From a virus, in IMG/VR virus record IMGVR_UViG_3300021093_000062, positions 4,575 through 68,574 of that record: a stretch of 64,000 nucleotides of DNA; one strand, written 5' to 3'. Positions 1 through 64,000 of this stretch are shown one piece after another (within the stretch, counting starts at the first letter, position 1; each line of letters begins with the position of its first letter). The position numbers and the translations under genes were made by a program. The notes beneath the pieces are model-generated. The model made no database searches. It saw only the letters and a program-made list of their open reading frames with translations, and was not told the origin of the DNA.

Positions 1-106
1 CCAGCATGTGATTTAGCAAGTTTCCGTCATAGTTTGGTAATATAGATACGTGCCCAACCACCCAATGGTTGGGCACTGTCATTATCCCCTATCAAGGAGA
101 ATACTT

Positions 107-646
107 TTGAAATTGAAATACTCAAAACCAGTGATTTTGGTGGCGTTTGCTATCAATATCGCGATCTTGACACCACTGGCAAACTGTATAGAAAACCCAA
201 AAGAAGAAGTACTCACTCAATTAGCCACCACAACCACACCACAAACCACTGTGGTACAACCAACAACTACCACCACCACCACCACCACAGAAGCACCAGT
301 TACCACTACGACTACATTGGTGCCTCCCGGTAGCAAATGTGAAGAATTAGCACCAATTGCGCTTGCAGCCGGATGGCCTCAAGAACTACTAATAGACGTA
401 TTAGATGAGGCTTGGAACGAAAGTCGTTGTCTAAACATCATCGAGGGGCACCCCCGCTGGAATGGACACGATTCAGGCCCGCTACAGATCAACCAGGTGT
501 GGCACGACGAGATTAATGACAAATACGGCAGTTGGACATACGTAAATGATCCGTATTACAACTTTGCGTGGGCATGGGAAATGTACATTTGGCACGATAT
601 TCACCGTGGATGCGGATTTGAGCCTTGGACACGTACGTGCAAATAA
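107..646 (+). CDS. Secreted SLT/lysozyme-like (transglycosylase) protein with Thr-rich linker
   Basis: Hydrophobic N-terminus, poly-Thr linker, C-terminal 'ES..(n)..DSGPLQIN' SLT-like motif; AAGGAG at 94-99 favours TTG at 107 (ORF track starts at 50). Confidence 0.7.
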   Translation: MKLKYSKPVILVAFAINIAILTPLANCIENPKEEVLTQLATTTTPQTTVVQPTTTTTTTTTEAPVTTTTTLVPPGSKCEELAPIALAAGWPQELLIDVLDEAWNESRCLNIIEGHPRWNGHDSGPLQINQVWHDEINDKYGSWTYVNDPYYNFAWAWEMYIWHDIHRGCGFEPWTRTCK

Positions 647-738
647 CTAAAAAAAATAAACAACAATAGTTGCAATTGAAAATAGCCACGTGTAGCATAC
701 AAACAACGGGCAAAGCCCAAGACACAAGGAGAAACACA

Positions 739-978
739 ATGGATGAAAACACACTTACAGTTCAACTTCCCGAAGAAATGTTGTTGATTAAGATTGAAGA
801 CATTGCTGGAACAGCAGAGGTTGCCAGCATTCTTAACTGCCCCAAACAGCAGATACATGCTTTGAGAAAGCGCGCAGATTTCCCTGCTCCAATTACTCAA
901 CTGTCAGCAACCCCTCTTTGGAATGCTCAACACATCATTGAATTCGGCTCAAACTGGAAGCGTCGCACAAAGGTCTGA
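739..978 (+). CDS. AlpA/HTH-type DNA-binding protein
   Basis: 'GTAEVASIL...FPAP...PLW' is an AlpA-like pattern; AAGGAG RBS before ATG 739. Confidence 0.7.
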   Translation: MDENTLTVQLPEEMLLIKIEDIAGTAEVASILNCPKQQIHALRKRADFPAPITQLSATPLWNAQHIIEFGSNWKRRTKV

Positions 979-1181
979 TGAGTAGTACAATGTTGCTCAT
1001 GGAGACAAGCAGACAAAAATACCCACCTGGTATCTATGAGTGCGCTAAGTGCAGTGCGTGGGTGGAGGTGTTCGTTCCTCTGAACGAGCTCCCCACCCAC
1101 CCCTGCGGGGTTGGAAAGAGGTCAAAAACTATGGAGTACAAAGGAACTAGCAGTGCTAAGACTAGGAATAGTGTCGGGTGA
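978..1181 (+). CDS. Small Zn-ribbon-like hypothetical protein
   Basis: CxxC...HxC pattern; start overlaps the upstream stop. Confidence 0.5.
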   Translation: MSSTMLLMETSRQKYPPGIYECAKCSAWVEVFVPLNELPTHPCGVGKRSKTMEYKGTSSAKTRNSVG

Positions 1182-2217
1182 TTGGCTCCACCCTATAAAA
1201 ACAGGGGAGCCTGTAGCATTGTGGGGAGGAAGTGGATGGGCACGCCTGGGTCAGTATGTTGACCACCTCCCATTTGAAGTACACGTTGGTGTACTCACTT
1301 GGTATCACGACAGATTTGTTGTAGTATCTGAGGATAAAGAGATGCACGAAGTAGACGTGATCTACATGCAACGTTTAATGCATGAGGGGCTTACCCAGCA
1401 CGTGCCCATGGCTATCGCAAATGGGCAAAAAATAATAAACGACCTCGATGATTGGTATTGGGGTCTAGACACCTCAAATATGGCGTTCTTGCATAACCAC
1501 CCAAAAGTTAACAAAATTGAGAACATCAACAACTACAAAGCAATCTTGTCAAAGTCCATGATTTTAACTGTCAGTACCACCTATCTTGCTGATAGGGCTT
1601 CATCATTTGTAAGGTGCCCAATACAGGTTATTGAAAACACTGTAGACATCAATCGATTTACACAGACAACCTACACAGACACCAACACTCCAGTTGTTGG
1701 ATGGGTGGGATCAACAGCACATCGAAGCAGGGACATTGAGACACTAAAAGGTGTGCTTAACCCAATGGCAAAGAGTGGTTCAATAACTCTTTACCACGGT
1801 GGTCACCACAGTGGTGCACCAACCTTTGCAAGCAGGCTTGGGGTTTCAGAAGACCTGGTAACTGTAGAAGACCTGCGCCCAGCTGAACGTTACCCAGAAC
1901 TTATGAAAATGGATATTGGGATTGTTCCACTAAACAAGACTCCGTTCAACATGGCAAAATCAGACATAAAAGGTTTAGAGTATGCAGCGTCAGGAATTCC
2001 ATTTATTGCCCAAGATCTTAATGCATACGTGAATTTACACAAAAAATTAAATGTAGGGTTTATAGCAAACAAGCCAAAGGACTGGGTGAAGCACATAAAA
2101 TACTTGTCAAACCCAGACAATCGTAGAAATGTTGGAATTGAGCTACGTTCCCGCATACAACCACGAGACATATCCTGCGGTGTACAAAAACTCACAGACT
2201 TAATCAGTAACATATGA
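1153..2217 (+). CDS. Glycosyltransferase (GT-B / GT4-like)
   Basis: 'DLDD', 'VGWVGS', 'DIGIVPL..FN.AKSDIKGLEYAASGIPFIA' typical of phage GT-B enzymes; start uncertain (1111 or 1153). Confidence 0.85.
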   Translation: MLRLGIVSGDWLHPIKTGEPVALWGGSGWARLGQYVDHLPFEVHVGVLTWYHDRFVVVSEDKEMHEVDVIYMQRLMHEGLTQHVPMAIANGQKIINDLDDWYWGLDTSNMAFLHNHPKVNKIENINNYKAILSKSMILTVSTTYLADRASSFVRCPIQVIENTVDINRFTQTTYTDTNTPVVGWVGSTAHRSRDIETLKGVLNPMAKSGSITLYHGGHHSGAPTFASRLGVSEDLVTVEDLRPAERYPELMKMDIGIVPLNKTPFNMAKSDIKGLEYAASGIPFIAQDLNAYVNLHKKLNVGFIANKPKDWVKHIKYLSNPDNRRNVGIELRSRIQPRDISCGVQKLTDLISNI

Positions 2218-2606
2218 TTACCACAAGACAGCTTAAATGGCTTGACTACGCTGTCGATGTTTCATCGACAGCAACACACTCACAATGGAGAGTGGGAGCA
2301 GTGCTCGTAAAAGGTGGAAGAGTGCTGAGCATGGGTGTAAATCGATATAGAAATTTACCTTCTCAGGTTGACCTTGAAGGGGTTTCGTACCATGCGGAAG
2401 AGGTTGCTTTGAAGCGTGCTGGGGATGCAACAGGAGCGACAATATTTGTCGCAAGAGTTACCAGAAATGGGCACCTTGGATTGGCAAAACCTTGCGAAAG
2501 ATGCCAAGAACTGTTGCATGAGTATGGGGTTCACTCAGCGATTTGGACCGAGCCGTCGGGGTTTGGAAAATCGAAAATTGATGACATGATTTTCAGCCGG
2601 ATTTGA
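2214..2606 (+). CDS. Zinc-dependent cytidine/dCMP deaminase family protein
   Basis: HAE...PCxxC deaminase motif. Confidence 0.85.
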   Translation: MITTRQLKWLDYAVDVSSTATHSQWRVGAVLVKGGRVLSMGVNRYRNLPSQVDLEGVSYHAEEVALKRAGDATGATIFVARVTRNGHLGLAKPCERCQELLHEYGVHSAIWTEPSGFGKSKIDDMIFSRI

Positions 2607-2611
2607 GACAA

Positions 2612-2673
2612 AAAAATAATACCCCGAGCGGACAACTACGGTGTGTAGTCGCCCGCTCGGGGTTTTGTTATTT
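2612..2673. terminator. Probable bidirectional intrinsic terminator
   Basis: ACCCCGAGCGG...CCGCTCGGGGT hairpin flanked by A- and T-rich tracts, between convergent genes. Confidence 0.7.
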
Positions 2674-2703
2674 GGACGGGGCCACGTTTAGCACGTGGCT
2701 ATG

Positions 2704-3147
2704 TCAAACTGGCCAATGATACGGAAGGTCATTAGGAACAGCTGGGAAGTGTGGAGCGTAGTGGCCTGAGAGTTTACGCAACAGGTTTGATTGATGAGAC
2801 ACCATCACCTTTTGTTCAACTTCTTCATCATCAAGCCACCAAGGTAAAACTGGTAGAGAATTTGCTATTACTGGGTCCTTAGTCATTACTACTGCACTCT
2901 TAACTAGACAAGTGTCTTTGTACCCTCTTTTCACCCATTCATCGCAAATAGCAACTTGATACTGTAACAGGGCTTTTTCATAACCTCTCCACATCTTTAC
3001 CGCTGGATGGTTTCTCCAACCTGTGGACACACCAACCAAGCAGTTGATTATCTGAAGGTTTTCAACACGTTGCTTGCCGAGACGCTTGTTGTCTAAAACT
3101 TGTGCGTTTTGTCTGTAGTTTTTGCCGTAAGGCAAGAAAGTTTGCAT
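2704..3147 (-). CDS. MSMEG_6728-family / pyrimidine-dimer DNA glycosylase-like protein
   Basis: 'MQTFLPY...LDNKRLGKQRVE..Q...GWRNHPAVKMWRGYE...SHQSNLLRK...LPYHWP' family signature. Confidence 0.85.
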   Translation of the reverse strand: MQTFLPYGKNYRQNAQVLDNKRLGKQRVENLQIINCLVGVSTGWRNHPAVKMWRGYEKALLQYQVAICDEWVKRGYKDTCLVKSAVVMTKDPVIANSLPVLPWWLDDEEVEQKVMVSHQSNLLRKLSGHYAPHFPAVPNDLPYHWPV

Positions 3148-3380
3148 TAGTTATTCTCCTCCATCTCGTTGTACCATTCTTCAGCCAACTCAATTGCTGG
3201 AGCGTACTCGTGCCACGTACCGTCGTCTCCGACTTCAGTTGAGTATGGGACCCTACCAACAGCGCACAAATACTCAAACGCGGCGAGAATGCGTTTCCAC
3301 TGCTCCTCATTGGGTAACTCATCCCATTCCGGTTGGTACTTGCAGTAGTAGTCCTCGTCATCGTTGTACCTAAACATCAA
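3147..3380 (-). CDS. Acidic hypothetical protein
   Basis: AAGGAGG RBS; coupled to neighbouring genes. Confidence 0.6.
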   Translation of the reverse strand: MMFRYNDDEDYYCKYQPEWDELPNEEQWKRILAAFEYLCAVGRVPYSTEVGDDGTWHEYAPAIELAEEWYNEMEENN

Positions 3381-3386
3381 TCCTCC

Positions 3387-4010
3387 TTAAGTCCACACCG
3401 TGTCGTTGGGCATACTTGCAGAAGTGCACCGGCGACGAATCTTGTGACGAATCTTGTCTTTGTCTTGTAAGAGGTTCGACGGATCGTCAAATACAAGCGG
3501 GAACTTTTCAGCAATACGCCACAAAAGACCGGCGTCAGACATTCGTGCGATGTTTTTGTCCCAGTTGATCACTAACAAATCTGACTTTGGCGGGCATACC
3601 CCCCGCACATCATGTTCGGTCAACACACGATCTTCGTGCATTACGAAGACAAACAGGTCAACACCCTTTCTATTGAGTATTGACCGTAACGAATAATACG
3701 AATTCGTTCCGACCATGACGACCTTATCAAATTCGTTAAAATCGTAGCTGTCCCCATTGATGATTGCTATGAGGTCGGGCTCGGACCAGTCGTCCGAGTG
3801 TCGAACCAGGCCCGCTTGCCGACGCAATCGCCATTCCGGCAAAGACCGGAACGTCTCAATCTTTTTTGGCAGGTCCCAGCAGCTAAGGAATTCGTGCGAA
3901 TCAACGAAATGGACTAGCTTGTCGTTGTCTTTAACTAGCTGGCAGGCCAAAGCAAGGCCAAACGTCGAAGCTCCGACGCCACCTCCTGCTTGTGCAATTG
4001 CAATTTTCAT
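3387..4010 (-). CDS. Degenerate ParA/MinD/Ssd-like P-loop protein
   Basis: N-terminal deviant Walker A 'AGGGVGAST'; C-terminal 'WD..IAR..DAGLL'; AGGAG RBS before ATG 4010. Confidence 0.55.
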   Translation of the reverse strand: MKIAIAQAGGGVGASTFGLALACQLVKDNDKLVHFVDSHEFLSCWDLPKKIETFRSLPEWRLRRQAGLVRHSDDWSEPDLIAIINGDSYDFNEFDKVVMVGTNSYYSLRSILNRKGVDLFVFVMHEDRVLTEHDVRGVCPPKSDLLVINWDKNIARMSDAGLLWRIAEKFPLVFDDPSNLLQDKDKIRHKIRRRCTSASMPNDTVWT

Positions 4011-4032
4011 TTTAATTCTCCTTTTTCTCTTT

Positions 4033-4551
4033 TTAACCAAACATAATGTCGCCGTACATAGCGTACTGCCAGAACAGGTCCTGGCTTTCGCTGTCCACGT
4101 CGTCTTCTATTACGTCTTTAAGCAAAGTTTGAGCCCAAACTTGATCCACGGGCAAAGACTTTAAAACTTCGATAATGTCTGGAACACTGAAAGTTTTGGT
4201 TACTTCGAAACGGGAAACGTGCCCCAACTTGCTTATAGCACGCGCCTCAATCTGACGGACGCGCTCGCGGGTGAGATTGAATTGCTTGCCCACTTCCTCG
4301 AGGGTGCGGGGTTCGCCCCGATCGAGGCCGAAGCGAAGTTTCATGATCTCGCGCTCGAACTCGTCGAGAGTGTTTTCTGGGTCAACCATAGTAATAGTTA
4401 TGAGGCCATCTTGTCTTTCAACGCGATTAACCCAACTATACCAAGCATTGCCGGTTAACATGTCAAAAACTTCGTTTTCATCCAAAGTTAATGTTGTTGG
4501 CAACAACAGTGTAAACATGTGTTTTTTTGTTTTCATTTTCATTTGAGTCAC
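4033..4551 (-). CDS. Small phage protein carrying an inserted sigma-70 region-4 (HTH) domain
   Basis: '[44 protein letters not shown]' closely matches the RpoD/SigA region-4 consensus; no regions 2 or 3. Confidence 0.85.
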
Positions 4552-5018
4552 ATCTCTTTCTGTAGTGTGTCTGGGTTGTAACCAATGTCGATTAGAAACT
4601 CTCTGAGTCTTTTTATCTCGGCATTGAGGGCATGGTACAGGTGCTGTCTTTCGATGTTTTCAATCAACGCCACCTTTTCTAAATGTTCTGGATTACAGCA
4701 AAGCGTGTTACGGCAAAGGTGATCCAGAGTTTCTGCTTTGGTCAAACTTACATGCTTATGCTGTTCATAAGACCATCTGTGTGCTTGATAGGCTTTGTTG
4801 CCTATGTACATTCGCCCGTATCCTTTGTCTACGGTGCCTGTCCATATCCAACACCCATCATCTGTTTTTTTGATGTTCTTCCAGAACTTATCTTCTGGAA
4901 GCTTGGATTCTTCAATTACGTGCAGAACTCCATCACGCTTTAGTTGTTTGTAATGGGCTGCACATAATCCTTTTGCTACTACCGGTTTATTGCACACCGG
5001 CCCTCTACATAGCGCCAT
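4548..5018 (-). CDS. HNH endonuclease
   Basis: 'CWIWTG...GYG...AHRWSY...[16 protein letters not shown]...EN' with N-terminal Cys/His zinc motif. Confidence 0.9.
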
Positions 5019-5065
5019 GCGTACTCCTTACATTTGACGTCATCACGATTGCGACGGGAGCTAGT

Positions 5066-5317
5066 CTACATGTTTGCTTTTTTTTTAGCTCGTCTTTGGC
5101 GTTCCTTTGTGCGTTCTCTTGGGCATAGACCACCAAATATTCCAAATCTGTCTACCTCTTGGTTGATATTCAGTGATTCTTCCAAGCATTCTGTTTTCAC
5201 TTTGCACGAGTTGCATATCTTTTTTGCTGGGCGACTTGATTGTCCTCTTTCAATAAAAAAGATTTCAATAGGTTTTCCTCTGCAAGCAGCGTGCTCTAGC
5301 CAATTTGAATTTCTCAT
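5066..5317 (-). CDS. whiB: WhiB-family Fe-S transcription factor
   Basis: Four Cys (C..CxxCx5C), GIFGG turn, basic C-terminal tail. Confidence 0.92.
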   Translation of the reverse strand: MRNSNWLEHAACRGKPIEIFFIERGQSSRPAKKICNSCKVKTECLEESLNINQEVDRFGIFGGLCPRERTKERQRRAKKKANM

Positions 5318-5318
5318 A

Positions 5319-5528
5319 CTATACCTCTACTTTGTACAACTTTTTGAAGTCTCGCCTCATTGGGTGCAGAGATGATTCAGTTCCATGTGTAGAATATGTC
5401 GGTCCAGAAATGTTGGGTGGGGGTGTAATTTTGTACACCCCACCCTTGTTCCTAGTAATGGAAAACCCAAGATCCTTAAGTTTCCTAAACACTTTCTTCA
5501 CAGCTTTTGATTGATGTTGTGTGACCAT
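5319..5528 (-). CDS. HicA-like (dsRBD-fold) small basic protein
   Basis: 'L...GFSITRNKGG.YKI' resembles the HicA fold; the canonical catalytic His is not evident. Confidence 0.4.
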   Translation of the reverse strand: MVTQHQSKAVKKVFRKLKDLGFSITRNKGGVYKITPPPNISGPTYSTHGTESSLHPMRRDFKKLYKVEV

Positions 5529-5559
5529 GAGAGCACTCTATCGTAGGCGGATTATTCCG

Positions 5560-6162
5560 TCAACTATCGTCTTTTCCTGTTAGAAGCGCAAACCCAGTTT
5601 GGATGTTTTTGTCCACCATGTCTACCAATTCCCGAGTCTTAATTGTTTGAGGAAGAAGATCGAAAGCCAACTTGTTAGACAACAACAGAACTGCGTCACC
5701 CAAAGTTCCGTTACTACGCGTCAACTTGTAAGGTTTCATGAGTAGCACTCGTTCATTATTGTCCCACACAACCACTTCAACAGAACCGGGGCCGTCGCTT
5801 AACAGGCAAACGTAAATCGTACGCATCTCTCCCATACCCATATTCATGCCTTTGCCAGGAGCAATCACACCAAACCGTTGGTAACTAAGCATTCCAGGGT
5901 TTACACAAATGTGTGCGATAAGTTCTTGGATAGTTTCAAACTTATCACCAATTTCGTAGTGTCTTGCCAAAGCACCTTCGTCGTCTATCTCTAAAACACA
6001 GGGGTCAACACTGTCGAACAACATCGAACGGTTGGGCAACCTGTTTGACAGTTTGTCAAGAAGATTCACTAACGAAAGAACGCTTATACCACTTGGGGAT
6101 TCAATGAATCCCTCTGTCTCTCCGTCTTCGTTTTCATAGACGAAAGATGTTAATTCATCCAT
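5560..6162 (-). CDS. Hypothetical protein
   Basis: 200-aa ORF with GGAGG RBS. Confidence 0.65.
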   Translation of the reverse strand: MDELTSFVYENEDGETEGFIESPSGISVLSLVNLLDKLSNRLPNRSMLFDSVDPCVLEIDDEGALARHYEIGDKFETIQELIAHICVNPGMLSYQRFGVIAPGKGMNMGMGEMRTIYVCLLSDGPGSVEVVVWDNNERVLLMKPYKLTRSNGTLGDAVLLLSNKLAFDLLPQTIKTRELVDMVDKNIQTGFALLTGKDDS

Positions 6163-6331
6163 TTGAAATTTCCTCCGTATCTAGTAGTGCGTTTACAATG
6201 TTTCTTATGTCCCAAAGCCTGTCGGTCAGTCTAGCCGCTGACACAAAATGATGGCCGGCAGTGGTACTCAGTGTGTTATCGATTTCTGAGATGACCTTGC
6301 ACAGCTCTTGGTGCAATTGTTTTTTGTTCAC
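6155..6331 (-). CDS. Small hypothetical protein (not in ORF track)
   Basis: Manual translation MNKKQLHQELCKVISEIDNTL...EEISNG (58 aa); GTG overlaps the upstream stop. Confidence 0.55.
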   Translation of the reverse strand: MNKKQLHQELCKVISEIDNTLSTTAGHHFVSAARLTDRLWDIRNIVNALLDTEEISNG

Positions 6332-6912
6332 TTGTCCTCTTCTTCACTGTTTGTTCCAAAGATAGCATCGAACGTTTTAAACACATTGTCAAGCTCGCTT
6401 GTCTGCATCAAGTATTCCATGCGCCCGACTTCTGCATCCATCTGGCGCTTTTTAGCGTGACGCTCTTTAAGCATTCGTGCCATGTCTTCGGCTAGTTCCA
6501 TGACCTCTTCATCGACAATTTCATTCTCAAAACTATTATCGACTTCTTGCTCTCTACGCAACAGTTCCTCGTAGCGTTCACGGGCAAACTGACGAGCGGC
6601 TTCTGGGTCGTCACGGAATTCCCGGTCCACCGCAATAACTTGCCCGAAACGGGCTGCAACACCCGTTTCTTCAGGGCATAACCCCGTCTGTCGTTGCAAC
6701 TCCTCGATGAACAGATCCATTTCATTTGCCATGATTTCTGCATCTCTGTGGTCGTGCATGTATCTGCCCATCAGACGCTCGGTGAAATGGGACGTAATGA
6801 GGTACATCCACACCAAGTCGTGTCCGGTTCTCATGTGTTGCCACTCTTCGGGGGTTGCTGGTGAAGTCCCAAACTGTTCAAATACTTCGTAATAATCAAA
6901 CATCTCTTTCAT
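6328..6912 (-). CDS. Acidic helical hypothetical protein
   Basis: 194-aa ORF with AAGGAG RBS. Confidence 0.65.
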   Translation of the reverse strand: MKEMFDYYEVFEQFGTSPATPEEWQHMRTGHDLVWMYLITSHFTERLMGRYMHDHRDAEIMANEMDLFIEELQRQTGLCPEETGVAARFGQVIAVDREFRDDPEAARQFARERYEELLRREQEVDNSFENEIVDEEVMELAEDMARMLKERHAKKRQMDAEVGRMEYLMQTSELDNVFKTFDAIFGTNSEEEDK

Positions 6913-6920
6913 TCTCCTTC

Positions 6921-7286
6921 TTATTTGACTCTGATTTGCTTGTATTCGGTTTTCTTTGTCACTTTGTCAACCACTTCTGGTTTGATAGCGCCCATTTTGA
7001 TCGCGGCATCCATCAACTGCGTATCAACGGTTGGTTTAGTAACCTTGTTGAACACTGAAGCACTAACCAAGTCTTTGAGCATTTGCGCGTCGAAAGACCG
7101 TCTAGCAGGTGTGGACAGCTCAATCGTTACTTCGTCCAGAGTTACAGTTGTAATTCCAGATTCATGCATCATGTCTTTCAAAATCTCGTCCAAGACTTTG
7201 AAATGTCTTTCAGCACTCTCTAACTCATCTTTGAGTTTGAGCCAATTTTGTGCTGCTTCTTTGATTACTTCGTGTATTGCTGACAT
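6921..7286 (-). CDS. Coiled-coil protein, Gp157/Gam-like
   Basis: N-terminal coiled coil followed by 'RRSFD...L...VD' pattern; lies next to the helicase. Confidence 0.45.
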   Translation of the reverse strand: MSAIHEVIKEAAQNWLKLKDELESAERHFKVLDEILKDMMHESGITTVTLDEVTIELSTPARRSFDAQMLKDLVSASVFNKVTKPTVDTQLMDAAIKMGAIKPEVVDKVTKKTEYKQIRVK

Positions 7287-7288
7287 GC

Positions 7289-8749
7289 TTATTTTCGCTT
7301 TCTGTACGAGTCCAGGACTCCGTTTTGTATTTGTTCTAGCAATACCTCTCCTTGCCCGTCAATTAGAATGCCGGTAGAAAAGGCTTTTTCTTCAAGGACA
7401 CTCCACAATCTTTCATCGATCGTCTCGCATCCTTCGATGTGGCACAGAGGTATGGTTATGTGTACATCAACTGTTTGTGATATACGGTGTAACCTATCTT
7501 CTGCTTGTTTCAGTGAGGCAGGATTCCAAGGTAACTGGGCAATGACACCACGATAGTTTTGGTTTACACCATTACCAGTAAGTGTTAGCCCAGTACCAGC
7601 TGAGATAATCTGCCCAACCATTACTCGTGAAGCACCACTGTTGAAGTCGTTGACCGCTGCTTTCTTAGCGCCATCTGACATACCACCCCGTACTTCACAG
7701 GGATTGTACTTAAATAACCCAGCAGTAAGGGCATTCATTGTGTCTACGTGCTCGGCAACAATGAACATTCCCCCCGGCTCGTTGTCAAGTATCTCCGATA
7801 CATGTTTAATAATGGCATTTGTTTTTGCTCTACCAACATGTTTTCGCAGATAACCCAGTTGAACCAAAGCGTACGCCCTTTCTGCTCCCGTAGTGTTTCT
7901 GTTTATTGACTCAAGCCACGCAATAAGATCGTTATGTACATCCATGTAATCTTGCACTGCGTGGCCAGAGCCTTCCAAAGCAATGGTCGCCCGAAACTTA
8001 GTAGGAAGGTCAATTACCTCGTCTCTTTTACGTCTGAACATAAAAGAGCCATGCATACGGTTTTTAAGGTCTAGGTCATTGGTTGATACTCTACCAACTT
8101 TTCGACCGTTTACTGTTTTACCAGACCACGGTGCGTAGTGTTGATAGAAATGACCAATACCACCTATTCCTGTCCATGCTTTAGAACCCAGGAAATCTAT
8201 CTGAGATACTAGTTCTATGTTTCTACCGTTTGGAGCGGGCGTACCACTCATTAGCACTTTAACCGCATCACTTGGCAGATAGTTACTTATGCTTATCAAA
8301 GCCTTGGTGCGCTTTGATGGATTTTTGAAGAAATGTGCCTCATCAACTATGATTGCATCTATTTCTCCCATAAGAGCTACTGACCAGTGAGTTAGAACTG
8401 CGTTACCGATGATGTAAACATCTGCATCAGGGAGTATGTGCACAGACTGACCTCTGAGCACAGCAGTCTTTAGGTTAGGGTTGAATTTGCTTATCTCGCT
8501 AACCCAGTTCCACACCAAACTTGGTGGAACTACAATTAGTACTTTCTTGCGCTCTTGTTCAACTATGGCAGACGCCACAGCAATGGCTATTGCTGTTTTA
8601 CCTAAACCCATATCTAACGCAAGATAAGACTGCTTTTTAGAAACAGCCCATTCAAACGCTTCGATTTGGTAGTCGTACAGGCTCATGTTGAGCGATGGTA
8701 AAACTAGTTGGTTGGACGGCGGCACGATTGCCGACCTAGGCTGTCTCAT
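7289..8749 (-). CDS. SNF2-family (DEAH) helicase
   Basis: 'DMGLGKT', 'DEAH', 'MSGTP', 'WNP..LKQAEDRLHRISQ'. Confidence 0.92.
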   Translation of the reverse strand: MRQPRSAIVPPSNQLVLPSLNMSLYDYQIEAFEWAVSKKQSYLALDMGLGKTAIAIAVASAIVEQERKKVLIVVPPSLVWNWVSEISKFNPNLKTAVLRGQSVHILPDADVYIIGNAVLTHWSVALMGEIDAIIVDEAHFFKNPSKRTKALISISNYLPSDAVKVLMSGTPAPNGRNIELVSQIDFLGSKAWTGIGGIGHFYQHYAPWSGKTVNGRKVGRVSTNDLDLKNRMHGSFMFRRKRDEVIDLPTKFRATIALEGSGHAVQDYMDVHNDLIAWLESINRNTTGAERAYALVQLGYLRKHVGRAKTNAIIKHVSEILDNEPGGMFIVAEHVDTMNALTAGLFKYNPCEVRGGMSDGAKKAAVNDFNSGASRVMVGQIISAGTGLTLTGNGVNQNYRGVIAQLPWNPASLKQAEDRLHRISQTVDVHITIPLCHIEGCETIDERLWSVLEEKAFSTGILIDGQGEVLLEQIQNGVLDSYRKRK

Positions 8750-9018
8750 TATTCACCTGGCGCATAAAGTATGTTGTCGTTTTCGTCTGCGAATATAAGG
8801 TTCTCTGGATTCATTGGATGGTTCCAGTCACACCCAAAGTCCTCGCTTGCCCATGTTGCCACAACGTTTATAACGTCATCTATCGTTGGTTCTGGGTAAT
8901 CCCCAAACTCCTGAAGAATGTTTAGCGCGTCCTCTACGGAGTAACTAATAATTCGCATGACGTTGATTACTTTGGGAAGTTCAAGTTCTTCTACATCAGA
9001 TACTTCTGACCATTCCAT
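8749..9018 (-). CDS. Acidic hypothetical protein
   Basis: GAGGA RBS; coupled to the helicase start. Confidence 0.6.
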   Translation of the reverse strand: MEWSEVSDVEELELPKVINVMRIISYSVEDALNILQEFGDYPEPTIDDVINVVATWASEDFGCDWNHPMNPENLIFADENDNILYAPGE

Positions 9019-9026
9019 GTTTCCTC

Positions 9027-11372
9027 CTATGCTAGGAAAGTTGCTAGGGCTTTCTCAACTTTATTCGGTAACTTTGCCACATCATTGATGGTTAAAGCTA
9101 CGTTAGCACCCTTACCTTCTACGTAGGTGCCGGCATATATGCCGTCTCCTAGAGCAATCAGTATCCAGTACTGTCCTGGGCTGGTAAAAGGCTTTATTGA
9201 CTTCACATCAGACCACGCACCGTCTGTCAACACGACAACCAGTTGTTGATCTTTACCTGCTCTTTGGTTTTCAACTTGCTTCAAAGCAGCTCGAGGGTTT
9301 GTACCCCCACCGTCGTGAATGTGCAATGGGTGCACATCTTCGTCGCTAGGGTAAAGCATATAGGCGTCCGTGTCGAATGTTGAAACAGTGCAAGGAATTC
9401 CCAGGCTATCACACGCACTACGAATACCGTACGCTGCAACCGAAAGTTCATCCATCCACGCGTCCATCGATCCAGACGTGTCTAGCAACACAGACACAGA
9501 AAGGTTGTGTCCCGTTGAGCCTTCACCTTCGTAGTCAATCCAGTAGTCACTGTCACCCGGTTCGTGAGTTTTGTAAGCTATCGGGTCCAAGACACCGGTT
9601 TCCTGTCGGAATCGCCACGCAGGGTCAGCGGCTACAGCCAGAGGAGCAAGCGCGCTCAACATATCGTTGGCAACCTTTTTTGCTTTGTTAATCAACTTGG
9701 TGTCCATTACCGATGTTGCTTGAGTTCTAATGAGAGGTTTTGACAGTTGAATGTTCACATCGCTCATGAACTGTTCGGCTTCTTGTAAGGTGGACAAACC
9801 TCTTGTTGACTCAAAGATTCTGTTTTTGAGTTTATTGCGCAGACCCTCGTAGTCTACATTGTGTTTGATGTCGTTGACTGTACCGCCAGTACCACGAGCC
9901 CCAGCATTACGGTCAACCGATGTGCTATTCACACCTTCGTCGTTTCCTGTTGTTTGGCTGAGACGAGGTGTGGTTGAGTGGTGGTTACCGTCACCACCAC
10001 TACCGTCAACCTTTTCGCCGCCCTGCGGGTCGCCAGAACTTGGCATCGGTCTTTTGTTGACAGGCTTAGCGTTTATTTCCTCGTCTTCAAAACGGGGTTT
10101 CTCTTGTACAACAACCTCCTTGCCTGTGCCGCCGTCCCAATATGGGTGAGTACCAGGTGTGGATGCGCCTCTGGGATTTTGAGAAGTATCACTTTTTTGT
10201 CCCGTTCGGTTGGGGTGTCCTCCGCGACCGGGTGGTACACGCGGTGCAACTTCTTCACCGGAAGACCACTTGTGTAGGAAATTTGCAAACTGCCACGAAG
10301 CCACAACCACCTCAGTAGGTGTTGTAGCTTTTCTAAAGTTTTGCACCAACTTCTCACACTCGTCGATCTCCGTAAGTGATCTACCACATACCGTAAGGTA
10401 ATCAACAGCAAGTTCTCTGATCAGGTAATACACGTCATCCGAAAGGTGCGAACGAGCGGCTACCATTGGCCACGTTGCACCCGGGTGTCTGGATGGTTCG
10501 ACGATCAATTTGAGAGTCACTGCTTCCAAATAACCAGCCATTGTTGGCGTATTACGAACCAATGTATCTTCCATACGCCCGTCCTCTAGAGCGTTCCATG
10601 CTGGTCTGATCCAGTCTTTAACTTTAGTGAATTGGTGTTGATGCAAACTCAAACCAGCTTTAAGTAAGTTCACTTCTTCTAACGTGTCGGTTGAAGAAAT
10701 TGCCTTATCTGTTGGCAACTCCATACTCACGTATGGGGATTTGAAGTTTACTTCGTCATCCAAATAAGCTGGGTAATTGTTTTTCATGCTTTCAACCCCA
10801 CGCCCATCTGAATAGCGGTTGAAGACAATCGGTTCAACGTTGTTGTCCATCAATGCACAATCAAACAACGTGTCAAATGCAAGCGTGTGGAGTATGTGAC
10901 CACCTTCGTGATACACCACACCCTTGACAGCCAGCAAAATATCTGCAACCGATTCCATGTTTTGGAAGTCAACTTTATGTAGGTTGATCATTATCTCGAT
11001 GTCTTTGTAGTTAGTACACGCCAAGACAGGAGTATCAATAGAAGTGTCTTCTTTAATCGTCACATTTGGATTGACGCCAAATGATGTAAGAACTGCCTGC
11101 GCGCGTTGTCCAAGGACATACGCAAGAGCAGCGCTCTGTCTGCGCCACAGTGCGTGTGCCTCATGCCCCAGTCCTCCCAGTGGGCCATGCAATCCTTGGC
11201 GAAACACAGACGGCTGGTACAGGGCCGAGGTGTAATCGTCGTGAGCAATCATTGACAACACCGACTCACGATGAGTTTCTTCAATGCGCTTACGTTCTCT
11301 GTTGGCTGATGCTCTCTCGGCATTTCTGCGCTTGAGAATCTCAGGATCTAGTTTTGGTTTTTTGGTAACCAT
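9027..11372 (-). CDS. vWA-domain protein with N-terminal HExxH region (CobT-like partner of a MoxR ATPase)
   Basis: 'HEGGH', 'NALEDGRME', low-complexity linker, MIDAS 'DTSGSM...GGGT...LTDG'. Confidence 0.88.
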   Translation of the reverse strand: MVTKKPKLDPEILKRRNAERASANRERKRIEETHRESVLSMIAHDDYTSALYQPSVFRQGLHGPLGGLGHEAHALWRRQSAALAYVLGQRAQAVLTSFGVNPNVTIKEDTSIDTPVLACTNYKDIEIMINLHKVDFQNMESVADILLAVKGVVYHEGGHILHTLAFDTLFDCALMDNNVEPIVFNRYSDGRGVESMKNNYPAYLDDEVNFKSPYVSMELPTDKAISSTDTLEEVNLLKAGLSLHQHQFTKVKDWIRPAWNALEDGRMEDTLVRNTPTMAGYLEAVTLKLIVEPSRHPGATWPMVAARSHLSDDVYYLIRELAVDYLTVCGRSLTEIDECEKLVQNFRKATTPTEVVVASWQFANFLHKWSSGEEVAPRVPPGRGGHPNRTGQKSDTSQNPRGASTPGTHPYWDGGTGKEVVVQEKPRFEDEEINAKPVNKRPMPSSGDPQGGEKVDGSGGDGNHHSTTPRLSQTTGNDEGVNSTSVDRNAGARGTGGTVNDIKHNVDYEGLRNKLKNRIFESTRGLSTLQEAEQFMSDVNIQLSKPLIRTQATSVMDTKLINKAKKVANDMLSALAPLAVAADPAWRFRQETGVLDPIAYKTHEPGDSDYWIDYEGEGSTGHNLSVSVLLDTSGSMDAWMDELSVAAYGIRSACDSLGIPCTVSTFDTDAYMLYPSDEDVHPLHIHDGGGTNPRAALKQVENQRAGKDQQLVVVLTDGAWSDVKSIKPFTSPGQYWILIALGDGIYAGTYVEGKGANVALTINDVAKLPNKVEKALATFLA

Positions 11373-11447
11373 GCTTATACCTCTTTTGTTGTTTTAGGGG
11401 ATTCGGGTTTACTACTTCAAATGACGCAAGTACTTGGTGGGGTAAAA

Positions 11448-12728
11448 TCATTCTGGTGCCAGAGGGTGCTCCACGTCGGGCACGGCGGGTTCTTCAGGCT
11501 GAGGCTCAAACTCAGCACGAAGCATGTCTTCGATGCCACGGTCCTTGATGATTTCGGATACCACGATCTTCTCGTTTTGAGAGACGAACTGTCCCATGAA
11601 CGCCCACAAGCTGAAGTCAACTCCAAGATGAACCAAGTCGCCTTCAAGCAACTGCAACGATTTGGTACCGATTGGAGTGGTTATACTACGTTGTGCGCGA
11701 GCGTTACGCAATGCCTGACCAAGCAAACGTATAGCAGGAGACTTGATCAGTTTCTTTTCCACTTCTTCATCGTAATTCCATTCCAACAACTTGAAGCGGT
11801 TGGCAAAGGCTTCGTTCGTCTTGGACATGCCAGCATAACCGGGATTCCATGAGGAAAGAATCCACAAGTTTTTGTTGGCATGTACGATTTCGGGACGGAA
11901 CGAACCCTCATGGGTTTCCACTCCAGTAACCGGATCGGTGAACACTCGTCCGTCCCACACCGGCTTGCGGATGTTGACGAACTGGTGACGGTTGTCTAGC
12001 AACGGGTGGATCGCAGCGGTAACAGCACCGCTCATTGCGTTCACCTCGTCAAGGTACAAGATACCGCCGATACGTACCGCTAAGGCAACAATGCCCTCCA
12101 TCCACACCAACTGCTCCTGACCATTGGCAACCACTGGTCGGTACTGGCCAAAGAGGTCATGGTCGGTGATTGCTGACGAACCGGCAAGAGTAAAAACCGG
12201 TAACGGTTTGCTAAGTCCCAACTGCTGTGCCACCTTGAATGCCATAACTTGAGTTAAGTATGTCTTACCTGACTGAGTGTCGCCCACTAGGGCGATAGAC
12301 ACCGGATACCCGTCGTTCTCGTCACGACGATTGAAGTATTTCATCATCACGTCGATATCGGTGAGGTTTCCTGCAAGAGTACGGGATACGTAGTTCTTGG
12401 GGTCGATGTTCGGTCGGAACGGATCGAGCGCCGGATCATCCAACGACTCGATTCGCAGGTTGCTGACTATCACCGCGTGCTGGTGCTGAGGGACATTGGA
12501 CGCGGCGGCGTTTGGGACGTTGGAACGTCCCAAGATAACAATGCCTTTGGGCAGTATCTCAACGACGCCCAGCATAGGCTCATCGAACGTCACTTCGATT
12601 TTGCTGCCGGGGCCACCAGGCACCAACGTTGCTCGGGTGATTGTTCCTTCGGCATTCTTGAACGGCGGGTACTTACCCATCACTCTCATGCCTTCTTTTA
12701 ATTCTTTGGTACTTGCCATTCTTACCAT
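11448..12728 (-). CDS. MoxR/CobS-like AAA+ ATPase
   Basis: Walker A 'GDTQSGKT', Walker B 'LYLDEVN', 'NPGYAG...AFANRF'. Confidence 0.9.
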   Translation of the reverse strand: MVRMASTKELKEGMRVMGKYPPFKNAEGTITRATLVPGGPGSKIEVTFDEPMLGVVEILPKGIVILGRSNVPNAAASNVPQHQHAVIVSNLRIESLDDPALDPFRPNIDPKNYVSRTLAGNLTDIDVMMKYFNRRDENDGYPVSIALVGDTQSGKTYLTQVMAFKVAQQLGLSKPLPVFTLAGSSAITDHDLFGQYRPVVANGQEQLVWMEGIVALAVRIGGILYLDEVNAMSGAVTAAIHPLLDNRHQFVNIRKPVWDGRVFTDPVTGVETHEGSFRPEIVHANKNLWILSSWNPGYAGMSKTNEAFANRFKLLEWNYDEEVEKKLIKSPAIRLLGQALRNARAQRSITTPIGTKSLQLLEGDLVHLGVDFSLWAFMGQFVSQNEKIVVSEIIKDRGIEDMLRAEFEPQPEEPAVPDVEHPLAPE

Positions 12729-12795
12729 TCCTTGTCTCGTGTTGTTTTACCTTGTATAACAACCCACAAACTCATGGGAGATGCGGGGATCTTGA

Positions 12796-12811
12796 TGTGA
12801 CAGAAGTCACA
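12796..12811. promoter_or_regulatory. CRP/GlxR-type palindromic site upstream of the AAA/vWA genes
   Basis: TGTGA-CAGAAG-TCACA, a perfect TGTGA-N6-TCACA in an intergenic gap. Confidence 0.6.
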
Positions 12812-12812
12812 G

Positions 12813-13013
12813 TCACTTGGGATTCATGTACGATTTGTTAGCAGTGACAAGGTTGTCATCTGCTGAACAAATTATGGGGGTGCTCTTATGCACACCGAGT
12901 ATAAAATACTCGGCTTGTTTGTACCCTAACTTATAGCACTCAGGGGCCAAACAATAATCATAAGGGCGTTCACTTGGCATTTCTGCGTTACAGAACGCAC
13001 AAAGTTTTGTCAT
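12813..13013 (-). CDS. Small Cys-rich hypothetical protein
   Basis: CxxC...CxxxxC; GAGGAG RBS. Confidence 0.55.
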   Translation of the reverse strand: MTKLCAFCNAEMPSERPYDYCLAPECYKLGYKQAEYFILGVHKSTPIICSADDNLVTANKSYMNPK

Positions 13014-13019
13014 TGGTAA

Positions 13020-13271
13020 TCACTCCTCTTCTAAAAGCCAGTAATCGTTTATGAACTCCATAGAGTCTTCCAATTGAGACAACACAACTAGCAGTTGAAC
13101 CAAGTGTCTAACGATTACGTATTGATCAGTGTATTCAATGGTGTCTGAACTAAACCAACACTTGGTTGGTGTTGCCTCTCCATTGAATTCGATTGTCACG
13201 GTTGTGCCGTGTTCAATCTTTCTTAAGACTAACAACAGCCTGATGTCGCTGTTTAACGCTATGGCTATCAT
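13020..13271 (-). CDS. Hypothetical protein
   Basis: GGAG RBS; operon context. Confidence 0.55.
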   Translation of the reverse strand: MIAIALNSDIRLLLVLRKIEHGTTVTIEFNGEATPTKCWFSSDTIEYTDQYVIVRHLVQLLVVLSQLEDSMEFINDYWLLEEE

Positions 13272-13288
13272 TTGTTCTCCAATTCATT

Positions 13289-13696
13289 TCATTGATCTCT
13301 CCGAACCGCGTTCTCGAACTCTTCTTTGAGTTTGAGCCAATCAAACACCCAATCGGGGCAGTCGGTCGTGTCGCCGTTCTCGTCAACCGGTCCCTGAACG
13401 ACCACGGTTCCAACAAGACGGTCGCCAGCCTCAACGCAACCGTACTCATCAACAGCAGCCCAAAGCTCAGTCGCCGTTTTGTTGAACGGCAGCCCGAGCA
13501 ACTTGCCTTCCTCATTACACCAAATCGTCAGCGAGGTGTCGCTGTCGGCAGAGGCGGCCCAGTAGTCCGGTTTGACGGGCACAAGTTCAATCAATCCGCC
13601 AATTGCGTTGCTCAACGGCTCGTAGCCATCCAGTGTTTCTGGCTCAATTGACTCAAAGCCTTCGTCACTCACTCGTATCACGATTGATCTCGTCAT
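13289..13696 (-). CDS. DUF3846-like protein
   Basis: 'L...IGG.IE.V...CNEEGKLLGLPFN..AT.L...D.LVGTVVV.G..D..G' pattern. Confidence 0.75.
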   Translation of the reverse strand: MTRSIVIRVSDEGFESIEPETLDGYEPLSNAIGGLIELVPVKPDYWAASADSDTSLTIWCNEEGKLLGLPFNKTATELWAAVDEYGCVEAGDRLVGTVVVQGPVDENGDTTDCPDWVFDWLKLKEEFENAVRRDQ

Positions 13697-13697
13697 T

Positions 13698-13949
13698 TCA
13701 TTCCTTCCCTTCCTGTGGTTCAGGAGGATTGATTGGGTGGCGCATATCAAAACGATCTATTTTGCGCAATTCTGATGCTTTTCGCATCAGCCAGTTCCGG
13801 GTTCCACGACGGGTAAGTCCGTCGTAGGACCAACATTGGTGCCACTGAGACTTTATACCAGTAACATCCACTGTTCTCATATACAGGCGTCCTCGGTGTC
13901 GAAACGCGCGTATTTTTACTACGCTGTGCTTGTATTGATTAGCTTTCAT
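13698..13949 (-). CDS. Basic hypothetical protein
   Basis: GGGAG RBS before MKANQY. Confidence 0.5.
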   Translation of the reverse strand: MKANQYKHSVVKIRAFRHRGRLYMRTVDVTGIKSQWHQCWSYDGLTRRGTRNWLMRKASELRKIDRFDMRHPINPPEPQEGKE

Positions 13950-14223
13950 TGCTTGTCTCCCATTCTGTCCAAGTAACGGACTCTGTTGCTTTTGCTCCAA
14001 ATTTCTCCATGGAATCACGGACGATGTTTTCAACATGCATCTCAAAGAGATAGTCTTCTACATCTTCTAAACTAAGTGATGCTGACACCTCGTCGATAAC
14101 TTTCTGAGTCGGTGCATACCCCTCTGGAAGATAGATTCCTTCGTCAACCTCCCAGGTTACTGTCACTGTCACTAGTTTCTTCACTTTCTTCTCCTTCCTC
14201 AAAGAGGTCGAAATCCTTCGCAA
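13939..14223 (-). CDS. Hypothetical protein
   Basis: Operon context; the true start is probably an internal GTG after AAGGAG. Confidence 0.5.
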   Translation of the reverse strand: MRRISTSLRKEKKVKKLVTVTVTWEVDEGIYLPEGYAPTQKVIDEVSASLSLEDVEDYLFEMHVENIVRDSMEKFGAKATESVTWTEWETSNES

Positions 14224-14479
14224 AGACGATAAGGTCGACCAACATACTCCAAAGTTCGGTGGTCGAACTGAAGTATGCGAATTGCCCAGTCACATCTTGT
14301 CTGATGTTGACAAAGTTGATAGCCCAACTAGACACGGGGATGATATCCCCGTCTTCTGTAACAGACAACATAAGGGTGGGCCCGTCGGATCTCATTACGA
14401 GGGCGTACTCTTTGTTGTCTTTGGTTGTTATTGGGACTGTGACAACACCCCAACTGCTTTCTTTCATGTTTCTATCCAT
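14144..14479 (-). CDS. Hypothetical protein
   Basis: ORF in the early operon. Confidence 0.5.
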   Translation of the reverse strand: MDRNMKESSWGVVTVPITTKDNKEYALVMRSDGPTLMLSVTEDGDIIPVSSWAINFVNIRQDVTGQFAYFSSTTELWSMLVDLIVFAKDFDLFEEGEESEETSDSDSNLGG

Positions 14480-14664
14480 TCCTGCCCGCTGAGAACCAGC
14501 TTGACATATTTAAGGACGGTACCGACATCTGGTCCGTCGTTGTTTATACCAAGGTTGCGTTGAAGCCACCTTAGATTTTGGTCTTCTGACATGTTTCGTC
14601 TATCCAACGGTATATCCATTGGAATGAGCATCATCCTGATTGCTGATCGAATTGAAACTTGCAT
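14464..14664 (-). CDS. Hypothetical protein
   Basis: GAGGAGG RBS; 'NLRWLQRNLGINN' segment. Confidence 0.55.
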   Translation of the reverse strand: MQVSIRSAIRMMLIPMDIPLDRRNMSEDQNLRWLQRNLGINNDGPDVGTVLKYVKLVLSGQEWIET

Positions 14665-15017
14665 CACTTGTCCTCCTCTTCCCACATCGTGTTGATCCAT
14701 TCAAACTCACATTCCAGTGAACACACCCCTGTCACTAGGTGAAGTTTCTCAGCTTTGCTCAGGTAACTGAGAGTTTGGACGTACTCAACGAGCCTATTCA
14801 TGGCCTCTGGCATGTCTTCTTCAGCGACCCCACCAAGTATGAGCGAGTACATCGCCCCCACCTCATCGGGTAGCACGTAGAAGTACTTGCTCTGACACAC
14901 TGGGCATCTAAACGTGCCCAGCACATATAGGCTGTCACACTCTGGGAAATAATCATCGGGTGCTTTTACTGAATACCCGATTTTTTGCATTTCTTTCTCT
15001 GTGAACTTGATAACCAT
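14664..15017 (-). CDS. Zn-ribbon-containing hypothetical protein
   Basis: CPVC...CxxxC; AAGGAG RBS before ATG 15017. Confidence 0.6.
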   Translation of the reverse strand: MVIKFTEKEMQKIGYSVKAPDDYFPECDSLYVLGTFRCPVCQSKYFYVLPDEVGAMYSLILGGVAEEDMPEAMNRLVEYVQTLSYLSKAEKLHLVTGVCSLECEFEWINTMWEEEDK

Positions 15018-15048
15018 TGTTGCTCCTTTTTTCAGCTTGAATTTTGTT

Positions 15049-15090
15049 AAAAAAAACACGAGGCTCACATATAGGTGTGTGAGTCTCGTG
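15049..15090 (-). terminator. Intrinsic terminator
   Basis: CACGAGACTCAC...GTGAGCCTCGTG hairpin followed by a T-run on the minus strand. Confidence 0.75.
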
Positions 15091-15096
15091 TTGGAC

Positions 15097-15270
15097 CTAG
15101 TCGTCGTAACGGTTGCGCCATTCCTCGTAGTACCATTCCGTTATTTCCTTCACCCCAAACGGGATAATGGAAGCAACGAAAAAGCCCAGAGAGAACAAAC
15201 TCCAGTCCTCGTTGTATGACAGTAGAGCCAGTATAAAACTGGCTATGATCATCAACTCTGTTACTATCAT
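15097..15270 (-). CDS. Small membrane protein (not in ORF track)
   Basis: Manual translation MIVTELMIIASFILALLSYNEDWSLFSLGFFVASIIPF... (57 aa); AAGGAG RBS. Confidence 0.6.
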   Translation of the reverse strand: MIVTELMIIASFILALLSYNEDWSLFSLGFFVASIIPFGVKEITEWYYEEWRNRYDD

Positions 15271-15434
15271 TGCTTCTCCTTTTTCCTGCGGCTAGCGGCT
15301 GCTGTCCGCTTTTCTTTTGCTTTTCCAACACACGCTGCACATGGTGCTGGGTTGTTCCAAACCCTGTCACCGTACGGGTGGTCGACCTCGACGTGGTTTT
15401 CGTGACCACATCTGTAAATGCATACAAACTTCAT
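15267..15434 (-). CDS. Small Zn-binding basic protein (not in ORF track)
   Basis: MKFVCIYRCGH...PCAAC...RRKKEKQ (55 aa); AAGGAG RBS; stop overlaps the next start. Confidence 0.6.
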   Translation of the reverse strand: MKFVCIYRCGHENHVEVDHPYGDRVWNNPAPCAACVGKAKEKRTAAASRRKKEKQ

Positions 15435-15461
15435 GGATTCTCCTTTTTTGTGGAAACTAGA

Positions 15462-15599
15462 GGTTGTAACAGCGGGTTACCTTTCCCAGCGAGCAAGAGA
15501 AGACGGATAATGAACCAAACCGTCTTGTGCTGGTGATTTAACGCCATGATGTCGCAGGTTACCCTTAACCCGGAAAGGACGGGGCTAGCTGTTACAACC
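15462..15599 (-). ncRNA. Putative ~140-nt structured RNA downstream of tRNA-Arg
   Basis: Perfect 12-bp terminal stem GGTTGTAACAGC/GCTGTTACAACC enclosing further stems. Confidence 0.5.
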
Positions 15600-15601
15600 A
15601 G

Positions 15602-15674
15602 TGCATCAGGAAGGGGTCGAACCTACAACCTACAGATTAGAAATCTGTTGCTCTATCCATTGAGCTACTGATGC
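15602..15674 (-). tRNA. trnR-UCU: tRNA-Arg (UCU)
   Basis: GCATCAG/CTGATGC acceptor stem, TAGCTCAATGGATAGAGC D-arm, ACAGA-TTTCTAA-TCTGT anticodon arm, GGTTCGAC T-loop; CCA not encoded. Confidence 0.92.
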
Positions 15675-15681
15675 ATGTCAT

Positions 15682-16260
15682 CGGTGGGCACAACAAGCAT
15701 GTGCGGGAAGTTCCTCGAACTACAGCCTACACTACCTAGGATGTGTACTGTATTCTTCTCAACTCTATGCAGCTTACAGTTGTTGATAATCCCATTGTTA
15801 TCATGCCTATTGTAGGAAGCCATTTTCGCTTCATACATAATAGGGTTCGATGGTTACCTGCCCGACAACACACAGGTAATGGCTAGGTACTAGCAGCCAC
15901 GACTAGGATGTGTAAACCCCACTTACGCCTGGGGGTACGGCGTTTTCGCGTTGGCTGTCTTTATATAGTACATCAGTCTACATTACTCATGGCCAACACT
16001 ACACGAAGTAGCATGTTAGGATTCTCACCAAAGAGACTATACAGTCTGTTTGTATAGTGATTTTGCTACTACATTTACCGTGATACTGCCCACGGCTGCA
16101 ACCTGTGCAACATAGAAATAGGAAGCATTTGCACATGCTTTGGTTTATGAACCACTACCTGCCGGGATACACCCAATGCGTTTCTATTGCGCATCTGTAC
16201 ACTTGTAGTTCTGCAGAACTACGCACTGCGTCTAGTGCCTAGGTCGGCTGTACATCACCG
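15682..16260 (-). ncRNA. Putative large ornate non-coding RNA (~580 nt)
   Basis: No ORF over 60 aa; long-range closing helices, about 10 internal hairpins and an H-type pseudoknot; abuts tRNA-Arg. Confidence 0.65.
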
Positions 16261-16376
16261 CTTAGATCTTAGTCCTCTGCGAAATTTCTGCGATGCTCAC
16301 TTCACTTGCTCCTTTTCTAATAATGCCCCACTCAAATATGGTGGAGTCAATGGTTGATACAGCCAACAACGATCTT

Positions 16377-16495
16377 GCCAGTGCATGGATCAGCCAGTCT
16401 TGCAGGGGGTGAGACGGCGATCAACATACACTGGCTTATGCCGTATACAAGGCTATGTGCTGATAGCAACTACAAATGGGGGGTGAGTAGTGCTA
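16377..16495 (-). ncRNA. Twin hairpins with C-rich loops (6C-RNA-like)
   Basis: Stems 16377-16435 and 16464-16495, each carrying CUCACCCCC(C) at the loop. Confidence 0.4.
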
Positions 16496-16525
16496 AAGCA
16501 GACGTTGCACTCAGACAACCTGGCA

Positions 16526-16633
16526 CAACGAAAGCATAGACCCATACATAGGCACAAGTTGTGACATTTGTCACATGATAGTGACAAGTGCCACATGGTG
16601 AGACATTTGTCACATGGTGAGACATTTGTCACA
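16526..16633 (-). promoter_or_regulatory. Promoter with four tandem CRP-type boxes
   Basis: -10 TATGCT (16538-16533); TGTGA-N6-TCACA-like sites at 16560-75, 16580-95, 16599-614 and 16618-33. Confidence 0.65.
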
Positions 16634-16760
16634 CTAGGCACCTCGTACTGGACGTCGCACCGTTTGCGACGCAAACCGGTCCAACCAGACGCAGGGAGCA
16701 GAGATGCCCCTCACACTAGGCTGGGTATGGCAGGGCAGATTTCTCAGCCGGATTTCGGGC

Positions 16761-16796
16761 AAAGAAGAAAGCCCCCCACCCTTGCGGGCGGGGGGC
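16761..16796 (-). terminator. Intrinsic terminator of the GC-rich gene
   Basis: GCCCCCCGCCC-GCAA-GGGTGGGGGGC followed by TTTCTTCTTT on the minus strand. Confidence 0.75.
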
Positions 16797-16814
16797 AATC
16801 TCCCTGGGGGGGGG

Positions 16815-17366
16815 TCAGAGGCTCTTGGAGAGAGCCACGACCAACGCTACCAGTTGCTGCTGAGCAACTGTCCGCTGATCGGCGGGTGTGGTCACCAATG
16901 CCAACTGGCAGGCTGCGAGTTGGCTGGTGGCACGCTCTGTGGCTATCCGCACTTCACGCTGTGCGGGGGTCTCTCCGTTGTTGGATTGACCCTCGGTCAG
17001 CCGTGCCCACGCTGCGTTCTGGTCTTGTGCCCCTGCGAGCAACGCCCTCAGAACGTCCGCGGACTTCTTGGAAGCCAAGAGCCGGTTCCAAACCGTCTGC
17101 CCCGCTTTCGCGGAGCCGACCGCCGGAAGGCTGAAGAAGAGTCCCCAAACGATGAGGATTCCCTCCCAGCCCGCGGGTAGCGTGTTGGCGGTGTACGCCT
17201 TAGCGATGACGTCCCCGATTTCCCTGCGGATTTCGGTCTCCTTGAGAGCCGCAATAGCGGGGGCGGAGGGACGCAAGTCGTCCCACGCTGCTTTCGCGGT
17301 TGCCTTGGAGTTGGACGCTGTGGCATCTGCCAAGAGCGTTTGCCTGACTGTGTCTAACACCGACAT
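16815..17366 (-). CDS. Ala-rich helical hypothetical protein in a GC-rich island
   Basis: AAGGAG RBS, own terminator, GC-rich codons unlike the flanks. Confidence 0.7.
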   Translation of the reverse strand: MSVLDTVRQTLLADATASNSKATAKAAWDDLRPSAPAIAALKETEIRREIGDVIAKAYTANTLPAGWEGILIVWGLFFSLPAVGSAKAGQTVWNRLLASKKSADVLRALLAGAQDQNAAWARLTEGQSNNGETPAQREVRIATERATSQLAACQLALVTTPADQRTVAQQQLVALVVALSKSL

Positions 17367-17567
17367 GTTGTCTCCTTGTCGTAATGCCGGCGCTTGTCGC
17401 CGGTCATGCCATCGTTATGGGGGCGACCGGAAAGCGTCCTCGGTAGGGCCCAGCCCCCAATGATCACCCCACTACGCAATAGCCCTATTCTAAATGGGGG
17501 GTTACCCGTGGGTAACTGGGCACCTGGGTATAGGGTAATATAGACCTATACACAAGAAGGTTAACAC

Positions 17568-18371
17568 ATGCCCTACTTCTCTAACCATTACAGATATTAC
17601 GGGTACTCTAGCGGTGAAAGACGACCTGACGCAAGTCTTACTGTCAAGCACAACCCAGATAAAACAACAACTCTTATTCGTGAATCCGGTGCTCGCCCTC
17701 TTGGGCATAATGGCGATATTCCCCAGCTTTTTACGATGGAAGAAAACGCTAAAGCTCTTGCGCAAGTTAGAAAACTTCGTAAAAAACGGAAGTACCGCAG
17801 TGGCGTGCCATTCTCAGAATCAGGACTGACGTACGACCATAAGAGCGGCACATTCCGCGTCGCCAAAGAAGACGACCAATTGCAGTTGTTTGCCCATGAT
17901 CCCCCGAAACCTTCACAGGTTGAAATGCTAGTTTCCCGAGACAATATGGGAGCCAGAATAACCGCAATGACATTGCTGGGGCTAGCCGACATGGATGCAC
18001 GGGCACGAACGGGGCACCCATTGCAAACTTCATCGGACTTGTCCCCCCACAGTTTGCGTCTTGTACGACATCTGCGAGACCGTGGAGCCGTGAGCAACAC
18101 GGATGTTCCGAGTACCAGCACTAACACGATAGGTTTTGAGTTTGCTGAAGCAACCCTTGACGAGGCAGGAAATAATCTTAAGGACATACAACGCCCCGGT
18201 TCTGGATACACAGATAGATCCCCCGACGCCCGTAGTGCCCGTGAGCACATTATATCAATGCGTCGCCCCGCTAAGGAAACGCCTAAGCCGCAACCTACGC
18301 AGACCGAGCAACCTACATTGTGGGAGGGTTTAGGTATTCAACACCTTAATCGTACCCAATTCCAAATTTAA
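17568..18371 (+). CDS. Hypothetical protein ending in 'LNRTQF'
   Basis: 267-aa ORF; TAATAT -10 and AAGG RBS upstream. Confidence 0.7.
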   Translation: MPYFSNHYRYYGYSSGERRPDASLTVKHNPDKTTTLIRESGARPLGHNGDIPQLFTMEENAKALAQVRKLRKKRKYRSGVPFSESGLTYDHKSGTFRVAKEDDQLQLFAHDPPKPSQVEMLVSRDNMGARITAMTLLGLADMDARARTGHPLQTSSDLSPHSLRLVRHLRDRGAVSNTDVPSTSTNTIGFEFAEATLDEAGNNLKDIQRPGSGYTDRSPDARSAREHIISMRRPAKETPKPQPTQTEQPTLWEGLGIQHLNRTQFQI

Positions 18372-18480
18372 TAAGTAAAGCCGCCCAACCGACAAGTGGG
18401 CTATAATAGACCTATTCCATATAGATAAGACTGAAATATAGTTGGGGTAAAAATTTGCCGGTTGACTGAGGAGGTAAACC

Positions 18481-19485
18481 GTGGTTGACTTGCTGAGGAA
18501 TAGTAAAGAAACCTTTGTTGATGCTGATGACTTTGGGAGGTCATTTGATCCTAAAAGGACTTTCCGTCTTGCTGACCCTGAAGCTCATATACGTAGACTA
18601 TCCGCATTTACCGCTGGTGTGGGGGATGTTGCTTCTACCCACCCAGTATTTAGTGACAAACAAATGTTTATTTCTCCAACTGATCCTAGGGAGCTATGGA
18701 ATAGGTCTATTTACGCACCTAGCAATAGAGTAGACTTTGACGAACATGATGAAGGGCTAATCCACACAAGAGGTCACCTACATGAGGCTGCGAGGGCCTC
18801 TATTTACTCTCCCTTGCGCGACCCCAGATCAACTATTGGGGGGTCGGGGATTGTTGATGCCGCTGGCGATGCTGCCTTTTGGCACTTAAGGACTACTAGA
18901 AAGCCATACAGCCATACTATAGACATCATACCTGGAGAGCCTGGGTTGAGAAACGAGCATGCTGGGAATACCGCAAAACTTATTGGTGTTGTTCAGGAGG
19001 AGGACCTTGCGCGGAGCAAAGCCCAAAATAAGGAGTATCTCACGGGGAGAGGTCCAAATTATCAAAATACGGGGTTATCGACCTTTGATATTTATCAAAA
19101 AGAAGACGTAGACTGGCAAGCATTTGGGGATGACACACAGAGTAATAACTTTAGAGAGGCCATGGGCGATTTAAGACATAGAGTACGGGGGGTTCTGCGC
19201 GACCCCAGTTCTCCAAGAGTTCGTCAAATAATGGAACATGCATTAGCAAACCCTATGCCTATGCCAAAGATGAGAGGTAACTACCCAGAGATGTTTAGTC
19301 CACAATTCCTTAAAATAATACAGAAACCTCGTCCAGGAGGAGAATCTTGGCTAGCTGATGGTGATGCTGGTTCACCAGCGGAAATAACGCGTCTATACGG
19401 TCATACACAACATACACAAGACGTAATTGACTTGAAAACCGGTACTTGGGCCAAAATCCACCCAGACGAATACTTCCCAACGTGA
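18481..19485 (+). CDS. Hypothetical protein, paralog of 19519..20478
   Basis: GAGGAGG RBS; shared blocks DLLRN, FDxHDEGL and DLxTGxWAK..PxEYFP. Confidence 0.8.
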   Translation: MVDLLRNSKETFVDADDFGRSFDPKRTFRLADPEAHIRRLSAFTAGVGDVASTHPVFSDKQMFISPTDPRELWNRSIYAPSNRVDFDEHDEGLIHTRGHLHEAARASIYSPLRDPRSTIGGSGIVDAAGDAAFWHLRTTRKPYSHTIDIIPGEPGLRNEHAGNTAKLIGVVQEEDLARSKAQNKEYLTGRGPNYQNTGLSTFDIYQKEDVDWQAFGDDTQSNNFREAMGDLRHRVRGVLRDPSSPRVRQIMEHALANPMPMPKMRGNYPEMFSPQFLKIIQKPRPGGESWLADGDAGSPAEITRLYGHTQHTQDVIDLKTGTWAKIHPDEYFPT

Positions 19486-19518
19486 TGCTATCCTGGGATT
19501 TAAAGAGAATGGCATAAC

Positions 19519-20478
19519 ATGGTCAACATAAATAATTCTTCTCAAAGAGACCTATTAAGAAACCAAGACTTTCTTCAACCTGACATAAATACTGGGAGAA
19601 TGGTCCGTTCGGGTAATCCTGAGGTGCACATCAATAGGTTGCATCACTTTGCTGCTGGTCTGGGGGCTCATACGCACGAGAGTGGGCCCAACCTCCACAT
19701 AGCGGAAAATCGCCCAGGGTATAGTAGTAAAGTTTTAGTAAATAATTACTTAGACCCCCGCAAACGTTACGATCCCCTCATACAGAACTTTGCGTTTGAT
19801 AGGCATGATGAGGGGCTAACAACCCCACGCGGGGTTATGATGGCGTCTCAAGCAACCTATCGTGACTCGTTGAGAGACCAAGGGAGAGACCAAGGCGTTG
19901 ATTATTCTGGCTCCCATATTGCTAAGTTTGATTCAGACAAAGGATATAATGAACTGACGCATCGGATGCCCTATCAAGAATTAGTGACTAGCGCGCCACA
20001 GCATCGTACACGAGGCCAAAACCCCAGCGTACCAATGCGTGGGGAATTGTATAAAGCTGTGAATAGGGGAAGTATCCTACCATTCAACTTACTAAAGGAG
20101 ACATGGGGAGATAATATACCCAGGTGGCGTGGGGTTGAAACCGAGGAAACCACGGAGGATGTTGGGAGTCACCCTAGTCGTCGTGACGCGCTAAACTCTA
20201 TTGAGAGCAGATTTAGGAGCATCAATTTTCAAAATCGTGAGGATGTCCGACCTCAAACTCCTGAAAATCGTGAAAGACTACAGTATGCGCTTGATAATCC
20301 AAATGAAGAAAGCCTAAGATTTTTTCGTAGAACGTCTCCCAACATGCTTGGTCCACAGTTTGTGAATGTCTGGCATATGGATGAGAGTGGTCGCAGGTAT
20401 GAAGATATGCTCGATTTACAAACCGGTAACTGGGCTAAACTTGATCCAGAAGAGTACTTCCCATTTTCCAGAGAATAG
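19519..20478 (+). CDS. Hypothetical protein, paralog of 18481..19485
   Basis: Same shared sequence blocks. Confidence 0.8.
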   Translation: MVNINNSSQRDLLRNQDFLQPDINTGRMVRSGNPEVHINRLHHFAAGLGAHTHESGPNLHIAENRPGYSSKVLVNNYLDPRKRYDPLIQNFAFDRHDEGLTTPRGVMMASQATYRDSLRDQGRDQGVDYSGSHIAKFDSDKGYNELTHRMPYQELVTSAPQHRTRGQNPSVPMRGELYKAVNRGSILPFNLLKETWGDNIPRWRGVETEETTEDVGSHPSRRDALNSIESRFRSINFQNREDVRPQTPENRERLQYALDNPNEESLRFFRRTSPNMLGPQFVNVWHMDESGRRYEDMLDLQTGNWAKLDPEEYFPFSRE

Positions 20479-20506
20479 CCGTTTCTAAATAAAAGGAAAA
20501 TTAAAT

Positions 20507-20998
20507 ATGAACACAACGTTTAACGACGACGAAAGTGACGACGAGCCAGACGAATCTACTCCTCAGGAGGTGCGAAGGCGTAACCACCCGAGCATGAGCG
20601 GGCGTAAGAAGCTTTCTCCGCTAAATCCTAGACAGTTTTACGCTCAGAGTATGCATTTTACGATGGTTAAAGACCTAACATCAGATGATGGGGAACGTAC
20701 CGAGAGAGAATACGCTATAGGTGAGGACGATTTAGATAAACCGTCGGTTTCAACACACATTTATACCACCTATCCAGGGTCATCAGACTGGCAAATTAAC
20801 GTAATTGGCCCTAACGGTACAGAGTACCACCGCCATAACAGTGTTTCATCACGCAAAAGAGCCGAAATGGTCGAGCGCGGCATGGTAAGTCGGCTAGCTG
20901 GACCCACTGGAGACCCCAAAAAGACAGCAGTTAGACAGTATGATGACGTTCAAGAGGGTATAAAGGCCCTTGAACAGGCAGCAAACGAAGAAAAATAG
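20507..20998 (+). CDS. Hypothetical protein with 'LNPRQF' motif
   Basis: AAGGA RBS; acidic N-terminus. Confidence 0.7.
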   Translation: MNTTFNDDESDDEPDESTPQEVRRRNHPSMSGRKKLSPLNPRQFYAQSMHFTMVKDLTSDDGERTEREYAIGEDDLDKPSVSTHIYTTYPGSSDWQINVIGPNGTEYHRHNSVSSRKRAEMVERGMVSRLAGPTGDPKKTAVRQYDDVQEGIKALEQAANEEK

Positions 20999-21049
20999 TG
21001 TAAATTAGGTATTTTAGGCTAAAATTAACAAAAAAGACAACAATTAGGC

Positions 21050-21856
21050 ATGTCTATAGGGATCGGCATAACAACAAGGAACAGACCAGAATGTCTGGAA
21101 GCATGTCTACGTCACTTTACCGAATTTGGTCATGGTGACAAAGTTGTTGTTATAGATGATAACAGTGAATTATGGCAAGTTAATAAAATTGTTGCTGAAT
21201 CCTTTAATATTAACGTTATATACAAATATAGCACTTCACGATTAGGTGTATCAAAGGCAAAAAATGCATGCCTATGGGAACTCCGCGACTACGACCATGT
21301 ATTCCTGTTTGATGATGACACCTGGCCACAGTGTTATAACTGGGCTGAAACGTGGATCAACATAAATGAGGTAAATGGTGTTGGGCACTCTATGTTTAAT
21401 GTCACTGCTGCAGAACTACTGGACTTAAACCCAGCATTTAGGGCAGTTGTTCAGCCAATTGCTTCAATTGGGGATAACGAAACGAAGATGGTTTCATTTT
21501 CTAACTGTTTTGGCGTAATGCTCTACTTCAATAGAAAATGTATAGATGCCCTGGGTGGTTACCCCAATGATGCCCCCCACCTGTATGGTTATGAGCATGC
21601 TCAGATTAGTAAAAGGGCAAATATGGCTGGATTTACACGGGGACACCAGTATCTCACTCCAGCAATAGCAAGTAATTTGATTTACAGCATTGACATCACA
21701 TATTGCATGCTAAAAATCCTACCATTTTTTGATACTAGATGGATAGGGAACTTCCGCTCATCGGTAACATTGGAAGAATCATCTCAAGCAGGCAAAAACT
21801 CTGCCATAATGGACATTAGAGAAATATACTCCCCACTAGTACCACCATTAGGGTAA
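21050..21856 (+). CDS. Glycosyltransferase family 2 (GT-A)
   Basis: 'ITTRNR', 'VIDDNS', 'GVSKAKN', 'FLFDDD', 'YGYEH'. Confidence 0.88.
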   Translation: MSIGIGITTRNRPECLEACLRHFTEFGHGDKVVVIDDNSELWQVNKIVAESFNINVIYKYSTSRLGVSKAKNACLWELRDYDHVFLFDDDTWPQCYNWAETWININEVNGVGHSMFNVTAAELLDLNPAFRAVVQPIASIGDNETKMVSFSNCFGVMLYFNRKCIDALGGYPNDAPHLYGYEHAQISKRANMAGFTRGHQYLTPAIASNLIYSIDITYCMLKILPFFDTRWIGNFRSSVTLEESSQAGKNSAIMDIREIYSPLVPPLG

Positions 21857-22536
21857 TGATAAACATGTTTGAAATGACCATGCTCGTACCATCACGTGGA
21901 CGGCCACAAAATATAATTCGTCTAATGGACGCTTGGAATACAACAACCACACGCAATACACGCCTTCTAGTATTGGTTGATAACGACGATCCCAAGCTGG
22001 ACGAGTACCTCGCTATTCCAAATATTGACATACAGGTTGGCCCACGTCTAAGAATTGGGGGTACCCTTAATGCTGTCGCCCCAATTGAAGCAGAAAACTG
22101 CTTTGCTATTGGATTCCTGGGAGACGACCACTTGCCACGCACTAAGGGATGGGATGATCGGTTCCTTACAACGTTGGAAAAGGCTGGAGTAGGCATCACC
22201 TGGGGCAATGACCTTTACCACGGCGCAAACTTACCAACTGCGGTAGCCATGACTTCAAATATTGTCAGTACTCTTGGTTACTTTGTTATGCCGGGAGGGA
22301 TACACCTATTTCTAGATAACTTCTGGCTAGCAATAGGTCGTGGGCTAGACAGCGCGCACTACCTAGATGATGTTGTTATTGAGCACATCCACCCATTTTT
22401 TGGAAAAGCAGCACACGATACAACTTACACTGAAGCAAATGACTTAAAAGTGTCCAATGCCGATGAACTGACTTTTAACAACTATGTTGCTACCCAATTA
22501 CAAGCTGATCTGCAGAAATTGAGAACCTTAAAATGA
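21856..22536 (+). CDS. GT-A-like glycosyltransferase
   Basis: 'VPSRGRP', 'VDNDDP', 'FLGDDH.PRT.GWD', 'HLFLDN', 'IEHIHP'. Confidence 0.8.
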   Translation: MINMFEMTMLVPSRGRPQNIIRLMDAWNTTTTRNTRLLVLVDNDDPKLDEYLAIPNIDIQVGPRLRIGGTLNAVAPIEAENCFAIGFLGDDHLPRTKGWDDRFLTTLEKAGVGITWGNDLYHGANLPTAVAMTSNIVSTLGYFVMPGGIHLFLDNFWLAIGRGLDSAHYLDDVVIEHIHPFFGKAAHDTTYTEANDLKVSNADELTFNNYVATQLQADLQKLRTLK

Positions 22537-23120
22537 GAGAAGATAGGTTTTTCCCGTTAGGCACTATCCCAGAGTATTGTACTGCCGAGTGGTATTTAGA
22601 CCGCGAGATCGCACCACATGTTGACCAAGAAATGCACCGACCTCGCTTAAACACCGCGGCACAATTTGTAATGACCGTATGGTCACCAGAGCTGACTGTT
22701 GTTGACCTAGGTTCTGGTGATGGTGGGCTCTTATCACTTCTAACAGAAGTCCCCAAAGCTCAAAAATGGGGGTATGACCTACAACCATCAAATGTGGCTG
22801 GAGCAGTAAATCGAGATCAGGATGTTCGCTACGGTAGTGTATTCGATCCTATTGATTGGGCGGATATCGCTATTGCCACAGAGATGATTGAACATCTAGC
22901 AGGACCACACCAGTTTGTAAATATGGTTAGTCAGAAGAGCAAATACCTAATTGCTAGTTCTCCTTGGACAGAAAGTGTCAACAACCACTACGAATATCAT
23001 GCTTGGGCATGGGATGTAGAAGGATACGCTCGTATGCTTGAATCCAACGGGTGGAGAGTTGTACGGCACGAAACGCCTGGTAATTTCCAAGTAGCACTAT
23101 GCGAATCGGTAAACGTATGA
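22533..23120 (+). CDS. Class I SAM-dependent methyltransferase
   Basis: 'VVDLGSGDGGLL', 'TEMIEHL..P'. Confidence 0.85.
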   Translation: MREDRFFPLGTIPEYCTAEWYLDREIAPHVDQEMHRPRLNTAAQFVMTVWSPELTVVDLGSGDGGLLSLLTEVPKAQKWGYDLQPSNVAGAVNRDQDVRYGSVFDPIDWADIAIATEMIEHLAGPHQFVNMVSQKSKYLIASSPWTESVNNHYEYHAWAWDVEGYARMLESNGWRVVRHETPGNFQVALCESVNV

Positions 23121-23983
23121 AAAAAGCTCTAATTACTGGATACGCCGGGTTTGTTGGACGGCATTTTGTTGAAAAACTTGAAGGTTCATATGATCTAACT
23201 TTAATTGACATTAAAGATGGAAACGATTGTAGAGATTTCTTTAAAGTAGACGACACCAAATTTAATTTAGTAATTCATTTGGCCGCAATTGTAGGTGGAA
23301 GAGCCACAATAGAAGGCAACCCGCTGAAGGTAGCAACTGACCTTGCTATTGACTCCGACATGTTTCAGTGGGCTCTACGCACACGCCCAGACAGAACGGT
23401 GTACTACTCTTCTTCAGCTGCCTACCCAACGGCATACCAAACCCATACTATGAAGTATGCTCTCCACGAAAATCACATTGATCTGGACTCTGTTATGTCA
23501 CCGGATCTAACCTACGGATGGGCAAAGCTCACAGGAGAGACCTTGGCTAAATACGCCAGTAACGAAGGTCTTCGTGTTCATGTTTTCCGCCCGTTCTCTG
23601 GATACGGGGAAGACCAAGATCTGGATTACCCGTTCCCTTCATTTATTGCGCGAGGAAAGCGTAAAGATAACCCATTTGAAATTTGGGGTACTGGAGAACA
23701 GGTGCGGGATTTTATACATATTGATGATGTAGTTAACGCTACTTTAGAAGCAGTTAAGCAAGACATACAAGGCCCCGTCAATCTAGGGTGTGGGAGAGCA
23801 ACAAGTTTTAATGAACTTGCTAGCTTGGTAGCAAAAGAAGCTGGGTACATACCAGCTATTACTCATATATTGGGCGCACCTGAAGGGGTGTCATACCGAG
23901 TATGCGATCCTTCAAAGCTTTTTACGTTCTATATCCCCAAGATATCCCTAGAAGAAGGCATACGACGAGCTATTCGTTCCTGA
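23117..23983 (+). CDS. NAD-dependent nucleotide-sugar epimerase/dehydratase
   Basis: 'TGYAGFVG', 'HLAAIVGG', 'SSSAAY', 'YGWAK', 'WGTGEQVRDFIHIDD'. Confidence 0.92.
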   Translation: MKKALITGYAGFVGRHFVEKLEGSYDLTLIDIKDGNDCRDFFKVDDTKFNLVIHLAAIVGGRATIEGNPLKVATDLAIDSDMFQWALRTRPDRTVYYSSSAAYPTAYQTHTMKYALHENHIDLDSVMSPDLTYGWAKLTGETLAKYASNEGLRVHVFRPFSGYGEDQDLDYPFPSFIARGKRKDNPFEIWGTGEQVRDFIHIDDVVNATLEAVKQDIQGPVNLGCGRATSFNELASLVAKEAGYIPAITHILGAPEGVSYRVCDPSKLFTFYIPKISLEEGIRRAIRS

Positions 23984-23997
23984 AAGCTGAAGTTTCA

Positions 23998-24071
23998 GCC
24001 GGATGGTGCGTCCGGTTGACGCAAGGTGTCTTATAAACACCCGTAGACGGGTTCAACTCCCGTATCCGGCA
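23998..24071 (+). tRNA. trnI-UAU: tRNA-Ile (UAU)
   Basis: GCCGGAT/ATCCGGC acceptor stem, GGTGT-CTTATAA-ACACC anticodon arm, ACGGG-TTCAACT-CCCGT T-arm; non-canonical G at position 8. Confidence 0.8.
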
Positions 24072-24088
24072 CTGTTATAATTGATAAC

Positions 24089-24253
24089 ATGGTTGTTACT
24101 TACACTATCAGCACTCCAATGATGCACGATGCACGTAGCATTGCTATGCGCCGTGCTACGGCAGAGGGCTGGGGTAGAGTGTCAGTAACTAACGTAAAGC
24201 AAGTTGGCGCACAAGCTTACGAAGTTACTTTGATAGTTTCTAAGTACTCATGA
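24089..24253 (+). CDS. Small hypothetical protein (probably leaderless)
   Basis: TATAAT 7 nt before the ATG; 54 aa; manual translation. Confidence 0.5.
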   Translation: MVVTYTISTPMMHDARSIAMRRATAEGWGRVSVTNVKQVGAQAYEVTLIVSKYS

Positions 24254-24381
24254 GCGACGAAAAGCAGTGTGATACCTCGACACAGTGTGTTTACTGTGGT
24301 GGTCAGCTGGTTCCAGAACATGCACACTATAAGTGTAAAGATTGTGGTAGACGTGACGCATGCTGTGAAGGAGTATATTGA
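24250..24381 (+). CDS. Small Zn-ribbon protein
   Basis: CVYCGG...HAHYKCKDCG..DACCEG; ATGA coupling with the upstream gene. Confidence 0.6.
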   Translation: MSDEKQCDTSTQCVYCGGQLVPEHAHYKCKDCGRRDACCEGVY

Positions 24382-25550
24382 TTAAAAAGCTATTTGGAAG
24401 AGTCATAAGTGTCTCAAAATGGTCTTTAATAGTTTTATCAATATTCCCAGTTAGCTCTGCTAAAGCAGAACCAGTGACTTACACCGTAACAGGGGCTAAC
24501 GATCTGTGGTTCACGTACACAGAACCTTCTGATTTCAAGGTACGTACTTATGCATGGCAGTACGGTATTGACTCGATGCTATGGCTATACGACGCGCAAG
24601 ATAACCTAATTGCTCAAAACGACGACTTCTTTGGTTTGGATTCATGGATTGAAGTACCCGTACAACCAGGTACGTACAGGTTGCGTACTGGGGTATGCTG
24701 TGGAGATCCAAACAGGTGGTATGGTACTAGCTATACTGTAGAGCTAAACACCACCCCAACGAACACTCCTGAGACGACAACGACATGGCCGGAAACTACA
24801 ACATCCACAACTTCAACGACGACGAGTACTACCACTGCCCCAACAACGACTGTGCCTGTCACGGAACCCCCGGTTACTACGAGCACCTCAACGTCTACGG
24901 AGGCCCCGACCACTACGGAAATGCCGACCACTACGGAAATACCGACGACCACGGAAATACCGACCACTACGGAAATACCGACAGCGCCCAGTATTCCCAT
25001 TGTGATTCCCCCGACTCTCCCTTCTACTACCACTACTACCACTACAACAACGGTCGTCTCAACGTCTACGAGCACCTCCATACCGGAGTCAACCAGTTCG
25101 TCTACCAGCACGCCCACAACAACGACTGTGCCTGTGGAGAATGGCCCTCAGGTATCTGAGGAAGAGCTACTAAATCTCTCAGACGAGGAACTCACCGATC
25201 TAGTAGAATCTATAGAGATAAGTGAACTAACTGAGGAAGCAATTGCCGCTGTATTCAGCGAAGAAGTACTTAGCGAACTATCTGTAGACCAGGTAGAAGC
25301 ACTAATTGACGCAATTGAGCCCGAAACATTGTCTGATGAACAAGCTTTAATACTGTCTGAGGCTTTAACTAACGCCCCAGATAGCGTAAAAGAAGAGTTT
25401 GAATCTGAAATAGATGTTTTTGGTGGCCAGTTTGACACATACGTACCCATTGGTTCTACGGTGTCCGTAGGCGCACGACGAGTAGTAGTTGCTGCTGCGG
25501 CAGCAAGTTTTGCAATGCCAACCCCCACTAGCTCAAGGAAAGTTAGATGA
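24378..25550 (+). CDS. Secreted surface protein: PPC-like beta domain, mucin-like Thr linker, acidic helical region
   Basis: Signal peptide ('SSAKA'), 'DSMLWLYD...NDD..GLDS', long T/P/S tract. Confidence 0.75.
   Translation: MIKKLFGRVISVSKWSLIVLSIFPVSSAKAEPVTYTVTGANDLWFTYTEPSDFKVRTYAWQYGIDSMLWLYDAQDNLIAQNDDFFGLDSWIEVPVQPGTYRLRTGVCCGDPNRWYGTSYTVELNTTPTNTPETTTTWPETTTSTTSTTTSTTTAPTTTVPVTEPPVTTSTSTSTEAPTTTEMPTTTEIPTTTEIPTTTEIPTAPSIPIVIPPTLPSTTTTTTTTTVVSTSTSTSIPESTSSSTSTPTTTTVPVENGPQVSEEELLNLSDEELTDLVESIEISELTEEAIAAVFSEEVLSELSVDQVEALIDAIEPETLSDEQALILSEALTNAPDSVKEEFESEIDVFGGQFDTYVPIGSTVSVGARRVVVAAAAASFAMPTPTSSRKVR
24906..24983 (+). repeat. 18-bp coding tandem repeat (PTTTE[M/I] x4)
   Basis: ccgaccactacggaaat(a/g) units. 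Confidence 0.85.
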
Positions 25551-25726
25551 TTAAGAAATTCTTTAAAGAAACGTCTTCGCTGTCATGGACATTGGGTGGA
25601 ACAGCCCTAGTATTAATTACATTAAGTGGGCCCACAAAAGCAATAGGTTTATGGATATCCGGTGTATCATTAATTATCCACTTTCTCGGTGTCTTTTTTA
25701 CAAAAGAAATGGAGTCTGAGGAATGA
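25547..25726 (+). CDS. Small two-TM membrane protein (not in ORF track)
   Basis: MIKKFFKETSSLSWTLGGTALVLITLSG...; ATGA coupling at both ends. Confidence 0.65.
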   Translation: MIKKFFKETSSLSWTLGGTALVLITLSGPTKAIGLWISGVSLIIHFLGVFFTKEMESEE

Positions 25727-25842
25727 AAAAAGCTGTATTATTATTAGCAACATTACTGGCTCTATCGGCCTGTTCGGACAGATATAGGAACCCTGCAGAT
25801 GACCCAAGAAACCAATCAACGACAGTTGTACCAGCCCCGTAA
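25723..25842 (+). CDS. Small lipoprotein (not in ORF track)
   Basis: MKKAVLLLATLLALSA-C lipobox; 39 aa. Confidence 0.6.
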   Translation: MKKAVLLLATLLALSACSDRYRNPADDPRNQSTTVVPAP

Positions 25843-26095
25843 GCGCTTATCTCCAGAAGATCTAGAGGCACGAACCAGAGCGGTGGTTATTATGACACTT
25901 GCCGGAGTACTTCTATTCAGTGTATGCGCTTTACTATATTCATTAATCTTTGTGTATCAACCTGCGGAGCAGAGTCCAAATGATGCGGCATTTCTTAAAA
26001 TACTTGAGCCTCTCATGTTTAGCATTGGCGGCGCCCTTACTGGCTTGGCTGCTGGGCGTGCTATGTCTTCTGGTAAAAAAGAGGATAGCGAGTAA
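25799..26095 (+). CDS. Two-TM membrane protein (holin-like)
   Basis: Two hydrophobic helices and a charged C-terminus. Confidence 0.55.
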   Translation: MTQETNQRQLYQPRKRLSPEDLEARTRAVVIMTLAGVLLFSVCALLYSLIFVYQPAEQSPNDAAFLKILEPLMFSIGGALTGLAAGRAMSSGKKEDSE

Positions 26096-26337
26096 TGGAG
26101 CCGGTGTACATACCAATTGTGGTCGCTTTAATAGGTGGGCCCGTAATGTGGTTCCTCCATCGGTTTGATAAGCGAAACACCGAGCAGCACGGACAGAACA
26201 TGAAGGTCTTAGAGAGAATAGAGCATAAGCAAGACCGCATGGACGGTAAGGTAGACCGCCTTGATGAGAAGGTAGATCGGTTAGACGGGCGGGTAACTAA
26301 TCTAGAGGCAGTAAAAACACGAAAGAAAAGTGTATAA
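26095..26337 (+). CDS. Membrane-anchored coiled-coil protein
   Basis: N-terminal TM followed by 'VDRLDE' heptads. Confidence 0.65.
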   Translation: MEPVYIPIVVALIGGPVMWFLHRFDKRNTEQHGQNMKVLERIEHKQDRMDGKVDRLDEKVDRLDGRVTNLEAVKTRKKSV

Positions 26338-26357
26338 TTATTAACACGGAGTCCGAT

Positions 26358-26389
26358 TGGGGTGGGCTATCTGAGGATGGCCCACCCCA
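26358..26389. terminator. GC-rich hairpin (terminator-like)
   Basis: TGGGGTGGGCTATC-TGAG-GATGGCCCACCCCA. Confidence 0.55.
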
Positions 26390-26412
26390 CATTCTTAGGC
26401 TAAAATGGAACC

Positions 26413-27150
26413 ATGACTAATACAGTTAACTATTCCGTATCTAAGGGCCTGCCGTGGGAGCGCTTAATCATAGTGCGTGATCAACGTACTCATAGAATTA
26501 TTTTTCCTACATCAGCACGCGGCAGCATCAAGACAAGTACTACTGGCCGCAAAGAATTCAATGTAACCCTTACAGCAGAAGGTGGCATACTACTTGGATT
26601 AACCGAGGAAGACACCACAGGTCTACCGAACGGTAACTTAGAGTACGATGTTTTGGCAACTTATCCAAGAAAAGCTCCATATTCAGGAGCTAGCAAAGAG
26701 GTAACCAGACCTGTTGCTCGGGGTACAATTACTGTTACAGGGTTGGAGAATATTACTCCATTGGAGGATACGCAGGCTATGGAAATTAGGTTTAAACAGC
26801 GTGTGGACTTCCGTAGAACCTTTACCTGGAGGGACGGCGCAGGTGCAATTATTTCAGTGCAAGATGCCTTTATGCAGGCAAAAGACTCCTCTGGGACTAC
26901 TGTACTTGACCTTCGATGGTATTCGTCTACACCGTCCGAAGCAACAGTTATTGGGTTAACTGGTAACAGACGTGGTTACCTGGCTCCCTCAACTGGGGCA
27001 ACTCTAGAGATGCACGTATCTGATAAAAACACCATCTCAGCAGGTATCTACCCATTTGACATGTTCGTTCAAGACTCCGCAGGAGACTGGGACTGTTTGG
27101 CTTCCGGAACAGTCGTCGTTGAGGCTGCCGTATCAACGTACCCAACATGA
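26413..27150 (+). CDS. Virion structural protein with two BppU-like repeats
   Basis: Duplicated 'YD/FD....G.I/V.V' domains ahead of the fibre genes. Confidence 0.55.
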   Translation: MTNTVNYSVSKGLPWERLIIVRDQRTHRIIFPTSARGSIKTSTTGRKEFNVTLTAEGGILLGLTEEDTTGLPNGNLEYDVLATYPRKAPYSGASKEVTRPVARGTITVTGLENITPLEDTQAMEIRFKQRVDFRRTFTWRDGAGAIISVQDAFMQAKDSSGTTVLDLRWYSSTPSEATVIGLTGNRRGYLAPSTGATLEMHVSDKNTISAGIYPFDMFVQDSAGDWDCLASGTVVVEAAVSTYPT

Positions 27151-27473
27151 GCACCGTAGAGGTAACAAAGTCACCAAACAAGTTTGTTACCGTTACAAAA
27201 ACCCAAAACATATCGACAATCTCCCAACCGGTTGATCGAGTAGTTGAAATCCGTGATACAAACCAGATTGCTATTCCAATTTTTAATTACACCCATACAC
27301 AAACTGCTGCGTCAGCAACGTGGGTTATACAACACCTACTTAATTATCTCCCAGCGGTAACCACGGTTACAACTGAAAAACAAGTCGTATTTGGGGATGT
27401 GCGCTATACTGGGGATAAGCAAATCACGGTATACTTTTCAGTTCCTTTTAGTGGATACGCCTATCTGTCCTAG
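27147..27473 (+). CDS. Fibre-associated structural protein
   Basis: 'HTQ..ASATWVIQH.L...PAV...FSG.AYL' C-terminal domain. Confidence 0.6.
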   Translation: MSTVEVTKSPNKFVTVTKTQNISTISQPVDRVVEIRDTNQIAIPIFNYTHTQTAASATWVIQHLLNYLPAVTTVTTEKQVVFGDVRYTGDKQITVYFSVPFSGYAYLS

Positions 27474-27481
27474 GAGATCTC

Positions 27482-28957
27482 ATGGCGACTAAGTTTTTAA
27501 ATAACGTAGACCTCAGCCAGAACCAGCTGATTAACGCCAGGTTTGAAGTCATTGCCGGTCCTGGTGACCCATCAAGTGACAACTTCGAAGGTCGTCTGAT
27601 TTACAACAGTACTGAAGATGTAATCAAGGTATACACCGGCAGTGCCTGGCGTAAGATGATTCACAACGTTTCTTCGGGTGGATCGTACTCGGGTTCGCTA
27701 AGTATCACCGAAGCTAACGGTACTGTAACCATCACCCCCAACCTAGCTACGCAAAGCGTTGCTGGTGTTATGTCTGCAAGTGACAAAACCAAGCTAGATG
27801 GTATTGAGGCTGGGGCAACCGCGGACCTCACCGCTTCAGAGATCCTAACCCTGCTACTTACAGTTGACGGAGCCAGCAGCGCTCTTGACGCCGATCTTCT
27901 TGATGGTAGCCACGGATCACATTATCTAGATCGTACCAATCACACTGGAACTCAAGCGGCTTCCACTATTTCTGACCTGGCTACCACGGTCAAGGCGTAC
28001 CGTCTTGATGAGTTTGCAGCACCAACAAGCCCTGTTGCCTTTAACAACCAAAAGATTACTGGACTTGGTACACCAGCTGCCGACACTGATGCTGCTACTA
28101 AGGGGTATGTAGACGCAGCCCGATCTGGTTTAGACGTTAAGCAATCGGTTCGCGCGGCGACTACAGCATCTGTAACTCTGGCCAGTGATCTTGAGGCTGG
28201 GGATACCCTTGATGGTATAACTCTTGTTGCTGGTGACCGTATTTTGGTAAAAGACCAGAGTACGGCTTCAGAAAACGGCATCTACACGGTTAACGCTTCG
28301 GGTGCTCCAACTAGAGCGACCGATGCGGATAGCGATGCGGAAGTTACGGCTGGCATGTTCACCTTCGTTGAAGAAGGTACCGTAAACGCAGACTCCGGCT
28401 GGGTACTCACTACTAACAACCCAATTACTGTCGGTTCAACCAACTTGGCGTTTGCCCAGTTCTCTGGTGCTGGCCAGGTAGTTGCTGGTGACGGACTTAC
28501 TAAGTCCGGTAACACACTAAACGTAGGTGCTGGAACTGGTATCACGGTAAACGCCGACACCGTTCAAATTTCAGCAGCTTATTCTGGTCAAGCAACCATT
28601 ACAACCCTAGGAACCATCACCTCTGGTACATGGAATGGTACTGACATTGCCGTAGCTGACGGTGGTACTGGGGCTTCGACTGCAGCTGATGCACGTTTTA
28701 ACCTTGGAGCAACAGTTTCAAGTGCTAGCGTTTCTCTAGCTCAAAAGTACACCACTACAATTGGTAATACCAACGCTACTGATTTTACGGTTACCCATAG
28801 CCTAAACACCCGAGATGTAGCCGTAACTGTCAGGGAAGTTGCGTCGCCTTACGCGGTAGTTTACGCTGACGTAGAATGCGCGACTGTAAACGCCATTACG
28901 GTTAAGTTTGCAAGCGCCCTAACTAGCACTCAATACCAGGTAACAGTCGTAGGCTAA
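27482..28957 (+). CDS. Fibre / head-decoration-like structural protein
   Basis: 'DAATKGYVD..GLDVKQSVRAATT', 'GDRILVKDQ..ASENGIY', 'R.NHTGTQ' fibre motifs. Confidence 0.75.
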   Translation: MATKFLNNVDLSQNQLINARFEVIAGPGDPSSDNFEGRLIYNSTEDVIKVYTGSAWRKMIHNVSSGGSYSGSLSITEANGTVTITPNLATQSVAGVMSASDKTKLDGIEAGATADLTASEILTLLLTVDGASSALDADLLDGSHGSHYLDRTNHTGTQAASTISDLATTVKAYRLDEFAAPTSPVAFNNQKITGLGTPAADTDAATKGYVDAARSGLDVKQSVRAATTASVTLASDLEAGDTLDGITLVAGDRILVKDQSTASENGIYTVNASGAPTRATDADSDAEVTAGMFTFVEEGTVNADSGWVLTTNNPITVGSTNLAFAQFSGAGQVVAGDGLTKSGNTLNVGAGTGITVNADTVQISAAYSGQATITTLGTITSGTWNGTDIAVADGGTGASTAADARFNLGATVSSASVSLAQKYTTTIGNTNATDFTVTHSLNTRDVAVTVREVASPYAVVYADVECATVNAITVKFASALTSTQYQVTVVG

Positions 28958-28977
28958 TACACAAAAGGCAACAACAG

Positions 28978-30045
28978 ATGGCTAACTTTCTAAAGTCCCT
29001 CTTTGTTAAGGGGGTTGAAATTGATACAGCTGGTGCAGCCAATGGTAACGTTCTTTCGTATAACGGTACTAAGTTTGTTCCTGCTACACCAGGTTCAGGA
29101 TCGTTAGCCCTCGATGACCTTTCTGACGTAACGGTATCTTCTCCCAACTCTGGTGAGTTTCTTAAGTACAATGGTTCTGCATGGGTAAATGACCCCATTG
29201 ACCTTGGAACCGACACAACAGGTAACTACATGTCTGGGGTGTCAGCAGGTACAGGCATTAGTGTGACCCATACCCCCGGTGAAGGCTCAACTGCTACTAT
29301 TGCTGTTGATTCTACTTACACGGGGTTTGTTCCTACTGGAACTGTGGTGCAGTACGCAGGCCTTTCTGCACCTTCTGGATGGTTGATTTGTGATGGCACG
29401 GCCGTATCTAGAACAACATATTCAAACCTGTGGATCGCATTGGGGGAAACCTCTTCCGTGTGGGGGCAAGGAAACGGGAGCACGACCTTCAATCTGCCCG
29501 ACATGACCTCCAGACTCCCATATGGTGGGAACTCAGGAGCAGTATCACCAACTGTCACGACAATAACAGCCAACACTGATCATAGTCACAATGCTAATTC
29601 TGGGTGGGAGAATTCTAACCACTCTCATACGATTAGCGCGAGTTCAGGCAACAACTCCACTAACCACAACCACTCAATCACATCTAACGCGGGCAACGTA
29701 AACGCTGATCATTCCCACAACTGGGGTAACAACACGGGTAATGTGAGTAACGGCCATACTCACAACTACACTGGTAATGCTGGCGCTACTAAAACTACAG
29801 CTGACATCAACCAAAACCACTACCACTACGTCGGTGGAACCACGTCAGGGATTAGTACTAACCACCAACATCCAATTACCTCAAACGCTGGTAACCAGTC
29901 GCAGAACCACAATCACATTATTGGTGCCACGGCTGGTATCCAGACGGGGAACCACGACCATACGATTACTATAGCATCGACAAGTTCAATGACACATTCA
30001 CACACCTTGACGGCAACTCAATTCATCTACATCATTAAGGCATGA
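28978..30045 (+). CDS. Tail fibre with collar domain and HxH-rich tip
   Basis: 'P.GWLICDG.AVSRTTY..L...TTFNLPD' collar domain; ten HxH motifs; 'FIYIIKA' end. Confidence 0.85.
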   Translation: MANFLKSLFVKGVEIDTAGAANGNVLSYNGTKFVPATPGSGSLALDDLSDVTVSSPNSGEFLKYNGSAWVNDPIDLGTDTTGNYMSGVSAGTGISVTHTPGEGSTATIAVDSTYTGFVPTGTVVQYAGLSAPSGWLICDGTAVSRTTYSNLWIALGETSSVWGQGNGSTTFNLPDMTSRLPYGGNSGAVSPTVTTITANTDHSHNANSGWENSNHSHTISASSGNNSTNHNHSITSNAGNVNADHSHNWGNNTGNVSNGHTHNYTGNAGATKTTADINQNHYHYVGGTTSGISTNHQHPITSNAGNQSQNHNHIIGATAGIQTGNHDHTITIASTSSMTHSHTLTATQFIYIIKA

Positions 30046-30755
30046 TTATGGACAGAAAAGTAGAACGGCTTAGAGATCATCCAGTACATCGAGGAGGAGT
30101 AGGCTTCTATCACAAAGACTTATCTACAACGTCGACTGGATTCTTTGCTTTATCTGGAGCAAGACTAAACCCAGAGGTAGCTGTTGACCCAAGTGGTGTA
30201 TGGGTTCGTTGCGATAGTGCATCGTATGGTCCGTACGGCTATCATCGTTGGGATGCGGAGTTAGAAATCTGCAACTGTGGACGTACAGATGAACCAGATC
30301 CATCGTTTGGACATCACGAGATCGTACTAGCGAATATCAACTTCGTATTTTCTGTGATAAGTGCAGTCCCCCACGGTTATGTACTCTACTTCGAACTAAA
30401 GAACGAGGTAGATGAAGAAACGTGTATTAGGCAGAGACATTCAGATTGTGCTAGATCTTTGCAAGAAATCTTTAGACTAATGCTTGAGTGGGACTACGCT
30501 TATACGGAGCTAAACAACAGAGAAGAAGTAGCAACATCTTGTCACGGGATCGTCGGGTACCTAGACATCCCAGAAGATATTAAGTCATGGCTATTGTCTG
30601 CTCTACCAGACGAGAAAGTGTCTAAGTTCATCAAGGGAGATCCTAACGCAACAACTCCAGCGGATAGAACGGAGGTACCTGATCTAGCTTCGGAGTTTAA
30701 CGAGTGGGTGTGTGAGAAGATTCTACAGTCTAAGCCAATTGGAGGGTACAAGTGA
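30042..30755 (+). CDS. Hypothetical protein
   Basis: Coupled to the fibre gene. Confidence 0.65.
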   Translation: MIMDRKVERLRDHPVHRGGVGFYHKDLSTTSTGFFALSGARLNPEVAVDPSGVWVRCDSASYGPYGYHRWDAELEICNCGRTDEPDPSFGHHEIVLANINFVFSVISAVPHGYVLYFELKNEVDEETCIRQRHSDCARSLQEIFRLMLEWDYAYTELNNREEVATSCHGIVGYLDIPEDIKSWLLSALPDEKVSKFIKGDPNATTPADRTEVPDLASEFNEWVCEKILQSKPIGGYK

Positions 30756-31456
30756 TCAAGTTTGAGTGGCCAGCAGGTCGTAGTGGTGGGATTCTAGTAG
30801 CAGACAATGCTCTAGACGAACAAGTATGTCGTGAGTTTCTTAATTACGCTTCTTCCGTGATTGACGTTATCGGACACCAAGGTAAGACAATAAGCGGTGT
30901 TAGACTAGATCACAAGAACTCAACAGACATGGTGATTTCACACATTTCGATCCAAGAAGAGCATCAAATGACTGTACAGCCTATGCTACGGATGTTTGAA
31001 GGTGAAGTGATAAGAGCTATTGCAACATGTGTATCTCATTACAGACATCAGATCAGAGCTCTATGGGAGTGGACAGATATCGTCGATTCAGGTTTTCAAG
31101 TGCAACGATATAAGACGTGTGATGGGTACTATCGAGAACACTATGATTCAGCGCCATGGGTCTCACAGACAGCTAATAGAGTTCTATCTGCAGTCGTCTA
31201 TCTGAACACTGTCGAGTCTGGGGGAGAGACAGAGTTTCCTCTACACAAGGTTGCAGTGAATCCGGTAGTCGGAAGAATATGTCTATTCCCTTCAAACTAT
31301 ACTCATCCGCATATGGGTAACCCGACATATTCGCAGGACAAGTGGATCATTAGTACATTCTTAAGTAGTCATCCATACGGTACACCTACGAACTTTCAGA
31401 CGATAGAAGATCTACATTCGACTCATCACCACGATCACAGTCATATTGGAATCTAA
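30752..31456 (+). CDS. 2OG-Fe(II) oxygenase (prolyl-4-hydroxylase-like)
   Basis: HYD...'YLN.VE.GGETEF'...'FPS.YTH.H.G'...'KW'. Confidence 0.88.
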   Translation: MIKFEWPAGRSGGILVADNALDEQVCREFLNYASSVIDVIGHQGKTISGVRLDHKNSTDMVISHISIQEEHQMTVQPMLRMFEGEVIRAIATCVSHYRHQIRALWEWTDIVDSGFQVQRYKTCDGYYREHYDSAPWVSQTANRVLSAVVYLNTVESGGETEFPLHKVAVNPVVGRICLFPSNYTHPHMGNPTYSQDKWIISTFLSSHPYGTPTNFQTIEDLHSTHHHDHSHIGI

Positions 31457-31474
31457 CTAAACAAGGAGAATAAA

Positions 31475-31630
31475 ATGTCCGATGTACAGATTGACGTTAA
31501 CACCGTAATCGAGTCACTAACAACGCAGATTGCACAGCAGGCTCAGCGTATAGCCATCTTAGAGGCTACAATTAATGCTATCCAAAAGGCCAAGCAGGAG
31601 GTCCCCGATGTTTCTGACAAAGCAAAATAA
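31475..31630 (+). CDS. Small coiled-coil protein (not in ORF track)
   Basis: AAGGAG RBS; MSDVQIDVNTVIESLTTQIAQQAQRIAILEA... Confidence 0.65.
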   Translation: MSDVQIDVNTVIESLTTQIAQQAQRIAILEATINAIQKAKQEVPDVSDKAK

Positions 31631-31799
31631 AGCCCTAATTGCATCCTACGCTCGTAGCGTTCTTGGCGCAGGTGTAGCTACTTACACCGCTACCCAGGAC
31701 TGGAAGCTAACCCTAAACGCTCTTTGGGCCGCTGCCATTCCAGTTGTAATGCGCTTCATCAACCCCAAGGACGCTGCCTTTGGCAAGGGGGCCGAGTGA
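31608..31799 (+). CDS. Putative holin
   Basis: Two short TMs with 'ASYARS..A...AA.IPV.MR..NP.D.AFG'; directly upstream of the endolysin. Confidence 0.7.
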   Translation: MFLTKQNKALIASYARSVLGAGVATYTATQDWKLTLNALWAAAIPVVMRFINPKDAAFGKGAE

Positions 31800-32611
31800 T
31801 TTACCCCTACATTAAACTGGTACTTCCCTCAGCCCTAGCAAACCACAAGAACGGCCAGCTCCCCCAAGAGCTGCTTGCCAAGGTGAAAACTGGTGGGTTG
31901 ATGTACAAACCTGCCGCTGAGCAGTTCAATAAGATGTACGATGCAGCTCTTGCTGCCGGTCACAAGCTCAAGAACGTCGGTGACTACCGCTCGTTCCAGG
32001 GTCAGCTGAACATGTTCATGGACCGGTACACCACTACTGACCAGGGACGTAAGCCCCAGGTTACCCGCCAGTACGAAGGCAAGACCTGGTACCTCAAGCC
32101 CGGTAAGGCTCCCAGCGCTGCACCAGATCCCACTGGTAAGAAGGGTTCCAACCACGGTTGGGGCCTTGCCATTGACCTTGGTTACGAGGCTGGTGGCAAG
32201 CTTCAGTCCATGGGCGGAGCTTGCTTTGAGTGGATGTGCGCCAACGCCCCTAAGTGGGGTTTCTACCTTCAGACTGGTGACAAGAACTCCAAGGAGTTTG
32301 AGTCCTGGCACTGGCAGTACTGTCTTGGTGATAAGACCCCAGACGGCTCTGTAGCAGCTCCAGTAGAGGCTCTAGTACCTTCTGGTGGTTCTCCAGAGGC
32401 GGGCCCCATGAAGTTTGACTATCCTGGCACCCCAATCAAACGTGGCTCTAAGGGCCCAGCTGCCGCTCTTGTACAGGCCATTATTGGTGCTACCCCTGAC
32501 GGGGACTTTGGCCCCCGCTCAGAACAGTCTCTAAAGGCATGGCAGACCGCTAACGGCCTAAAAGTAGACGGTGTAGTCGGGCCTGTAACATGGAAGAAGA
32601 TGTTTGGCTGA
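31796..32611 (+). CDS. Endolysin: M15 (VanY-like) peptidase with peptidoglycan-binding domain
   Basis: 'YRS...Q', 'SNHGWGLAID', 'ESWHWQY', 'DGVVGPVTW'. Confidence 0.9.
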   Translation: MIYPYIKLVLPSALANHKNGQLPQELLAKVKTGGLMYKPAAEQFNKMYDAALAAGHKLKNVGDYRSFQGQLNMFMDRYTTTDQGRKPQVTRQYEGKTWYLKPGKAPSAAPDPTGKKGSNHGWGLAIDLGYEAGGKLQSMGGACFEWMCANAPKWGFYLQTGDKNSKEFESWHWQYCLGDKTPDGSVAAPVEALVPSGGSPEAGPMKFDYPGTPIKRGSKGPAAALVQAIIGATPDGDFGPRSEQSLKAWQTANGLKVDGVVGPVTWKKMFG

Positions 32612-32623
32612 TAGGAGCCTCAA

Positions 32624-33568
32624 ATGGCAGTTAGAATACAAATGCGGCGTGGTACCACTCAACAGTGGGCTGCAGCATCCCCCGAATACGCTACATTGGC
32701 AGCTGGTGAGATTGGTGTAGACACTACATCAAAACAGCTAAAAGTTGGAGATGGCTCCACTCCATGGGCGTCTTTGCCTTTTTTTAACTCAGGAACAATA
32801 ACTGGGGTAACAGCTGGCACTGGGTTAACGGGTGGTGGGACTTCAGGAGTCGTCACACTCACTGTAGCTACGTCTGGGTCTACTGGTTTAATTACCAGAG
32901 GTACGTTAACAACCAAGGGTGATGTACTGGTTGCCTCAGCTGCAAACACACCAACAAGACAACCAGTTGGTACAAATGGTCAAATGCTAGCAGCTGATTC
33001 GACTCAAACTACTGGTTTAACATGGGTTAACGGGGCAACACTTGCTGGATTGGAAACACTAACAAACAAAACTTTATCAAGCCCCACTATTTCCGGTGGC
33101 ACAGTAGCCGCTGCTACGGTTACAAACCCAACTGTTACTACTGGTACATTTACATCGCCAGCCTTAGTAACACCAGTATTTACTTCTCCAATAGAATCAT
33201 GGAATGTTGTTGGCTCAGCACCATCGTCTACCCAAAACATAGACATTAAAACTTCATCTGCGTGGGTGTATACCAGCAATGCAACAGTAAACACTGTTCT
33301 TAATATACGTGGAGATGGTTCGACAACTCTCAACTCTATGCTTTCAAATAACCAAAGCATCACAGTTGCGGTAGGTGTAACAAACGGTTCTACACCGTAC
33401 TACCCAACATCGGTAACTATTGATGGTTCATCAGTTACACCTAAATGGCAAGGCGGTACAGCACCTACAGCTGGTAGCGCAAACAGCGTAGATATTTACG
33501 CTTACACTATCATTAAAACCGCTACTAATACATACACGGTGTTTGCCTCACAGACTAAGTTTGCGTAA
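32624..33568 (+). CDS. Tail fibre / structural protein with Mtd-N-like repeat
   Basis: 'IQMRRGT..W....LAAGEIG.....LKVGDG..PW..L'. Confidence 0.75.
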   Translation: MAVRIQMRRGTTQQWAAASPEYATLAAGEIGVDTTSKQLKVGDGSTPWASLPFFNSGTITGVTAGTGLTGGGTSGVVTLTVATSGSTGLITRGTLTTKGDVLVASAANTPTRQPVGTNGQMLAADSTQTTGLTWVNGATLAGLETLTNKTLSSPTISGGTVAAATVTNPTVTTGTFTSPALVTPVFTSPIESWNVVGSAPSSTQNIDIKTSSAWVYTSNATVNTVLNIRGDGSTTLNSMLSNNQSITVAVGVTNGSTPYYPTSVTIDGSSVTPKWQGGTAPTAGSANSVDIYAYTIIKTATNTYTVFASQTKFA

Positions 33569-35064
33569 TGCCCCTAGTATCCACCTTTTCTTCTGGGTCT
33601 TCACGATCCCTAGGTCTTGGCAGTGGTATAAGACCGGGAGCCCCAACAATAACTGGTATTGCATATTTGAATGGTACTACCGGTGGACGATTAGAGGTGT
33701 CGTTTACTGCTGGTACGGTTGGTACAACAGCCACAACTGACTATCAATACTCAATAGACAACGGTTCAACGTGGGTAACTAGATCTGGCACTGCATCTCC
33801 AGTAGTTATTACTGGATTAACAAACGGTACAAGCTATACAATAAGGCTACGTGCTGTTAACTCAATTGGAGCCTCCGAACAATCCAACTCTACGATTGGT
33901 CGTCCAGTTGCCCTACCCGGTGCACCGACAGTTACTGTTACAGAACATGCTACTGATAATGGTAAACTAAGCGTTGCTGTCACGGCAGGAACTGCTGGTA
34001 CTGACAACCTAAACGGTAGCACCCCGTATGAGTACAGTTTGAACTCTGGAGGTACTTGGACTGGTGTGTCATCTGCTAACTTTACGATAAGTGGGTTAGC
34101 TGATGAAGCTTCTTATACTGTAACTGTGCGAGCGATTACAACAAATAATGACAGATCTACAAATGGTAGTGGTACCGGATCAACAAAGGCAATTGCCCCA
34201 GTTGTCCCACAACCGTCAGTTTCTATTAATGGTACAACTGTCACAGTTTCATGGGGTGCAATAACAGACGCTCATAGTGGTGTTGCATCAGCAACTCTTC
34301 ATGAACTATTTTTTGGAAGTTCCAGCGGATTTGTTTCCGGATCAAGCTATGTAATACCGTCTAATAAGTGGTCTGGTTCTTCAACTACATTCACAACACC
34401 CTCCAATAGACGCGCTACACCAGGAGGAGAATCTTGGCTAGTTGTGTATTATATAGTTGCTACTGACAATGTAGGTAAGTCAGGTCAAGGACCAGGTTCT
34501 GTTACTAGATGGACTAAACCTCTCGGTACTTTCTACGTAAAAGCAAAAGGGTGGGGAACCTGGGGGAGCAGCAGTGGTTGGAGAAACGATCCTCAAAGTC
34601 TCGTTTCTGTATTATCTGGGTGGCTCAACACTACCTATGGATATCAGTACGGCTATTGGTTCTATGGTTCAAGCGTTAGTGATGTAACAAAGGGATTTAT
34701 CCCTGATAGTGCAACTTTTCGCACACTTAGAGGAACAGCGGATGGTTGTTCAGGAGCTGTTGTTGCTTTTGCAACACACAACTATGCGTCACCACCTGCT
34801 GGCGCACCTGTCAACGACACAGCCTATTGGACAACTGGAACATCACAAACGCAAGGCAACGCGAGAGAGTTTACACTAACCTCGGGAACACGTGGTCGCA
34901 TGGCAGTTGATAGTGACTTTGGAATGTTTATGTATCCTGGAAATGCTGATGGTAGTATAAACGGAACAGCTGCTACTACCTGTTCCAATGGAACTACTTA
35001 TCGTGTTTTTAATTCACCTTGGGGTGATGCAGACTCTGGCAGACTAACAATAGTATTCAACTAA
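33568..35064 (+). CDS. Fibronectin type III-domain structural protein
   Basis: 'YQYSIDNG.TW...ITGLTNGTSYTIRLRAVN' repeats. Confidence 0.8.
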   Translation: MPLVSTFSSGSSRSLGLGSGIRPGAPTITGIAYLNGTTGGRLEVSFTAGTVGTTATTDYQYSIDNGSTWVTRSGTASPVVITGLTNGTSYTIRLRAVNSIGASEQSNSTIGRPVALPGAPTVTVTEHATDNGKLSVAVTAGTAGTDNLNGSTPYEYSLNSGGTWTGVSSANFTISGLADEASYTVTVRAITTNNDRSTNGSGTGSTKAIAPVVPQPSVSINGTTVTVSWGAITDAHSGVASATLHELFFGSSSGFVSGSSYVIPSNKWSGSSTTFTTPSNRRATPGGESWLVVYYIVATDNVGKSGQGPGSVTRWTKPLGTFYVKAKGWGTWGSSSGWRNDPQSLVSVLSGWLNTTYGYQYGYWFYGSSVSDVTKGFIPDSATFRTLRGTADGCSGAVVAFATHNYASPPAGAPVNDTAYWTTGTSQTQGNAREFTLTSGTRGRMAVDSDFGMFMYPGNADGSINGTAATTCSNGTTYRVFNSPWGDADSGRLTIVFN

Positions 35065-35074
35065 GGAGTATCTC

Positions 35075-35800
35075 ATGGCTAATGAGCCCATGGACCCGGA
35101 GACAAAACAGAGACTTAATGCTTTAAAGAAAAGAAAAAGACTAGGTACTAGTCTAGAAGAGATTCTTGAGAAAAGTGAGGAGTCTGAAGTCCTTGCTAAA
35201 ACGTTGTTTACAGACACAAGCTTAGACGACTTAGACGAATCAAACACAGACGAATCAAACACAAGCTTCGACGACTTAGACGAATTATGCAAAGAATTAG
35301 CTAGTAGAATGACTAGAGAACTTGATGAAATAGTTGAGTTTGGCCAAGCTGAGGAGTACGCTGAAGGTACGTCTTTAATGAGCACAAGAGTTAAAAGTAT
35401 GAAGTTTATGGCTATGTTTGAAAAAGTCACATGTGACCAAATTAAAACTATTAACGATTGGGAAACACTTGTAAAAGATGAAGACATACCCAGGATTGCT
35501 CAAGAACTAGGGTTAGAGGGAACATTAGAAGTTGTATTTTGGAAGTGGGGGTCAGTTTATCATTACGGACCAGGTGAAAACTTTCCTTATACAGAATTTT
35601 ATCTATGTAAATCAGGGCGAGTAGCTTCAATAGGTCGTAAGATACTGGATTGGGAAAGAGACTACGGCTTTTCCCGAATAGATGCAGGTTCACCACCGGG
35701 TGATGTAGCAGAGCGTAAAAAGACAAAACAAGCTAGAGAAGAGTTTATTGATATGGCATCACAATATGGTGTAAACGTTCGTTCAAGAAAGAGAAGTTAG
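35075..35800 (+). CDS. Hypothetical protein with short internal duplication
   Basis: AAGGAG RBS; repeated 'TS(L/F)DDLDE' and 'DESNT'. Confidence 0.65.
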   Translation: MANEPMDPETKQRLNALKKRKRLGTSLEEILEKSEESEVLAKTLFTDTSLDDLDESNTDESNTSFDDLDELCKELASRMTRELDEIVEFGQAEEYAEGTSLMSTRVKSMKFMAMFEKVTCDQIKTINDWETLVKDEDIPRIAQELGLEGTLEVVFWKWGSVYHYGPGENFPYTEFYLCKSGRVASIGRKILDWERDYGFSRIDAGSPPGDVAERKKTKQAREEFIDMASQYGVNVRSRKRS

Positions 35801-35804
35801 CAAG

Positions 35805-36131
35805 TTGATAATATTTACTATTCTAATAATAATCTTGTCTTTATACATGCTGCTTAGAGACACCTTAAATAGACTGCAGTCTATAGGCCCTGTTTATTGG
35901 ATAACACGAGATAACACACCTAAAAAAACACCATTGTTGTCTATTGGATTTATGCGGCAGACTAACTTTCCTTGGAAAGTAGGTAAGGGTTTACAGGTAA
36001 GTATTGGTAGGTATTCGTTTCAATTTGGTATTTGTAAAAAATCAAACCATTATGATGAAACTGAGGGTATCCTAGGTGCCCTAGGTGGTAGGTACTTAGA
36101 TACTTCAACAAGTGACATACGGGAGTGGTGA
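35805..36131 (+). CDS. Membrane-anchored hypothetical protein
   Basis: N-terminal TM helix. Confidence 0.55.
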   Translation: MIIFTILIIILSLYMLLRDTLNRLQSIGPVYWITRDNTPKKTPLLSIGFMRQTNFPWKVGKGLQVSIGRYSFQFGICKKSNHYDETEGILGALGGRYLDTSTSDIREW

Positions 36132-36367
36132 TGTTTTTTAAACGAGAACAAAAACCCCAGACACACAAAAAGCTAGCACGAATTGAAAAAATGGACACCC
36201 CATCCATCATTAATTGGATGGATCTCACGATCATGAATCTTGGTCAAACATTTGACAGCTGGCGGTATAGCGACCTTCCAGAAGAAGAGGTTGCGCAACA
36301 TTTAGATATTATTAATGCTCTCTGGGATGAACTTTTGATTAGAAAAACTAGTTTAAACAATAAATAG
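36125..36367 (+). CDS. Hypothetical protein
   Basis: GGGAG RBS; operon context. Confidence 0.6.
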   Translation: MVMFFKREQKPQTHKKLARIEKMDTPSIINWMDLTIMNLGQTFDSWRYSDLPEEEVAQHLDIINALWDELLIRKTSLNNK

Positions 36368-36396
36368 TGTATTATTGAGCGTACAGGAGACAACTA

Positions 36397-36696
36397 ATGG
36401 TAAATTTAAACAGAAAAACAGACAAGGTAAACCCTCTCCCGAATCGTAAGGCTTTGCTTCGTGGTAACGGGCAAGATCGTAAATACCTGCACGATCTGGT
36501 TAACAGTATTAACCACCTTGGTTATGACTTCGGGGCTGTGTCACCCATAATTTCTGGTGAAATAGAAGATTATGGTTACTTAGTAAGTTTGCCAGATCTA
36601 TTTTACTTGATCGATCGAATTTCTGAGTCTATTGGAATGCCTAAGAAACCGCTGGACATTCCTAGTCAGGGAAGCCTCTTCACAGAGGAAGTATAA
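36397..36696 (+). CDS. Hypothetical protein
   Basis: AGGAG RBS; directly upstream of the terminase. Confidence 0.6.
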   Translation: MVNLNRKTDKVNPLPNRKALLRGNGQDRKYLHDLVNSINHLGYDFGAVSPIISGEIEDYGYLVSLPDLFYLIDRISESIGMPKKPLDIPSQGSLFTEEV

Positions 36697-36702
36697 TTAA
36701 GC

Positions 36703-38262
36703 ATGCAGCAAGTGGCAGAAGAGGGGTCAATACCAGAAGACATTGAAGCTCTTGAGCTTGATGAAACATCTCAAGAGTTTATTGACCAACTTGTTATGAA
36801 ATTAATCTTATTTACAGAAGAATTTTGTAACGTAACTTTCTTCCCGTACCAAATACCGATTGCTTATAGGATGATCGAGTCAATAGTTATTGGAGATGGT
36901 GAAGAAATAACACTAATTGCTACTCGTCAATCAGGTAAATCTGAAGTTCTATCAAATGTCCTTGCGTCTATGATGGTGATTCTTCCAAAATTGTCCAAGG
37001 TCTACCCAACATGGTTGGGTAAGTTTGAAAGGGGGTTTTGGTGTGGAGTGTTCGCGCCCGTTGAGGACCAGGCTGACACGGTGTTCAGTCGTATTGTTAG
37101 TAAACTCACTAGTGACCACGCACTGGATTTTCTCCTTGATCCTGAGATTGACGACAAAGCCACATCCGGAGGATCTAGAGGAAAAGGACGAATAATAAGT
37201 CTTAAGCATTCTGGGTCTTTTTGTCGTATGCAGACCTGTAACCCTAAAGCAAAGATTGAATCTAAAACGTATCACTTTGTTCTAGTAGATGAGGCCCAAG
37301 AGGCTGACGAGTTCATGATAACCAAGTCAATAAAGCCAATGTTGGCGTTCAACAACGGAAGTATTGCGCTTACTGGCACCGCAACCCGTAATAAATCTTA
37401 TTTTTACAAAATGATACAATTCAATAGACGACGGGATGTTAACTCCCGTCGTAACCACCGTCAGTGTCACTTTGAGTACGATTGGAAAACAGCCGCAAAG
37501 TATAATGACAACTATGCAAAATTCATATCTAAAGAAAAAATAAGAATTGGAGAAGATTCGGACGAGTTTCAGATGTCCTACTGCAATAAATGGATTCTTG
37601 AAAAAGGAATGTTTGTTTCAGATGAGCGTCTATCACGCATGTACGACCAGTCAATGGGCCTCGTAAAGCAGTGGTGGAGAACTCCGGTTGTTGTTGGTAT
37701 TGACGTAGCTAGATCAAACGACTCTACTGTAGTGACAGTCTGTTGGGTTGATTGGGATCACCCTGACGGATTTGGGTTCTACGAACACCGAGTCCTAAAC
37801 TGGTTGGAGATTAATAATGAAGAATGGGAATCCCAGTATTTTGAGATTATTGACTTTCTTCGCAATTATAATGTGTACAGAATTGGTGTTGATGCCCAAG
37901 GTGTTGGCGGTGCTGTAGCAGAGAGGTTGCAAATTTTGCTTCCAAAAATTGAGGTCCTTTCTGTCACCTCAGACGCCAAAAACCAAAACGAACGTTGGGT
38001 TCATCTGACTGAACTTATACAACGTGACCAACTCATTATCCCTGGCCACTCAAAAGCACGACGTACACGATCATGGAAACGCTTTAATCAACAAATGTCA
38101 GACCTAGAGAAAGTATACCGAGGGCCCTATTTATTAGCCTCAGCACCAGACGAAAAGGGAGCTTTTGACGACTATCCAGATTCCTTGGCTATCGCATGCG
38201 CCATGTCTGTGGCTGACACCATGCCAATGGTGACCGTATCCGAGAGTCCGTTTTTCAGATAA
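36703..38262 (+). CDS. terL: Terminase large subunit
   Basis: Walker A 'RQSGKS', Walker B 'LVDEAQ', nuclease 'GIDVAR..DST' and 'DDYPDSLA'. Confidence 0.93.
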   Translation: MQQVAEEGSIPEDIEALELDETSQEFIDQLVMKLILFTEEFCNVTFFPYQIPIAYRMIESIVIGDGEEITLIATRQSGKSEVLSNVLASMMVILPKLSKVYPTWLGKFERGFWCGVFAPVEDQADTVFSRIVSKLTSDHALDFLLDPEIDDKATSGGSRGKGRIISLKHSGSFCRMQTCNPKAKIESKTYHFVLVDEAQEADEFMITKSIKPMLAFNNGSIALTGTATRNKSYFYKMIQFNRRRDVNSRRNHRQCHFEYDWKTAAKYNDNYAKFISKEKIRIGEDSDEFQMSYCNKWILEKGMFVSDERLSRMYDQSMGLVKQWWRTPVVVGIDVARSNDSTVVTVCWVDWDHPDGFGFYEHRVLNWLEINNEEWESQYFEIIDFLRNYNVYRIGVDAQGVGGAVAERLQILLPKIEVLSVTSDAKNQNERWVHLTELIQRDQLIIPGHSKARRTRSWKRFNQQMSDLEKVYRGPYLLASAPDEKGAFDDYPDSLAIACAMSVADTMPMVTVSESPFFR

Positions 38263-38321
38263 GAGCATAAAAACGTGGTAATCTAAATATATACACATCC
38301 ATTCCAACAGGAGGATAACCT

Positions 38322-38723
38322 ATGGCTGTAGCCCCCGCCCCAATGTTCCCAGAAAAAGGTGAACCACAATTTGAGAGAGCGCTTGCTCCCAGCATTCCCA
38401 TGAACCGTGGTCCACTCCGCTTTGAGGAAGGCGTAGCAACTGACACCGACGTTCCCATGGACTTTAGCATTGGCGCCTACCAGGACACCGCCCCTTCGCC
38501 AATGCGGGTGAACCATAACAACCCCGAGATGTTTTACAAGTACCCTGAGGAGACCATGCGTGAGCGTGCCCACGTTGGCTCAGCTACCTGGATTGAAGCC
38601 CCTGACCACCTCCAAGAGTTCGTTATGGGTTCAATGGCAGGCGACGGCATGCCTCAGTTTGAGTACTCCTATAACACAGGTGGGCACATGAATCTGCCCA
38701 ACAAGACGGTTGTTTCTGGCTGA
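38322..38723 (+). CDS. Hypothetical protein of the head module (possibly structural)
   Basis: GGAGG RBS; GC3-rich codons like the capsid gene; 'GPLRFEEGVATDTDVP'. Confidence 0.65.
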   Translation: MAVAPAPMFPEKGEPQFERALAPSIPMNRGPLRFEEGVATDTDVPMDFSIGAYQDTAPSPMRVNHNNPEMFYKYPEETMRERAHVGSATWIEAPDHLQEFVMGSMAGDGMPQFEYSYNTGGHMNLPNKTVVSG

Positions 38724-38761
38724 GATCTGATACAGTAGTGCTCCACCAAAAAGGAGCACTT

Positions 38762-38923
38762 ATGAATATCCTGCAGATTGCAGCAGCACTCAAATACCTT
38801 CAGCGCGTAACAGCTCGTGGAGTTGAGGAAGAGCAGGAACTCTACGCACTAATACAATCACTTTCAAATGCGTTGCCTAACGCAAAACCTGTGTATACTA
38901 CGAGTGGCACAACTGCCGCATAA
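38762..38923 (+). CDS. Small hypothetical protein
   Basis: AAGGAG RBS. Confidence 0.55.
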   Translation: MNILQIAAALKYLQRVTARGVEEEQELYALIQSLSNALPNAKPVYTTSGTTAA

Positions 38924-38962
38924 CCACACTCTCAAGCAGAGTGGTATCACAAGGAGTATTAG

Positions 38963-39238
38963 ATGTCAGATTCCAACGGTCTTATCAAAGACTTAATGGA
39001 GCGTCATACGGGCTCTATGAAACAAAAGTGCTCGTACACGCGCATCAAAGAAAACCTTCCAGCTGATGAAGCTGAGGCTGTAGAAAACGCAGAAAAGGCA
39101 ATAAAAACGGACTCCGGTAATGGTAGAGCAAAGATTTACTCTTGCACTTGGTTGTCTGAAATTCTAACCAAGAATGGTTACCCAGTTAGCTCAAGCACAA
39201 TTTCTCGTCATATGAACGGGCGGTGTGGCTGTGAGTAA
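38963..39238 (+). CDS. Small HTH/Zn-type protein upstream of the phosphoesterase
   Basis: 'LSEIL..NGYPVS.STISRH..G.CGC'. Confidence 0.55.
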   Translation: MSDSNGLIKDLMERHTGSMKQKCSYTRIKENLPADEAEAVENAEKAIKTDSGNGRAKIYSCTWLSEILTKNGYPVSSSTISRHMNGRCGCE

Positions 39239-40211
39239 CCTTATTAAAGCGTTGACCGTTGCACCTGAATGGCCTGTGGTACAGCCAGGGCCCTCTGTAC
39301 GAATGCCAAAACTAACGGCAAAAGCATCATCTAACAAAGATGGGTATGAAACCTGTGTGGTTCTACCGGACATGCAAATTGGTTATTTTAGAGCTCGTTC
39401 TGGTGAGCTAGAGCCAACACATGACGAAAAAGCAATTGATATTGCGTTTTCGATAGTTAAGAATCTAAACCCAAATCTTGTGGTTTTGGTAGGAGATAAT
39501 TTGGATTTTCCTGAATTTGGAAAGTACAGATTAAGCAGCGCGTATGCATTGACTACACAGGCGTCCATAGACCGGGCTACAGTACTTTGTGCTCAATTAC
39601 GCACGGCTGCTCCAAACGCTAAAATAGTTTGGTTAGCTGGAAACCACGAAGAAAGATTGGTGAACTTTGTCCTCGACAACGCAAAAGCAGCGTTCGGCAT
39701 CAAGCGTGGGAACACCCCTGACTCTTGGCCTGTTCTGTCTATCCCTTATCTCTGCCGTTTCGATGATTATGGGGTGGATTATGTACCGGGCTATCCGGCG
39801 GGACAATTTTGGATCAACCAAAAACTTCGAGTCATCCACGGCACAAAAGTACGAAGTAACGGGTCTACAGCGCATGCCTACCTCAACACCGAAAAATCCT
39901 CTGTACTTTATGGGCACATCCACCGCCGCGAGTGGGCGGAGCGTTCACGTGACGACTTTGATGGACCCAAAACGATCATGGCCGCATCACCAGGTACGTT
40001 GGCCAGATGCGACGGTACGGTACCTTCCACCAAAGGGTCAATAGACTTGGACGGACGGCCAATGACGATTGTTGAGGACTGGCAGCAGGGCATTGGTGTT
40101 GTGACTTACCAACCCGGTGAGGGAAACTTTTTCTACGAGCAAATACCGTTTCATAACGGAACAGCATTTTTTAGAGGAAAGTTTTACAATGCACAAAACC
40201 AAAAAGTCTAA
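39225..40211 (+). CDS. Calcineurin-like metallophosphoesterase
   Basis: 'PDMQ', 'GDNLD', 'GNHE', 'IHG', 'GHIH'. Confidence 0.88.
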   Translation: MAVSNLIKALTVAPEWPVVQPGPSVRMPKLTAKASSNKDGYETCVVLPDMQIGYFRARSGELEPTHDEKAIDIAFSIVKNLNPNLVVLVGDNLDFPEFGKYRLSSAYALTTQASIDRATVLCAQLRTAAPNAKIVWLAGNHEERLVNFVLDNAKAAFGIKRGNTPDSWPVLSIPYLCRFDDYGVDYVPGYPAGQFWINQKLRVIHGTKVRSNGSTAHAYLNTEKSSVLYGHIHRREWAERSRDDFDGPKTIMAASPGTLARCDGTVPSTKGSIDLDGRPMTIVEDWQQGIGVVTYQPGEGNFFYEQIPFHNGTAFFRGKFYNAQNQKV

Positions 40212-40548
40212 AAAATCTAAAAAACCAGCTATTCCAAAGCTTGTTTTAATTACATGGCTTGACGCCTTTGATGGCCCTACTGGGTGGGTGGACCCCGCAG
40301 AGTACAAGCCCCACCCAGTTCGCCCAATCTCAGTTGGTTGGGTAGTAGAAGATTTTTTAAAAGACCACATTACGTTAATTGGCACATGGTTAGCAGACCG
40401 TAACGAGTTAGGTAACAAGACTTATTACAGCAATCCTGCTCATATCCCGTTAGGGATGATACAATCAATAACATACATTGACGTTCCGAGTTCTATAGAA
40501 CAACTAATCATTAATGATTTAAACACCAGGGGATTTAATGCCGATTGA
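40189..40548 (+). CDS. Hypothetical protein
   Basis: 'LITWLDA...GW...SVGW...IPLGMI' pattern. Confidence 0.65.
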   Translation: MHKTKKSKKSKKPAIPKLVLITWLDAFDGPTGWVDPAEYKPHPVRPISVGWVVEDFLKDHITLIGTWLADRNELGNKTYYSNPAHIPLGMIQSITYIDVPSSIEQLIINDLNTRGFNAD

Positions 40549-42232
40549 TTTCTGGTCACCAAGTTACAGAGCTTCTTCTAGTGATTTAACTGTTGCAATA
40601 TCCCCGCTGGGTCTAGTTGAACTTGCTGATGAAGAGTTTGAAGTGCATGGACCTAGGCTAAACCGCTATAGCGCATGTTGGGCATGGTACCTTGGTCACC
40701 ACTGGTCGTATCGTCGTGAGCAGGGCGAACAGAACATCACACTAAATTACGCTAGAACTTTTGCCGATTACATTACAAACTTTTGTTTTGGTAAGGGCGT
40801 ACAATGGAAAGTTCCAGAACAGAACGCTGCAATTATCCCTCACCTACTACACAAAGTTTGGGAAGTAGACAACTCTAAGCACAACGTTTTATGGGAAATG
40901 GGGCAGCTTGCCGGAGTAACAGGGGACTGCTTTGTCAAAGTTGCTTACGAAGACCCATTTATTGACCCTCTAGGTATCACGGTTGAGGGGCGAATCAGAG
41001 TAATACCATTAAACCCCGCTCACTGCTTCCCTGAATACCACCCACATGATCGTGATCGTCTTCTGAGATTTAAGCTCAAATACCGATTCTGGGGGACTTC
41101 ACCAGAAGGTACACGGCAGGTATACACATTTACTGAAATCCTTACTGATGACAGTATCGAACAATATATCAATGATGAACTAGTGGATCAGTACCCTAAC
41201 CCGATTGGCCGTGTGCCAGTAGTGCATATTCCAAATATAACTATCACGTCGTCACCTTGGGGTCAATCTGACATTTGGGACATAATCCCACTTAACCGCG
41301 AACTAAACGAAAAGATGACCGAAATATCGGACATAATTAACTATCATGCTGCTCCCGTGACAATCATCATTGGTGCTAAGGCAAGCCAGCTAGAGCGTGG
41401 ACCAAAGAAGGTTTGGGCTGGGTTGCCAAAGGATGCGTCAGTTACAAACCTAGAGTCACGTGGTGACATGGCTGGAGCTCTTCAATACATTCAGTTCCTA
41501 AAGCGTGTTATGCACGAAATAACTGGAGTACCGGAGACCGCACTTGGCCAGTTCCAACCAGTGTCTAACACTTCTGGTGTAGCTTTGTCAATTCAATATC
41601 AGCCGTTGATGAATCGCTACAACATGAAGAGAATACATTTTACAAAAGGTCTGGAAAAGATTAACGAAATAATCATCCGAACTGCTGCAATTTTCCAACC
41701 TGAGCTTCTTATTTACGACCCCTCTAAGGCCGAAGCGCCGGAGGGTGATCAATTGCCACAACTTGACCCAGCCGACCCTTTGACCTACAAAACTCAAGTA
41801 CACTGGCCAGAACCACTCCCAGTTGATGTTCTTATTAAACTTAACGAAGCTCAGGCAAAGATGGCGATGGGGCTTGAGTCCAAAGAAGGCGCTATGCGTA
41901 TGTTGGGTGAAGAGTTCCCACGTGAAAAACTTGCTGAGATATTTGAAGAATTGCGAGATGATGCTGTTGATCAAGGAGCGCTTGACATGCTTCGCGCACA
42001 GATCAACCAAGCGGTCATGCTCGCCACAGGCTTGCTACCCGGCCCCGAAGGTACCAGCACGGTACCCGCTGGAGGTGCTAATGTAACAAGTGCAGGTTCT
42101 CCTGCCCAACCTGGAGGCCCCTTACCGGGAACCCAGGCGACAGGCGGTCCTGTAGAAGGAATGGTAAACAATATAGTTGCAAAGGCATACGGAGCTAGGT
42201 TTGCCCAGCGCCGTGTTCCTGACGAAGAATAA
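40538..42232 (+). CDS. Portal protein (SPP1 gp6-like)
   Basis: Size and position after terL; 'PNPIGRVPVVHIPN', 'WGQSD', 'SNTSGVAL'. Confidence 0.88.
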   Translation: MPIDFWSPSYRASSSDLTVAISPLGLVELADEEFEVHGPRLNRYSACWAWYLGHHWSYRREQGEQNITLNYARTFADYITNFCFGKGVQWKVPEQNAAIIPHLLHKVWEVDNSKHNVLWEMGQLAGVTGDCFVKVAYEDPFIDPLGITVEGRIRVIPLNPAHCFPEYHPHDRDRLLRFKLKYRFWGTSPEGTRQVYTFTEILTDDSIEQYINDELVDQYPNPIGRVPVVHIPNITITSSPWGQSDIWDIIPLNRELNEKMTEISDIINYHAAPVTIIIGAKASQLERGPKKVWAGLPKDASVTNLESRGDMAGALQYIQFLKRVMHEITGVPETALGQFQPVSNTSGVALSIQYQPLMNRYNMKRIHFTKGLEKINEIIIRTAAIFQPELLIYDPSKAEAPEGDQLPQLDPADPLTYKTQVHWPEPLPVDVLIKLNEAQAKMAMGLESKEGAMRMLGEEFPREKLAEIFEELRDDAVDQGALDMLRAQINQAVMLATGLLPGPEGTSTVPAGGANVTSAGSPAQPGGPLPGTQATGGPVEGMVNNIVAKAYGARFAQRRVPDEE

Positions 42233-42282
42233 ATAGTTGTTTTAAATCAGTCATTATCAGCTCAACTAAAAGAGGTTAACTT

Positions 42283-43056
42283 ATGTCAAAATTTGAAGAT
42301 GGTATTCAGGTTCCCGTAGATCAGGAAGAAACTCCGGCTCCAAAGGTTCAGGAAGAAAAGTACTTCTCTGAAGAGGACATCCAAAAGGTGCGCCAACAGG
42401 AGAAGGAGAAGATGTACAAACGTCTAGAAGACGCTGATCATCGCGTCAAGGCACTGGAAGAAAAGCTAAACATTATTAGTAGCGAACGTGAAACGGCAAT
42501 TAAAGAAGCCTCAGATCGCGCTAAAAAAGAAGCTGAACTCCTTCGTCAACGTGAGATTGAAGAGCTAAGCGCCAAGGAACTCCTCTTAAAGAAGGAGGAT
42601 GAATGGAGCCAGCGAATCAACCAGGTTGAGCACGAATGGGGCCAGAAGTTTGCCGAACTTGAGAAACAGCGGCAGGCCCAGGATGCCATCCTTGAAAAGG
42701 AGCGCTATCTCCAGCAACTAGAGGCTTATCGCCAGAGACGTATCCAGGCGGAGTCAGAAACCATAATTCCAGAGCTGCGCGATCTTATTTCAGGTAATAC
42801 TGAAGAAGAGATTGAACACAGTATTACCGTACTTCGTGATAGAAGTACTGCTATAATTGAATCAATCCAGCAGGCGAGTCCCCCTCGCTTGAAGGGGGCT
42901 CCGGTAACGGCTCCTCCGTCTGGGCCACTGGACAACCAAATGGAATATCAAACGGTTAGCGCGGAGGATATCCGCAACATGCCGATGGATCAATATGTAA
43001 AAATGCGTGAAAAGTTACTGTCAGCAACACGGTCTCAGCAACGGGGCCGCTACTAA
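42283..43056 (+). CDS. Capsid scaffolding protein
   Basis: Charged coiled coil between portal and capsid genes; C-terminal 'IRNM.M.QY.K.REKLL'. Confidence 0.8.
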   Translation: MSKFEDGIQVPVDQEETPAPKVQEEKYFSEEDIQKVRQQEKEKMYKRLEDADHRVKALEEKLNIISSERETAIKEASDRAKKEAELLRQREIEELSAKELLLKKEDEWSQRINQVEHEWGQKFAELEKQRQAQDAILEKERYLQQLEAYRQRRIQAESETIIPELRDLISGNTEEEIEHSITVLRDRSTAIIESIQQASPPRLKGAPVTAPPSGPLDNQMEYQTVSAEDIRNMPMDQYVKMREKLLSATRSQQRGRY

Positions 43057-43091
43057 ACCCAAACTAACCACATCCATCGGAGGATATTAAT

Positions 43092-44198
43092 ATGGCATTA
43101 CCCGCACCCGCAGGTGGAGCAATTACAGGTACAGCTACCGGTTCAGTGACCGGTTATACTGACGGTAGTTCCGCTCTATCTCCCGCAATCCAGCAAATTT
43201 GGTCAAAGGAAATCCTTTTCCAGGCCATGCCCGTACTTCGGTTTGAACAGTTCGCTGTTAAGAAGACCGAACTCGGTGTCATGCCCGGTTTGACCATCAA
43301 CTTTATGCGTTACAACAACCTGTCAGTTGATGAGTCAGCAGGAGCAACCCTTAGCGAAGGTACCCGTATGGAGCCCGTCGCTTTGTCCGCAAGCCAGATT
43401 CAGATCACCGTTACCGAACATGGTAAGGCTGTCGCCGTCACCGAGCTGCTTCTCAATGCAGCTTTTGATGACGTTATGGCATCAGCTTCGCGCCTACTTG
43501 GTCGCCACATGGCTCAGAGCATGGACATCCAGGCTCGCAACACCCTCTACAAGAACGGTGTACCGTTCGGTGGTGGAGCAGCTGTACCTCCAAGCGTTGT
43601 GTTTGGTCGTACCGCTGTTGCAGCCCGTGGCTCAATCAGCCCCTACGACGGCGGTGACGTTGGTACCGCTTCTGCCCCCGGTTTCCTCAGCCCCGCGTCC
43701 ATCAAGGACGCAGTTGAGGTTCTCGCCGGCCAGAACATCCCCCGTTTGGGCGACACTTATGTCTGCTTCGTACACCCAAGTCAGAGCCGCTCACTCCGTG
43801 ACTGGCCTGAGTTCATCGAAGTCACCAAGTACGCTGCCCCCGGCAACTTCATGCTTGGTGAAATCGGTCGTCTGTACGACGTAGTTTTCATTGAAACCAC
43901 TCAGGTTAAGAAGGGTCTGGATGCCACTGCTGCTACCTCCCCTCTGTTCGGATTGGGATCAACTTTAGACACCAGCGCTAGCGCTGGCTTCCAGGAAAAC
44001 CCCAACTCTTTTAACGCCATTATGATCGGTGACAACGCTTTCGGTCACGCAATCAGCCTCCCGGTTGAGCTTCGTGACGGTGGTGTCATTGACTTCGGTC
44101 GTGAGCATGGTCTTGCCTGGTACGCCATTTGGGGATTCGGTGTAATCACCCACGAAAGCCGAGTAATTCTAAACACATTCGGTGGCGCAATTTCCTGA
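43092..44198 (+). CDS. Major capsid protein (N4-gp56-like)
   Basis: 'FEQFAVKKTELG', 'HPSQ', 'GEIGRLYDVVFIET', 'DFGREH.LAWY'; biased codon usage. Confidence 0.9.
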   Translation: MALPAPAGGAITGTATGSVTGYTDGSSALSPAIQQIWSKEILFQAMPVLRFEQFAVKKTELGVMPGLTINFMRYNNLSVDESAGATLSEGTRMEPVALSASQIQITVTEHGKAVAVTELLLNAAFDDVMASASRLLGRHMAQSMDIQARNTLYKNGVPFGGGAAVPPSVVFGRTAVAARGSISPYDGGDVGTASAPGFLSPASIKDAVEVLAGQNIPRLGDTYVCFVHPSQSRSLRDWPEFIEVTKYAAPGNFMLGEIGRLYDVVFIETTQVKKGLDATAATSPLFGLGSTLDTSASAGFQENPNSFNAIMIGDNAFGHAISLPVELRDGGVIDFGREHGLAWYAIWGFGVITHESRVILNTFGGAIS

Positions 44199-44220
44199 AC
44201 CTAGCGTTCAGATGCTGTAG

Positions 44221-44248
44221 TATGGTGGGGGATAATTCCCCCACCATA
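44221..44248 (+). terminator. Hairpin downstream of the capsid gene
   Basis: TATGGTGGGGGA-TAAT-TCCCCCACCATA. Confidence 0.6.
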
Positions 44249-44282
44249 TTGCTGTATATGGTAAAACCAAAAGGAGAACACA

Positions 44283-44534
44283 ATGCCTCGTAAAATTACA
44301 ACCACAACAAATTGGGCAGAACCTGCTGAAGAGCAGGACGAAGTAGTAATTGAAGAGCCCGTTACCGTTTCTAGCACGGACGGAGATTTCGTTAAGGCCC
44401 GAGTAAAGGGAACATGGCTCATGATTTGGGGACTAACAAAATTTGACTTTAAGGACGGCAAAACCTACAAGCTTCCAAAAGATCTGTTTAACTACCTTCG
44501 TGCAAACGGAAACATTTACGACACTATGGCTTGA
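44283..44534 (+). CDS. Small head-module protein
   Basis: AAGGAG RBS; follows the capsid gene. Confidence 0.65.
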   Translation: MPRKITTTTNWAEPAEEQDEVVIEEPVTVSSTDGDFVKARVKGTWLMIWGLTKFDFKDGKTYKLPKDLFNYLRANGNIYDTMA

Positions 44535-44541
44535 GGTGTAA

Positions 44542-45993
44542 ATGCCTTACATAATCCCTAACGCAACTGATGTTGACGGTAATAAATTTATTGCCCTTGA
44601 TCAAGCGGAACCAGACTCACTTGATTTTGAAATTTTGGGTGATAGGTCGACTGGTGTATTGTCTGGGTGTGCAGTAACTGCCTCAACGTCATCTGGGTTC
44701 CTTGCCATCGCTAGTGGTTTTGTAGCCCTTAGAGGAGTAGTATACGAAGTTTTTGGTGATGCTAGTAAACCACTAAACACTGGCCCATCATCTGGGTATA
44801 GATTTGATGCTGTTGTTGTTAGATGCACACCCTCAGCAAACACAGCATCTATCACTATTATTGACGGTGTACAAAATGTTACAAACCCAACGTACCCCAA
44901 GTCAGCAGCCCGTTTGGTAACTACTGATGGAATTAACACAGCTACGTACATAACAGAAAATGACGTTGTTTTGGCTATGGTGTTCCGTCAAGGAACAACA
45001 TCCCCGTCAAATGCCAACATTGTTGACAAACGTGTAAACGTCCCATCTACCACAAGCCTCCGTGGAAACGTGGTGCCATCAAACGGCATTGGTTTGGATG
45101 GTGATTTTTACTATAAAAACTCTGTTGGCACTAGCTCATCAGGTGTGTACGTTAAGCGTGATGGGGCATGGATTGAGCTTCTTTTAAGTGATGACTCGGG
45201 TTCAGTAACACCTATTGGGTCAATCATTATGTGGCCAAGTAACGTCGCTAGCCCTAACCCTGCTAATAAAACGTTTTGGCTAGAGTGTAACGGTCAGTCG
45301 GTCTCAAAAGAGTCGTATGCTGAGTTGCACAATCTTTTAGGCGACACTTACGGACCTCAAACAGCTACCCAATTTAGCCTTCCAAACCTGTACTCTGAGA
45401 CATCAAAATTTGTTACTGGTAACTCTACGGCGGGAGCCATTAGTGGAAGTTCAACAATAACCATCGGTTCGGGCAACTTGCCCAGCCACACTCACAGTCT
45501 TGGGTCGCACACCCACACAATTGGTGATCACACGCACAATATTGCCCATGGTCATGGTTCTGGCACCACTGTCAATGGTGGGCAACACAGCCACCAACCC
45601 TTGGGTGGTCAAGACGAAACGCCGTCAGAAGGTATTGGGTTTGTTACTAGGCTTGGACAAGCAATTGCTGGAGTTCTATACCCTGGAACTACCGGGTGGT
45701 TAAAGGGTTATGTAGTACCTGGGTCAGCTACCGCTGATTTAGTTGCAGATGGGCTAACAGGAATTGTTGGTCAAGGAATGCAGGTACACTACACTCTCAA
45801 CACCACTGAGCACTCCGGGCACACCCATGTGTTTGCCACTCCTACCCACTCAGGAACAAGTGGTTCCGTTGTAAACCAATTATCTTCAACTGGTGGGCCG
45901 TCAGACGCAAACACAGGAACAACTGGTGCTTCAACCCCAATAACCCATTTGCCACCAAATATCAGTATGCGCTGGTTTATAAGAGCAAAATGA
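44542..45993 (+). CDS. Fibre protein with collar domain and His-rich tip
   Basis: 'PIGSIIMW...WLECNGQ.VS...Y..L...F.LPN', 'NLPSHTH', 'PPNISMRWFIRAK'. Confidence 0.8.
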   Translation: MPYIIPNATDVDGNKFIALDQAEPDSLDFEILGDRSTGVLSGCAVTASTSSGFLAIASGFVALRGVVYEVFGDASKPLNTGPSSGYRFDAVVVRCTPSANTASITIIDGVQNVTNPTYPKSAARLVTTDGINTATYITENDVVLAMVFRQGTTSPSNANIVDKRVNVPSTTSLRGNVVPSNGIGLDGDFYYKNSVGTSSSGVYVKRDGAWIELLLSDDSGSVTPIGSIIMWPSNVASPNPANKTFWLECNGQSVSKESYAELHNLLGDTYGPQTATQFSLPNLYSETSKFVTGNSTAGAISGSSTITIGSGNLPSHTHSLGSHTHTIGDHTHNIAHGHGSGTTVNGGQHSHQPLGGQDETPSEGIGFVTRLGQAIAGVLYPGTTGWLKGYVVPGSATADLVADGLTGIVGQGMQVHYTLNTTEHSGHTHVFATPTHSGTSGSVVNQLSSTGGPSDANTGTTGASTPITHLPPNISMRWFIRAK

Positions 45994-46145
45994 CAGAAAA
46001 ACTGCCTAAGCCATCTGGCACTGCCGACCAGATTAAGTTAAGGAAGGTAACCGCTGTTCCGTCTATGCGTGTAGAGCAGCCTGCGTTAAACCAACCTATA
46101 CAAAAAACCGTCCCAGGCAAGGACTCGGCAGACACTCCGTCATAA
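45990..46145 (+). CDS. Small hypothetical protein (not in ORF track)
   Basis: ATGA overlap with the fibre stop; 51 aa. Confidence 0.45.
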   Translation: MTEKLPKPSGTADQIKLRKVTAVPSMRVEQPALNQPIQKTVPGKDSADTPS

Positions 46146-46159
46146 GGTAAACTTATACC

Positions 46160-46960
46160 ATGGCAACATTAGCAGACATTGAAAATATTGCAAGAACTTA
46201 TCTCAGGGATTTCCCTAAGTTCTTTCAAACATCCTTTGATGTTGTCGGAAGAACTTATGATTTAAGCCATATCAACGTCGATTCAGAATCCTTATGGGTT
46301 GCCGTCTACACCACTGGATCTGGGTCTGCGTCTGCCTTAAGTGCCTCTCAGTACTCTCTTGATGAGCGCAACGGAATACTGCGTTTAGCTAACACGTATG
46401 CGTCAGGGACAAAAGTGCTGGTAGAAGGCTATTACTACGAGTGGGTTACGCCCACTGATCTTTCTTTCTATACCAAAAGAGCTTTAGAAAAGCATCTACA
46501 TACTATCCACCTCTCTGTTGACCAGTTAGCTGATGTTGTGATTAACACTATCGGTATATCTGCAATTTGTGAGTGTCTGTGGGCGCTGATGACAGAGTAT
46601 AGCCGAGACATTGACGTCATTACTTCTGAGTCAGTTCATATACCAGCAAGCCAGAGATTTAGAATGGTACAAGGACTACTATCTCAGTGGGAAAGGGAAT
46701 ACGCACGACACGCAGCAAATCTAAACATTGGTTTTGACCGTCTTGAAGTTATGAATTTGCGAAGAGTGTCTAGAACAACCAACAGGCTTGTCCCCCTGTA
46801 CAAGCAGAAAGAGCTTGGCGACTTCTCCCCTATGGAGCGGCTATGGCCAGAAATTGACGATGGAACTGTTACCCCTGAAACTAAGGGTGATCGACTTCGT
46901 GAAGATGTTTATATTGACACAACCCCGCCGTCAGGCGCTACTACTAACGCTTTCCACTAA
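46160..46960 (+). CDS. Head-tail adaptor / neck protein
   Basis: Position in the module; probable leaderless start after TAAACT. Confidence 0.6.
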   Translation: MATLADIENIARTYLRDFPKFFQTSFDVVGRTYDLSHINVDSESLWVAVYTTGSGSASALSASQYSLDERNGILRLANTYASGTKVLVEGYYYEWVTPTDLSFYTKRALEKHLHTIHLSVDQLADVVINTIGISAICECLWALMTEYSRDIDVITSESVHIPASQRFRMVQGLLSQWEREYARHAANLNIGFDRLEVMNLRRVSRTTNRLVPLYKQKELGDFSPMERLWPEIDDGTVTPETKGDRLREDVYIDTTPPSGATTNAFH

Positions 46961-47502
46961 TGAATCTTCATACCGAACTTTCGTTAATAAACAAACACTT
47001 TAACAAACGCCACAAAGAGGCTGGGGAAGAATTTGTTGTCTGGTACGAATTTGTTCCTCTCGGAACCTCTGCAGCACTAAACAGTGTTTATGATGACGTG
47101 TACGATGAAGCACCATCAGGTATAGGTGGGCGTAAATACAAGCCTGGTGTTATCTTGCCGGTGCTTCTAGTTTCAGAGGCTGAGGATCAACGTAGGTCTA
47201 TCCCTGAAGGCCGTTTAACTCTAGAGACTATTGACGCTTTTATACCAATAAAAGCTATGCGAGATGCTGGTGTATCACACGTATGGGAATATAGAGAACA
47301 TCTAAACGATGTGTTTTCCTACGATGGTAGATTCTATTCAGTCTTTGATTACCGGGTTAGAGGGCGTCTAAAAGAGGAAGTATTTGTCCTCTTACAAGGT
47401 CAAGAACTGTACGTTGACCAAGAGTTTGTCAACGACGATACATTCCCAACACTCAGCAGTAACAACCTTCCATGGCCTACATCCTTACCTCAAATAGGGT
47501 AA
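46960..47502 (+). CDS. Head closure / stopper protein
   Basis: Position; 'DDVYDE...GRKY' pattern. Confidence 0.55.
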   Translation: MNLHTELSLINKHFNKRHKEAGEEFVVWYEFVPLGTSAALNSVYDDVYDEAPSGIGGRKYKPGVILPVLLVSEAEDQRRSIPEGRLTLETIDAFIPIKAMRDAGVSHVWEYREHLNDVFSYDGRFYSVFDYRVRGRLKEEVFVLLQGQELYVDQEFVNDDTFPTLSSNNLPWPTSLPQIG

Positions 47503-47562
47503 AATTAAGATAGTTATGGCGAGCGCCATAGCATCCAACGCCTAGAACTGTAAGGAGACCCA

Positions 47563-47976
47563 ATGATTGGGAATTCTAAATCTGTGTCTTCTGATTTCAG
47601 TTCTGACGTTCAAGTATCTAAACCAAAGCCCAGAATGCCATGGGCTGTTCATAGTCTTATTTCTAAACTAGGTGAGTTCCACAATGCTGTGGATAGGGCC
47701 GTTGCCGAGTACCAGAAGGAAGTACGCCAAGATGCTGCTGCCGACTGGGGCGACGTAGCCAACACAATAATTGTTGAATTTGATAAAGAAAAAATGGTAG
47801 TTAATATTCACTCGCCACACCCCGATGCGACACTGTTGGAGTACGGTACCCCAGAACTACCACCAGCACCTGTTATACGTATGGCTTCCATCCGGGCTCA
47901 GGAAAAGTTAGTTCCATTAATTAAAGAAGAACTCTATAAATTAGGACTATCGAGAGGTAGTGGTCATGCCAAATAA
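47563..47976 (+). CDS. Neck protein (HK97 gp10-like)
   Basis: 'LEYGT...PP.PVIR' motif. Confidence 0.6.
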   Translation: MIGNSKSVSSDFSSDVQVSKPKPRMPWAVHSLISKLGEFHNAVDRAVAEYQKEVRQDAAADWGDVANTIIVEFDKEKMVVNIHSPHPDATLLEYGTPELPPAPVIRMASIRAQEKLVPLIKEELYKLGLSRGSGHAK

Positions 47977-48664
47977 GGGGTTCTTGCTTGCAGAAGATGC
48001 TGCGGTTAAAAACCGATTTAGCAACTTAACTGTTTCTGATGACAGAGACGCCAACCGAGCAGTTCAGGTGTTCTTTAGGTACCCAGAGGGAGAAACCGAA
48101 AAGGCATATCCGTTTATAACTGTTGAAATGGTGGGCATGTCCCACGACACCCGTAGACAGCTGTCTGAAACTACGCTGTATTACAGCAATAGCGTTTCGG
48201 CATCAAGTAAGTCTAATTACATTAATTATTACCCATCAGAACTGACCGCATCTGAAATGTCTTCTATGGTTAATAACTCTACTATTTTATCTGTACACTC
48301 GTTTATACCAGTTAACCTGGTATATCAAATAACTACTCACACCAGAAGTGCTCTACACGACAGACAACTTTCAAGTAAAATACTCCGCAGAGTAGTGCCC
48401 TTTAGGCAGGGCTTTATAGAAATACCTGAAGATGGTACTATTAGAAGGTTTGATTTACTGTCGTGGTCTACGTCTGACTTATTGGACAGAGAATCTGGTT
48501 ATAGAAAACGCATATTTAGAAAGATGTTTACAATACAAATGAACGCTGAGATAGCTGCAACAGACCTAACACCTGTCAAGAAGGTAGCATCTGTAGTTGG
48601 TAATATATATGATAACGATACGGCAATTCACACCCTAACACCCCAAATTTCAGAGGAGTTTTAA
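47966..48664 (+). CDS. Tail terminator / completion protein
   Basis: 'YPFITV', 'PVNLVYQI'; precedes the sheath gene. Confidence 0.6.
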   Translation: MPNKGFLLAEDAAVKNRFSNLTVSDDRDANRAVQVFFRYPEGETEKAYPFITVEMVGMSHDTRRQLSETTLYYSNSVSASSKSNYINYYPSELTASEMSSMVNNSTILSVHSFIPVNLVYQITTHTRSALHDRQLSSKILRRVVPFRQGFIEIPEDGTIRRFDLLSWSTSDLLDRESGYRKRIFRKMFTIQMNAEIAATDLTPVKKVASVVGNIYDNDTAIHTLTPQISEEF

Positions 48665-50185
48665 ATGCCTGAATATAAGAATCCAGGAGTATACGTATCC
48701 GAATCGGCATTCTTGCCGAAGGTGCGTAGAGGAGTAACCTCAAGATCAGCGGCTGCCTTCTTTGGTGAAGCACCTCGAGGACCCTCAGCCGCAACCCTAG
48801 TGCAGTCATGGTCTGAGTACAAGACACTATATGGTGATCTTTCACAGACCTCTGATCTTGGATTTGCTGTTTACCATTACTTTGCAAACGGTGGTAGAGA
48901 CGCATGGATCACCAGAGTTATTGGTAGCACTGCTGTAACCGCAACAGCCACAGTTGCCTACTATCCCAATGGTTCTGGTCAAGCATCAGCCTCGTTGTTT
49001 ACTGCTTCTGCAAAGAGCAAGGGTTCTTGGGGTAACAACCTTACCCTTGAATTCTCAAACGGAAATACCGCAGCCTCGTCAACGGTTATGCCTACATTTA
49101 ACTTGGTAGTTAAGTTGAGTGGTATAGAAGTAGAGAGATGGAATGATCTGTCTCCAGACATCGCTAGTAGTCGGTACTTTGTTACTATCCTTAATAACTA
49201 CTCAAGCTACATCACAAACGTTGCCGCTGGTTCAGGAATTGTAGCCAACGCTTACTGGATATATAACTCAGTAGCAACCACGTTTGCAAGTGGTTCAAAC
49301 GGAAGCGCAGTGCAGGATACCGACTACGTGACGGCCCTTGGCCAGCTTGATTCAGTAGAGGGTGTGTTACTACTTAACGCCGTTAATAAAACTTCAGCAA
49401 CTGTTATTAACCAGTTCCTTGCAAAGGCAGAATCCCGAGGAAACTCCTTTGTGATTATCGACCCAGACATGACCGCTGTTGATGTGTCTACCATTGGTGG
49501 TTCAGTAGTAGGAAGCTACACTAGTTCAAACTACGGAGCTGTGTACTACCCACATCTAACCATGGTTGACCCCTCTAAGACTGGACCGGGAGCAGTTAGG
49601 GCAACTGCACCAGGTGGTGCAATCGCTGGAGTGTATGTTCGCACCGAGATTGAGCGCAACGTAGCTAAGAGCCCAGCTGGGTACAACGTTACTGTTCGTA
49701 ACTCACTGGGCCTTGGTACTTCATTTACCGAAGCTCAAACAGGTACGCTTTACTCAACCTACAACGTTAACGTATTGAAGACTGTTCCTGGTGGTGGAAT
49801 CATTATCAATGGAGCTCGCACTCTAGACAAGGCAGCTCCTGGTAAGTTCATCTCTGCACGTAGAACTTTAAACTACTTGAAACAAGTTCTTAAAGAAGGT
49901 ACTGAGTCTGCTGTGTTTGAGCCAAACGACTCTCGACTTTGGGACCAGATTACTGGGTCTGTCTCTGCACTACTTGGGGAGTTCTGGCGCCAAGGTGGTC
50001 TTAAGGGCAAGAATGCTTCAGAGGCTTACTACGTAATTTGTGATGCGTCAAACAACACGTCTGTAACCGTTGATAATGGTGAAGTACATATCGAGGTTGG
50101 TGTTGCCCTGCAATATCCAGCCGAATTTGTGGTAATAAACCTGTCCCAATGGACCGGTGGTTCAAACGCAACAGAGACACTCTGA
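48665..50185 (+). CDS. Tail sheath protein
   Basis: 'PGVYVSE', 'YFANGG', 'KSPAG', 'GARTL', 'VFEPND..LW', 'PAEFV'. Confidence 0.93.
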   Translation: MPEYKNPGVYVSESAFLPKVRRGVTSRSAAAFFGEAPRGPSAATLVQSWSEYKTLYGDLSQTSDLGFAVYHYFANGGRDAWITRVIGSTAVTATATVAYYPNGSGQASASLFTASAKSKGSWGNNLTLEFSNGNTAASSTVMPTFNLVVKLSGIEVERWNDLSPDIASSRYFVTILNNYSSYITNVAAGSGIVANAYWIYNSVATTFASGSNGSAVQDTDYVTALGQLDSVEGVLLLNAVNKTSATVINQFLAKAESRGNSFVIIDPDMTAVDVSTIGGSVVGSYTSSNYGAVYYPHLTMVDPSKTGPGAVRATAPGGAIAGVYVRTEIERNVAKSPAGYNVTVRNSLGLGTSFTEAQTGTLYSTYNVNVLKTVPGGGIIINGARTLDKAAPGKFISARRTLNYLKQVLKEGTESAVFEPNDSRLWDQITGSVSALLGEFWRQGGLKGKNASEAYYVICDASNNTSVTVDNGEVHIEVGVALQYPAEFVVINLSQWTGGSNATETL

Positions 50186-50202
50186 TAAGGAGAGATGATT
50201 AA

Positions 50203-50820
50203 ATGGCACGTTCAGCGAGCACAGATCCGGTAAGGAACTTTAAGTTCCAAGTACAAATTCAACCAACTAGTAACACACGACTCGCTACTGTCCTTAACGG
50301 CATTGGAGATCTTGGGTTTGCTGCTATGACTGGTGTTTCAGTCCAGCACCAAATGGTTGGTTACCGTGAGGGTGGCATGAACACCCACACACATAAGCTA
50401 GTCGGCCAATCCGACTTTGGACCAGTAACATTCAGTCGTGGTGTAATTGCTGAGCAAAGCCACCTCTGGAAGTGGTCTGAGTTTATTCACTCTTGGAACC
50501 AGGCCGCTGGTAACTCGGGTTCAAACTCAACAGTTGCCAACGGAAATGACTATCGGTGCCACATTTTGGTGCGGGTTTTTGACCACCCACACTCAGTAGG
50601 AACCTACCAGGAATCTGGGGTTGTTAGTTCAGCAGCAACCAACCTTGGTAAGCCTCGTCTTGGAATTAAACTGTTCAACTGCTGGCCAGGAGCCTACACA
50701 CTGAGTGACCTCTCAGCTGGTGACTCTGGGATTGTTGTACAACAATTGACTGTTCACCACGAGGGGTTTAAACTTGCATGGACAGAGACTGATATTACTG
50801 CTCTAGCAAGCGTTAACTGA
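50203..50820 (+). CDS. Tail tube protein (T4 gp19-like)
   Basis: 'DPVRNFKF', 'YREGG.N...HKL.GQ', 'RG', 'NCWP', 'L..HEG'. Confidence 0.9.
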   Translation: MARSASTDPVRNFKFQVQIQPTSNTRLATVLNGIGDLGFAAMTGVSVQHQMVGYREGGMNTHTHKLVGQSDFGPVTFSRGVIAEQSHLWKWSEFIHSWNQAAGNSGSNSTVANGNDYRCHILVRVFDHPHSVGTYQESGVVSSAATNLGKPRLGIKLFNCWPGAYTLSDLSAGDSGIVVQQLTVHHEGFKLAWTETDITALASVN

Positions 50821-50843
50821 TTTAACTAAATAAGGAGAACAAA

Positions 50844-51638
50844 TTGGAAAAATCAATAGAAGTTGAGTCGTTAGACCACGCATTTAAAGACCCCGCTCCA
50901 TCAATAGCTACACCAGAGACAGTTATTGTTGAACTTCATAGGGGCTTGATAAATCCAAATACCGGTCAATGGCAAACAACGGCAGAGGTGCGAGAGCTAA
51001 CTGGCAAGGATGAGGAGTTTTTAGCTTCTCTTGAAAGCAACAAAACTATAACGTACGCAATGTACGTCAACCAGTTGGTCAGCAGAGCTACTGTGAGAAT
51101 TGGAGACACCCTGATCCAAGGCCACAAGGCGTTGATTGAAGAATTAATTACCGGTGACAGAGACACCCTTTTGTTGGGTATTATCAAAGCTACTTATGGT
51201 CCTGAGCGCACGTTTAACTACCCGTGTAACGCTTGTAAAACACCAAACTTGATAACTATTGAACTTGACAAAGACTTCCCAATTCAAGAATATGAGGGAA
51301 ATTTGAGAGAGCCATTTGAGGTAACATTCAAAAATGGCAACAAGGTAAAGTTTAAGTACCCAGTTGGTTCCGACAACATTGCTATGGGCAAAGCTGAAAC
51401 AACAGCTCAACAGAGTACAATTTTAATTTCTCGTTGTGTTGTTTGGCCGGATCACAGAGATTCTCTGTACAACGAAGAGTGGGCTAAGAACCTATCTATG
51501 AACGATAGAAACCTAGTACTAAGAGCCCTACTTTCACCAAAAGTAGGGCCCAAGCTTGGGGAGGTGAATACCCAGTGCGTACATTGTGGCGCTGATATAA
51601 ACATCAATATCGACTGGGTATCCCTTTTACTCGCCTAA
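50844..51638 (+). CDS. Tail assembly chaperone / T4 gp26-like protein
   Basis: 'VRELTGKDEE', 'GDRD.LL', two CxxC; between tube and tape measure genes. Confidence 0.75.
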   Translation: MEKSIEVESLDHAFKDPAPSIATPETVIVELHRGLINPNTGQWQTTAEVRELTGKDEEFLASLESNKTITYAMYVNQLVSRATVRIGDTLIQGHKALIEELITGDRDTLLLGIIKATYGPERTFNYPCNACKTPNLITIELDKDFPIQEYEGNLREPFEVTFKNGNKVKFKYPVGSDNIAMGKAETTAQQSTILISRCVVWPDHRDSLYNEEWAKNLSMNDRNLVLRALLSPKVGPKLGEVNTQCVHCGADININIDWVSLLLA

Positions 51639-51786
51639 TCTAAAAAGTATATACTGGGAATACGAAGGCGTAGCCTCTGTCTACAAAGGGTTTAGTTTAA
51701 ACGACATACGGGACATGAGTGTCCGGCAAAGAGATTTTTGGTTTCGTATGGCTAAGTGGCGACTAACGGATGGAGGTGGTGGTTAA
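51625..51786 (+). CDS. Frameshift extension of the tail chaperone (+1 frame, no start codon of its own)
   Basis: YSPNLKSIYWEYEGVASVYKGFSLNDIRDMSVRQRDFW...; entered at TCC CTT TTA; its stop overlaps the tape-measure ATG. Confidence 0.65.
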   Translation, partial: FYSPNLKSIYWEYEGVASVYKGFSLNDIRDMSVRQRDFWFRMAKWRLTDGGGG

Positions 51787-54700
51787 TGGCAAATGATGAT
51801 GAAATCCAGAAAATGGTTTCAAAAGAAACTCAGTCTATGGCTAAGGCTGAAGTTGGTATTAACGCTGACACCACCGACTTACGTAACATTACGGAAGCCC
51901 TTAAAAAAGCGTCTGAGGAAGGTAAACGCCTAGCGACAAGCCTGGGTCAGGCTGTGAAGGCCATGCGCCAACTAAAGGAGATGGGTCTCGTACAAGTGTA
52001 CGACCAATCCGCGCATTGGAGTGGGGGTCAAGGTGGAGGTGGGGGCGGTGCTGGTGGTGGACAGCTAAGCGTCGGCAGCACTCCAGTAGCAGGTTCCAAA
52101 CCAAGTCACCCAGCACCTGTAACACCAGCACCAAACGCCGTTGCAGCTGCGGGAGGTGCCCCAGCTGGTATTGCTGGACTACAGGGGGTAGCAGGTTCAT
52201 TTTTTAGAGGAGCTAACCCTGGAACATTCCCAGGCGTTCCGGGGGTACTCGGTTCCGGTGGAACTGGGGTAATTGGTGGAGCTGCTCAGGTGGGAGCGGG
52301 TGGTCTTGGTGCAGGAAACATAGCAACAATAATTGGAAGTCTTGGTTCACAAATTGTTAGTGCAATTGACAAGCGTGTTGACGCTGGTAGAGGGTACTCA
52401 CTAGCCGCAGATAAAAGCACACTAGTGATGCAGCAGCTCACAGGCATGAGCCAAAGCGGAGTAATGAACAACCTAAGAATGCCACTAACCCAGTATAAAC
52501 TTGGAGTTAACGGTATTAACGAAATGCTGGACCTACAGGCCAGGACTGGTATAAATGCTGCAGGTCAGGCCCGAAGCGTTGAAATGATGAGAACTCTTAG
52601 CGGGTTTACCATGGATGCTGCTGGAGCTACTGGGATTATTGAGAGTATGGCTGACCCAGAAACAGTCAACAAAATGTTCATGATGACTGGTATGAGTTTA
52701 ATTGGGCCTGGTGGTAAACAACGGTCCGCTCAATCTTTGATTGAAAGCATGGCTAAGCGAGCTGGACTAATGGACCCCAAGCTCGCCGCATCGGCTATGG
52801 CTCCAGGTTCTGTATCGCGTGCAACACTATCTCAAATGGGTGTTACTGGCGACATGCAGGAACAGGTTCTTAGATTTGCACAATCAAACGCAGCATTTCG
52901 TAAGCGCGGTGGAAAAGGCACATACGATCCAACAAAAGAAGAAGATCGTAAGCTTATGGGTATCGATGATACCTTTGCTATGGAAGCTGAGGAAACTCAA
53001 CGTCGTCGTGGGAAGCGCGAAGAGCAGTTTTATAGAGACCAGGCGGATGCTTACGCAAAATTAGAACGTCAGACACAACGCCTTACCGACGTGATGGCTA
53101 AGTTTGAGCATGCAATGGAAGGAATAATTGGCGCAAGAACCAGTGGAAGAGTTGGTCAAAAGCTTCTTGGTGGTATGGCAGGAGCTGCTGGAATCGGAAT
53201 GTTGGGGTTAGGTGTCGCTACCGGTGGAATTGGGTGGTTGGCTGGTGGAGCTATTCTCGGTGGTTTAGGCAAAGTACTAGGCGACCCAAATACCAGCGAT
53301 GATTTTTCGTCCTCAATATGGACCCCACGTAGTTCTAGTACACCGGTTACTGGGAGTAGTATGTCTACTGTACCAGCTGGTACACCTGCTGGTCCACCTC
53401 CTGCTGCTCCCCCAGCCATACCAGAATCACCTCCAGTAGCGGTTTGGACTCCTGGCCAATTTGACGAATTTAGAACTGGACTTGCAGCTACCTACACTGA
53501 CACTTTTCTTGAAACTCAATACAGTCGTAAACAAGAGCACACGATTCAAGACACTGGTGAATTTAAAGAACTGAACAGGGCGCTAAGGAAAGCCGTAAAC
53601 AGCATGGCAGACAGAGCAATGGCAGAAGCCGGACTAGATATTAACCTAGTCAGTGGTAGGCGGTCTACTGATGAGCAAGCAAAACTTTTCTTAGAGAGGT
53701 ATCAAGTAGCACCTGCAGGTGTAACACAGTACAAAGACTCTTACGACGGCAAATATTATAAAGTTAAACAATTCTACGGCGCTAACTGGATGAAGAAGCC
53801 ATTCAACAGTGCCCCCCCAGTTGCGGTACCAGGTACTTCGCTGCACGAAATTGGTATGGCGGCAGACATTGACATGTCTGATCCGCGTGTCGCAGCATGG
53901 GTACGTAATAACAAATGGAGGTTCAATCTGGTTTCAGGTGAAGGGGAAGAGCACCACCTACAGCTTGCTTGGACAAAAGACATGTCACTAAGCCAGTTCT
54001 TGGGCACCACCGGTTTAAGTATGGAGCAAGCAAACACTAATGCCCATGTAGCCATTGGTGGACGCGCTCGTTATACAAATTCGTTTAGACCTGGTTTTGG
54101 TGTTGACATTAATAAGTTTTCAGAGGCACTTCTTAGAAGGTGGGGTTACACCATAACTCCTGAAAAAATCATGTTACTTAGATCATGGTCCGACAAAGAA
54201 GGTACTGGTGGATCATACAACCCAATGAACGTAGTCTCCGGCAATAACCGTTATGATCCTACTACTGGGTACGAACGAGTCGAAACAAACTATAACATCA
54301 ATGGTCGCCACCCTGTTCAAAACTTTGATAATTTTGAACAGGGTGTTGAATACACAGCGCTTCATCTAGGGACAAATAACTCCGCATTAATGAGCGTTTT
54401 GTCAAAAACCAACCCAACGGTTGACGAAATAAGAGCAGTCCTATCCTCAGTTGGTAGGCAAACAATGCTAGGAATATTCAATAATTACGTTAAAAGATCA
54501 CAAGATTCTGGATACACTATACACAATGCGGCTAAAATGACCGGAACATCCGGAGTTCAAAAGTTTCTATCTGGCATGGACCTTGGTACAAGAAATATAT
54601 TTACTTTTGCCGGTGATCCTCAGATGCCAGGTAGTGGCTCAACTTCTCCAGTATCACTTCCAAGTCTTATGCCAGTGTCTCAATCGTCTGGTACTTCTTC

Positions 54701-54863
54701 GGTTGTCCATCAAGGCAGCACAGTTACTATATCACCAGTAATAAACTTGCAAACAACTGGTAATGCAGGGAACATAAGTGAGTATGATTTAAGATTAATG
54801 GCAAAGAGGATTGCAAAGTTAATAGAACAAGAAACAAATCTTGACAAGATCAGGAGAGCGTAA
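51786..54863 (+). CDS. Tape measure protein with M15 peptidase and lysozyme-like C-terminal domains
   Basis: Gly/Ala-rich helical body; 'SGRRS..EQ..LF...PGTSLHEIGMAAD...EEHHLQL'; 'EGTGGSYNPMN'. Confidence 0.85.
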   Translation: MANDDEIQKMVSKETQSMAKAEVGINADTTDLRNITEALKKASEEGKRLATSLGQAVKAMRQLKEMGLVQVYDQSAHWSGGQGGGGGGAGGGQLSVGSTPVAGSKPSHPAPVTPAPNAVAAAGGAPAGIAGLQGVAGSFFRGANPGTFPGVPGVLGSGGTGVIGGAAQVGAGGLGAGNIATIIGSLGSQIVSAIDKRVDAGRGYSLAADKSTLVMQQLTGMSQSGVMNNLRMPLTQYKLGVNGINEMLDLQARTGINAAGQARSVEMMRTLSGFTMDAAGATGIIESMADPETVNKMFMMTGMSLIGPGGKQRSAQSLIESMAKRAGLMDPKLAASAMAPGSVSRATLSQMGVTGDMQEQVLRFAQSNAAFRKRGGKGTYDPTKEEDRKLMGIDDTFAMEAEETQRRRGKREEQFYRDQADAYAKLERQTQRLTDVMAKFEHAMEGIIGARTSGRVGQKLLGGMAGAAGIGMLGLGVATGGIGWLAGGAILGGLGKVLGDPNTSDDFSSSIWTPRSSSTPVTGSSMSTVPAGTPAGPPPAAPPAIPESPPVAVWTPGQFDEFRTGLAATYTDTFLETQYSRKQEHTIQDTGEFKELNRALRKAVNSMADRAMAEAGLDINLVSGRRSTDEQAKLFLERYQVAPAGVTQYKDSYDGKYYKVKQFYGANWMKKPFNSAPPVAVPGTSLHEIGMAADIDMSDPRVAAWVRNNKWRFNLVSGEGEEHHLQLAWTKDMSLSQFLGTTGLSMEQANTNAHVAIGGRARYTNSFRPGFGVDINKFSEALLRRWGYTITPEKIMLLRSWSDKEGTGGSYNPMNVVSGNNRYDPTTGYERVETNYNINGRHPVQNFDNFEQGVEYTALHLGTNNSALMSVLSKTNPTVDEIRAVLSSVGRQTMLGIFNNYVKRSQDSGYTIHNAAKMTGTSGVQKFLSGMDLGTRNIFTFAGDPQMPGSGSTSPVSLPSLMPVSQSSGTSSVVHQGSTVTISPVINLQTTGNAGNISEYDLRLMAKRIAKLIEQETNLDKIRRA

Positions 54864-54865
54864 GT

Positions 54866-57148
54866 ATGACTTACAAGATAAGCAGGGACTCACTATTTAA
54901 CCAACTACCCCCCGGTGTCAGACAGGGTGAAGTAACTAATAATCAACTGGTTGAAAACACACCATTTTCGTATCCAACGAACGTTGCTAGAATTTCTGAT
55001 TTTAGTGGACTTGGGCAAGGCTCTCTGTCTAATGCCAATAACCAAAGTGTTACGCTAACACGTGGGTTTATGCGAAACCTAATGACAAACCTGGGACAAG
55101 ACCAACCAAAATTCCCAGATGTTAGGTGCTTCTTTCAGTTTAACCCCCAAGACATCGAACACGTAATTGAAGCTAGAAAAGACATGTACTTGCCTATTCT
55201 TCAAGATCCAAACCAGCTGCGACAGCCAATGGCTGGCAATGCAATGTTCAACTTTGAGCTAATTTTTGACAGAACAATGGAAGTTAACTCATCCACGTAC
55301 AGCACTGTTTCTCAAGGTGGAGAACCACTTCCTAACTCTAAACTTCCAGGAACCGTGGGGGTGTTTCATGATTTACGTGTTCTGTATTCAATTATAGGTC
55401 AAGGTTTAAGTGAAGAGTTGCTTGAAGCACAGCAGGCAAAACTAAAGAATGACGTTAGACAATTTGCTATAAAAAACTACAACTCTTTAAACCTGCAATA
55501 CAACTCAGAGACTACCGAGTTTAAGGCAAACCAAACTCTATTAGACCCATCAGAAGACACCTATGGTGACGACCCTAATGCGGCAGCAACCGCCAACTTC
55601 TTAAATAGCATTGTGTCTAACCCCGAATCGTCATCTATAAATACATTCATGGCAGACTTCAACGTAGGGAACTCAGCTTTCTTAATTCCCCAACCATGTC
55701 GTGTTGTATTTTCACCAGTGTTTATGGTCGATGGATTTGTTATGGGTACAAAAGTTTTGTTTACTAAATTTAGTACAAAAATGATCCCTACTCAGTGTAA
55801 AGTTTACATAACTATGCAAGCTACTTATCTTGGATTTGCTAGAGCAAAAACATTTATAACTGAGCAGCTTGATGAAACTGCAAGACAAAATACAGAAAAC
55901 GTTAGAATTGCTGAGAGGGAGTTAGGGTCTGTTGGGTCCGAGCTGTCCTCAGCTGTTCCCAACATTACGGTTGGGTTTTCCAGTGATCCTAGAGTAATAA
56001 CCAAACCTAGTGATTCTGCATCAGGTCTGTATTCCACTGAACTTTATGATTCTATATTAAATAACATACCCACTACAGTTGGCTACGCTTATCAACCTCT
56101 TTGGTTATACGCTACCAAAGGGTTTTGGTACACTCGTCCATCGATTACAAACTACGCGGGAGCACCAGCTGGAACTGGCTCTAAAACAAACATAGCTGTT
56201 AACGGTGGTAGTGAGAGTTACGACCCGCTATACATGCTTCAAAGCCCATTAACAGACAGAACCCCGCATTTCCAACCACAGTTATCTGTGAGAATTTGCC
56301 CTAGCGAAGAAAGCAAAAAACAGATAAAAGAAGATATATTTGAAAAACTGCAGTCATCTAACCCAAAGCTTTCTTTTGAAGTAGTAGCACATATTTTTGG
56401 TCCATTTGCAACCCAATCAGCTGCACAAACATTTGTTGATACTAAGATGGGGAAAACCCCATTCTCTGCGTTATCTAAAGATGTTAGAGACTCTGGTTTG
56501 TATGTCGGTAAATATTATGTTCGTAAAGACATTGACACAGCGGATAAATGGGATGACTACGCTAAAGATCCGCAGAACTGGACTATGGACATGAAGACCG
56601 CCAACGATGACTCAAACAGCTTAAATACCGCCTCTAGTCCAATAACACCTAGTACTAAAAACTCCCAAAACAAGTCTGTAGTAGATGAAGTAGACGCCCG
56701 AATTGCAGCGGCTTATGATAGCGCCCTAACCGGTTACCCTGACCAAGCATCTTCAGTAAACACAGCTATTAGTAACACAAAAAAGCTGTATTACGACGGG
56801 ATATCATCGAAAGTTGAAAATATTAATCCAAGATGGGTCGGCCCAGCTATAAACTTTAGAGGAGCGGTTGGAATGCCGCAAGAGGTATACCTAATAACGA
56901 CAGAGAGTGGTGGAGATAGGCTAGACTCTCTACTACAGTTAGTAGACAACGTACATGGATTAAGTACTAAGTACTTTGCAATCGTAGTTGACGCAGTAAT
57001 TACGTATGAAATCGAAACAGCAGCTGGTGTCTATAAAAAGGCTTCTCCAGGTGGAGTTAGAAACACCGCAGTTAAATCAGGTGGTGACTTTGGTTTTACA
57101 ACTTCATTGAACTTGGGCTGGGGAGGGTTGGCTCTTTTGCCAATATAA
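54866..57148 (+). CDS. Tail tube initiator / baseplate hub-like protein
   Basis: 'FQFNP..I', 'FELIFDRT', 'GV..DL..LY', 'F.TKMIP' pattern. Confidence 0.6.
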   Translation: MTYKISRDSLFNQLPPGVRQGEVTNNQLVENTPFSYPTNVARISDFSGLGQGSLSNANNQSVTLTRGFMRNLMTNLGQDQPKFPDVRCFFQFNPQDIEHVIEARKDMYLPILQDPNQLRQPMAGNAMFNFELIFDRTMEVNSSTYSTVSQGGEPLPNSKLPGTVGVFHDLRVLYSIIGQGLSEELLEAQQAKLKNDVRQFAIKNYNSLNLQYNSETTEFKANQTLLDPSEDTYGDDPNAAATANFLNSIVSNPESSSINTFMADFNVGNSAFLIPQPCRVVFSPVFMVDGFVMGTKVLFTKFSTKMIPTQCKVYITMQATYLGFARAKTFITEQLDETARQNTENVRIAERELGSVGSELSSAVPNITVGFSSDPRVITKPSDSASGLYSTELYDSILNNIPTTVGYAYQPLWLYATKGFWYTRPSITNYAGAPAGTGSKTNIAVNGGSESYDPLYMLQSPLTDRTPHFQPQLSVRICPSEESKKQIKEDIFEKLQSSNPKLSFEVVAHIFGPFATQSAAQTFVDTKMGKTPFSALSKDVRDSGLYVGKYYVRKDIDTADKWDDYAKDPQNWTMDMKTANDDSNSLNTASSPITPSTKNSQNKSVVDEVDARIAAAYDSALTGYPDQASSVNTAISNTKKLYYDGISSKVENINPRWVGPAINFRGAVGMPQEVYLITTESGGDRLDSLLQLVDNVHGLSTKYFAIVVDAVITYEIETAAGVYKKASPGGVRNTAVKSGGDFGFTTSLNLGWGGLALLPI

Positions 57149-57151
57149 ACT

Positions 57152-57397
57152 ATGAAGACAAAATACTTTTCCACTGATAGATACTCATTAGATAGCTCCG
57201 GGCAAACTGCTTCAAGAACCCGGTTTGTTGCAAGTGGGTACTCTGTGTACACATCCGTTGCTGGAGATACCTTTATGTCCTTAAGTATCAGATTTTTAGG
57301 GGATCAATCTCGTTATTGGGAAATTGCAGATATTAACCCTCAAGTTGAATGGCCCGATAGAATACCAATTGGTACCACACTGAGGATTCCAATATGA
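57152..57397 (+). CDS. LysM-domain baseplate protein (gpX-like)
   Basis: 'GDTF..LS.RFLGD..RYWEIADINP...GTTLRIP'. Confidence 0.85.
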   Translation: MKTKYFSTDRYSLDSSGQTASRTRFVASGYSVYTSVAGDTFMSLSIRFLGDQSRYWEIADINPQVEWPDRIPIGTTLRIPI

Positions 57398-58557
57398 TTG
57401 GCCCTTCTATAAACAAGTTTTCTGCAAGCTGCAGATTCCAAATACACGGAGTACCCCTAGACCACACGTCTATTATTGAATACGAACTTTCATTGTCCGA
57501 GAACAAACACGATTTACTAATCGTAACTATGGCTGGCGTTCCAGCAGCCGCAGTAACTGACTACATAGGAGTACCAGTAACTTTTTCCCTTGGGGAGGGT
57601 GTGGGGACATCACAACAGTTTGTTGGGTATGTTTCGTATGTTGAGCCAATGCACAACGCAAGAGACGGTCTAATAAACAAAAGCCCAATACAGCTAGCGA
57701 AAGTGTACTGCATTGGGGCATCAATGATTATGAAAGAAGTAAGATCAAAAGTATGGGAAACCCCATCACTTACAGAGATCGTTACTTTTATATCAGACAC
57801 TCATGGATTTAGTGTTGATTACCCTAAGGATTCTTATAAGCCTATTCGGCTGGTTCAATCAAGTGAAAGCGATTGGTCGTTTTTAAACAGAGTCTGTAAG
57901 AAGTTTGGTTTGGCTTTTTCACTACACGGAACACACCTTCATCTATGGGACAGAAGCAAGTTTACTGGTCGAGCCTCGTCATACCATAGAGCTATGACTA
58001 GCAATAGGACTCAAGAAAATAGACCGTTCTACGTGCTTAATTTTGAAGCAACCCTAGGAAAAATCTCGTCTTCGGGAGACCGAAGTCGAAATGTAGTTAC
58101 TGTTTTGGATTCACAAAATAACATACATGTAGTATTGGACGAAACCTCTGAGTATTTTCCCGGATCTACTGACTCACCCAAACTATTTAAAAAACCTCTT
58201 ACTCTATCTCTTAACTCTTTAGAAGAGGGTGTTAGAACTATAGATTCATACGACAAGTACAACTCAATTTACAATGCAAAACTTAACGTAATGTATGGCG
58301 GAGGGGCTGTTCCTGGTGGCATACTTTACCTTGATGGATTTGACTCAAAGTTCGACGGGTTCTGGTATATATCTGATGTAACTCATTTTGTTAAATCAGA
58401 GAACTATGTAACAGAGTTAATCCTGGCAAAATCAGAGGAATTTAATCAGGTTGTTGACACTTCTAATGTCACTACATTTCAAACACCACAGGAGTACAAG
58501 ATGAGTTTTAATGAAGAGTGGATTGCTAGCACAGCTAGGGTGTATGAGTATGCCTAG
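57394..58557 (+). CDS. Baseplate hub (late control D / gp27-like)
   Basis: 'Q..ESDWSFL.R', 'DGFWYI..V.H'. Confidence 0.8.
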   Translation: MIGPSINKFSASCRFQIHGVPLDHTSIIEYELSLSENKHDLLIVTMAGVPAAAVTDYIGVPVTFSLGEGVGTSQQFVGYVSYVEPMHNARDGLINKSPIQLAKVYCIGASMIMKEVRSKVWETPSLTEIVTFISDTHGFSVDYPKDSYKPIRLVQSSESDWSFLNRVCKKFGLAFSLHGTHLHLWDRSKFTGRASSYHRAMTSNRTQENRPFYVLNFEATLGKISSSGDRSRNVVTVLDSQNNIHVVLDETSEYFPGSTDSPKLFKKPLTLSLNSLEEGVRTIDSYDKYNSIYNAKLNVMYGGGAVPGGILYLDGFDSKFDGFWYISDVTHFVKSENYVTELILAKSEEFNQVVDTSNVTTFQTPQEYKMSFNEEWIASTARVYEYA

Positions 58558-58783
58558 CTCAGATATAACCCTGCATAGGGCCCTGGTGGTTCGGGTATCT
58601 GGTAACAGCGTGTATGTAAAGATACCCAGCGTTCTTGGGTCAAATGAGTCAATAGCATTACACACCCCTAAGAACCCAGCAGCTAATTGGCCACCTGTTG
58701 ATGGTAACCAGTTAATTGTTGCAGTTGAAGGTGAGAACTTTAATAAAGTTTACGCTATAGCAAATATCGATATTGGTATATAG
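58544..58783 (+). CDS. Short baseplate spike (gpV OB-fold-like)
   Basis: 'RALVV...V.VKIP.VLG...P..G..V'; position in the module. Confidence 0.55.
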   Translation: MSMPSSDITLHRALVVRVSGNSVYVKIPSVLGSNESIALHTPKNPAANWPPVDGNQLIVAVEGENFNKVYAIANIDIGI

Positions 58784-58795
58784 TTTGGAGTAGCC

Positions 58796-59194
58796 ATGAA
58801 ATCTATAAAGATTCCGTTCTCGTTCGTAGGTGGAAAAGTAAACTCCACAACGGACGAGGGTACTATCGCCAACCAAAAAATAGAGGCTGTGTTAACCACA
58901 ATTCGTGGCGAACGAATCTTAAACCAAACGTTTGGCAGCGACATCAAGCTACTTGTAAATGATACACCTAATGAAATTATTTTAGCTGATGCTAAAATAG
59001 AGGCTATACATGACTTAAAAGGCCAGGTGTCGGGTGCTCAAATAATTGATATGAACTTTGACCTTGATTCACTGACTAGTGATGACCCAACTTTAAATGT
59101 ATATGTTACATATAGACTACCATTAGGAAACTATAGGACTGGGAGAGTTAAACTGGCTGTTCCTGGGTTAATTACAGAAGATACGATCGTGTAG
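58796..59194 (+). CDS. Baseplate wedge subunit (gp25/W-like)
   Basis: 'VLTT..GERI....FGS'. Confidence 0.85.
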   Translation: MKSIKIPFSFVGGKVNSTTDEGTIANQKIEAVLTTIRGERILNQTFGSDIKLLVNDTPNEIILADAKIEAIHDLKGQVSGAQIIDMNFDLDSLTSDDPTLNVYVTYRLPLGNYRTGRVKLAVPGLITEDTIV

Positions 59195-59201
59195 GTAACT
59201 T

Positions 59202-60674
59202 ATGCCATCTGACCAAACATTTAATTACGCAAGTAGAACCTACGGTACTATTCGCCAAGACTTGCTTGCTAGAGCTTCTACGGTAGCACCAGACTGGACT
59301 GACAGAGACACGTCTGACTTTGGTATGTTATTTGTAGATCTATGGTCGTATATCGGGGACATAGTTCACTACTACATTGACCGCACCGGTAGGGAGTCTT
59401 TCATATCCACAGCAACACAAAGAGAGAGCTTACTAGCATATGCCAATATGTTTGGATACAAGCCAAGTGGGCGTGAGTCTGCAAGAGGTTCTGTATACAT
59501 AGCAAACACTTCCAGTGCTTCTGCGTATACACTACCTATTAATTCTCAACTTCGTGCAAACTTTGACAATGTTAACTATAATTTTTATACCACAAACGCT
59601 ATAACTATAGCTCCAGGAGCTACAGAAGAAGTTGAAGTCGTTGAAGGAAAAATAGTTACCAACGACGTGCTAACCACCTCATCCTCCGGTTCTCCCAATC
59701 AGGCGTATATCCTAACTACTACTGATCCAGCAATCTCTTCAATAGAGCTAACAGTAACAGAAGACGGTATAGGTGTACCCTACCTACAGTACCCTGACAT
59801 ATCCGACATGTCTAGCGGATCTAGAGGGTTCACAGTTAAACTAACGTCTTCTGGAACAGTTCAAGTTAGCCTTGGTAACCGTATTAACGGATTTGTTCCA
59901 CCAGCTGGATCTGTAATAACGGCTTCCTACACTCGAAGCTCTGGGGTTAGTGGCAATTTAGGAGCTAACCTAATTTCTTCGTTTGTAGAAAGCCACCCAA
60001 GTTACATTAATATCTCATCGTCTACAGCCACAACCAGTGGTACAAATGGTGAGACCGCAGAAAGCTTAAAGTCAAATATTGTCTCATCAATACGCGCACA
60101 GGATAGAGCTGTGACTCTACAGGACTACGCAGACCTTGCTAAAACGGTTTCTGGTGTATATAAAGCTATCTCTTCGTATACCCCGTCTGCCTCCGGCAGC
60201 TCAGCTGGAGCGTCGGTAACAATCTACGCACTACCGTTTGTAAGTGACTTCTTAACTACCACCAGTTACTCAATAACTGTTCCAACAACTTTAAAAAATG
60301 ACATTATAGAAAAGTTGACCCCAAGAAGTATGATTGGTGTAACACCTGTAGCAGCTAGTACTGTAACTTTAAAACGATTAGACATAGCTGCGTCTATACA
60401 AGTTTCCGAAGGGTTCGTCCGTAGCTGGGTTGAAGCAACCGTTAGAAACGCCATTGATGGGTTATTTACATTTGATAATGCAGACTTTGGAAAAGAGATC
60501 CGTAAGGGAGATGTATACAAATTGCTGATGAATCTTACAGGGGTTGACTACATCGAAATATCTGATTTTTCGATAAAAGGTAGTAATAATGTAGTAAACT
60601 CGGTGCTTGACCCTACACATATTCTCAGAAAGGGCAATATAACATTGACGTTTGCTGGAGGGATGGGTAGCTAA
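59202..60674 (+). CDS. Baseplate J-like protein
   Basis: 'PDWTD...DFG', 'ATQRES...GY.P', 'QDRAVTLQDY'. Confidence 0.88.
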   Translation: MPSDQTFNYASRTYGTIRQDLLARASTVAPDWTDRDTSDFGMLFVDLWSYIGDIVHYYIDRTGRESFISTATQRESLLAYANMFGYKPSGRESARGSVYIANTSSASAYTLPINSQLRANFDNVNYNFYTTNAITIAPGATEEVEVVEGKIVTNDVLTTSSSGSPNQAYILTTTDPAISSIELTVTEDGIGVPYLQYPDISDMSSGSRGFTVKLTSSGTVQVSLGNRINGFVPPAGSVITASYTRSSGVSGNLGANLISSFVESHPSYINISSSTATTSGTNGETAESLKSNIVSSIRAQDRAVTLQDYADLAKTVSGVYKAISSYTPSASGSSAGASVTIYALPFVSDFLTTTSYSITVPTTLKNDIIEKLTPRSMIGVTPVAASTVTLKRLDIAASIQVSEGFVRSWVEATVRNAIDGLFTFDNADFGKEIRKGDVYKLLMNLTGVDYIEISDFSIKGSNNVVNSVLDPTHILRKGNITLTFAGGMGS

Positions 60675-60677
60675 GTA

Positions 60678-62474
60678 ATGGCCCGCAAATCCTTCGTAAT
60701 ACGCAGCTCTGCACCAAGTGGTGGTTCTTATCTACAGTATTATCCAGGTGGTATTGGAGCATCACTGGGATCTGCTAGTGCTACGGGTTCTGCTTCAGCA
60801 GCATACATACGTGGTGACAGAGTTCAAGATAGACCAACACTTGGTACAGCTGTACCTGTTGGTAACGTTCTGTATAACGCAGCGTACTTTGAAGCAGTGG
60901 CATCTAACTATCAGGAAACCACCCTTACGTGGGATCTTACTTTGTATGATACAGACGCAGAAAATCCAAATTTAGTAAAACCGTATTCTGTTTTAATTGT
61001 GTACTCTAATTACGGGTGCCCAGACACTATCTCAGAGGGTATTGTTCTAGTTGAAACTAGAGATTCAAAAAAGCATGTGCATACACCAGTATTTGGTAGC
61101 TGGGCGTACTACTCAATGTTTATTAGGTACCGCTCACATGATGGTGATGACTACTATGAGATCGTGTCAAAGATCCCAGTACTTCTACCGGTTGACCAAG
61201 ATTCTTTGGAAGATCTTTACTCAAAAATTCCTGAGCACTATCGAGCTTTGGATGAGAACAGTTCTGGGGATCTTCGCAAGTTTCTGTCTGTATTTAGTTG
61301 GGACTTAGACAAAATAAAGTCAACTCTTAGACATTCCCTATCGATGCGAGACCCGTTAGTAGCGGATGAGGAATTACTAAACTATGTCGCTCAGGATCTA
61401 GGAGTTACCCTACGAACTAATGACATTGGATCTCAGAGACTTAGAGACTATTTGGTTAACTTCTCTAAACTAAAAAAGAGAGCGGGGTCTAAGTCTTCGG
61501 TAGAAGCACACCTCGAAGCCCTGTGTGGGGCTGACGTTCAAATAAACGATACCTTAAAGACTATTAGTGTTTACCCTCAAAGGGCTAACCTTCTTTATGA
61601 CCCAGCATTTGTAAATGGGATTGCGTCGGGTATTGATGGTGGTGAGCCCACCGTTGGTAACAGCGCAATCTCGTATGATTCTGGTGTAGTGGGTCAAACC
61701 CAAACTGTTACTTATGACGGTGGAGCCACGCCCACAGCTACTCTGAGCTCTGGAACAGCCACGACAGAGCGATGGGTAAGCTTTCCAGATCCTACCAATG
61801 CTCTCTACTCTTATTTAGAAACAGCTTCTACTGCTTCTCCGGGAAGCCCCAAATACATAAAAGTAACAGGTGGGGACATCCTATACTTCTCAATCTCAGT
61901 GCCAGCAGAAAGTAATGTTGCTGACTACGTAGAAGATTCTATTCTGTCAGTAGCGCTATACGCTGCAGGAGGGGCATCGGGTGGGTCAGCCAACTTGATA
62001 ACCACCGACACTACTTCTCAGGAATATGCTGGAAAGAAATACTGGAGATTAGAAGTTCCAAGCAGTGTTACTACCTACACAAACGCCGTTCTTAGTATTA
62101 AATTTGAAAATATCGTTGGTAGCTTTTCCATATCGTACTCTGACTTCCAATACGCTCTTCTTGAAAGAAACATAATTGGTGAATACTTTGATGGTAACAC
62201 CGTACGGGGCGGATGGTTAATTGGTTCTACTGGGTCGATATCTGACTACAGATGGAAAGGCACCCCGAATGATTCTCAGTCAGTCTTCTCGTCAAACTGG
62301 GCAAAAACACAGAACGTTATAGACAGACTTCTGCAGTATATTATCCCTGTTACAGAGTCCATATCGTCTGGAACCTTGTATAGTAATGGGTACTACGCAA
62401 ACAATGCTGGTTATGTAACAAAGATACCGACTTACAAGTACACTTTTACATACGACAAACTACCAGGAGAATGA
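60678..62474 (+). CDS. Baseplate wedge / tail protein I-like
   Basis: 'L.KFL.VF...D', 'LLNY.A.DLG', 'YFDG...W.GT...S.S'. Confidence 0.65.
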   Translation: MARKSFVIRSSAPSGGSYLQYYPGGIGASLGSASATGSASAAYIRGDRVQDRPTLGTAVPVGNVLYNAAYFEAVASNYQETTLTWDLTLYDTDAENPNLVKPYSVLIVYSNYGCPDTISEGIVLVETRDSKKHVHTPVFGSWAYYSMFIRYRSHDGDDYYEIVSKIPVLLPVDQDSLEDLYSKIPEHYRALDENSSGDLRKFLSVFSWDLDKIKSTLRHSLSMRDPLVADEELLNYVAQDLGVTLRTNDIGSQRLRDYLVNFSKLKKRAGSKSSVEAHLEALCGADVQINDTLKTISVYPQRANLLYDPAFVNGIASGIDGGEPTVGNSAISYDSGVVGQTQTVTYDGGATPTATLSSGTATTERWVSFPDPTNALYSYLETASTASPGSPKYIKVTGGDILYFSISVPAESNVADYVEDSILSVALYAAGGASGGSANLITTDTTSQEYAGKKYWRLEVPSSVTTYTNAVLSIKFENIVGSFSISYSDFQYALLERNIIGEYFDGNTVRGGWLIGSTGSISDYRWKGTPNDSQSVFSSNWAKTQNVIDRLLQYIIPVTESISSGTLYSNGYYANNAGYVTKIPTYKYTFTYDKLPGE

Positions 62475-62475
62475 T

Positions 62476-62730
62476 ATGGAGTTACTCATAACTAGTTTAG
62501 CTGTGTACAAGATATTGCAGTTTATTGATTCTTTGCTTCCCAAAGAGGCAATGCCATGGGTGAAGCTCTTAGCCTCCCTAGTGCTTTCGTATGGTGTATG
62601 TGTAGTAATGAAAGTAGAGAATATTTTTGTAAGTGGTGCTGCAGTAGCTGCCCTATCTGGTACAGTTCACTCAGTTCTCCGATTACTAACGCTTCTTGGA
62701 GACTCCACTTACAGAAAAAACATTAGATAG
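62476..62730 (+). CDS. Small membrane protein
   Basis: Hydrophobic helices; AGGAG RBS. Confidence 0.6.
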   Translation: MELLITSLAVYKILQFIDSLLPKEAMPWVKLLASLVLSYGVCVVMKVENIFVSGAAVAALSGTVHSVLRLLTLLGDSTYRKNIR

Positions 62731-62738
62731 GAGCTAAC

Positions 62739-63542
62739 TTGAGTAAGAGTTCGACTTACGGGATTTTAGGAACGTCAGATGTTCCTCGAGAAGTCATCGT
62801 GGCGTCACTGTCAGACAGTGGTAACGCACAGTACATCATTCCTTGGTACGGCACCAAAAAGATATCGCCAGCTCTTGAGCATGTGTATGACTGGATGATT
62901 GACAATAAAGCTAACTACCGAGTAGTTGAGTCTACGGAAGGACGCCCATTACCAAATGCAATTAAAAAGCTAGCCACGGAAATAATTCAGGCCGATGCGG
63001 TAGACATAGAGATCATGCTGTGCCTTACAAAACATGAGGACAGCGCTGCGCTCATCATGTGGGATGAGGAGAACCCTCAGAGATCCTTGTTCCTTGCCTC
63101 AACAGCAATTAGCATGGGCATTCAATCATTGGAGCTTACAAACGGGCTGGTTCCCATCGTTGTTGAGGACTCCGACTTAATTGTGTCTTCAAACAACAAC
63201 GACGACACATCAAAAATGCAAATTATTACAAAGAGTAATGCAGAAGCGCACATTGACACTCTTCTAGATCTAGACACGAGAAGTTTTGACAGAGAAACTT
63301 TAGAAGTGATGCCAGCAGTGTCGGTTAAGCGTATGGCAGCAAATGCTGGGTTTGATGTGAAGACTAAAGAAGAAGCTATCAATGCCCTAACAGGGGGTGT
63401 TGTTAAGGAACCAAACTCAAAGTTTGATGTTGGCACAGTTCTACTGATGTTCAACGATGGAACAGAACTTGGGTTCTCTATGAATAAAGAGCTTCTAAAG
63501 CAGATCATGGATGTAGTTTTAGAGCATCAATCAAACTTGTAA
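62739..63542 (+). CDS. Hypothetical protein
   Basis: GGAG RBS; TTG start; 267 aa. Confidence 0.65.
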   Translation: MSKSSTYGILGTSDVPREVIVASLSDSGNAQYIIPWYGTKKISPALEHVYDWMIDNKANYRVVESTEGRPLPNAIKKLATEIIQADAVDIEIMLCLTKHEDSAALIMWDEENPQRSLFLASTAISMGIQSLELTNGLVPIVVEDSDLIVSSNNNDDTSKMQIITKSNAEAHIDTLLDLDTRSFDRETLEVMPAVSVKRMAANAGFDVKTKEEAINALTGGVVKEPNSKFDVGTVLLMFNDGTELGFSMNKELLKQIMDVVLEHQSNL

Positions 63543-63561
63543 AAGTTTCTGACACAAAGAG

Positions 63562-63591
63562 AAAAGCCCCAGGGGTTTCCTGGGGCTTTTT
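63562..63591. terminator. Bidirectional intrinsic terminator
   Basis: AAAAGCCCCAGG-GGTTT-CCTGGGGCTTTTT between convergent genes. Confidence 0.85.
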
Positions 63592-63623
63592 CTTTTACCT
63601 ACAACTGCAGGTAACTAGTGACT

Positions 63624-63758
63624 TCACTTCTTCTTGGTAGCTGCCTTCTTGGCAGGTGCTGGCTTCTTGGAAGGTGCTGACTTCTTACCCTTGGCGGGAC
63701 CCTTTCCAAAACCAGGGTCTTTCTTGTCTTTAAGTCCACATCCACATGTTGCACACAT
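63624..63758 (-). CDS. Small basic protein (CxxCxC start, Lys/Ala/Pro-rich tail)
   Basis: MCATCGCGLKDKKDPGFGKGPAKGKKSAPSKKPAPAKKAATKKK; GGAGG RBS. Confidence 0.65.
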   Translation of the reverse strand: MCATCGCGLKDKKDPGFGKGPAKGKKSAPSKKPAPAKKAATKKK

Positions 63759-63759
63759 A

Positions 63760-64000
63760 CTAGTTACCTCCCTTCCGGTACTTGCTGGTCTTCTTTGCAA
63801 TCTTATCGGGTTGCTTTACGAATTGCTTACCCTCAGAGTTACCTTTTGCTTTAGCACGGTTGGTAGCCGCTTTCTCTGATGGTGACAATGAATCCCAAGC
63901 CTTGTCAGGTAGGTAGCGCTTCTTGCCTTTGGATTCGGAGCCGTCAGAAGTGCGCCACTTTTCCTTGGTCCATTTATCTAAGTTTTTCTGAGATTCTTTT
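63760..64000 (-). CDS. Partial basic phage protein (DUF5872-like), 5' end outside the window
   Basis: 'L.KWTKEKWRTSDG...KRYLP.KAW..LS..EKAATNRAK..G...GKQFVKQP'. Confidence 0.7.
   Translation of the reverse strand, partial: KESQKNLDKWTKEKWRTSDGSESKGKKRYLPDKAWDSLSPSEKAATNRAKAKGNSEGKQFVKQPDKIAKKTSKYRKGGN

Follow-up and report, generated by a model that had tools for sequence, protein, structure and literature searches.

A host-type sigma-70 region 4 inserted in frame into a small acidic protein of an uncultured freshwater myovirus

The DNA analysed here (the window) is a stretch of 64,000 nt from a 68.6-kb IMG/VR virus record that is estimated to be 74% complete. The phage is a myovirus with genes for a tail sheath, portal, large terminase and tape measure, and it also carries two tRNAs and two WhiB genes. 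Close to the start of the window lies an open reading frame encoding 172 aa (Table 1) that begins at a GTG at position 4551, the start codon overlapping the stop of the upstream HNH endonuclease gene. Alternative starts are available at ATG codons at 4542 (residue 4; 169 aa) and 4518 (161 aa), the latter of which aligns with the starts of the insert-less homologues described below. Gene callers place the start at residue 4, and the resulting 169-aa protein (P0001) is found in identical form on 11 contigs, the longest of which is 93 kb. One WhiB-like gene is located two genes away, as recorded in the initial annotation, with only the HNH endonuclease gene in between. The second lies just upstream of the window start (G000:C1:4217-4411; Pfam Whib, E = 8e-17) and has a counterpart at 7720-8094 in the sister-phage locus L002. 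Other neighbours include a DenV-like pyrimidine dimer glycosylase (2704-3147, minus strand; Pfam Pyr_excise, E = 1e-25) and a dCMP/cytidine deaminase (2214-2606, plus strand). Further into the window (16563-17400), a 19-nt tandem repeat of 3.7 copies (16563-16633) adjoins the window's most GC-rich stretch (up to 67% GC), where an Ala-rich open reading frame (16815-17366, minus strand) with no Pfam match could be a foreign piece or a structural gene.

Table 1 Features of the chimeric gene and its neighbours, in window coordinates.
Feature	Position	Strand	Evidence
Chimeric gene	4033..4551	minus	ORF list; P0001; AlphaFold2 model (mean pLDDT 90.4)
Scaffold N-terminal part, aa 12-60: two beta-hairpins and one helix, then strand ITITM and loop DPEN	4372..4518	minus	Alignment with P0002, P0121, L002 and L005; predicted secondary structure
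Captured sigma-70 region 4, aa T61-F115: 4.1 helix and helix-turn-helix of 4.2	4207..4371	minus	Pfam PF04545; PDB sequence matches; GC content
Scaffold C-terminal part, aa 116-172: one strand and three helices; conserved acidic motif DDxDxxxxDxxxQYAxFGxxVYG	4036..4206	minus	Family alignment
HNH endonuclease gene, directly upstream of the chimera	4548..5018	minus	PHROG 3593, 1872 and 826 (E about 1e-28)
Phage WhiB-like gene, 83 aa; four Cys, FF pair, GIFGG turn	5066..5317	minus	Pfam Whib (E = 6.7e-17); alignment
217-aa gene downstream of the chimera; weak P-loop/ParA-like N-terminus	3387..4040	minus	Pfam ParA and AAA_31 (E 0.015-0.036, below cut-off)

Sigma70_r4 (PF04545) was the sole Pfam domain found in the chimeric protein, covering aa 61-109 and profile positions 4-48 of 50 with E = 1.7e-16 and 59.9 bits against a cut-off of 24.1. 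The best of the 67 distinct PDB sequences matched were SigA/RpoD region 4 (E about 1e-16), the top entry being 4g6d, the structure of phage G1 gp67, which was matched via its sigma chain. The initial annotation had read about 50 residues of this protein as sigma region 4, and Pfam, PDB sequence and fold matches alike place the segment far closer to that domain than to generic helix-turn-helix domains. Alignment with insert-less homologues delimited an insert of 55 aa (165 nt), which takes the place of two residues, DG, in a hairpin loop reading DPDGDGEVT in both protein and DNA alignments. The peptide quoted previously stands, and its right-hand boundary requires a small correction because HVSRF is part of the sigma segment as well, the scaffold restarting only at EVTKTF. 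As had been noticed at the outset, the segment is richer in GC than its flanks: the insert reaches 59.4% (GC3 72.7%), compared to 39.5% (GC3 43.2%) for the remaining gene and 45.7% for the window, and only 1.9% of 165-nt windows across the 64 kb are equally GC-rich. Region 2 of sigma, which serves core binding, -10 recognition and melting, was not found in the chimeric protein by Pfam, and a search of the 68.6-kb record (74% complete) for PF04542 was negative at E ≤ 1; a split sigma factor was considered and set aside, as the record in its present extent yielded no region 2.

Two 112-aa homologues of the scaffold, P0002 and P0121, lack the insert. P0002 contains no Pfam domain, aligns with both ends of the chimera and shares 63% aa identity with the scaffold across both halves. 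A tblastn search of the phage collection with P0121 returned no matches. With P0002 as probe, four sister-phage IMG/VR loci (L002-L005) were located that carry a 112-aa insert-less gene at the matching place. The sister locus that was read (L002) is syntenic with the window, in the order SNF2 helicase, several small genes, WhiB, HNH endonuclease, the 112-aa gene, DenV-like glycosylase, deaminase and glycosyltransferase. Neighbouring genes of the window and L002 are 77-92% identical at the nucleotide level compared to only 61-78% (53-69% aa) for the scaffold gene, which therefore evolves faster than its surroundings. The two HNH endonucleases (4548-5018 in the window, 3115-3585 in L002) are 97.5% identical in aa sequence, immediately next to this divergent gene. 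In L002 an extra 135-aa lipoprotein-like gene separates the HNH endonuclease from the scaffold gene, and both the 217-aa ParA-like gene, absent from the matching position in the ORF map, and a 77-aa gene of the window are missing. The neighbourhood of the HNH and scaffold genes is a local mosaic hot spot.

A profile search of 1.84 billion representatives identified 16 proteins at E ≤ 0.001, of which 14 (99-137 aa) were aligned; the two left out were a 40-aa fragment and an 1814-aa protein matched through the loop motif only. A sigma-type insert was absent from all 14 aligned representatives, from P0002 and from the four sister loci, and the insertion point in the chimera corresponds to the most length-variable loop of the family. 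This family is phrog_2355, matched by the chimera over aa 78-172 (E = 0.0016) and by all 16 aligned members (best E = 2e-14). Relatives turn up as hypothetical proteins in 41 Microbacterium phage records, Gillianvirus among them, where the neighbouring genes form an array of hypothetical genes. Unlike the chimera, the phrog_2355 members examined are uninterrupted, while the halves of the scaffold align with them over their full length and share their conserved C-terminal acidic motif. The scaffold itself is strongly acidic (net charge -11, pI 4.05; whole chimera net -9, pI 4.8) and belongs to no Pfam family, with no match better than E 0.013. Against solved structures, Foldseek searches of the PDB gave a best E of 0.23 and VIA-align a best Z of 4.0, and scaffold matches in BFVD were uncharacterised phage proteins only, those in the ESM Atlas viral hypothetical clusters only. 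Taken with the sister loci at the same place, the insert-less homologues strongly support the earlier proposal of a capture into an otherwise unrelated scaffold.

An assembly chimera, in which a phage contig is wrongly joined to a host sigma gene, was assessed as an explanation at the two junctions. The stretch is present in 20 lake or freshwater runs from 18 studies, and junction support was drawn from Logan contigs, rather than reads, of four runs (X1, X12, X14 and X17), of which X1 may be the source sample. The 5' junction was bridged with no mismatch in X1 and X17, and the 3' junction with no mismatch in X1 and X14 and with four differing letters in X12, the bridging contigs having a phage-like depth of 5-33. 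No listed contig crossed the 5' junction in X14 and X12 or the 3' junction in X17, although such gaps are uninformative for contigs. Three observations speak for a chimera: host sigma genes of the same samples have words in common with the insert, none of the contigs listed for the four runs spans both junctions, and one contig from X12 (record 9) leads from phage sequence across the insert and on into host-like sequence. The lack of a spanning contig is accounted for by assembly graphs that break inside the insert at the words common to host sigma genes, and the X12 contig is regarded as an unexplained graph tangle, the other option being a variant. Conversely, zero-mismatch contigs at phage depth bridge each junction in two runs, which makes a chimera unlikely, and none of the host sequences examined is the same as the insert. 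Its nucleotide identity to 80 GTDB loci does not exceed 80%, and high-depth contigs (57-185) from X1, X12, X14 and X17 show 3-5 mismatches per 31-96 nt of insert (window 4241-4368) before continuing into host-type sigma sequence. In addition, the insert sits exactly in frame, swaps out two loop codons and departs at 11 residues, by changes of its own, from a host peptide that is otherwise invariant, and the identical protein recurs on its 11 contigs. An assembly origin is hardly credible on these grounds, and we are confident that the gene encodes a phage protein interrupted by an unrelated host region 4.

The closest relatives of the insert were sigma factors of Acidimicrobiia, with 85% aa identity over 52 aligned residues (44 of 55 positions overall). 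The best 80 loci came from a scan of one genome per GTDB species by query word patterns, which is biased for that reason; 61 of the 80 carried labels of Acidimicrobiia taxa (Ilumatobacteraceae, Microthrixaceae, Iamiaceae etc.; four lineages checked), the others being labelled at phylum level only or as 'bacterium' (13), as 'Actinomycetes bacterium' (4), as a Bifidobacterium MAG (1) and as an Acidobacteriota MAG (1). A protein ranking independent of word patterns returned the same top sequences. Among 301 sampled Actinomycetota genomes, which include 11 unpublished ones, the 85% match occurred in only about ten (one of them the unpublished G270), and the usual 400-500-aa SigA-type genes were 58-63% identical; none of the conclusions drawn here relies on the unpublished genomes. 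Comparison with sigma genes consequently points to Acidimicrobiia as the host lineage and makes the insert a host-lineage marker for this uncultured freshwater myovirus.

Two RpoD-like sigma paralogues are found in Acidimicrobiia genomes (L086, L087 and L088 versus L035, L053 and L018). With an open frame of about 315-343 aa, the donor-type sigma terminates in KLRHPSSDTGARDLL and reaches 299.6 and 302.2 bits against NCBIfam RpoD_Cterm (TIGR02393, cut-off 354), compared to 347.9 and 356.0 bits for the second paralogue. Judged by these sequences, the donor is a principal-like sigma conserved class-wide in Acidimicrobiia, not demonstrably the housekeeping one. As it is the less RpoD-like of the two, the label 'host sigma-A' used in the initial annotation is too specific, while its assignment to sigma region 4 holds. 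The capture had also been called recent, a description that fits lake contigs 93-95% identical to the insert over 60-96 nt but not the ceiling of 80% nucleotide identity to the 80 GTDB representatives. Over these segments the best GTDB representative reached 87%, so a closer relative of the donor lives in the same lakes. The paralogues of genome L088 also differ at the WhiB-docking motif, the donor-type one keeping KLRHP and the more RpoD-like one reading KLRNP, without the docking His.

AlphaFold2 modeled the chimera with a mean pLDDT of 90.4 (86-96 over the insert) as a strand-strand-helix-strand-strand arrangement, followed by the insert as three to four helices at the tip of a hairpin, and then by strand-helix-helix-helix. 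Foldseek superposed the modeled insert on 1ku7_D, Thermus sigma-A region 4 bound to -35 DNA, with an rmsd of 1.1 Å over 50 columns, on 3n97 with 1.0-1.1 Å and on 6onu with 2.7-2.8 Å over 57 columns. Ungapped PDB matches were used to transfer numbering, phage residue n corresponding to residue n+489 in E. coli and n+405 in M. tuberculosis. Phage residues R95, E96, R97, R99 and Q100 correspond to R584, E585, R586, R588 and Q589 of sigma-70, which we take to be the residues that read the -35 hexamer. All five are unchanged relative to the host (TRERVRQ kept), and a single I to V replacement is the sole change in the recognition helix. The equivalent of E. coli R554, presumably a backbone contact, is Phe in the phage insert. 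In E. coli-equivalent positions the insert spans 550-604 and, by the helix limits that we assume for sigma region 4, lacks most of H1. The far C-terminal helix H5 is missing altogether, and residues 116-121 form a scaffold strand in the model, not a helix. As contacts of sigma with the beta-flap are placed 'in and near H1, H2 and H5' (PMC2988021), the flap-contacting parts of the insert are incomplete. The initial remark that the His of the WhiB-docking motif is retained and the Pro lost was accurate, the host KLRHP reading KLGHV in the phage. The docking triad R515-H516-P517 (M. tuberculosis numbering) thereby becomes G110-H111-V112, and because all 80 host loci read R-H-P, the Gly and Val changes are specific to the phage copy. 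Going by residue identities, only the DNA-reading one of the three known region-4 surfaces appears to be intact.

Over its 55 positions the insert carries 11 aa substitutions relative to the host, and most or all of these fall on the phage branch, since among the 80 loci the host peptide shows practically no variation. Five of the 11 are located in the last ten residues, by the junction, and three polar-to-hydrophobic replacements close to the junctions (R to F, P to V, D to F) give the impression of an adjustment to the scaffold; together the substitutions raise the net charge of the module from 0 to +2. Compared to the closest host gene, pN was 0.115 and pS 0.478, giving a corrected ratio of about 0.16, a rough estimate because pS is near saturation and inflated by a compositional shift towards the AT-richer phage; pN between hosts was 0.03. 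These values indicate that the insert is under constraint through purifying selection. Scanning viral contigs with the full protein yielded no further chimera alleles beyond its own record, and in a scan of metagenome contigs the 80 kept loci were all ordinary sigma genes matched via EEVGKQFN, none of them extending over the scaffold.

Having no region 2, no region 3 and no linker, the chimera cannot be a sigma factor. With only its DNA-reading surface apparently intact, binding to -35-type sequences would be its most likely action. In our reading, the smallest complete region-4 module of a principal-like sigma-70, consisting of the 4.1 helix and the -35-reading helix-turn-helix, was copied from its host by a phage that infects freshwater actinobacteria of the Acidimicrobiia type, and this copy landed in a hairpin loop of a small, very acidic early protein of the phrog_2355 family. 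We tentatively propose that the product acts as a free-standing mimic in competition with region 4 of the host sigma itself, binding -35-type sequences and either occluding the -35 boxes of that sigma's promoters or bringing the acidic scaffold to them, and host transcription might thereby be damped or redirected early in infection. That the protein binds DNA, competes with the holoenzyme and affects the host is inferred, and we consider such a mimic, our leading interpretation, possible rather than probable. The five retained -35-reading residues, the predicted region-4 fold, the signs of constraint and the degradation of the other surfaces count in its favour. With 11 of 55 positions changed, however, retention of the five residues could statistically be due to chance (at most one change among about ten contacts; estimated P about 0.4). 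The main argument against it is the acidity of the whole protein, which disfavours contact with DNA and might shield the helix-turn-helix, and the putative loss of the contact at the R554 equivalent also counts against. Isolated region 4 binds -35 DNA only weakly.

In the main competing explanation, the same module could instead serve as a protein decoy, a displayed region 4 that soaks up factors docking on this domain and withdraws them from RNA polymerase; candidates are host WhiB-like regulators, the phage's own two WhiBs, class-II-type activators and anti-sigma-like proteins. Wbl proteins, three phage Wbls among them, bind isolated sigma-A region 4 tightly, and all Wbls tested, including those three, dock on a site centred on H516-P517 (PMC13013590). 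Their binding to region 4 depends on His516 in mycobacteria (PMC6954389), and this His is kept as H111 in a record encoding two WhiB genes, of which the one two genes upstream of the chimera retains the FF pair and the GIFGG turn of the aromatic patch. The remainder of the triad argues the other way. R515H abolishes binding of WhiB3 and WhiB7 (PMC3905903), and H516A, H516F and P517A each abolish that of WhiB1 (PMC6954389), and the phage-specific Gly and Val at these positions, though themselves outside the mutants tested, therefore weigh against canonical docking. Only 4-5 residues separate the site from its junction to the scaffold strand, so access may be hindered, and encoding both a WhiB and a WhiB sponge is not obviously useful to a single phage. 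A variant in which the altered G-H-V site renders the copy selective for one Wbl can be envisaged. Prediction of a complex between the chimera, the neighbouring phage WhiB and a 4Fe-4S cluster scored 0.00 in both runs (mark 0.32) and, run without controls, is informative neither way. Overall, a decoy seems somewhat unlikely, and the initial suggestion that the protein acts as a decoy for WhiB or as the partner of the phage WhiB is, as judged from the docking residues, somewhat disfavoured.

RNA polymerase binding is common among small acidic phage proteins, and the chimera might also act at the beta-flap in the manner of T4 gp33 and AsiA, with its module sitting on the flap or otherwise displacing host region 4 and the scaffold adding contacts, so that host -35-dependent promoters are turned off and phage promoters favoured. 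Region 4 is the natural ligand of the flap (PMC2988021), and partial-sigma proteins of actinophages that displace SigA exist, as described for D29 gp53 (bioRxiv 10.64898/2026.10.05.756390). The missing H5 and the modeled strand at residues 116-121 nevertheless weaken flap competition, and a free module would have to outcompete a tethered one, which leaves this explanation quite improbable. A related arrangement, in which the scaffold docks on host RNA polymerase and the graft takes over -35 reading in trans as a replacement region 4, its G-H-V site leaving it blind to host WhiB-like regulators or reserved for one phage WhiB, is highly improbable; were it true, the insert-less sister alleles would represent the ancestral state, and sigma would be appropriated by a re-engineered copy of a host domain, not by a domain-binding protein. 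Finally, the insert may be a tolerated passenger that entered a permissive loop by illegitimate recombination, leaving the scaffold to do its original job with a functionless region-4 piece. The variable length of the loop, the presence of the insert in one lineage only and its still host-like GC3 would fit such an event. Against it, the insert corresponds to almost exactly one complete structural domain, in frame and free of stops, dN/dS is about 0.16 at roughly 20% nucleotide divergence, the hydrophobic changes near the junctions resemble adaptation to a new context, and the lineage is widespread in lake metagenomes. We therefore regard a passenger as unlikely.

Phages take over host transcription with sigma factors of their own or by means of small proteins directed at region 4 or the beta-flap, and T4 AsiA and gp33 act at this node (in part PMC2988021). 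Together with phage G1 gp67, these proteins target the same step as would a region-4 mimic, namely -35 recognition by region 4, and they differ in kind because they are not relatives of sigma and have region 4 or the flap as their binding target, whereas the chimera is itself a region 4. Full-length phage sigma factors (phrog_351) have region-4 homology in common with the chimera, which lacks their region 2. Compared to region 4 of the Acidimicrobiia RpoD-family sigma of about 315-343 aa, the chimera has the same predicted fold and the same recognition-helix residues, but it is devoid of regions 1.2, 2 and 3, the linker and the C-terminal helix and bears the 11 substitutions, including G-H-V for R-H-P. 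The nearest described case is mycobacteriophage D29 gp53 (bioRxiv 10.64898/2026.10.05.756390), a minimal sigma mimic with a domain 2/3-like architecture and no domain 4 that displaces SigA from core. Both are actinophage proteins built on a partial sigma architecture and proposed to compete with host sigma, and they are converse in design, gp53 being a distant mimic of domain 2/3 and the chimera a recognisable host copy of domain 4 only. Phage interference at the region-4 step is known; what appears to be new is a recognisable host region 4 carried as an insert within an unrelated phage protein, for which no description was found in full-text literature searches, while supplementary files, which lay outside the search, might list similar proteins.

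Closely related phages that have this gene either with or without the insert provide a natural before-and-after pair for phage tampering with host transcription, one that allows asking what an isolated region 4 does in a cell, and the substitutions on residues experimentally critical for WhiB docking offer a natural probe of that interface. Another free-standing region-4 protein was observed on an ENA contig of 2531 nt: P0003 (162 aa) lacks region 2 and consists of two tandem Acidimicrobiia-type copies of region 4 (FNLTRERIRQIEA...).

Follow-up and report, generated by a model that had tools for sequence, protein, structure and literature searches.

Downstream of its tRNA-Arg gene (71173-71247), bacteriophage T4 carries two small RNA genes, rnaD (71053-71171) and rnaC (70908-71046). 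Their products, RNAD (species 2, 119 nt) and RNAC (species 1, 139 nt), are described as stable RNAs whose function has been unknown for decades, and neither has an Rfam family. A second point of comparison is offered by ROOL and GOLLD, two unrelated large non-coding RNAs with many helices and multistem junctions, which are reported from phages and prophages, often near tRNAs (bioRxiv 10.1101/2024.12.08.627333; PMC5737381). The mean length given for ROOL is 581 nt (PMC5737381). Both RNAs were recently found to form RNA-only cages of unknown function, and the name GOLLD is said to derive partly from lake metagenomes (bioRxiv 10.1101/2024.12.08.627333). Here we analysed a locus on the minus strand of the window, by which we mean the whole 64,000-nucleotide stretch of viral DNA that was studied. 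On balance, we judge it probable that the locus is part of an operon, leftward and under operator control, in a freshwater phage with a contractile tail, and that two dedicated, structured non-coding RNAs, each of a family not described before, stand on either side of its tRNA-Arg(UCU).

The locus shares several features with T4. In both, a same-strand RNA of about 120-140 nt follows a phage tRNA-Arg by 1-2 nt (rnaD starts 2 nt past the tRNA, the same offset as for the small RNA here), the ends of RNAC are paired like those of our small RNA, and the tRNA-bearing operon of T4 also has ORFs, as in the relatives of this phage. However, RNAC bears a tRNA-like T arm (CCGGGUUCGAAUCCCGG) that the small RNA does not have, and the gene upstream of tRNA-Arg in T4 is segB, with no large RNA, whereas a 587-nt RNA stands there in our locus. 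RNAC and RNAD accumulate as stable RNAs. A covariance model of the small RNA (R1) gave no match to RNAC or RNAD at E <= 10 in the T4 region. The large RNA, which we call type A, is like ROOL and GOLLD in being large, non-coding, rich in helices and multistem junctions and phage-borne beside a tRNA gene; it has both the context and the length of ROOL (587 nt, ending 7 nt upstream of a phage tRNA-Arg). Just as ROOL and GOLLD are unrelated RNAs in a shared tRNA-linked context, so are type A and a second RNA, type B, found in the same slot of other phages. Type A differs in being known from only three lineages and in matching neither the ROOL nor the GOLLD covariance model. The sequence-only reading had singled out this locus as a candidate for an undescribed system; the RNA sequences are indeed new, but the layout has precedents in the tRNA-Arg, RNAD and RNAC of T4 and in ROOL and GOLLD near phage tRNAs.

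Layout of the locus and its relatives

In minus-strand order the locus comprises a terminator, a four-site array, a leader, a 12-codon ORF, the 587-nt RNA, tRNA-Arg(UCU), a 138-nt RNA, two microprotein genes and a second terminator. ARAGORN, Rfam, repeat, fold and terminator scans recovered on the minus strand every element that the sequence-only reading had listed. An artefact of assembly is ruled out for the layout, since a DNA contig from a separate run bridges positions 15155-16293 with zero differences. Twenty runs contain the stretch, all of them lake-water or freshwater DNA; in 4 of these 20 the contigs, also DNA, are free of joints and differ only by T>C at 16262. The terminase shows 45% identity to Streptomyces phage terminases, which makes a freshwater actinobacterium a candidate host. 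At ~17.4 kb, ~1 kb from the locus, genes diverge and the cumulative GC skew is lowest.

Both flanking segments, on whose presence and constraint in close relatives the sequence-only reading had let its proposal depend, are present and constrained there, being found in three related lake-phage lineages. Synteny, which had been proposed as a check, held in part: the order terminator, operators, leader, large RNA, tRNA-Arg and small RNA is identical in L002, L003 and L071, but ORFs and a tRNA-Met intervene and more distant relatives differ. In these, an unrelated structured RNA of ~420 nt (type B) occupies the slot upstream of tRNA-Arg; L027 is one of its carriers. Type A occurs in three lineages, all lake phages, and type B in six. 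A type-B profile run over 72 sequences matched only the 7 type-B loci, and with nhmmer it gave no match in the window, L002, L003 or L067.

Searches for further members were made in several ways. With blastn, positions 15000-16900 matched 145 of 50,697 phage records, in each case through the tRNA only (3-4% of the query). No related locus was found with a 117-aa protein as the query, a contig scan for a 19-nt block taken from the large RNA came back empty, and a model of the 5' domain of the large RNA (R2) detected nothing beyond the known lineages across 62 sources. A protein-anchored scan returned nine loci, seven of them already known and two (L076 and L081) with neither a tRNA nor an R1 match. 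Three other candidates were rejected, namely L007 and L008, picked up with the pattern GGTAGTGGTTNATAAACCAA, which are 20-nt chance matches without a tRNA, and L072, a chance match of a degenerate small-RNA core pattern to GC-rich coding DNA. We found no description of these RNAs in the literature, and the supplementary motif lists of PMC5737381 could hold a related motif.

Two structured RNAs around tRNA-Arg

The tRNA-Arg(UCU) gene (15601-15674, minus strand) was identified by ARAGORN as tRNA-Arg(tct) and by the Rfam tRNA model RF00005, which scored it at 70.8 bits where the gathering score is 29. Its CCA is not encoded and its acceptor stem covaries between lineages. Neither flanking RNA matches an Rfam family, and the idea of a ribozyme or of a group I or group II intron was set aside, as positions 14900-17000 gave no such match at E <= 10.

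The large RNA (15675-16261, minus strand; fold z-score -3.8), estimated at 580 nt in the sequence-only reading, is 587 nt long and ranges from 520 to 590 nt across lineages. It is a conserved non-coding RNA whose helices are maintained by compensatory changes on the tRNA strand. In an RNAalifold consensus of four sequences from three lineages (L067 is 95% identical to L002, leaving only three independent lineages), 24 of 93 pairs had changed on both sides and 98.4% of cells were paired, counts that are inflated because the consensus structures were built from the same alignments used for pair counting and one alignment, A8, had been adjusted to fit the model. Controls with a slid 3' partner gave 0-5 double-changed pairs and 34-46% paired, and none of 500 shuffles matched the observed values. 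The terminal helix, in which 5' CGGUG pairs with 3' CACCG, and several other helices are invariant, so that covariation is uninformative there. Altogether the RNA has 17 helices, with invariant single-stranded blocks that include a 23-nt block at the 5' end and an invariant self-complementary CUGCAG loop on a covarying stem. The 5' 200 nt, which hold invariant blocks, are 79% identical; the middle is weakly conserved, and blastn leaves 15688-16060 unaligned to L002. The tRNA strand folds with an energy of -90.2 kcal/mol, compared with -72.0 kcal/mol for its complement. As it stands in the window, this RNA has 10-16 stops in each frame, and every frame is stopped in all lineages. Its substitutions fall on the three codon positions as 32/29/27, compared with 12/5/27 and 29/17/50 for the flanking genes, and the alignment has many 1-2 nt indels.

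The small RNA (15462-15599, minus strand), put at 140 nt before, is 138 nt long, starts 2 nt past the tRNA, and has a conserved, strand-specific structure with a fold z-score of -3.4 to -3.8. A perfect 12-nt inverted repeat (15462-15473/15588-15599) forms the 12-bp closing stem P1, which encloses P2, a hairpin whose loop is UCCUUUC, then P3 and two further hairpins, P4 and the variable P5. Half of its consensus pairs (18 of 36) had changed on both sides and the paired share was 96.3%, compared with 0-5 double-changed pairs in slid controls, the pair count being subject to the same inflation. In each flanking RNA, a terminal helix thus holds both ends. L027 has a shorter homologue immediately 3' of tRNA-Arg; its P1 sequence is wholly different and its P3 has covaried, and ACCUGCG...GCGUU...AAAGGU is retained. 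This homologue adjoins tRNA-Arg despite a different downstream gene. The small RNA is missing in six of seven distinct more distant loci (L011, L018, L023, L054, L056 and L061) and is therefore dispensable; in those six the tRNA itself abuts a ribosome-binding site. The idea that the small RNA is of a T-loop or Y-RNA-like (YrlA) kind was set aside, and no T arm was seen.

Downstream of the small RNA lie the genes for a 55-aa zinc-ribbon microprotein (CxxxC...CxxC) with a basic tail (15267-15434, minus strand), conserved in L002 and L003, and for a 57-aa hydrophobic microprotein (15097-15270, minus strand), conserved in relatives with substitutions by codon position of 12/5/27. The operon closes with an intrinsic terminator (15047-15092, minus strand) whose 15-nt arms (15055-15069/15078-15092) are 93% complementary and are followed by a T run. 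Both genes and the terminator had been proposed from the sequence, and all three stand.

Presumed operator array, leader and deletion scar

On the upstream side, the intrinsic terminator of a 183-aa gene (16771-16796, minus strand), with an 11-bp stem of which 10 pairs are G-C and a T-rich tail, sets off what follows as a transcription unit of its own; a counterpart of this terminator could be aligned in L027 and L071. It is followed by four palindromes (16560-16633) of the form TGTGAC-N4-GTCACA, with 0-2 mismatches and spacings of 20, 19 and 19 nt. All four are retained in L002, L003, L071 and L027, with the central 4 nt variable. In the whole 64-kb window six such palindromes occur at <=2 mismatches, against 3.5 expected, and a fifth, perfect copy lies at 12796-12811, upstream of a different gene. 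The sites fit the CRP-type consensus TGTGA-N6-TCACA, from which CRP control of the locus might be inferred. Of the CRP-box promoter of the sequence-only reading, the four consensus-fitting sites are present. A simple sigma-70 scan of the minus strand recognised no promoter in 16540-16770; we therefore presume a promoter from the strong terminator that stands upstream. Set two helical turns apart, the four sites look more like a repressor operator array than like CRP control. Four tandem sites 19-20 nt apart over a presumed promoter resemble cooperative repressor operators, unlike a single activator site.

The leader that follows (16315-16559, minus strand) is conserved and has a fold z-score of -2.8. 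Its minimum-energy fold holds two hairpins with C-rich loops, one with a CACCCCCC loop (about 16466-16493) that is kept in all five aligned sequences, and another with a CACCCCC loop (about 16397-16415) that is altered in L002 and L071 and not alignable in L027. Positions 16311-16718 are 90% identical to L003 and L069, compared with 72-76% for the flanking parts. An antiterminator role like that of HK022 put was considered for these hairpins and set aside.

Next to the leader, an AAGGAG (16309-16314) precedes a 12-codon ORF (MSIAEISQRTKI) that begins with GTG at 16300 and ends at 16262 (feature 16262-16314, minus strand). The sequence-only reading had remarked on a ribosome-binding site serving only so short an ORF, and both elements are present. 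In L002, L003, L071 and L027, however, 1-3 ORFs together with a tRNA-Met separate the leader from the large RNA, and the extra DNA at this site amounts to about 0.8-1.2 kb in L002 and L003. The L003 ORF at the start position of the 12-codon ORF begins MNIKEIE. Judged from these relatives, the 12-codon ORF is a deletion scar, fusing the start of their first ORF to the tail of their last. With ORFs placed before the large RNA in four relatives, the locus is not an operon of RNAs only, and the earlier 'RNA operon' view has to be amended.

Proposed release of the RNAs and competing explanations

From this arrangement we infer co-transcription and release by tRNA processing. A single transcript would begin in the operator region and stop at the ~15050 terminator; a scan of the minus strand from 16771 to 15205 gave no terminator-like site, which makes one transcript cut at the tRNA ends the simplest reading. 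RNase P would free the large RNA by its cut at the 5' end of the tRNA. An endonucleolytic cut after the discriminator base would be required as well, because CCA is not encoded and the 12-bp helix would block 3' exonucleases. By that cut the small RNA would be released, on its own or joined to the microprotein mRNA as its structured 5' cap. Their paired ends may confer exonuclease resistance on both RNAs, which might therefore accumulate, by analogy with RNAC and RNAD of T4.

The RNAs most likely do their job in trans, tied to the phage tRNA rather than to neighbouring proteins, since the small RNA stays by tRNA-Arg as the downstream gene changes and the upstream slot swaps two large RNAs. This pattern of presence, absence and exchange links the RNAs to tRNA-Arg and not to any protein gene, and gives comparative leverage on why phages keep structured RNAs beside tRNAs. 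Large, elaborately folded RNAs are rare in bacteria and phages. This locus brings as many as three new families of structured RNA (587 nt, 138 nt and, in relatives, ~420 nt) into the same tRNA-linked niche, and the RNAs are compact constructs for processing assays and structural work. It is tempting to speculate, with low confidence, that the tRNA-Arg slot holds interchangeable large-RNA cassettes (type A or B), which tRNA-processing enzymes would excise and which might form RNA-only particles through a possible CUGCAG loop contact; together with a Y-RNA-like or RNAC-like companion they might act on the phage tRNA, host translation or a tRNA-targeting defence.

The alternative that survives best, although we consider it unlikely, is that both segments act in cis only, as spacers or UTR elements of a mixed mRNA/tRNA operon that shield long untranslated RNA from Rho and nucleases, present the tRNA to processing enzymes and cap or gate the microprotein mRNA, the free RNAs having no function. 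The small RNA ends ~15 nt upstream of the Shine-Dalgarno of the 55-aa gene with no terminator between them, its P2 loop UCCUUUC is complementary to purine-rich AAAGGA-type ribosome-binding sites, and the operon of the relatives includes ORFs. Its absence from six of the seven distant loci, where the tRNA takes its place beside a ribosome-binding site, fits a cis role as well. However, 587 nt with 17 helices, invariant single-stranded blocks and the CUGCAG loop exceed the needs of a spacer, the small RNA of L027 remains with tRNA-Arg though the downstream gene differs, and T4 RNAC and RNAD, as described, are a precedent for such segments accumulating as stable RNAs.

It is improbable that the large RNA is a highly divergent member of ROOL or GOLLD, despite its position beside a phage tRNA, a length close to the mean reported for ROOL and a lake-water source that recalls the reported origin of the name GOLLD. 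Run over the 68.6-kb record at E <= 10, the ROOL model RF03087 (gathering score 99.1 bits) came up empty, which is weak evidence because the control genomes also gave no signal. The model of the conserved 3' domain of GOLLD, RF02032 (gathering score 150 bits), likewise gave none in the record at E <= 10, and neither family is among the 18 Rfam matches at E <= 10 in positions 14900-17000.

Very little weight can be given to the proposal that the pairing acts in DNA, as a replication origin, a packaging site or a recombination site with the TGTGAC repeats as iterons. It could draw on the GC skew minimum and gene divergence ~1 kb away, on the four tandem repeats, and on the small RNA, whose perfect 12-nt terminal inverted repeats and presence or absence in relatives are insertion-like. 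Yet the predicted helices of the large RNA have 37 G-U against 2 A-C pairs and those of the small RNA 24 against 0, ratios to which the prediction itself contributes by favouring G-U, and in three of three alignments the tRNA strand gives a better fold than the complementary strand. Moreover, the terminal repeats covary without keeping their sequence, which speaks against recognition by a transposase, and the perfect palindrome at 12796-12811 upstream of another gene fits an operator better than an iteron.

That the ORF-free stretch is decaying coding sequence or functionless filler is scarcely credible, for although a deletion lies directly adjacent and conservation is low in the middle part of the large RNA, the compensatory changes, the lack of codon periodicity, the stops in every frame of all lineages and the identity of the 5' 200 nt all speak against it.

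Layout and relatives of the tRNA-Arg locus

The locus lies on the minus strand, inside the block of leftward genes left of ~17.4 kb. In minus-strand order, a strong intrinsic terminator after a 183-aa gene (16771-16796) is followed by four TGTGAC-N4-GTCACA palindromes (16560-16633), a leader of ~245 nt with two C-rich-loop hairpins, an AAGGAG and a 12-codon ORF ending at 16262, an ORF-free stretch of 587 nt (15675-16261; the large RNA, type A), tRNA-Arg(UCU) (15601-15674), a 138-nt element with a perfect 12-bp closing stem (15462-15599; the small RNA), two small ORFs of 55 and 57 aa, and a terminator with a T run (15055-15092). Every element listed in the sequence-only reading, from palindromes to terminator, was found in this order, and a contig from another run covers 15155-16293 with zero differences. 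In relatives, a third microprotein, similar to the 55-aa protein and with a CGH...CxCxxC motif and a basic tail, is encoded between the 57-aa and 117-aa genes (L002:9383-9526, L003:6240-6434), where the window has a terminator only.

The source record is a 68.6-kb IMG/VR virus (the window is its bases 4575-68574; estimated completeness 74%) that encodes a portal, terminase, tail sheath and tail-collar protein and is therefore a contractile-tailed phage. The 20 public runs containing the locus are all DNA samples from lakes or other fresh water. Because the terminase shares 45% identity with terminases of Streptomyces phages, e.g., BRock and LuckySocke, a freshwater actinobacterium can be guessed at as host.

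Among cultured phages, the 145 matching records each align over 3-4% of the query, with no similarity beyond the tRNA. We then sought relatives in IMG/VR and JGI metagenomes with protein anchors and short DNA blocks, which placed the same locus in three lineages, namely the window with L066 (99% identical); L002, L004, L068 and L071, with L067 at 95%; and L003, L005, L069 and L006/L070. Identity between lineages ranges over 64-74% for the large RNA and 63-75% for the small one. The sequence-only reading had named absence or lack of constraint of the flanking segments in close relatives as one refutation, and both are present and constrained across all three lineages. A 25-nt tRNA fragment retrieved 59 IMG/VR stretches, 56 of which (L009-L064) were searched with covariance models of both RNAs. 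The small-RNA model gave a single further copy, at L027 11528-11623 (22.5 bits, E 0.055 in that search), placed exactly at the tRNA-Arg 3' end, while the model of the large-RNA 5' domain gave none among L009-L064.

Structured RNAs on both sides of the tRNA

By sequence criteria, the large RNA is non-coding. Stops number 10-16 per frame in the window and 12-13 in L003, and window-L003 substitutions by codon position are 32/29/27, compared with 12/5/27 and 29/17/50 in two flanking genes; indels between the two are mostly of 1-2 nt. Single-sequence folds of all three segments beat their shuffles, with z-scores of -3.8 (large RNA), -3.4 to -3.8 (small RNA) and -2.8 (leader). The RNAalifold consensus of four large-RNA sequences has 93 pairs in 17 helices, with both-side changes that keep pairing in 24 of the 93 and standard pairs in 98.4% of cells, values that come from three independent lineages only and from a structure scored on the alignment it was derived from. 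When the 3' partners were slid by 1-3 columns, 0-5 pairs changed on both sides and 34-46% of cells were paired, and none of 500 shuffles attained the observed values. The consensus folds at -90.2 kcal/mol on the tRNA strand versus -72.0 kcal/mol on the complement, and G-U outnumbers A-C pairs by 37 to 2, a ratio in which G-U is favoured by the prediction itself. The predicted terminal helix (5' CGGUG with 3' CACCG), which shuts the large RNA 7 nt ahead of the tRNA, is conserved without any variation. In one hairpin, 4 of 5 pairs covary beneath an invariant, self-complementary CUGCAG loop, a candidate intermolecular contact in the modelled fold.

The small-RNA consensus comprises P1, a closing stem of 12 bp; P2, a hairpin whose pyrimidine loop reads UCCUUUC; stem P3; hairpin P4; and P5, a hairpin that varies. 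Across seven sequences, in an alignment that was fitted to the model, 18 of 36 pairs changed on both sides and 96.3% of cells were paired; slid controls gave 0-5 such pairs and 0/500 shuffles attained the observed values. In the L027 copy, the P1 sequence is wholly different, P3 has covaried and P5 is absent, with the single-stranded motifs ACCUGCG, GCGUU and AAAGGU retained. We hold it very probable that both segments are selected RNA structures.

In more distant relatives the large-RNA position is filled by another ORF-free stretch of ~420 nt, which separates tRNA-Arg from the last ORF. This type B RNA is found at L027:11023-11454, L011:4649-5081, L018:1109-1533, L061:4232-4720 (-) (with L056), L054:11950-12380 (-) and L023:7652-8064 (-), and is conserved among those loci (nhmmer E 1e-103 to 1e-134). 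Both-side changes affect 18 of its 85 consensus pairs, among them pairs of an 11-bp hairpin just 5' of the tRNA, which changes from GUAUAU/AUAUAC to GUGUGU/ACACAC and GUGCAU/AUGCAC. Type B has no similarity to the large RNA of the window and, searched with the L027 sequence, no Rfam match; the position next to tRNA-Arg is therefore taken by either of two unrelated large structured RNAs. The small RNA accompanies both, type A in three lineages and type B in L027. There, a phrog_3777-like protein replaces the zinc-ribbon microprotein as the next gene, and six distinct loci that share this downstream gene (L011, L018, L023, L054, L056, L061) lack the small RNA and have a ribosome-binding site immediately after the tRNA. 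The small RNA is therefore optional and, as these gene orders indicate, tied to tRNA-Arg and not to one downstream gene. The swap and the presence/absence pattern, read across loci, link the RNAs to tRNA-Arg.

Operon content and control region

The proposed 'RNA operon' stood as far as the conserved structured RNAs beside the tRNA are concerned, and needs correction in that the unit is not RNA-only. L002, L071, L003 and L027 share the terminator, operator array and leader; one to three ORFs (71-135 aa) and tRNA-Met come next in them, and only after these the large-RNA slot and tRNA-Arg. The operon is thus a mixed unit that, like the one in T4, combines mRNA, tRNA and non-coding RNA. Relative to these, the window is short of ~0.8-1.2 kb between leader and large RNA. 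The 12-codon ORF starts like the first ORF of L003 (MSIAEIS vs MNIKEIE) and ends as the tail of the last ORF; it is a scar left by a deletion, and no leader peptide by design.

Conservation is highest in the operator-leader block, at 90% identity between window and L003 over 16311-16718, compared with 72-76% nearby. All four palindromes are retained in all lineages, including L027, with the central 4 nt variable. The sites do match the CRP consensus, as proposed for a CRP-box promoter. Four of them, spaced by two helical turns across a presumed promoter, look more like a cooperative repressor array. A simple scan of the minus strand between 16540 and 16770 found no sigma-70-type promoter. A fifth, perfect palindrome (TGTGACAGAAGTCACA) is intergenic at 12796-12811, upstream of an AAA_5/CobS-like gene (11448-12728, -), and the palindrome-binding regulator probably also controls a second promoter there. 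Upstream of the array, within a possible hairpin, a block GCGUCGCAAACG (16661-16672, -) is unchanged in 5 of 5 aligned lineages, including L027. Separately, a ~55-nt block in the leader of the 183-aa gene (17437-17491, -) is 89-93% identical in L003, L070 and L071, precedes a different, 206-aa gene in L003, and includes ACCCCCCAUUU, an 11-mer identical to the loop of leader hairpin 1.

Proposed processing and known RNA systems

Governed by the operator array, transcription would begin past the 16771-16796 terminator and end at ~15050; between these points no terminator-like sites were found on the minus strand. RNase P would cut 7 nt past the large-RNA terminal helix. Because neither the window nor L002 or L003 encodes CCA, and the 12-bp P1 starts 2 nt past the tRNA, an endonuclease would have to make a second cut just after the discriminator base; CCA addition would follow. 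The small RNA would thereby come free, either by itself or still joined to the microprotein mRNA as its structured 5' end. The predicted termini of both RNAs are buried in helices, compatible with stable products. We consider release of both from a common precursor through tRNA processing fairly likely, and lean slightly towards action in trans, not just in cis. In L027 (11527-11532), CCA is encoded after the discriminator base, where the window, L002 and L003 have CUG and L011 has CCC, so the 3'-processing route may differ among relatives.

Rfam at the gathering threshold gave only tRNA in the window, and at E <= 10 nothing credible over 14900-17000. ROOL (RF03087) and GOLLD (RF02032) had no match in the whole record; for ROOL, the control genomes were equally silent. 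Passages on these large phage and prophage RNAs describe them as often near tRNAs and possibly co-transcribed (bioRxiv 10.1101/2024.12.08.627333; PMC5737381), and as forming cages, a recent demonstration (bioRxiv 10.1101/2024.12.08.627333). The large RNA shares their niche and, by these searches, belongs to neither family; that it oligomerises as they do seems unlikely. In the T4 record, rnaD (119 nt) and then rnaC (139 nt) come after tRNA-Arg (71173-71247) on its strand, a placement like that of the small RNA, and a homing-endonuclease gene precedes the tRNA. Passages in reviews give RNAC and RNAD as tRNA-region products of unknown role. They have no Rfam family and no sequence or structure similarity to the small RNA, whose model has no match in the T4 region, and the T-arm-like hairpin of RNAC is absent from the small RNA. 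A literature search, supplements aside, returned no description of the large, small or type B RNAs. The locus is thus of a known kind, structured RNAs embedded in a phage tRNA operon, with RNA families outside Rfam; what the sequence-only reading observed holds, and its interpretation is supported in part.

The same theme occurs at a second tRNA, where an ORF-free element of ~165 nt (24073-24245, +; fold z -2.5) directly follows tRNA-Ile(UAU) (23998-24072) and precedes a CxxC microprotein gene (24250-24382); it occurs in the window and L070, is missing from L002 and gives way to other sequence in L027.

What the first reader, a model, noticed from the sequence alone, without database searches (positions are those of the whole stretch)
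15682..16260. Candidate large ornate non-coding RNA (~580 nt) abutting tRNA-Arg
Seen: this stretch has no ORF over 60 aa in a gene-dense phage but is packed with helices. Long-range closing pairs are CGGTG 15682-86/CACCG 16256-60, TACAGCC 15721-27/GGCTGTA 16246-52 and ACCTAGG 15734-40/CCTAGGT 16238-44. Internal hairpins lie at 16205-22, 16123-40, 16036-58, 15993-16019, 15854-79, 15806-44 and 15784-803. An H-type pseudoknot is formed by ACGCC 15925-29/GGCGT 15939-43 crossed by ACCCC 15916-20/GGGGT 15932-36. A 12-nt direct repeat (CTAGGATGTGTA) occurs at 15736 and 15903. G-U wobbles favour the minus strand, and the 3' end lies about 7 nt before tRNA-Arg. Established: ROOL and GOLLD are large structured RNAs found in phages beside tRNAs. 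Inference: this is a divergent member of those classes or a new large phage RNA class in actinobacterial phages.
Basis: partly seen in the sequence, partly recalled or inferred. Interest (0 to 1): 0.9.

Follow-up and report, generated by a model that had tools for sequence, protein, structure and literature searches.

The report
New large folded RNA beside phage tRNA
A roughly 590-base stretch just upstream of a tRNA gene in an uncultured phage encodes an intricately folded non-coding RNA. Three related phage lineages keep its shape through compensating mutations, it matches no catalogued RNA family, and its function is unknown.

Summary
Window 15675-16262, read on the minus strand, is an ORF-poor, helix-rich stretch ending 7 nt before tRNA-Arg(UCU).

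Folding energy alone is weak evidence: z is -3.4, but four coding controls reach -2.6. The case rests on comparison. I found homologues in only three lineages plus one sub-lineage, at 77%, 61% and 61% identity. On them, 88 pairs in 16 helices are 98.9% paired and 23 pairs show compensatory change. No shuffle of 500 matched this, and slid controls gave at most 5.

There are 44 G-U cells and no A-C cells, which fixes the minus strand. No reading frame is conserved.

Several reader hairpins are window-only insertions. The 12-nt repeat is not conserved. The two inner "closing" helices compete with an invariant local helix.

No Rfam family, ROOL and GOLLD included, matches at E up to 10. The family is narrow: 4 of 50 related IMG/VR records and 0 of 4 BRock-like cultured phages.

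Best reading: a new family of large tRNA-flanked phage RNA, cut from an early transcript by tRNA processing. Expression was not tested here. The scan met this family before on other DNA (e1-6101064, e1-6201055).

The parts
15675..16262 (-). Large structured non-coding RNA, 588 nt here and 522-527 nt in homologues. Its 5' end abuts the stop codon of a 12-codon ORF remnant; its 3' end abuts tRNA-Arg.
   Evidence: Conserved in three lineages. 88 pairs in 16 helices are 98.9% paired and 23 are compensatory. No conserved frame. No Rfam match.
15682..15686 (-). 3' strand (CACCG in RNA sense) of the outer closing stem P1. Its partner CGGUG lies at 16256-16260.
   Evidence: Invariant in 5 of 5 aligned sequences. 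Predicted both by the single-sequence fold and by the alignment folds. No covariation is possible.
16074..16255 (-). 5' domain, the best-conserved part at 85% mean column identity. It holds a multi-stem junction closed by 16241-48 / 16098-16104, hairpins 16223-38, 16205-22, 16189-16202, 16141-54 and 16123-40, and hairpin 16077-96.
   Evidence: 49 pairs, 98.5% paired, 10 compensatory; 0 of 500 shuffles reach the covariation score and slid controls give at most 2.
16105..16134 (-). Pseudoknot PK1. The loop GUGCAA (16129-34) of hairpin 16123-40 pairs with UUGCAC (16105-10).
   Evidence: Two of 6 pairs change on both sides and stay paired across lineages.
16205..16222 (-). Hairpin whose stem covaries at 4 of 5 pairs while its apical CUGCAG palindrome is invariant.
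   Evidence: A role in RNA-RNA kissing is inference only.
15916..15943 (-). In RNA sense: ACGCC/GGCGU crossed by ACCCC/GGGGU.
   Evidence: The same topology occurs in all lineages with changed letters: GCACC/GGUGU and ACCUC/GAGGU in L101; CCACC/GGUGG and GCCUC/GGGGU in L093 and L106. Shuffles reaching the score: 0/200, 1/200, 21/200 and 24/200.
15855..15900 (-). Two adjacent hairpins: 15879-15900 (4 of 7 pairs compensatory) and 15855-78 (2 of 9 compensatory).
15690..15786 (-). 3' domain closed by helix 15780-86 / 15690-96, with 4 of 7 pairs compensatory. The interior is variable.
   Evidence: The alignment of the interior is uncertain.
15793..15821 (-).
   Evidence: These columns are gaps in all four homologues.
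15601..15674 (-). tRNA-Arg (anticodon UCU), directly 3' of the RNA.
   Evidence: ARAGORN; Rfam tRNA 70.8 bits. The same arrangement occurs in every homologue that reaches the tRNA.
15462..15599 (-). Second structured element, directly 3' of the tRNA, followed by a ribosome-binding site and the ATG at 15434.
   Evidence: 12-bp closing stem with 3 compensatory pairs across 4 sequences; perfect inverted repeat.
16262..16300 (-). A 12-codon ORF remnant marking a deletion. Relatives carry small ORFs plus tRNA-Met(cat) here, about 0.8-1.2 kb.
   Evidence: read directly.
16301..16640 (-). Conserved leader (16301-16525) and a putative leftward promoter with four TGTGACA..TGTCACA palindromes (about 16553-16635). 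Probably the start of the transcript that carries the RNA.
Evidence: 82-90% identical in homologues; repeat family D1.

Best explanation
The minus strand of 15675-16262 encodes a large structured non-coding RNA of a family not yet catalogued.

Architecture:
- An outer stem (P1) brings the two ends together.
- A well-conserved 5' multi-helix domain is locked by a pseudoknot.
- A middle part carries a second H-type pseudoknot and two hairpins.
- A variable 3' domain has its own closing helix.

The RNA has no promoter or terminator of its own. It lies in the first part of the leftward, probably early, transcript, which starts near 16530. Behind it come tRNA-Arg, a second ~140-nt structured element, and then protein genes.

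Most likely mechanism (inferred, about 55% given that the RNA is real): host tRNA-processing enzymes excise it. RNase P cutting at the 5' end of tRNA-Arg would leave a 3' tail of 7 nt after P1. The paired ends and compact fold would make it a stable free RNA that acts in trans during infection, as is assumed for GOLLD and ROOL. Its target is unknown. A host protein or ribosome-binding or self-assembling particle is the analogy, and the invariant CUGCAG apical loop is a candidate contact.

Shown: conservation, compensatory pairing, strand, absence of coding, absence of any Rfam match, and linkage to the tRNA.

Inferred: transcription, processing, stability, and action in trans.
For: Homologues:
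- Three lineages plus one sub-lineage were found: 76.8% identity (L101), 61.4% (L093) and 61.8% (L106, itself 95% identical to L093).

Pairing on the homologues:
- Full-length structure: 88 pairs in 16 helices, with 431 of 436 cells paired.
- 23 pairs have changes on both sides.
- 0 of 500 shuffles reach this, and slid controls give 0-5 such pairs.
- 5' domain alone: 10 of 49 pairs compensatory.

Independent test:
- Pairs of the window's own minimum-energy fold were checked in L093.
- Where both sides changed, 21 pairs were kept and 8 broken.

Strand:
- There are 44 G-U cells and no A-C cells.
- One-sided changes keep pairing in 18 of 50 cases on the minus strand against 11 of 60 on the plus strand.
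- Folding energy is lower on the sense strand in all three lineages.

Coding:
- Stop-to-stop frames are at most 58 aa here and 59 aa in L101.
- Indels are not multiples of three, and no frame is preferred in blastp.

Pseudoknots: both are kept with changed letters.

Context:
- Every homologue that reaches the 3' end abuts tRNA-Arg.
- This lineage lost tRNA-Met and the small ORFs but kept the RNA with tRNA-Arg.

Known families: no Rfam family matches.
Against: - Only three lineages of one narrow phage group carry it: 4 of 50 related records and 0 of 8 near-complete relatives. Statistical power is therefore low.
- The counted structure was derived from the same sequences on which it was counted.
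- P1 and the domain-closing helix never vary, so they lack covariation proof.
- Folding energy is only a little better than coding controls. The homologues reach only z -2.26 and -1.86.
- No transcript evidence was obtained here.
- The RNA is embedded in an operon, with no promoter or terminator of its own detected. That suits a cis-acting leader equally well.
- The alignment of the 3' third is uncertain.
- Some segments have competing pairings.
Confidence: 0.6

Rival explanations
1. It is a cis-acting structured leader or spacer. The fold does not make a free RNA. Instead it governs processing, stability or read-through of the long early transcript, setting the yield of tRNA-Arg and of the genes behind it.
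For: No promoter-like or terminator-like site separates it from its neighbours; one search found one weak promoter-like site in 15200-16800, outside the RNA. It lies between a conserved leader and promoter region and the first genes. A second structured element follows the tRNA. Sister lineages carry a different structured stretch, or nothing, at the same place.
Against: tRNA processing would sever it from the downstream genes. About 590 nt with two pseudoknots and 16 helices is far more than known leaders need. In relatives it lies behind a small ORF and a tRNA-Met, not at the transcript's start.
Confidence: 0.2
2. It is a diverged member of ROOL or GOLLD that the Rfam models are too narrow to detect.
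For: Same kind of place (phage, beside tRNAs) and a size like ROOL's average of 581 nt (papers). It has pseudoknots and multi-stem junctions.
Against: Neither family appears at E up to 10 in the window stretch, at E up to 5 in four homologous loci, or at gathering score in the whole window. GOLLD members often exceed 800 nt and share a universally conserved 3' region. Here the 3' part is the least conserved.
Confidence: 0.05
3. The conserved hairpins act in DNA, for example at a replication origin or a regulatory or packaging site in the turn-around region between the two gene arms, and not in RNA.
For: The stretch lies near the switch of gene orientation, where cumulative GC skew is close to its local minimum. 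Operator-like palindromes lie 300 nt away.
Against: 44 G-U cells and no A-C cells mean the helices exist on one strand only. Two pseudoknots and long-range helices are kept by compensation. No iterons or AT-rich unwinding tract were seen.
Confidence: 0.05
4. It has no function of its own: fast-evolving intergenic filler whose apparent covariation comes from a small, related sample and from fitting the structure to it.
For: Only three lineages. The tool's own warning says related sequences can beat every shuffle without structure. The energy z-score is close to coding controls. The region is a variable slot in this phage group.
Against: The slid controls, which keep relatedness, give 0-5 compensatory pairs against 23. 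A structure predicted from one sequence alone holds in another lineage, with 21 pairs kept and 8 broken where both sides changed. The RNA was retained across a deletion that removed its neighbours.
Confidence: 0.1

Closest known systems
ROOL RNA (Rumen-Originating, Ornate, Large)
   Same: It is a large ornate non-coding RNA of phages and prophages, often near tRNAs, averaging 581 nt, with multi-stem junctions and pseudoknots and an unknown function (passages read). The RNA here is 522-588 nt, touches a tRNA and has two supported pseudoknots.
   Different: There is no match to the Rfam model at any threshold tried. ROOL is described from several phyla, whereas this RNA is known from one narrow group of uncultured phages. 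Self-assembly is untested here.
[quoted passage not shown]
   Same: It is phage- or prophage-encoded and lies near tRNA islands. One studied member lies downstream of a tRNA-Met, and tRNAs can sit inside it. Relatives of this window have tRNA-Met upstream and tRNA-Arg downstream of the RNA.
   Different: There is no Rfam match. Many GOLLD members exceed 800 nt and have a universally conserved 3' region. Here the 5' domain is the conserved one.
Stable small RNAs of the phage T4 tRNA gene cluster (species 1 and 2). Recalled from memory; no call or paper was read.
   Same: They are non-tRNA structured RNAs co-transcribed with phage tRNAs and released by the tRNA-processing enzymes, with unknown function. 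This is the processing logic proposed here, and it fits the ~140-nt element at 15462-15599 especially well.
   Different: As recalled, the T4 RNAs are about 120-140 nt, which is far smaller than this RNA. No sequence comparison was made.
The same family on other DNA in this scan (e1-6101064, e1-6201055)
   Same: These are look-alike stretches in two other genomes. They correspond to the two homologous lineages I found independently (records G026 and G003). Their follow-up also found no Rfam match.
   Different: This window holds the longest version (588 nt, with two private insertions) and has lost the upstream tRNA-Met. The earlier statement that the RNA turns up in lake RNA samples was not checked here.

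Membership tests
ROOL (Rfam) | Significant match to the family covariance model | tested here: not met
   Not listed at gathering score, at E up to 10 on 15300-16700, or at E up to 5 on loci L105-L108.
ROOL (Rfam) | About 580 nt, with six multi-stem junctions and three pseudoknots | tested here: inconclusive
   The size fits (522-588 nt). Two pseudoknots and several junctions are supported, but the topology was not compared helix by helix.
ROOL / GOLLD | Phage or prophage location, often beside tRNAs | tested here: met
   The record is a virus contig. tRNA-Arg lies 7 nt after P1. tRNA-Met lies upstream in relatives.
GOLLD (Rfam) | Significant match to the family covariance model, including its universally conserved 3' region | tested here: not met
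   Not listed. The 3' third here is the least conserved part.
GOLLD (Rfam) | Many members exceed 800 nt | tested here: not met
   522-588 nt.
ROOL / GOLLD / OLE | Homo-oligomeric RNA-only assembly | not testable with these tools
   Only an invariant palindromic apical loop (CUGCAG, 16211-16216) hints at RNA-RNA contact.
tmRNA, RNase P RNA, group I/II introns, OLE, raiA, HEARO, 6S and all other Rfam 15 families | Match to the covariance model | tested here: not met
   In 15300-16700 at E up to 10, only tRNA, its antisense look-alike, and six chance-level hits (15-20 bits, E 1.8-6.6) were listed.
Protein-coding gene | An open frame conserved among homologues, with frame-preserving indels | tested here: not met
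Candidate structured RNAs of viruses (catalogue of 10,006; PMC10690425) | Listed in that catalogue, which was built from IMG/VR | not testable with these tools
   Only text passages were read.

The most novel reading that the evidence does not exclude
This is a third, unrelated class of large tRNA-flanked phage RNA. Like GOLLD and ROOL, it would be excised by tRNA processing and would self-assemble into an RNA-only particle, here through the invariant CUGCAG loop and the CCUAGG tract. Sister lineages fill the same slot upstream of tRNA-Arg with a different, non-homologous structured RNA: 'type B', about 400 nt, in 3 of 50 related records. If so, 'a big folded RNA next to the phage's tRNAs' would be a recurrent, convergently evolved functional module of phage early regions, not a curiosity of two families.
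Probability: 0.15. Interest if true: 0.85.

Novelty: new variant of a known kind. Interest (0 to 1): 0.62.

Why it matters
Large ornate bacterial and phage RNAs are few: ROOL, GOLLD, OLE and a handful more. Their functions are an open question, sharpened by the recent finding that they build RNA-only cages.

A further unrelated RNA of similar size in the same genomic setting would help in three ways:
- It gives another test case for what the tRNA linkage means.
- It offers a compact, pseudoknotted target for structure work.
- It suggests the phenomenon extends to phages related to actinobacterial phages.

This locus also supplies natural experiments. One lineage has lost the adjacent tRNA-Met. 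Sister lineages carry a different structured RNA, or none, in the same slot.

Tried and rejected
Searches for more homologues that added nothing:
- The neighbouring proteins 15065-15427 and 17568-18371 had no relatives in IMG/VR.
- The 120-aa frame at 15065-15427 had no homologues at all. It is probably mis-called; the real first gene seems to start at the ATG at 15434.
- A profile of the neighbour gene 16815-17366 recovered only G003.
- A second conserved motif recovered only the same contigs.
- nhmmer and fuzzy motif searches found nothing in the more distant relatives L095-L099.

Chance hits discarded:
- L100 lies inside a 295-aa frame of a GC-rich contig.
- L121 is a Verrucomicrobiota MAG with no model match.

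Other points:
- Expression: no RNA holder was listed, so read laying could not be used.
- MAFFT does not align the PK2 region of L093 and L106 by structure. I therefore left that region out of the pair count and tested the knot by a separate blind search.
- A helix that RNAalifold placed in that misaligned region was removed before the count.
- T-box-like idea rejected. The conserved single-stranded UAGAAA (about 16179-16184) is complementary to the anticodon loop of tRNA-Arg(UCU). However, it is GGGAAC in the L093 and L106 lineage, and a 6-nt match is expected by chance in about a third of RNAs of this size (my estimate).
Duplex energy against shuffled 3' domains was matched in 0/300 (window), 27/300, 28/300 and 26/300. 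I could not decide between them and the local helix 16241-48 / 16098-16104.

Papers:
- Searches listed nothing describing this RNA.
- I read passages only of 10.1101/2024.12.08.627333, PMC5737381 and PMC10690425.
- Morgado et al. 2020 was seen only as a reference entry.
- Supplements were closed, so the catalogue of PMC10690425 may hold this RNA.

Full report
CONTEXT

The window is bases 4575-68574 of a 68.5-kb IMG/VR virus record, estimated 74% complete.
- Its portal protein (40538-42232) is 54% identical to that of Streptomyces phage BRock and its relatives.
- An AAA ATPase (11448-12728) resembles those of Gordonia phages at about 30% identity.
- An actinobacterial host is therefore plausible, but it is only inferred.
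- Long ORFs run leftward from about 15430 down to 2700 and rightward from about 17570.
- The finding sits at the head of the leftward arm.
- ARAGORN and Rfam place tRNA-Arg(tct) at 15601-15674 on the minus strand.

THE OBSERVATION

- No ORF above 60 aa overlaps the stretch.
- The three long-range complements exist, and the window's own minimum-energy fold uses them.
- The 12-nt repeat is exact.
- A blind search finds the H-type pseudoknot, and 0 of 200 shuffles reach its score.

As a statistical signal, folding energy is weak.
- z is -3.42 on the minus strand and -2.83 on the plus strand, with 0 of 100 shuffles as good in each case.
- Four 596-nt coding controls from the same window give -1.97, -2.59, +0.14 and -2.12.

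HOMOLOGUES

A DNA search of 30 records that share the portal gene found partial matches to the stretch in 2 (G003, G026). In 5 more, only the tRNA matched.
- Exact-motif scans of IMG/VR added two contigs of the G026 type.
- A scan of JGI metagenome contigs returned six loci: one identical to the window, one identical to L101, a further copy of the G026 record cut off within the RNA, two of the L093 type and one new variant.
- After removing duplicates there are four informative sequences: the window (588 nt), L101 (527 nt, 76.8% identical), L093 (523 nt, 61.4%) and L106 (522 nt, 61.8%, and 95% identical to L093).
- Two exact-motif hits were chance: L100 lies inside a coding frame, and L121, a MAG, has no model match.

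COMPARATIVE STRUCTURE

RNAalifold on three lineages predicted 118 pairs, of which 33 were compensatory. I kept only helices in well-aligned columns and added one pseudoknot.

Full-length count on five sequences:
- 88 pairs in 16 helices.
- 431 of 436 cells are standard pairs.
- 23 pairs change on both sides.
- 0 of 500 shuffles reach the paired fraction, the compensatory count or the covariation score.
- The slid controls, which keep relatedness, give 0-5 compensatory pairs.

The 5' domain alone has 49 pairs, of which 10 are compensatory, and slid controls give at most 2.

The counted structure was derived from these same sequences, so I also ran a test that does not depend on that. I took the window's single-sequence fold and asked what happens to its pairs in L093. 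Where both sides changed, 21 pairs stayed paired and 8 broke. The figures for L101 were 10 and 6.

Strand:
- The structure holds 44 G-U cells and no A-C cell (read).
- One-sided changes keep pairing in 18 of 50 cases on the minus strand and 11 of 60 on the plus strand.
- Energies and z-scores are better on the sense strand in all three lineages.

Coding:
- Frames are short.
- Indels of 1, 2 and 5 nt lie inside the best-conserved domain.
- No frame stands out in blastp.

Kept with compensation:
- Hairpin 16205-22, with 4 of 5 pairs compensatory and an invariant CUGCAG apex.
- Hairpin 16123-40.
- Hairpin 15854-79.
- The pseudoknot at 15916-43. Its stems read ACGCC/GGCGU and ACCCC/GGGGU in the window, GCACC/GGUGU and ACCUC/GAGGU in L101, and CCACC/GGUGG and GCCUC/GGGGU in L093 and L106.

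Consistent but invariant: the outer stem 16256-60 / 15682-86.

Private to this window: hairpin 16036-58 and most of 15784-15844, which are insertions.

Contradicted: hairpin 15993-16019 overlaps the covarying helix 16063-69 / 16008-14.

Undecided: the two inner closing helices. Their 5' strand (16238-52) is invariant. The alignment fold pairs it locally with 16098-16104. The homologues keep some complementarity to their own 3' domains, but weakly: 27, 28 and 26 of 300 shuffles do as well.

The 12-nt repeat is not conserved.

THE LOCUS

Upstream in RNA sense lie four TGTGACA..TGTCACA palindromes and a leader, both 82-90% conserved.
- Behind the leader, relatives carry small ORFs and tRNA-Met(cat), followed by the RNA.
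- In this window those 0.8-1.2 kb are missing. A 12-codon frame at 16262-16300 joins the start of the first ORF to the end of the last.
- The RNA and tRNA-Arg were kept.

Directly after the tRNA comes a ~140-nt element whose 12-bp stem has three compensatory pairs. A ribosome-binding site and an ATG at 15434 follow.

The consensus scan found no promoter-like or terminator-like site that would set the RNA apart. The simplest reading is one early transcript cut into pieces at the tRNAs. That is inference.

KNOWN FAMILIES

Rfam 15 gives only tRNA at gathering score in the whole window.
- With permissive filters at E up to 10 on 15300-16700, it lists tRNA, its antisense look-alike and six chance-level hits. 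None is ROOL, GOLLD, OLE, tmRNA, RNase P or an intron.
- The same holds for four homologous loci at E up to 5.

From passages of two papers:
- ROOL averages 581 nt and has six multi-stem junctions and three pseudoknots.
- Many GOLLD members exceed 800 nt, with a universally conserved 3' region.
- Both occur in phages and prophages near tRNAs.
- GOLLD can carry tRNAs in its linker.

The RNA here resembles them in kind, size (ROOL) and setting, but fails the one membership test I could run.

Four literature searches listed nothing on it. A catalogue of 10,006 candidate viral RNAs built from IMG/VR (PMC10690425, passages only) might include it. Its lists are in supplements that I could not open.

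DISTRIBUTION

A covariance model of the 5' domain (R1, 183 positions) gave these results:
- 4 of 50 related IMG/VR records matched, and none of the 8 that are at least 90% complete.
- 0 of 4 BRock-like cultured phages matched, apart from one 8.5-bit noise hit.
- Nothing matched in the distant relatives' loci.

The portal proteins of G003 and G026 are 97-98% identical to the window's, while the RNA is 61-77% identical. The locus therefore evolves fast or is exchanged.

In three more distant relatives (G004, G006, G008) the stretch before tRNA-Arg holds a different conserved non-coding sequence.
- It is about 400 nt with a 94%-identical core of about 175 nt.
- It has predicted helices and no Rfam match.
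- A model of it (R2) finds it in 3 of 50 records and not in the window's lineage.
- Two further relatives have ORFs there instead.

The position before tRNA-Arg is thus a variable slot, often filled by structured RNA.

MECHANISM AND RIVALS

I commit to a stand-alone structured RNA released from the early transcript by tRNA processing and acting in trans. P1 would protect its ends, and its target is unknown.
- I put the reality of a selected RNA structure at about 0.75.
- I put the whole statement at 0.6.

The main rival is a cis-acting leader or spacer (0.2). Divergent ROOL or GOLLD, a DNA-level element, and no function are each 0.1 or less.

The palindromic apical loop and the GOLLD/ROOL precedent suggest self-association. 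This is speculation and is marked as such.

EARLIER NOTES OF THIS SCAN

- The same family was met on two other genomes. One follow-up reached the same verdict and reported reads in lake RNA samples, which I could not check because my single run search listed nothing.
- Notes on this window pointed me to the operator boxes and to the element after the tRNA. I checked their conservation.
- Many other 'new large phage RNA' notes exist in the scan. I did not use them for scoring.

LIMITS

- There are only three lineages.
- The structure was fitted and counted on the same data.
- The 3' third is poorly aligned.
- There are no expression data.
- Supplements were closed.

Noticed in passing
window 15462-15599 (-): A second structured element of about 140 nt lies directly after tRNA-Arg. 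Its 12-bp closing stem has three compensatory pairs across four sequences. A ribosome-binding site and the ATG at 15434 follow.
   Followed up: partly
window 16301-16640 (-): Four TGTGACA..TGTCACA palindromes (about 16553-16635) and a ~220-nt leader are 82-90% conserved, which is more than the RNA itself. This is probably the operator, promoter and leader of the leftward transcript.
   Followed up: partly
window 16262-16300: This lineage has lost about 0.8-1.2 kb that relatives carry here: small ORFs plus tRNA-Met(cat). A 12-codon frame is left, fusing the first ORF's start to the last ORF's end.
   Followed up: partly
L095:3069-3550(-), L096:2636-3053(+), L097:2614-3038(+) (records G006, G004, G008): A different conserved non-coding stretch sits before tRNA-Arg in more distant relatives. 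It is about 400 nt, has a 94%-identical core of about 175 nt, predicted helices and no Rfam match. A model of it finds it in 3 of 50 related records.
   Followed up: partly
window 16650-17400: A GC-rich island (0.63 against about 0.45 around it) holds a 183-aa minus-strand ORF (16815-17366) with no Pfam or PHROG match and only five protein clusters in the large database. A strong terminator-like hairpin follows at 16771-16796.
   Followed up: partly
L098 3581-3703 (-) (record G014): A sub-threshold Rfam tmRNA match (28.8 bits, gathering 47, E 3.9e-8) spans only 123 nt. It is perhaps a tRNA-like remnant near that phage's tRNA-Arg.
   Followed up: no
window 2704-5018 (-): Three leftward-arm genes have Pfam matches: pyrimidine-dimer glycosylase (2704-3147), a protein with sigma-70 region 4 (4033-4551) and an HNH or His-Me endonuclease (4548-5018).
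   Followed up: no
window 23998-24072 (+): A second tRNA gene, tRNA-Ile(tat), lies in the rightward arm.
   Followed up: no
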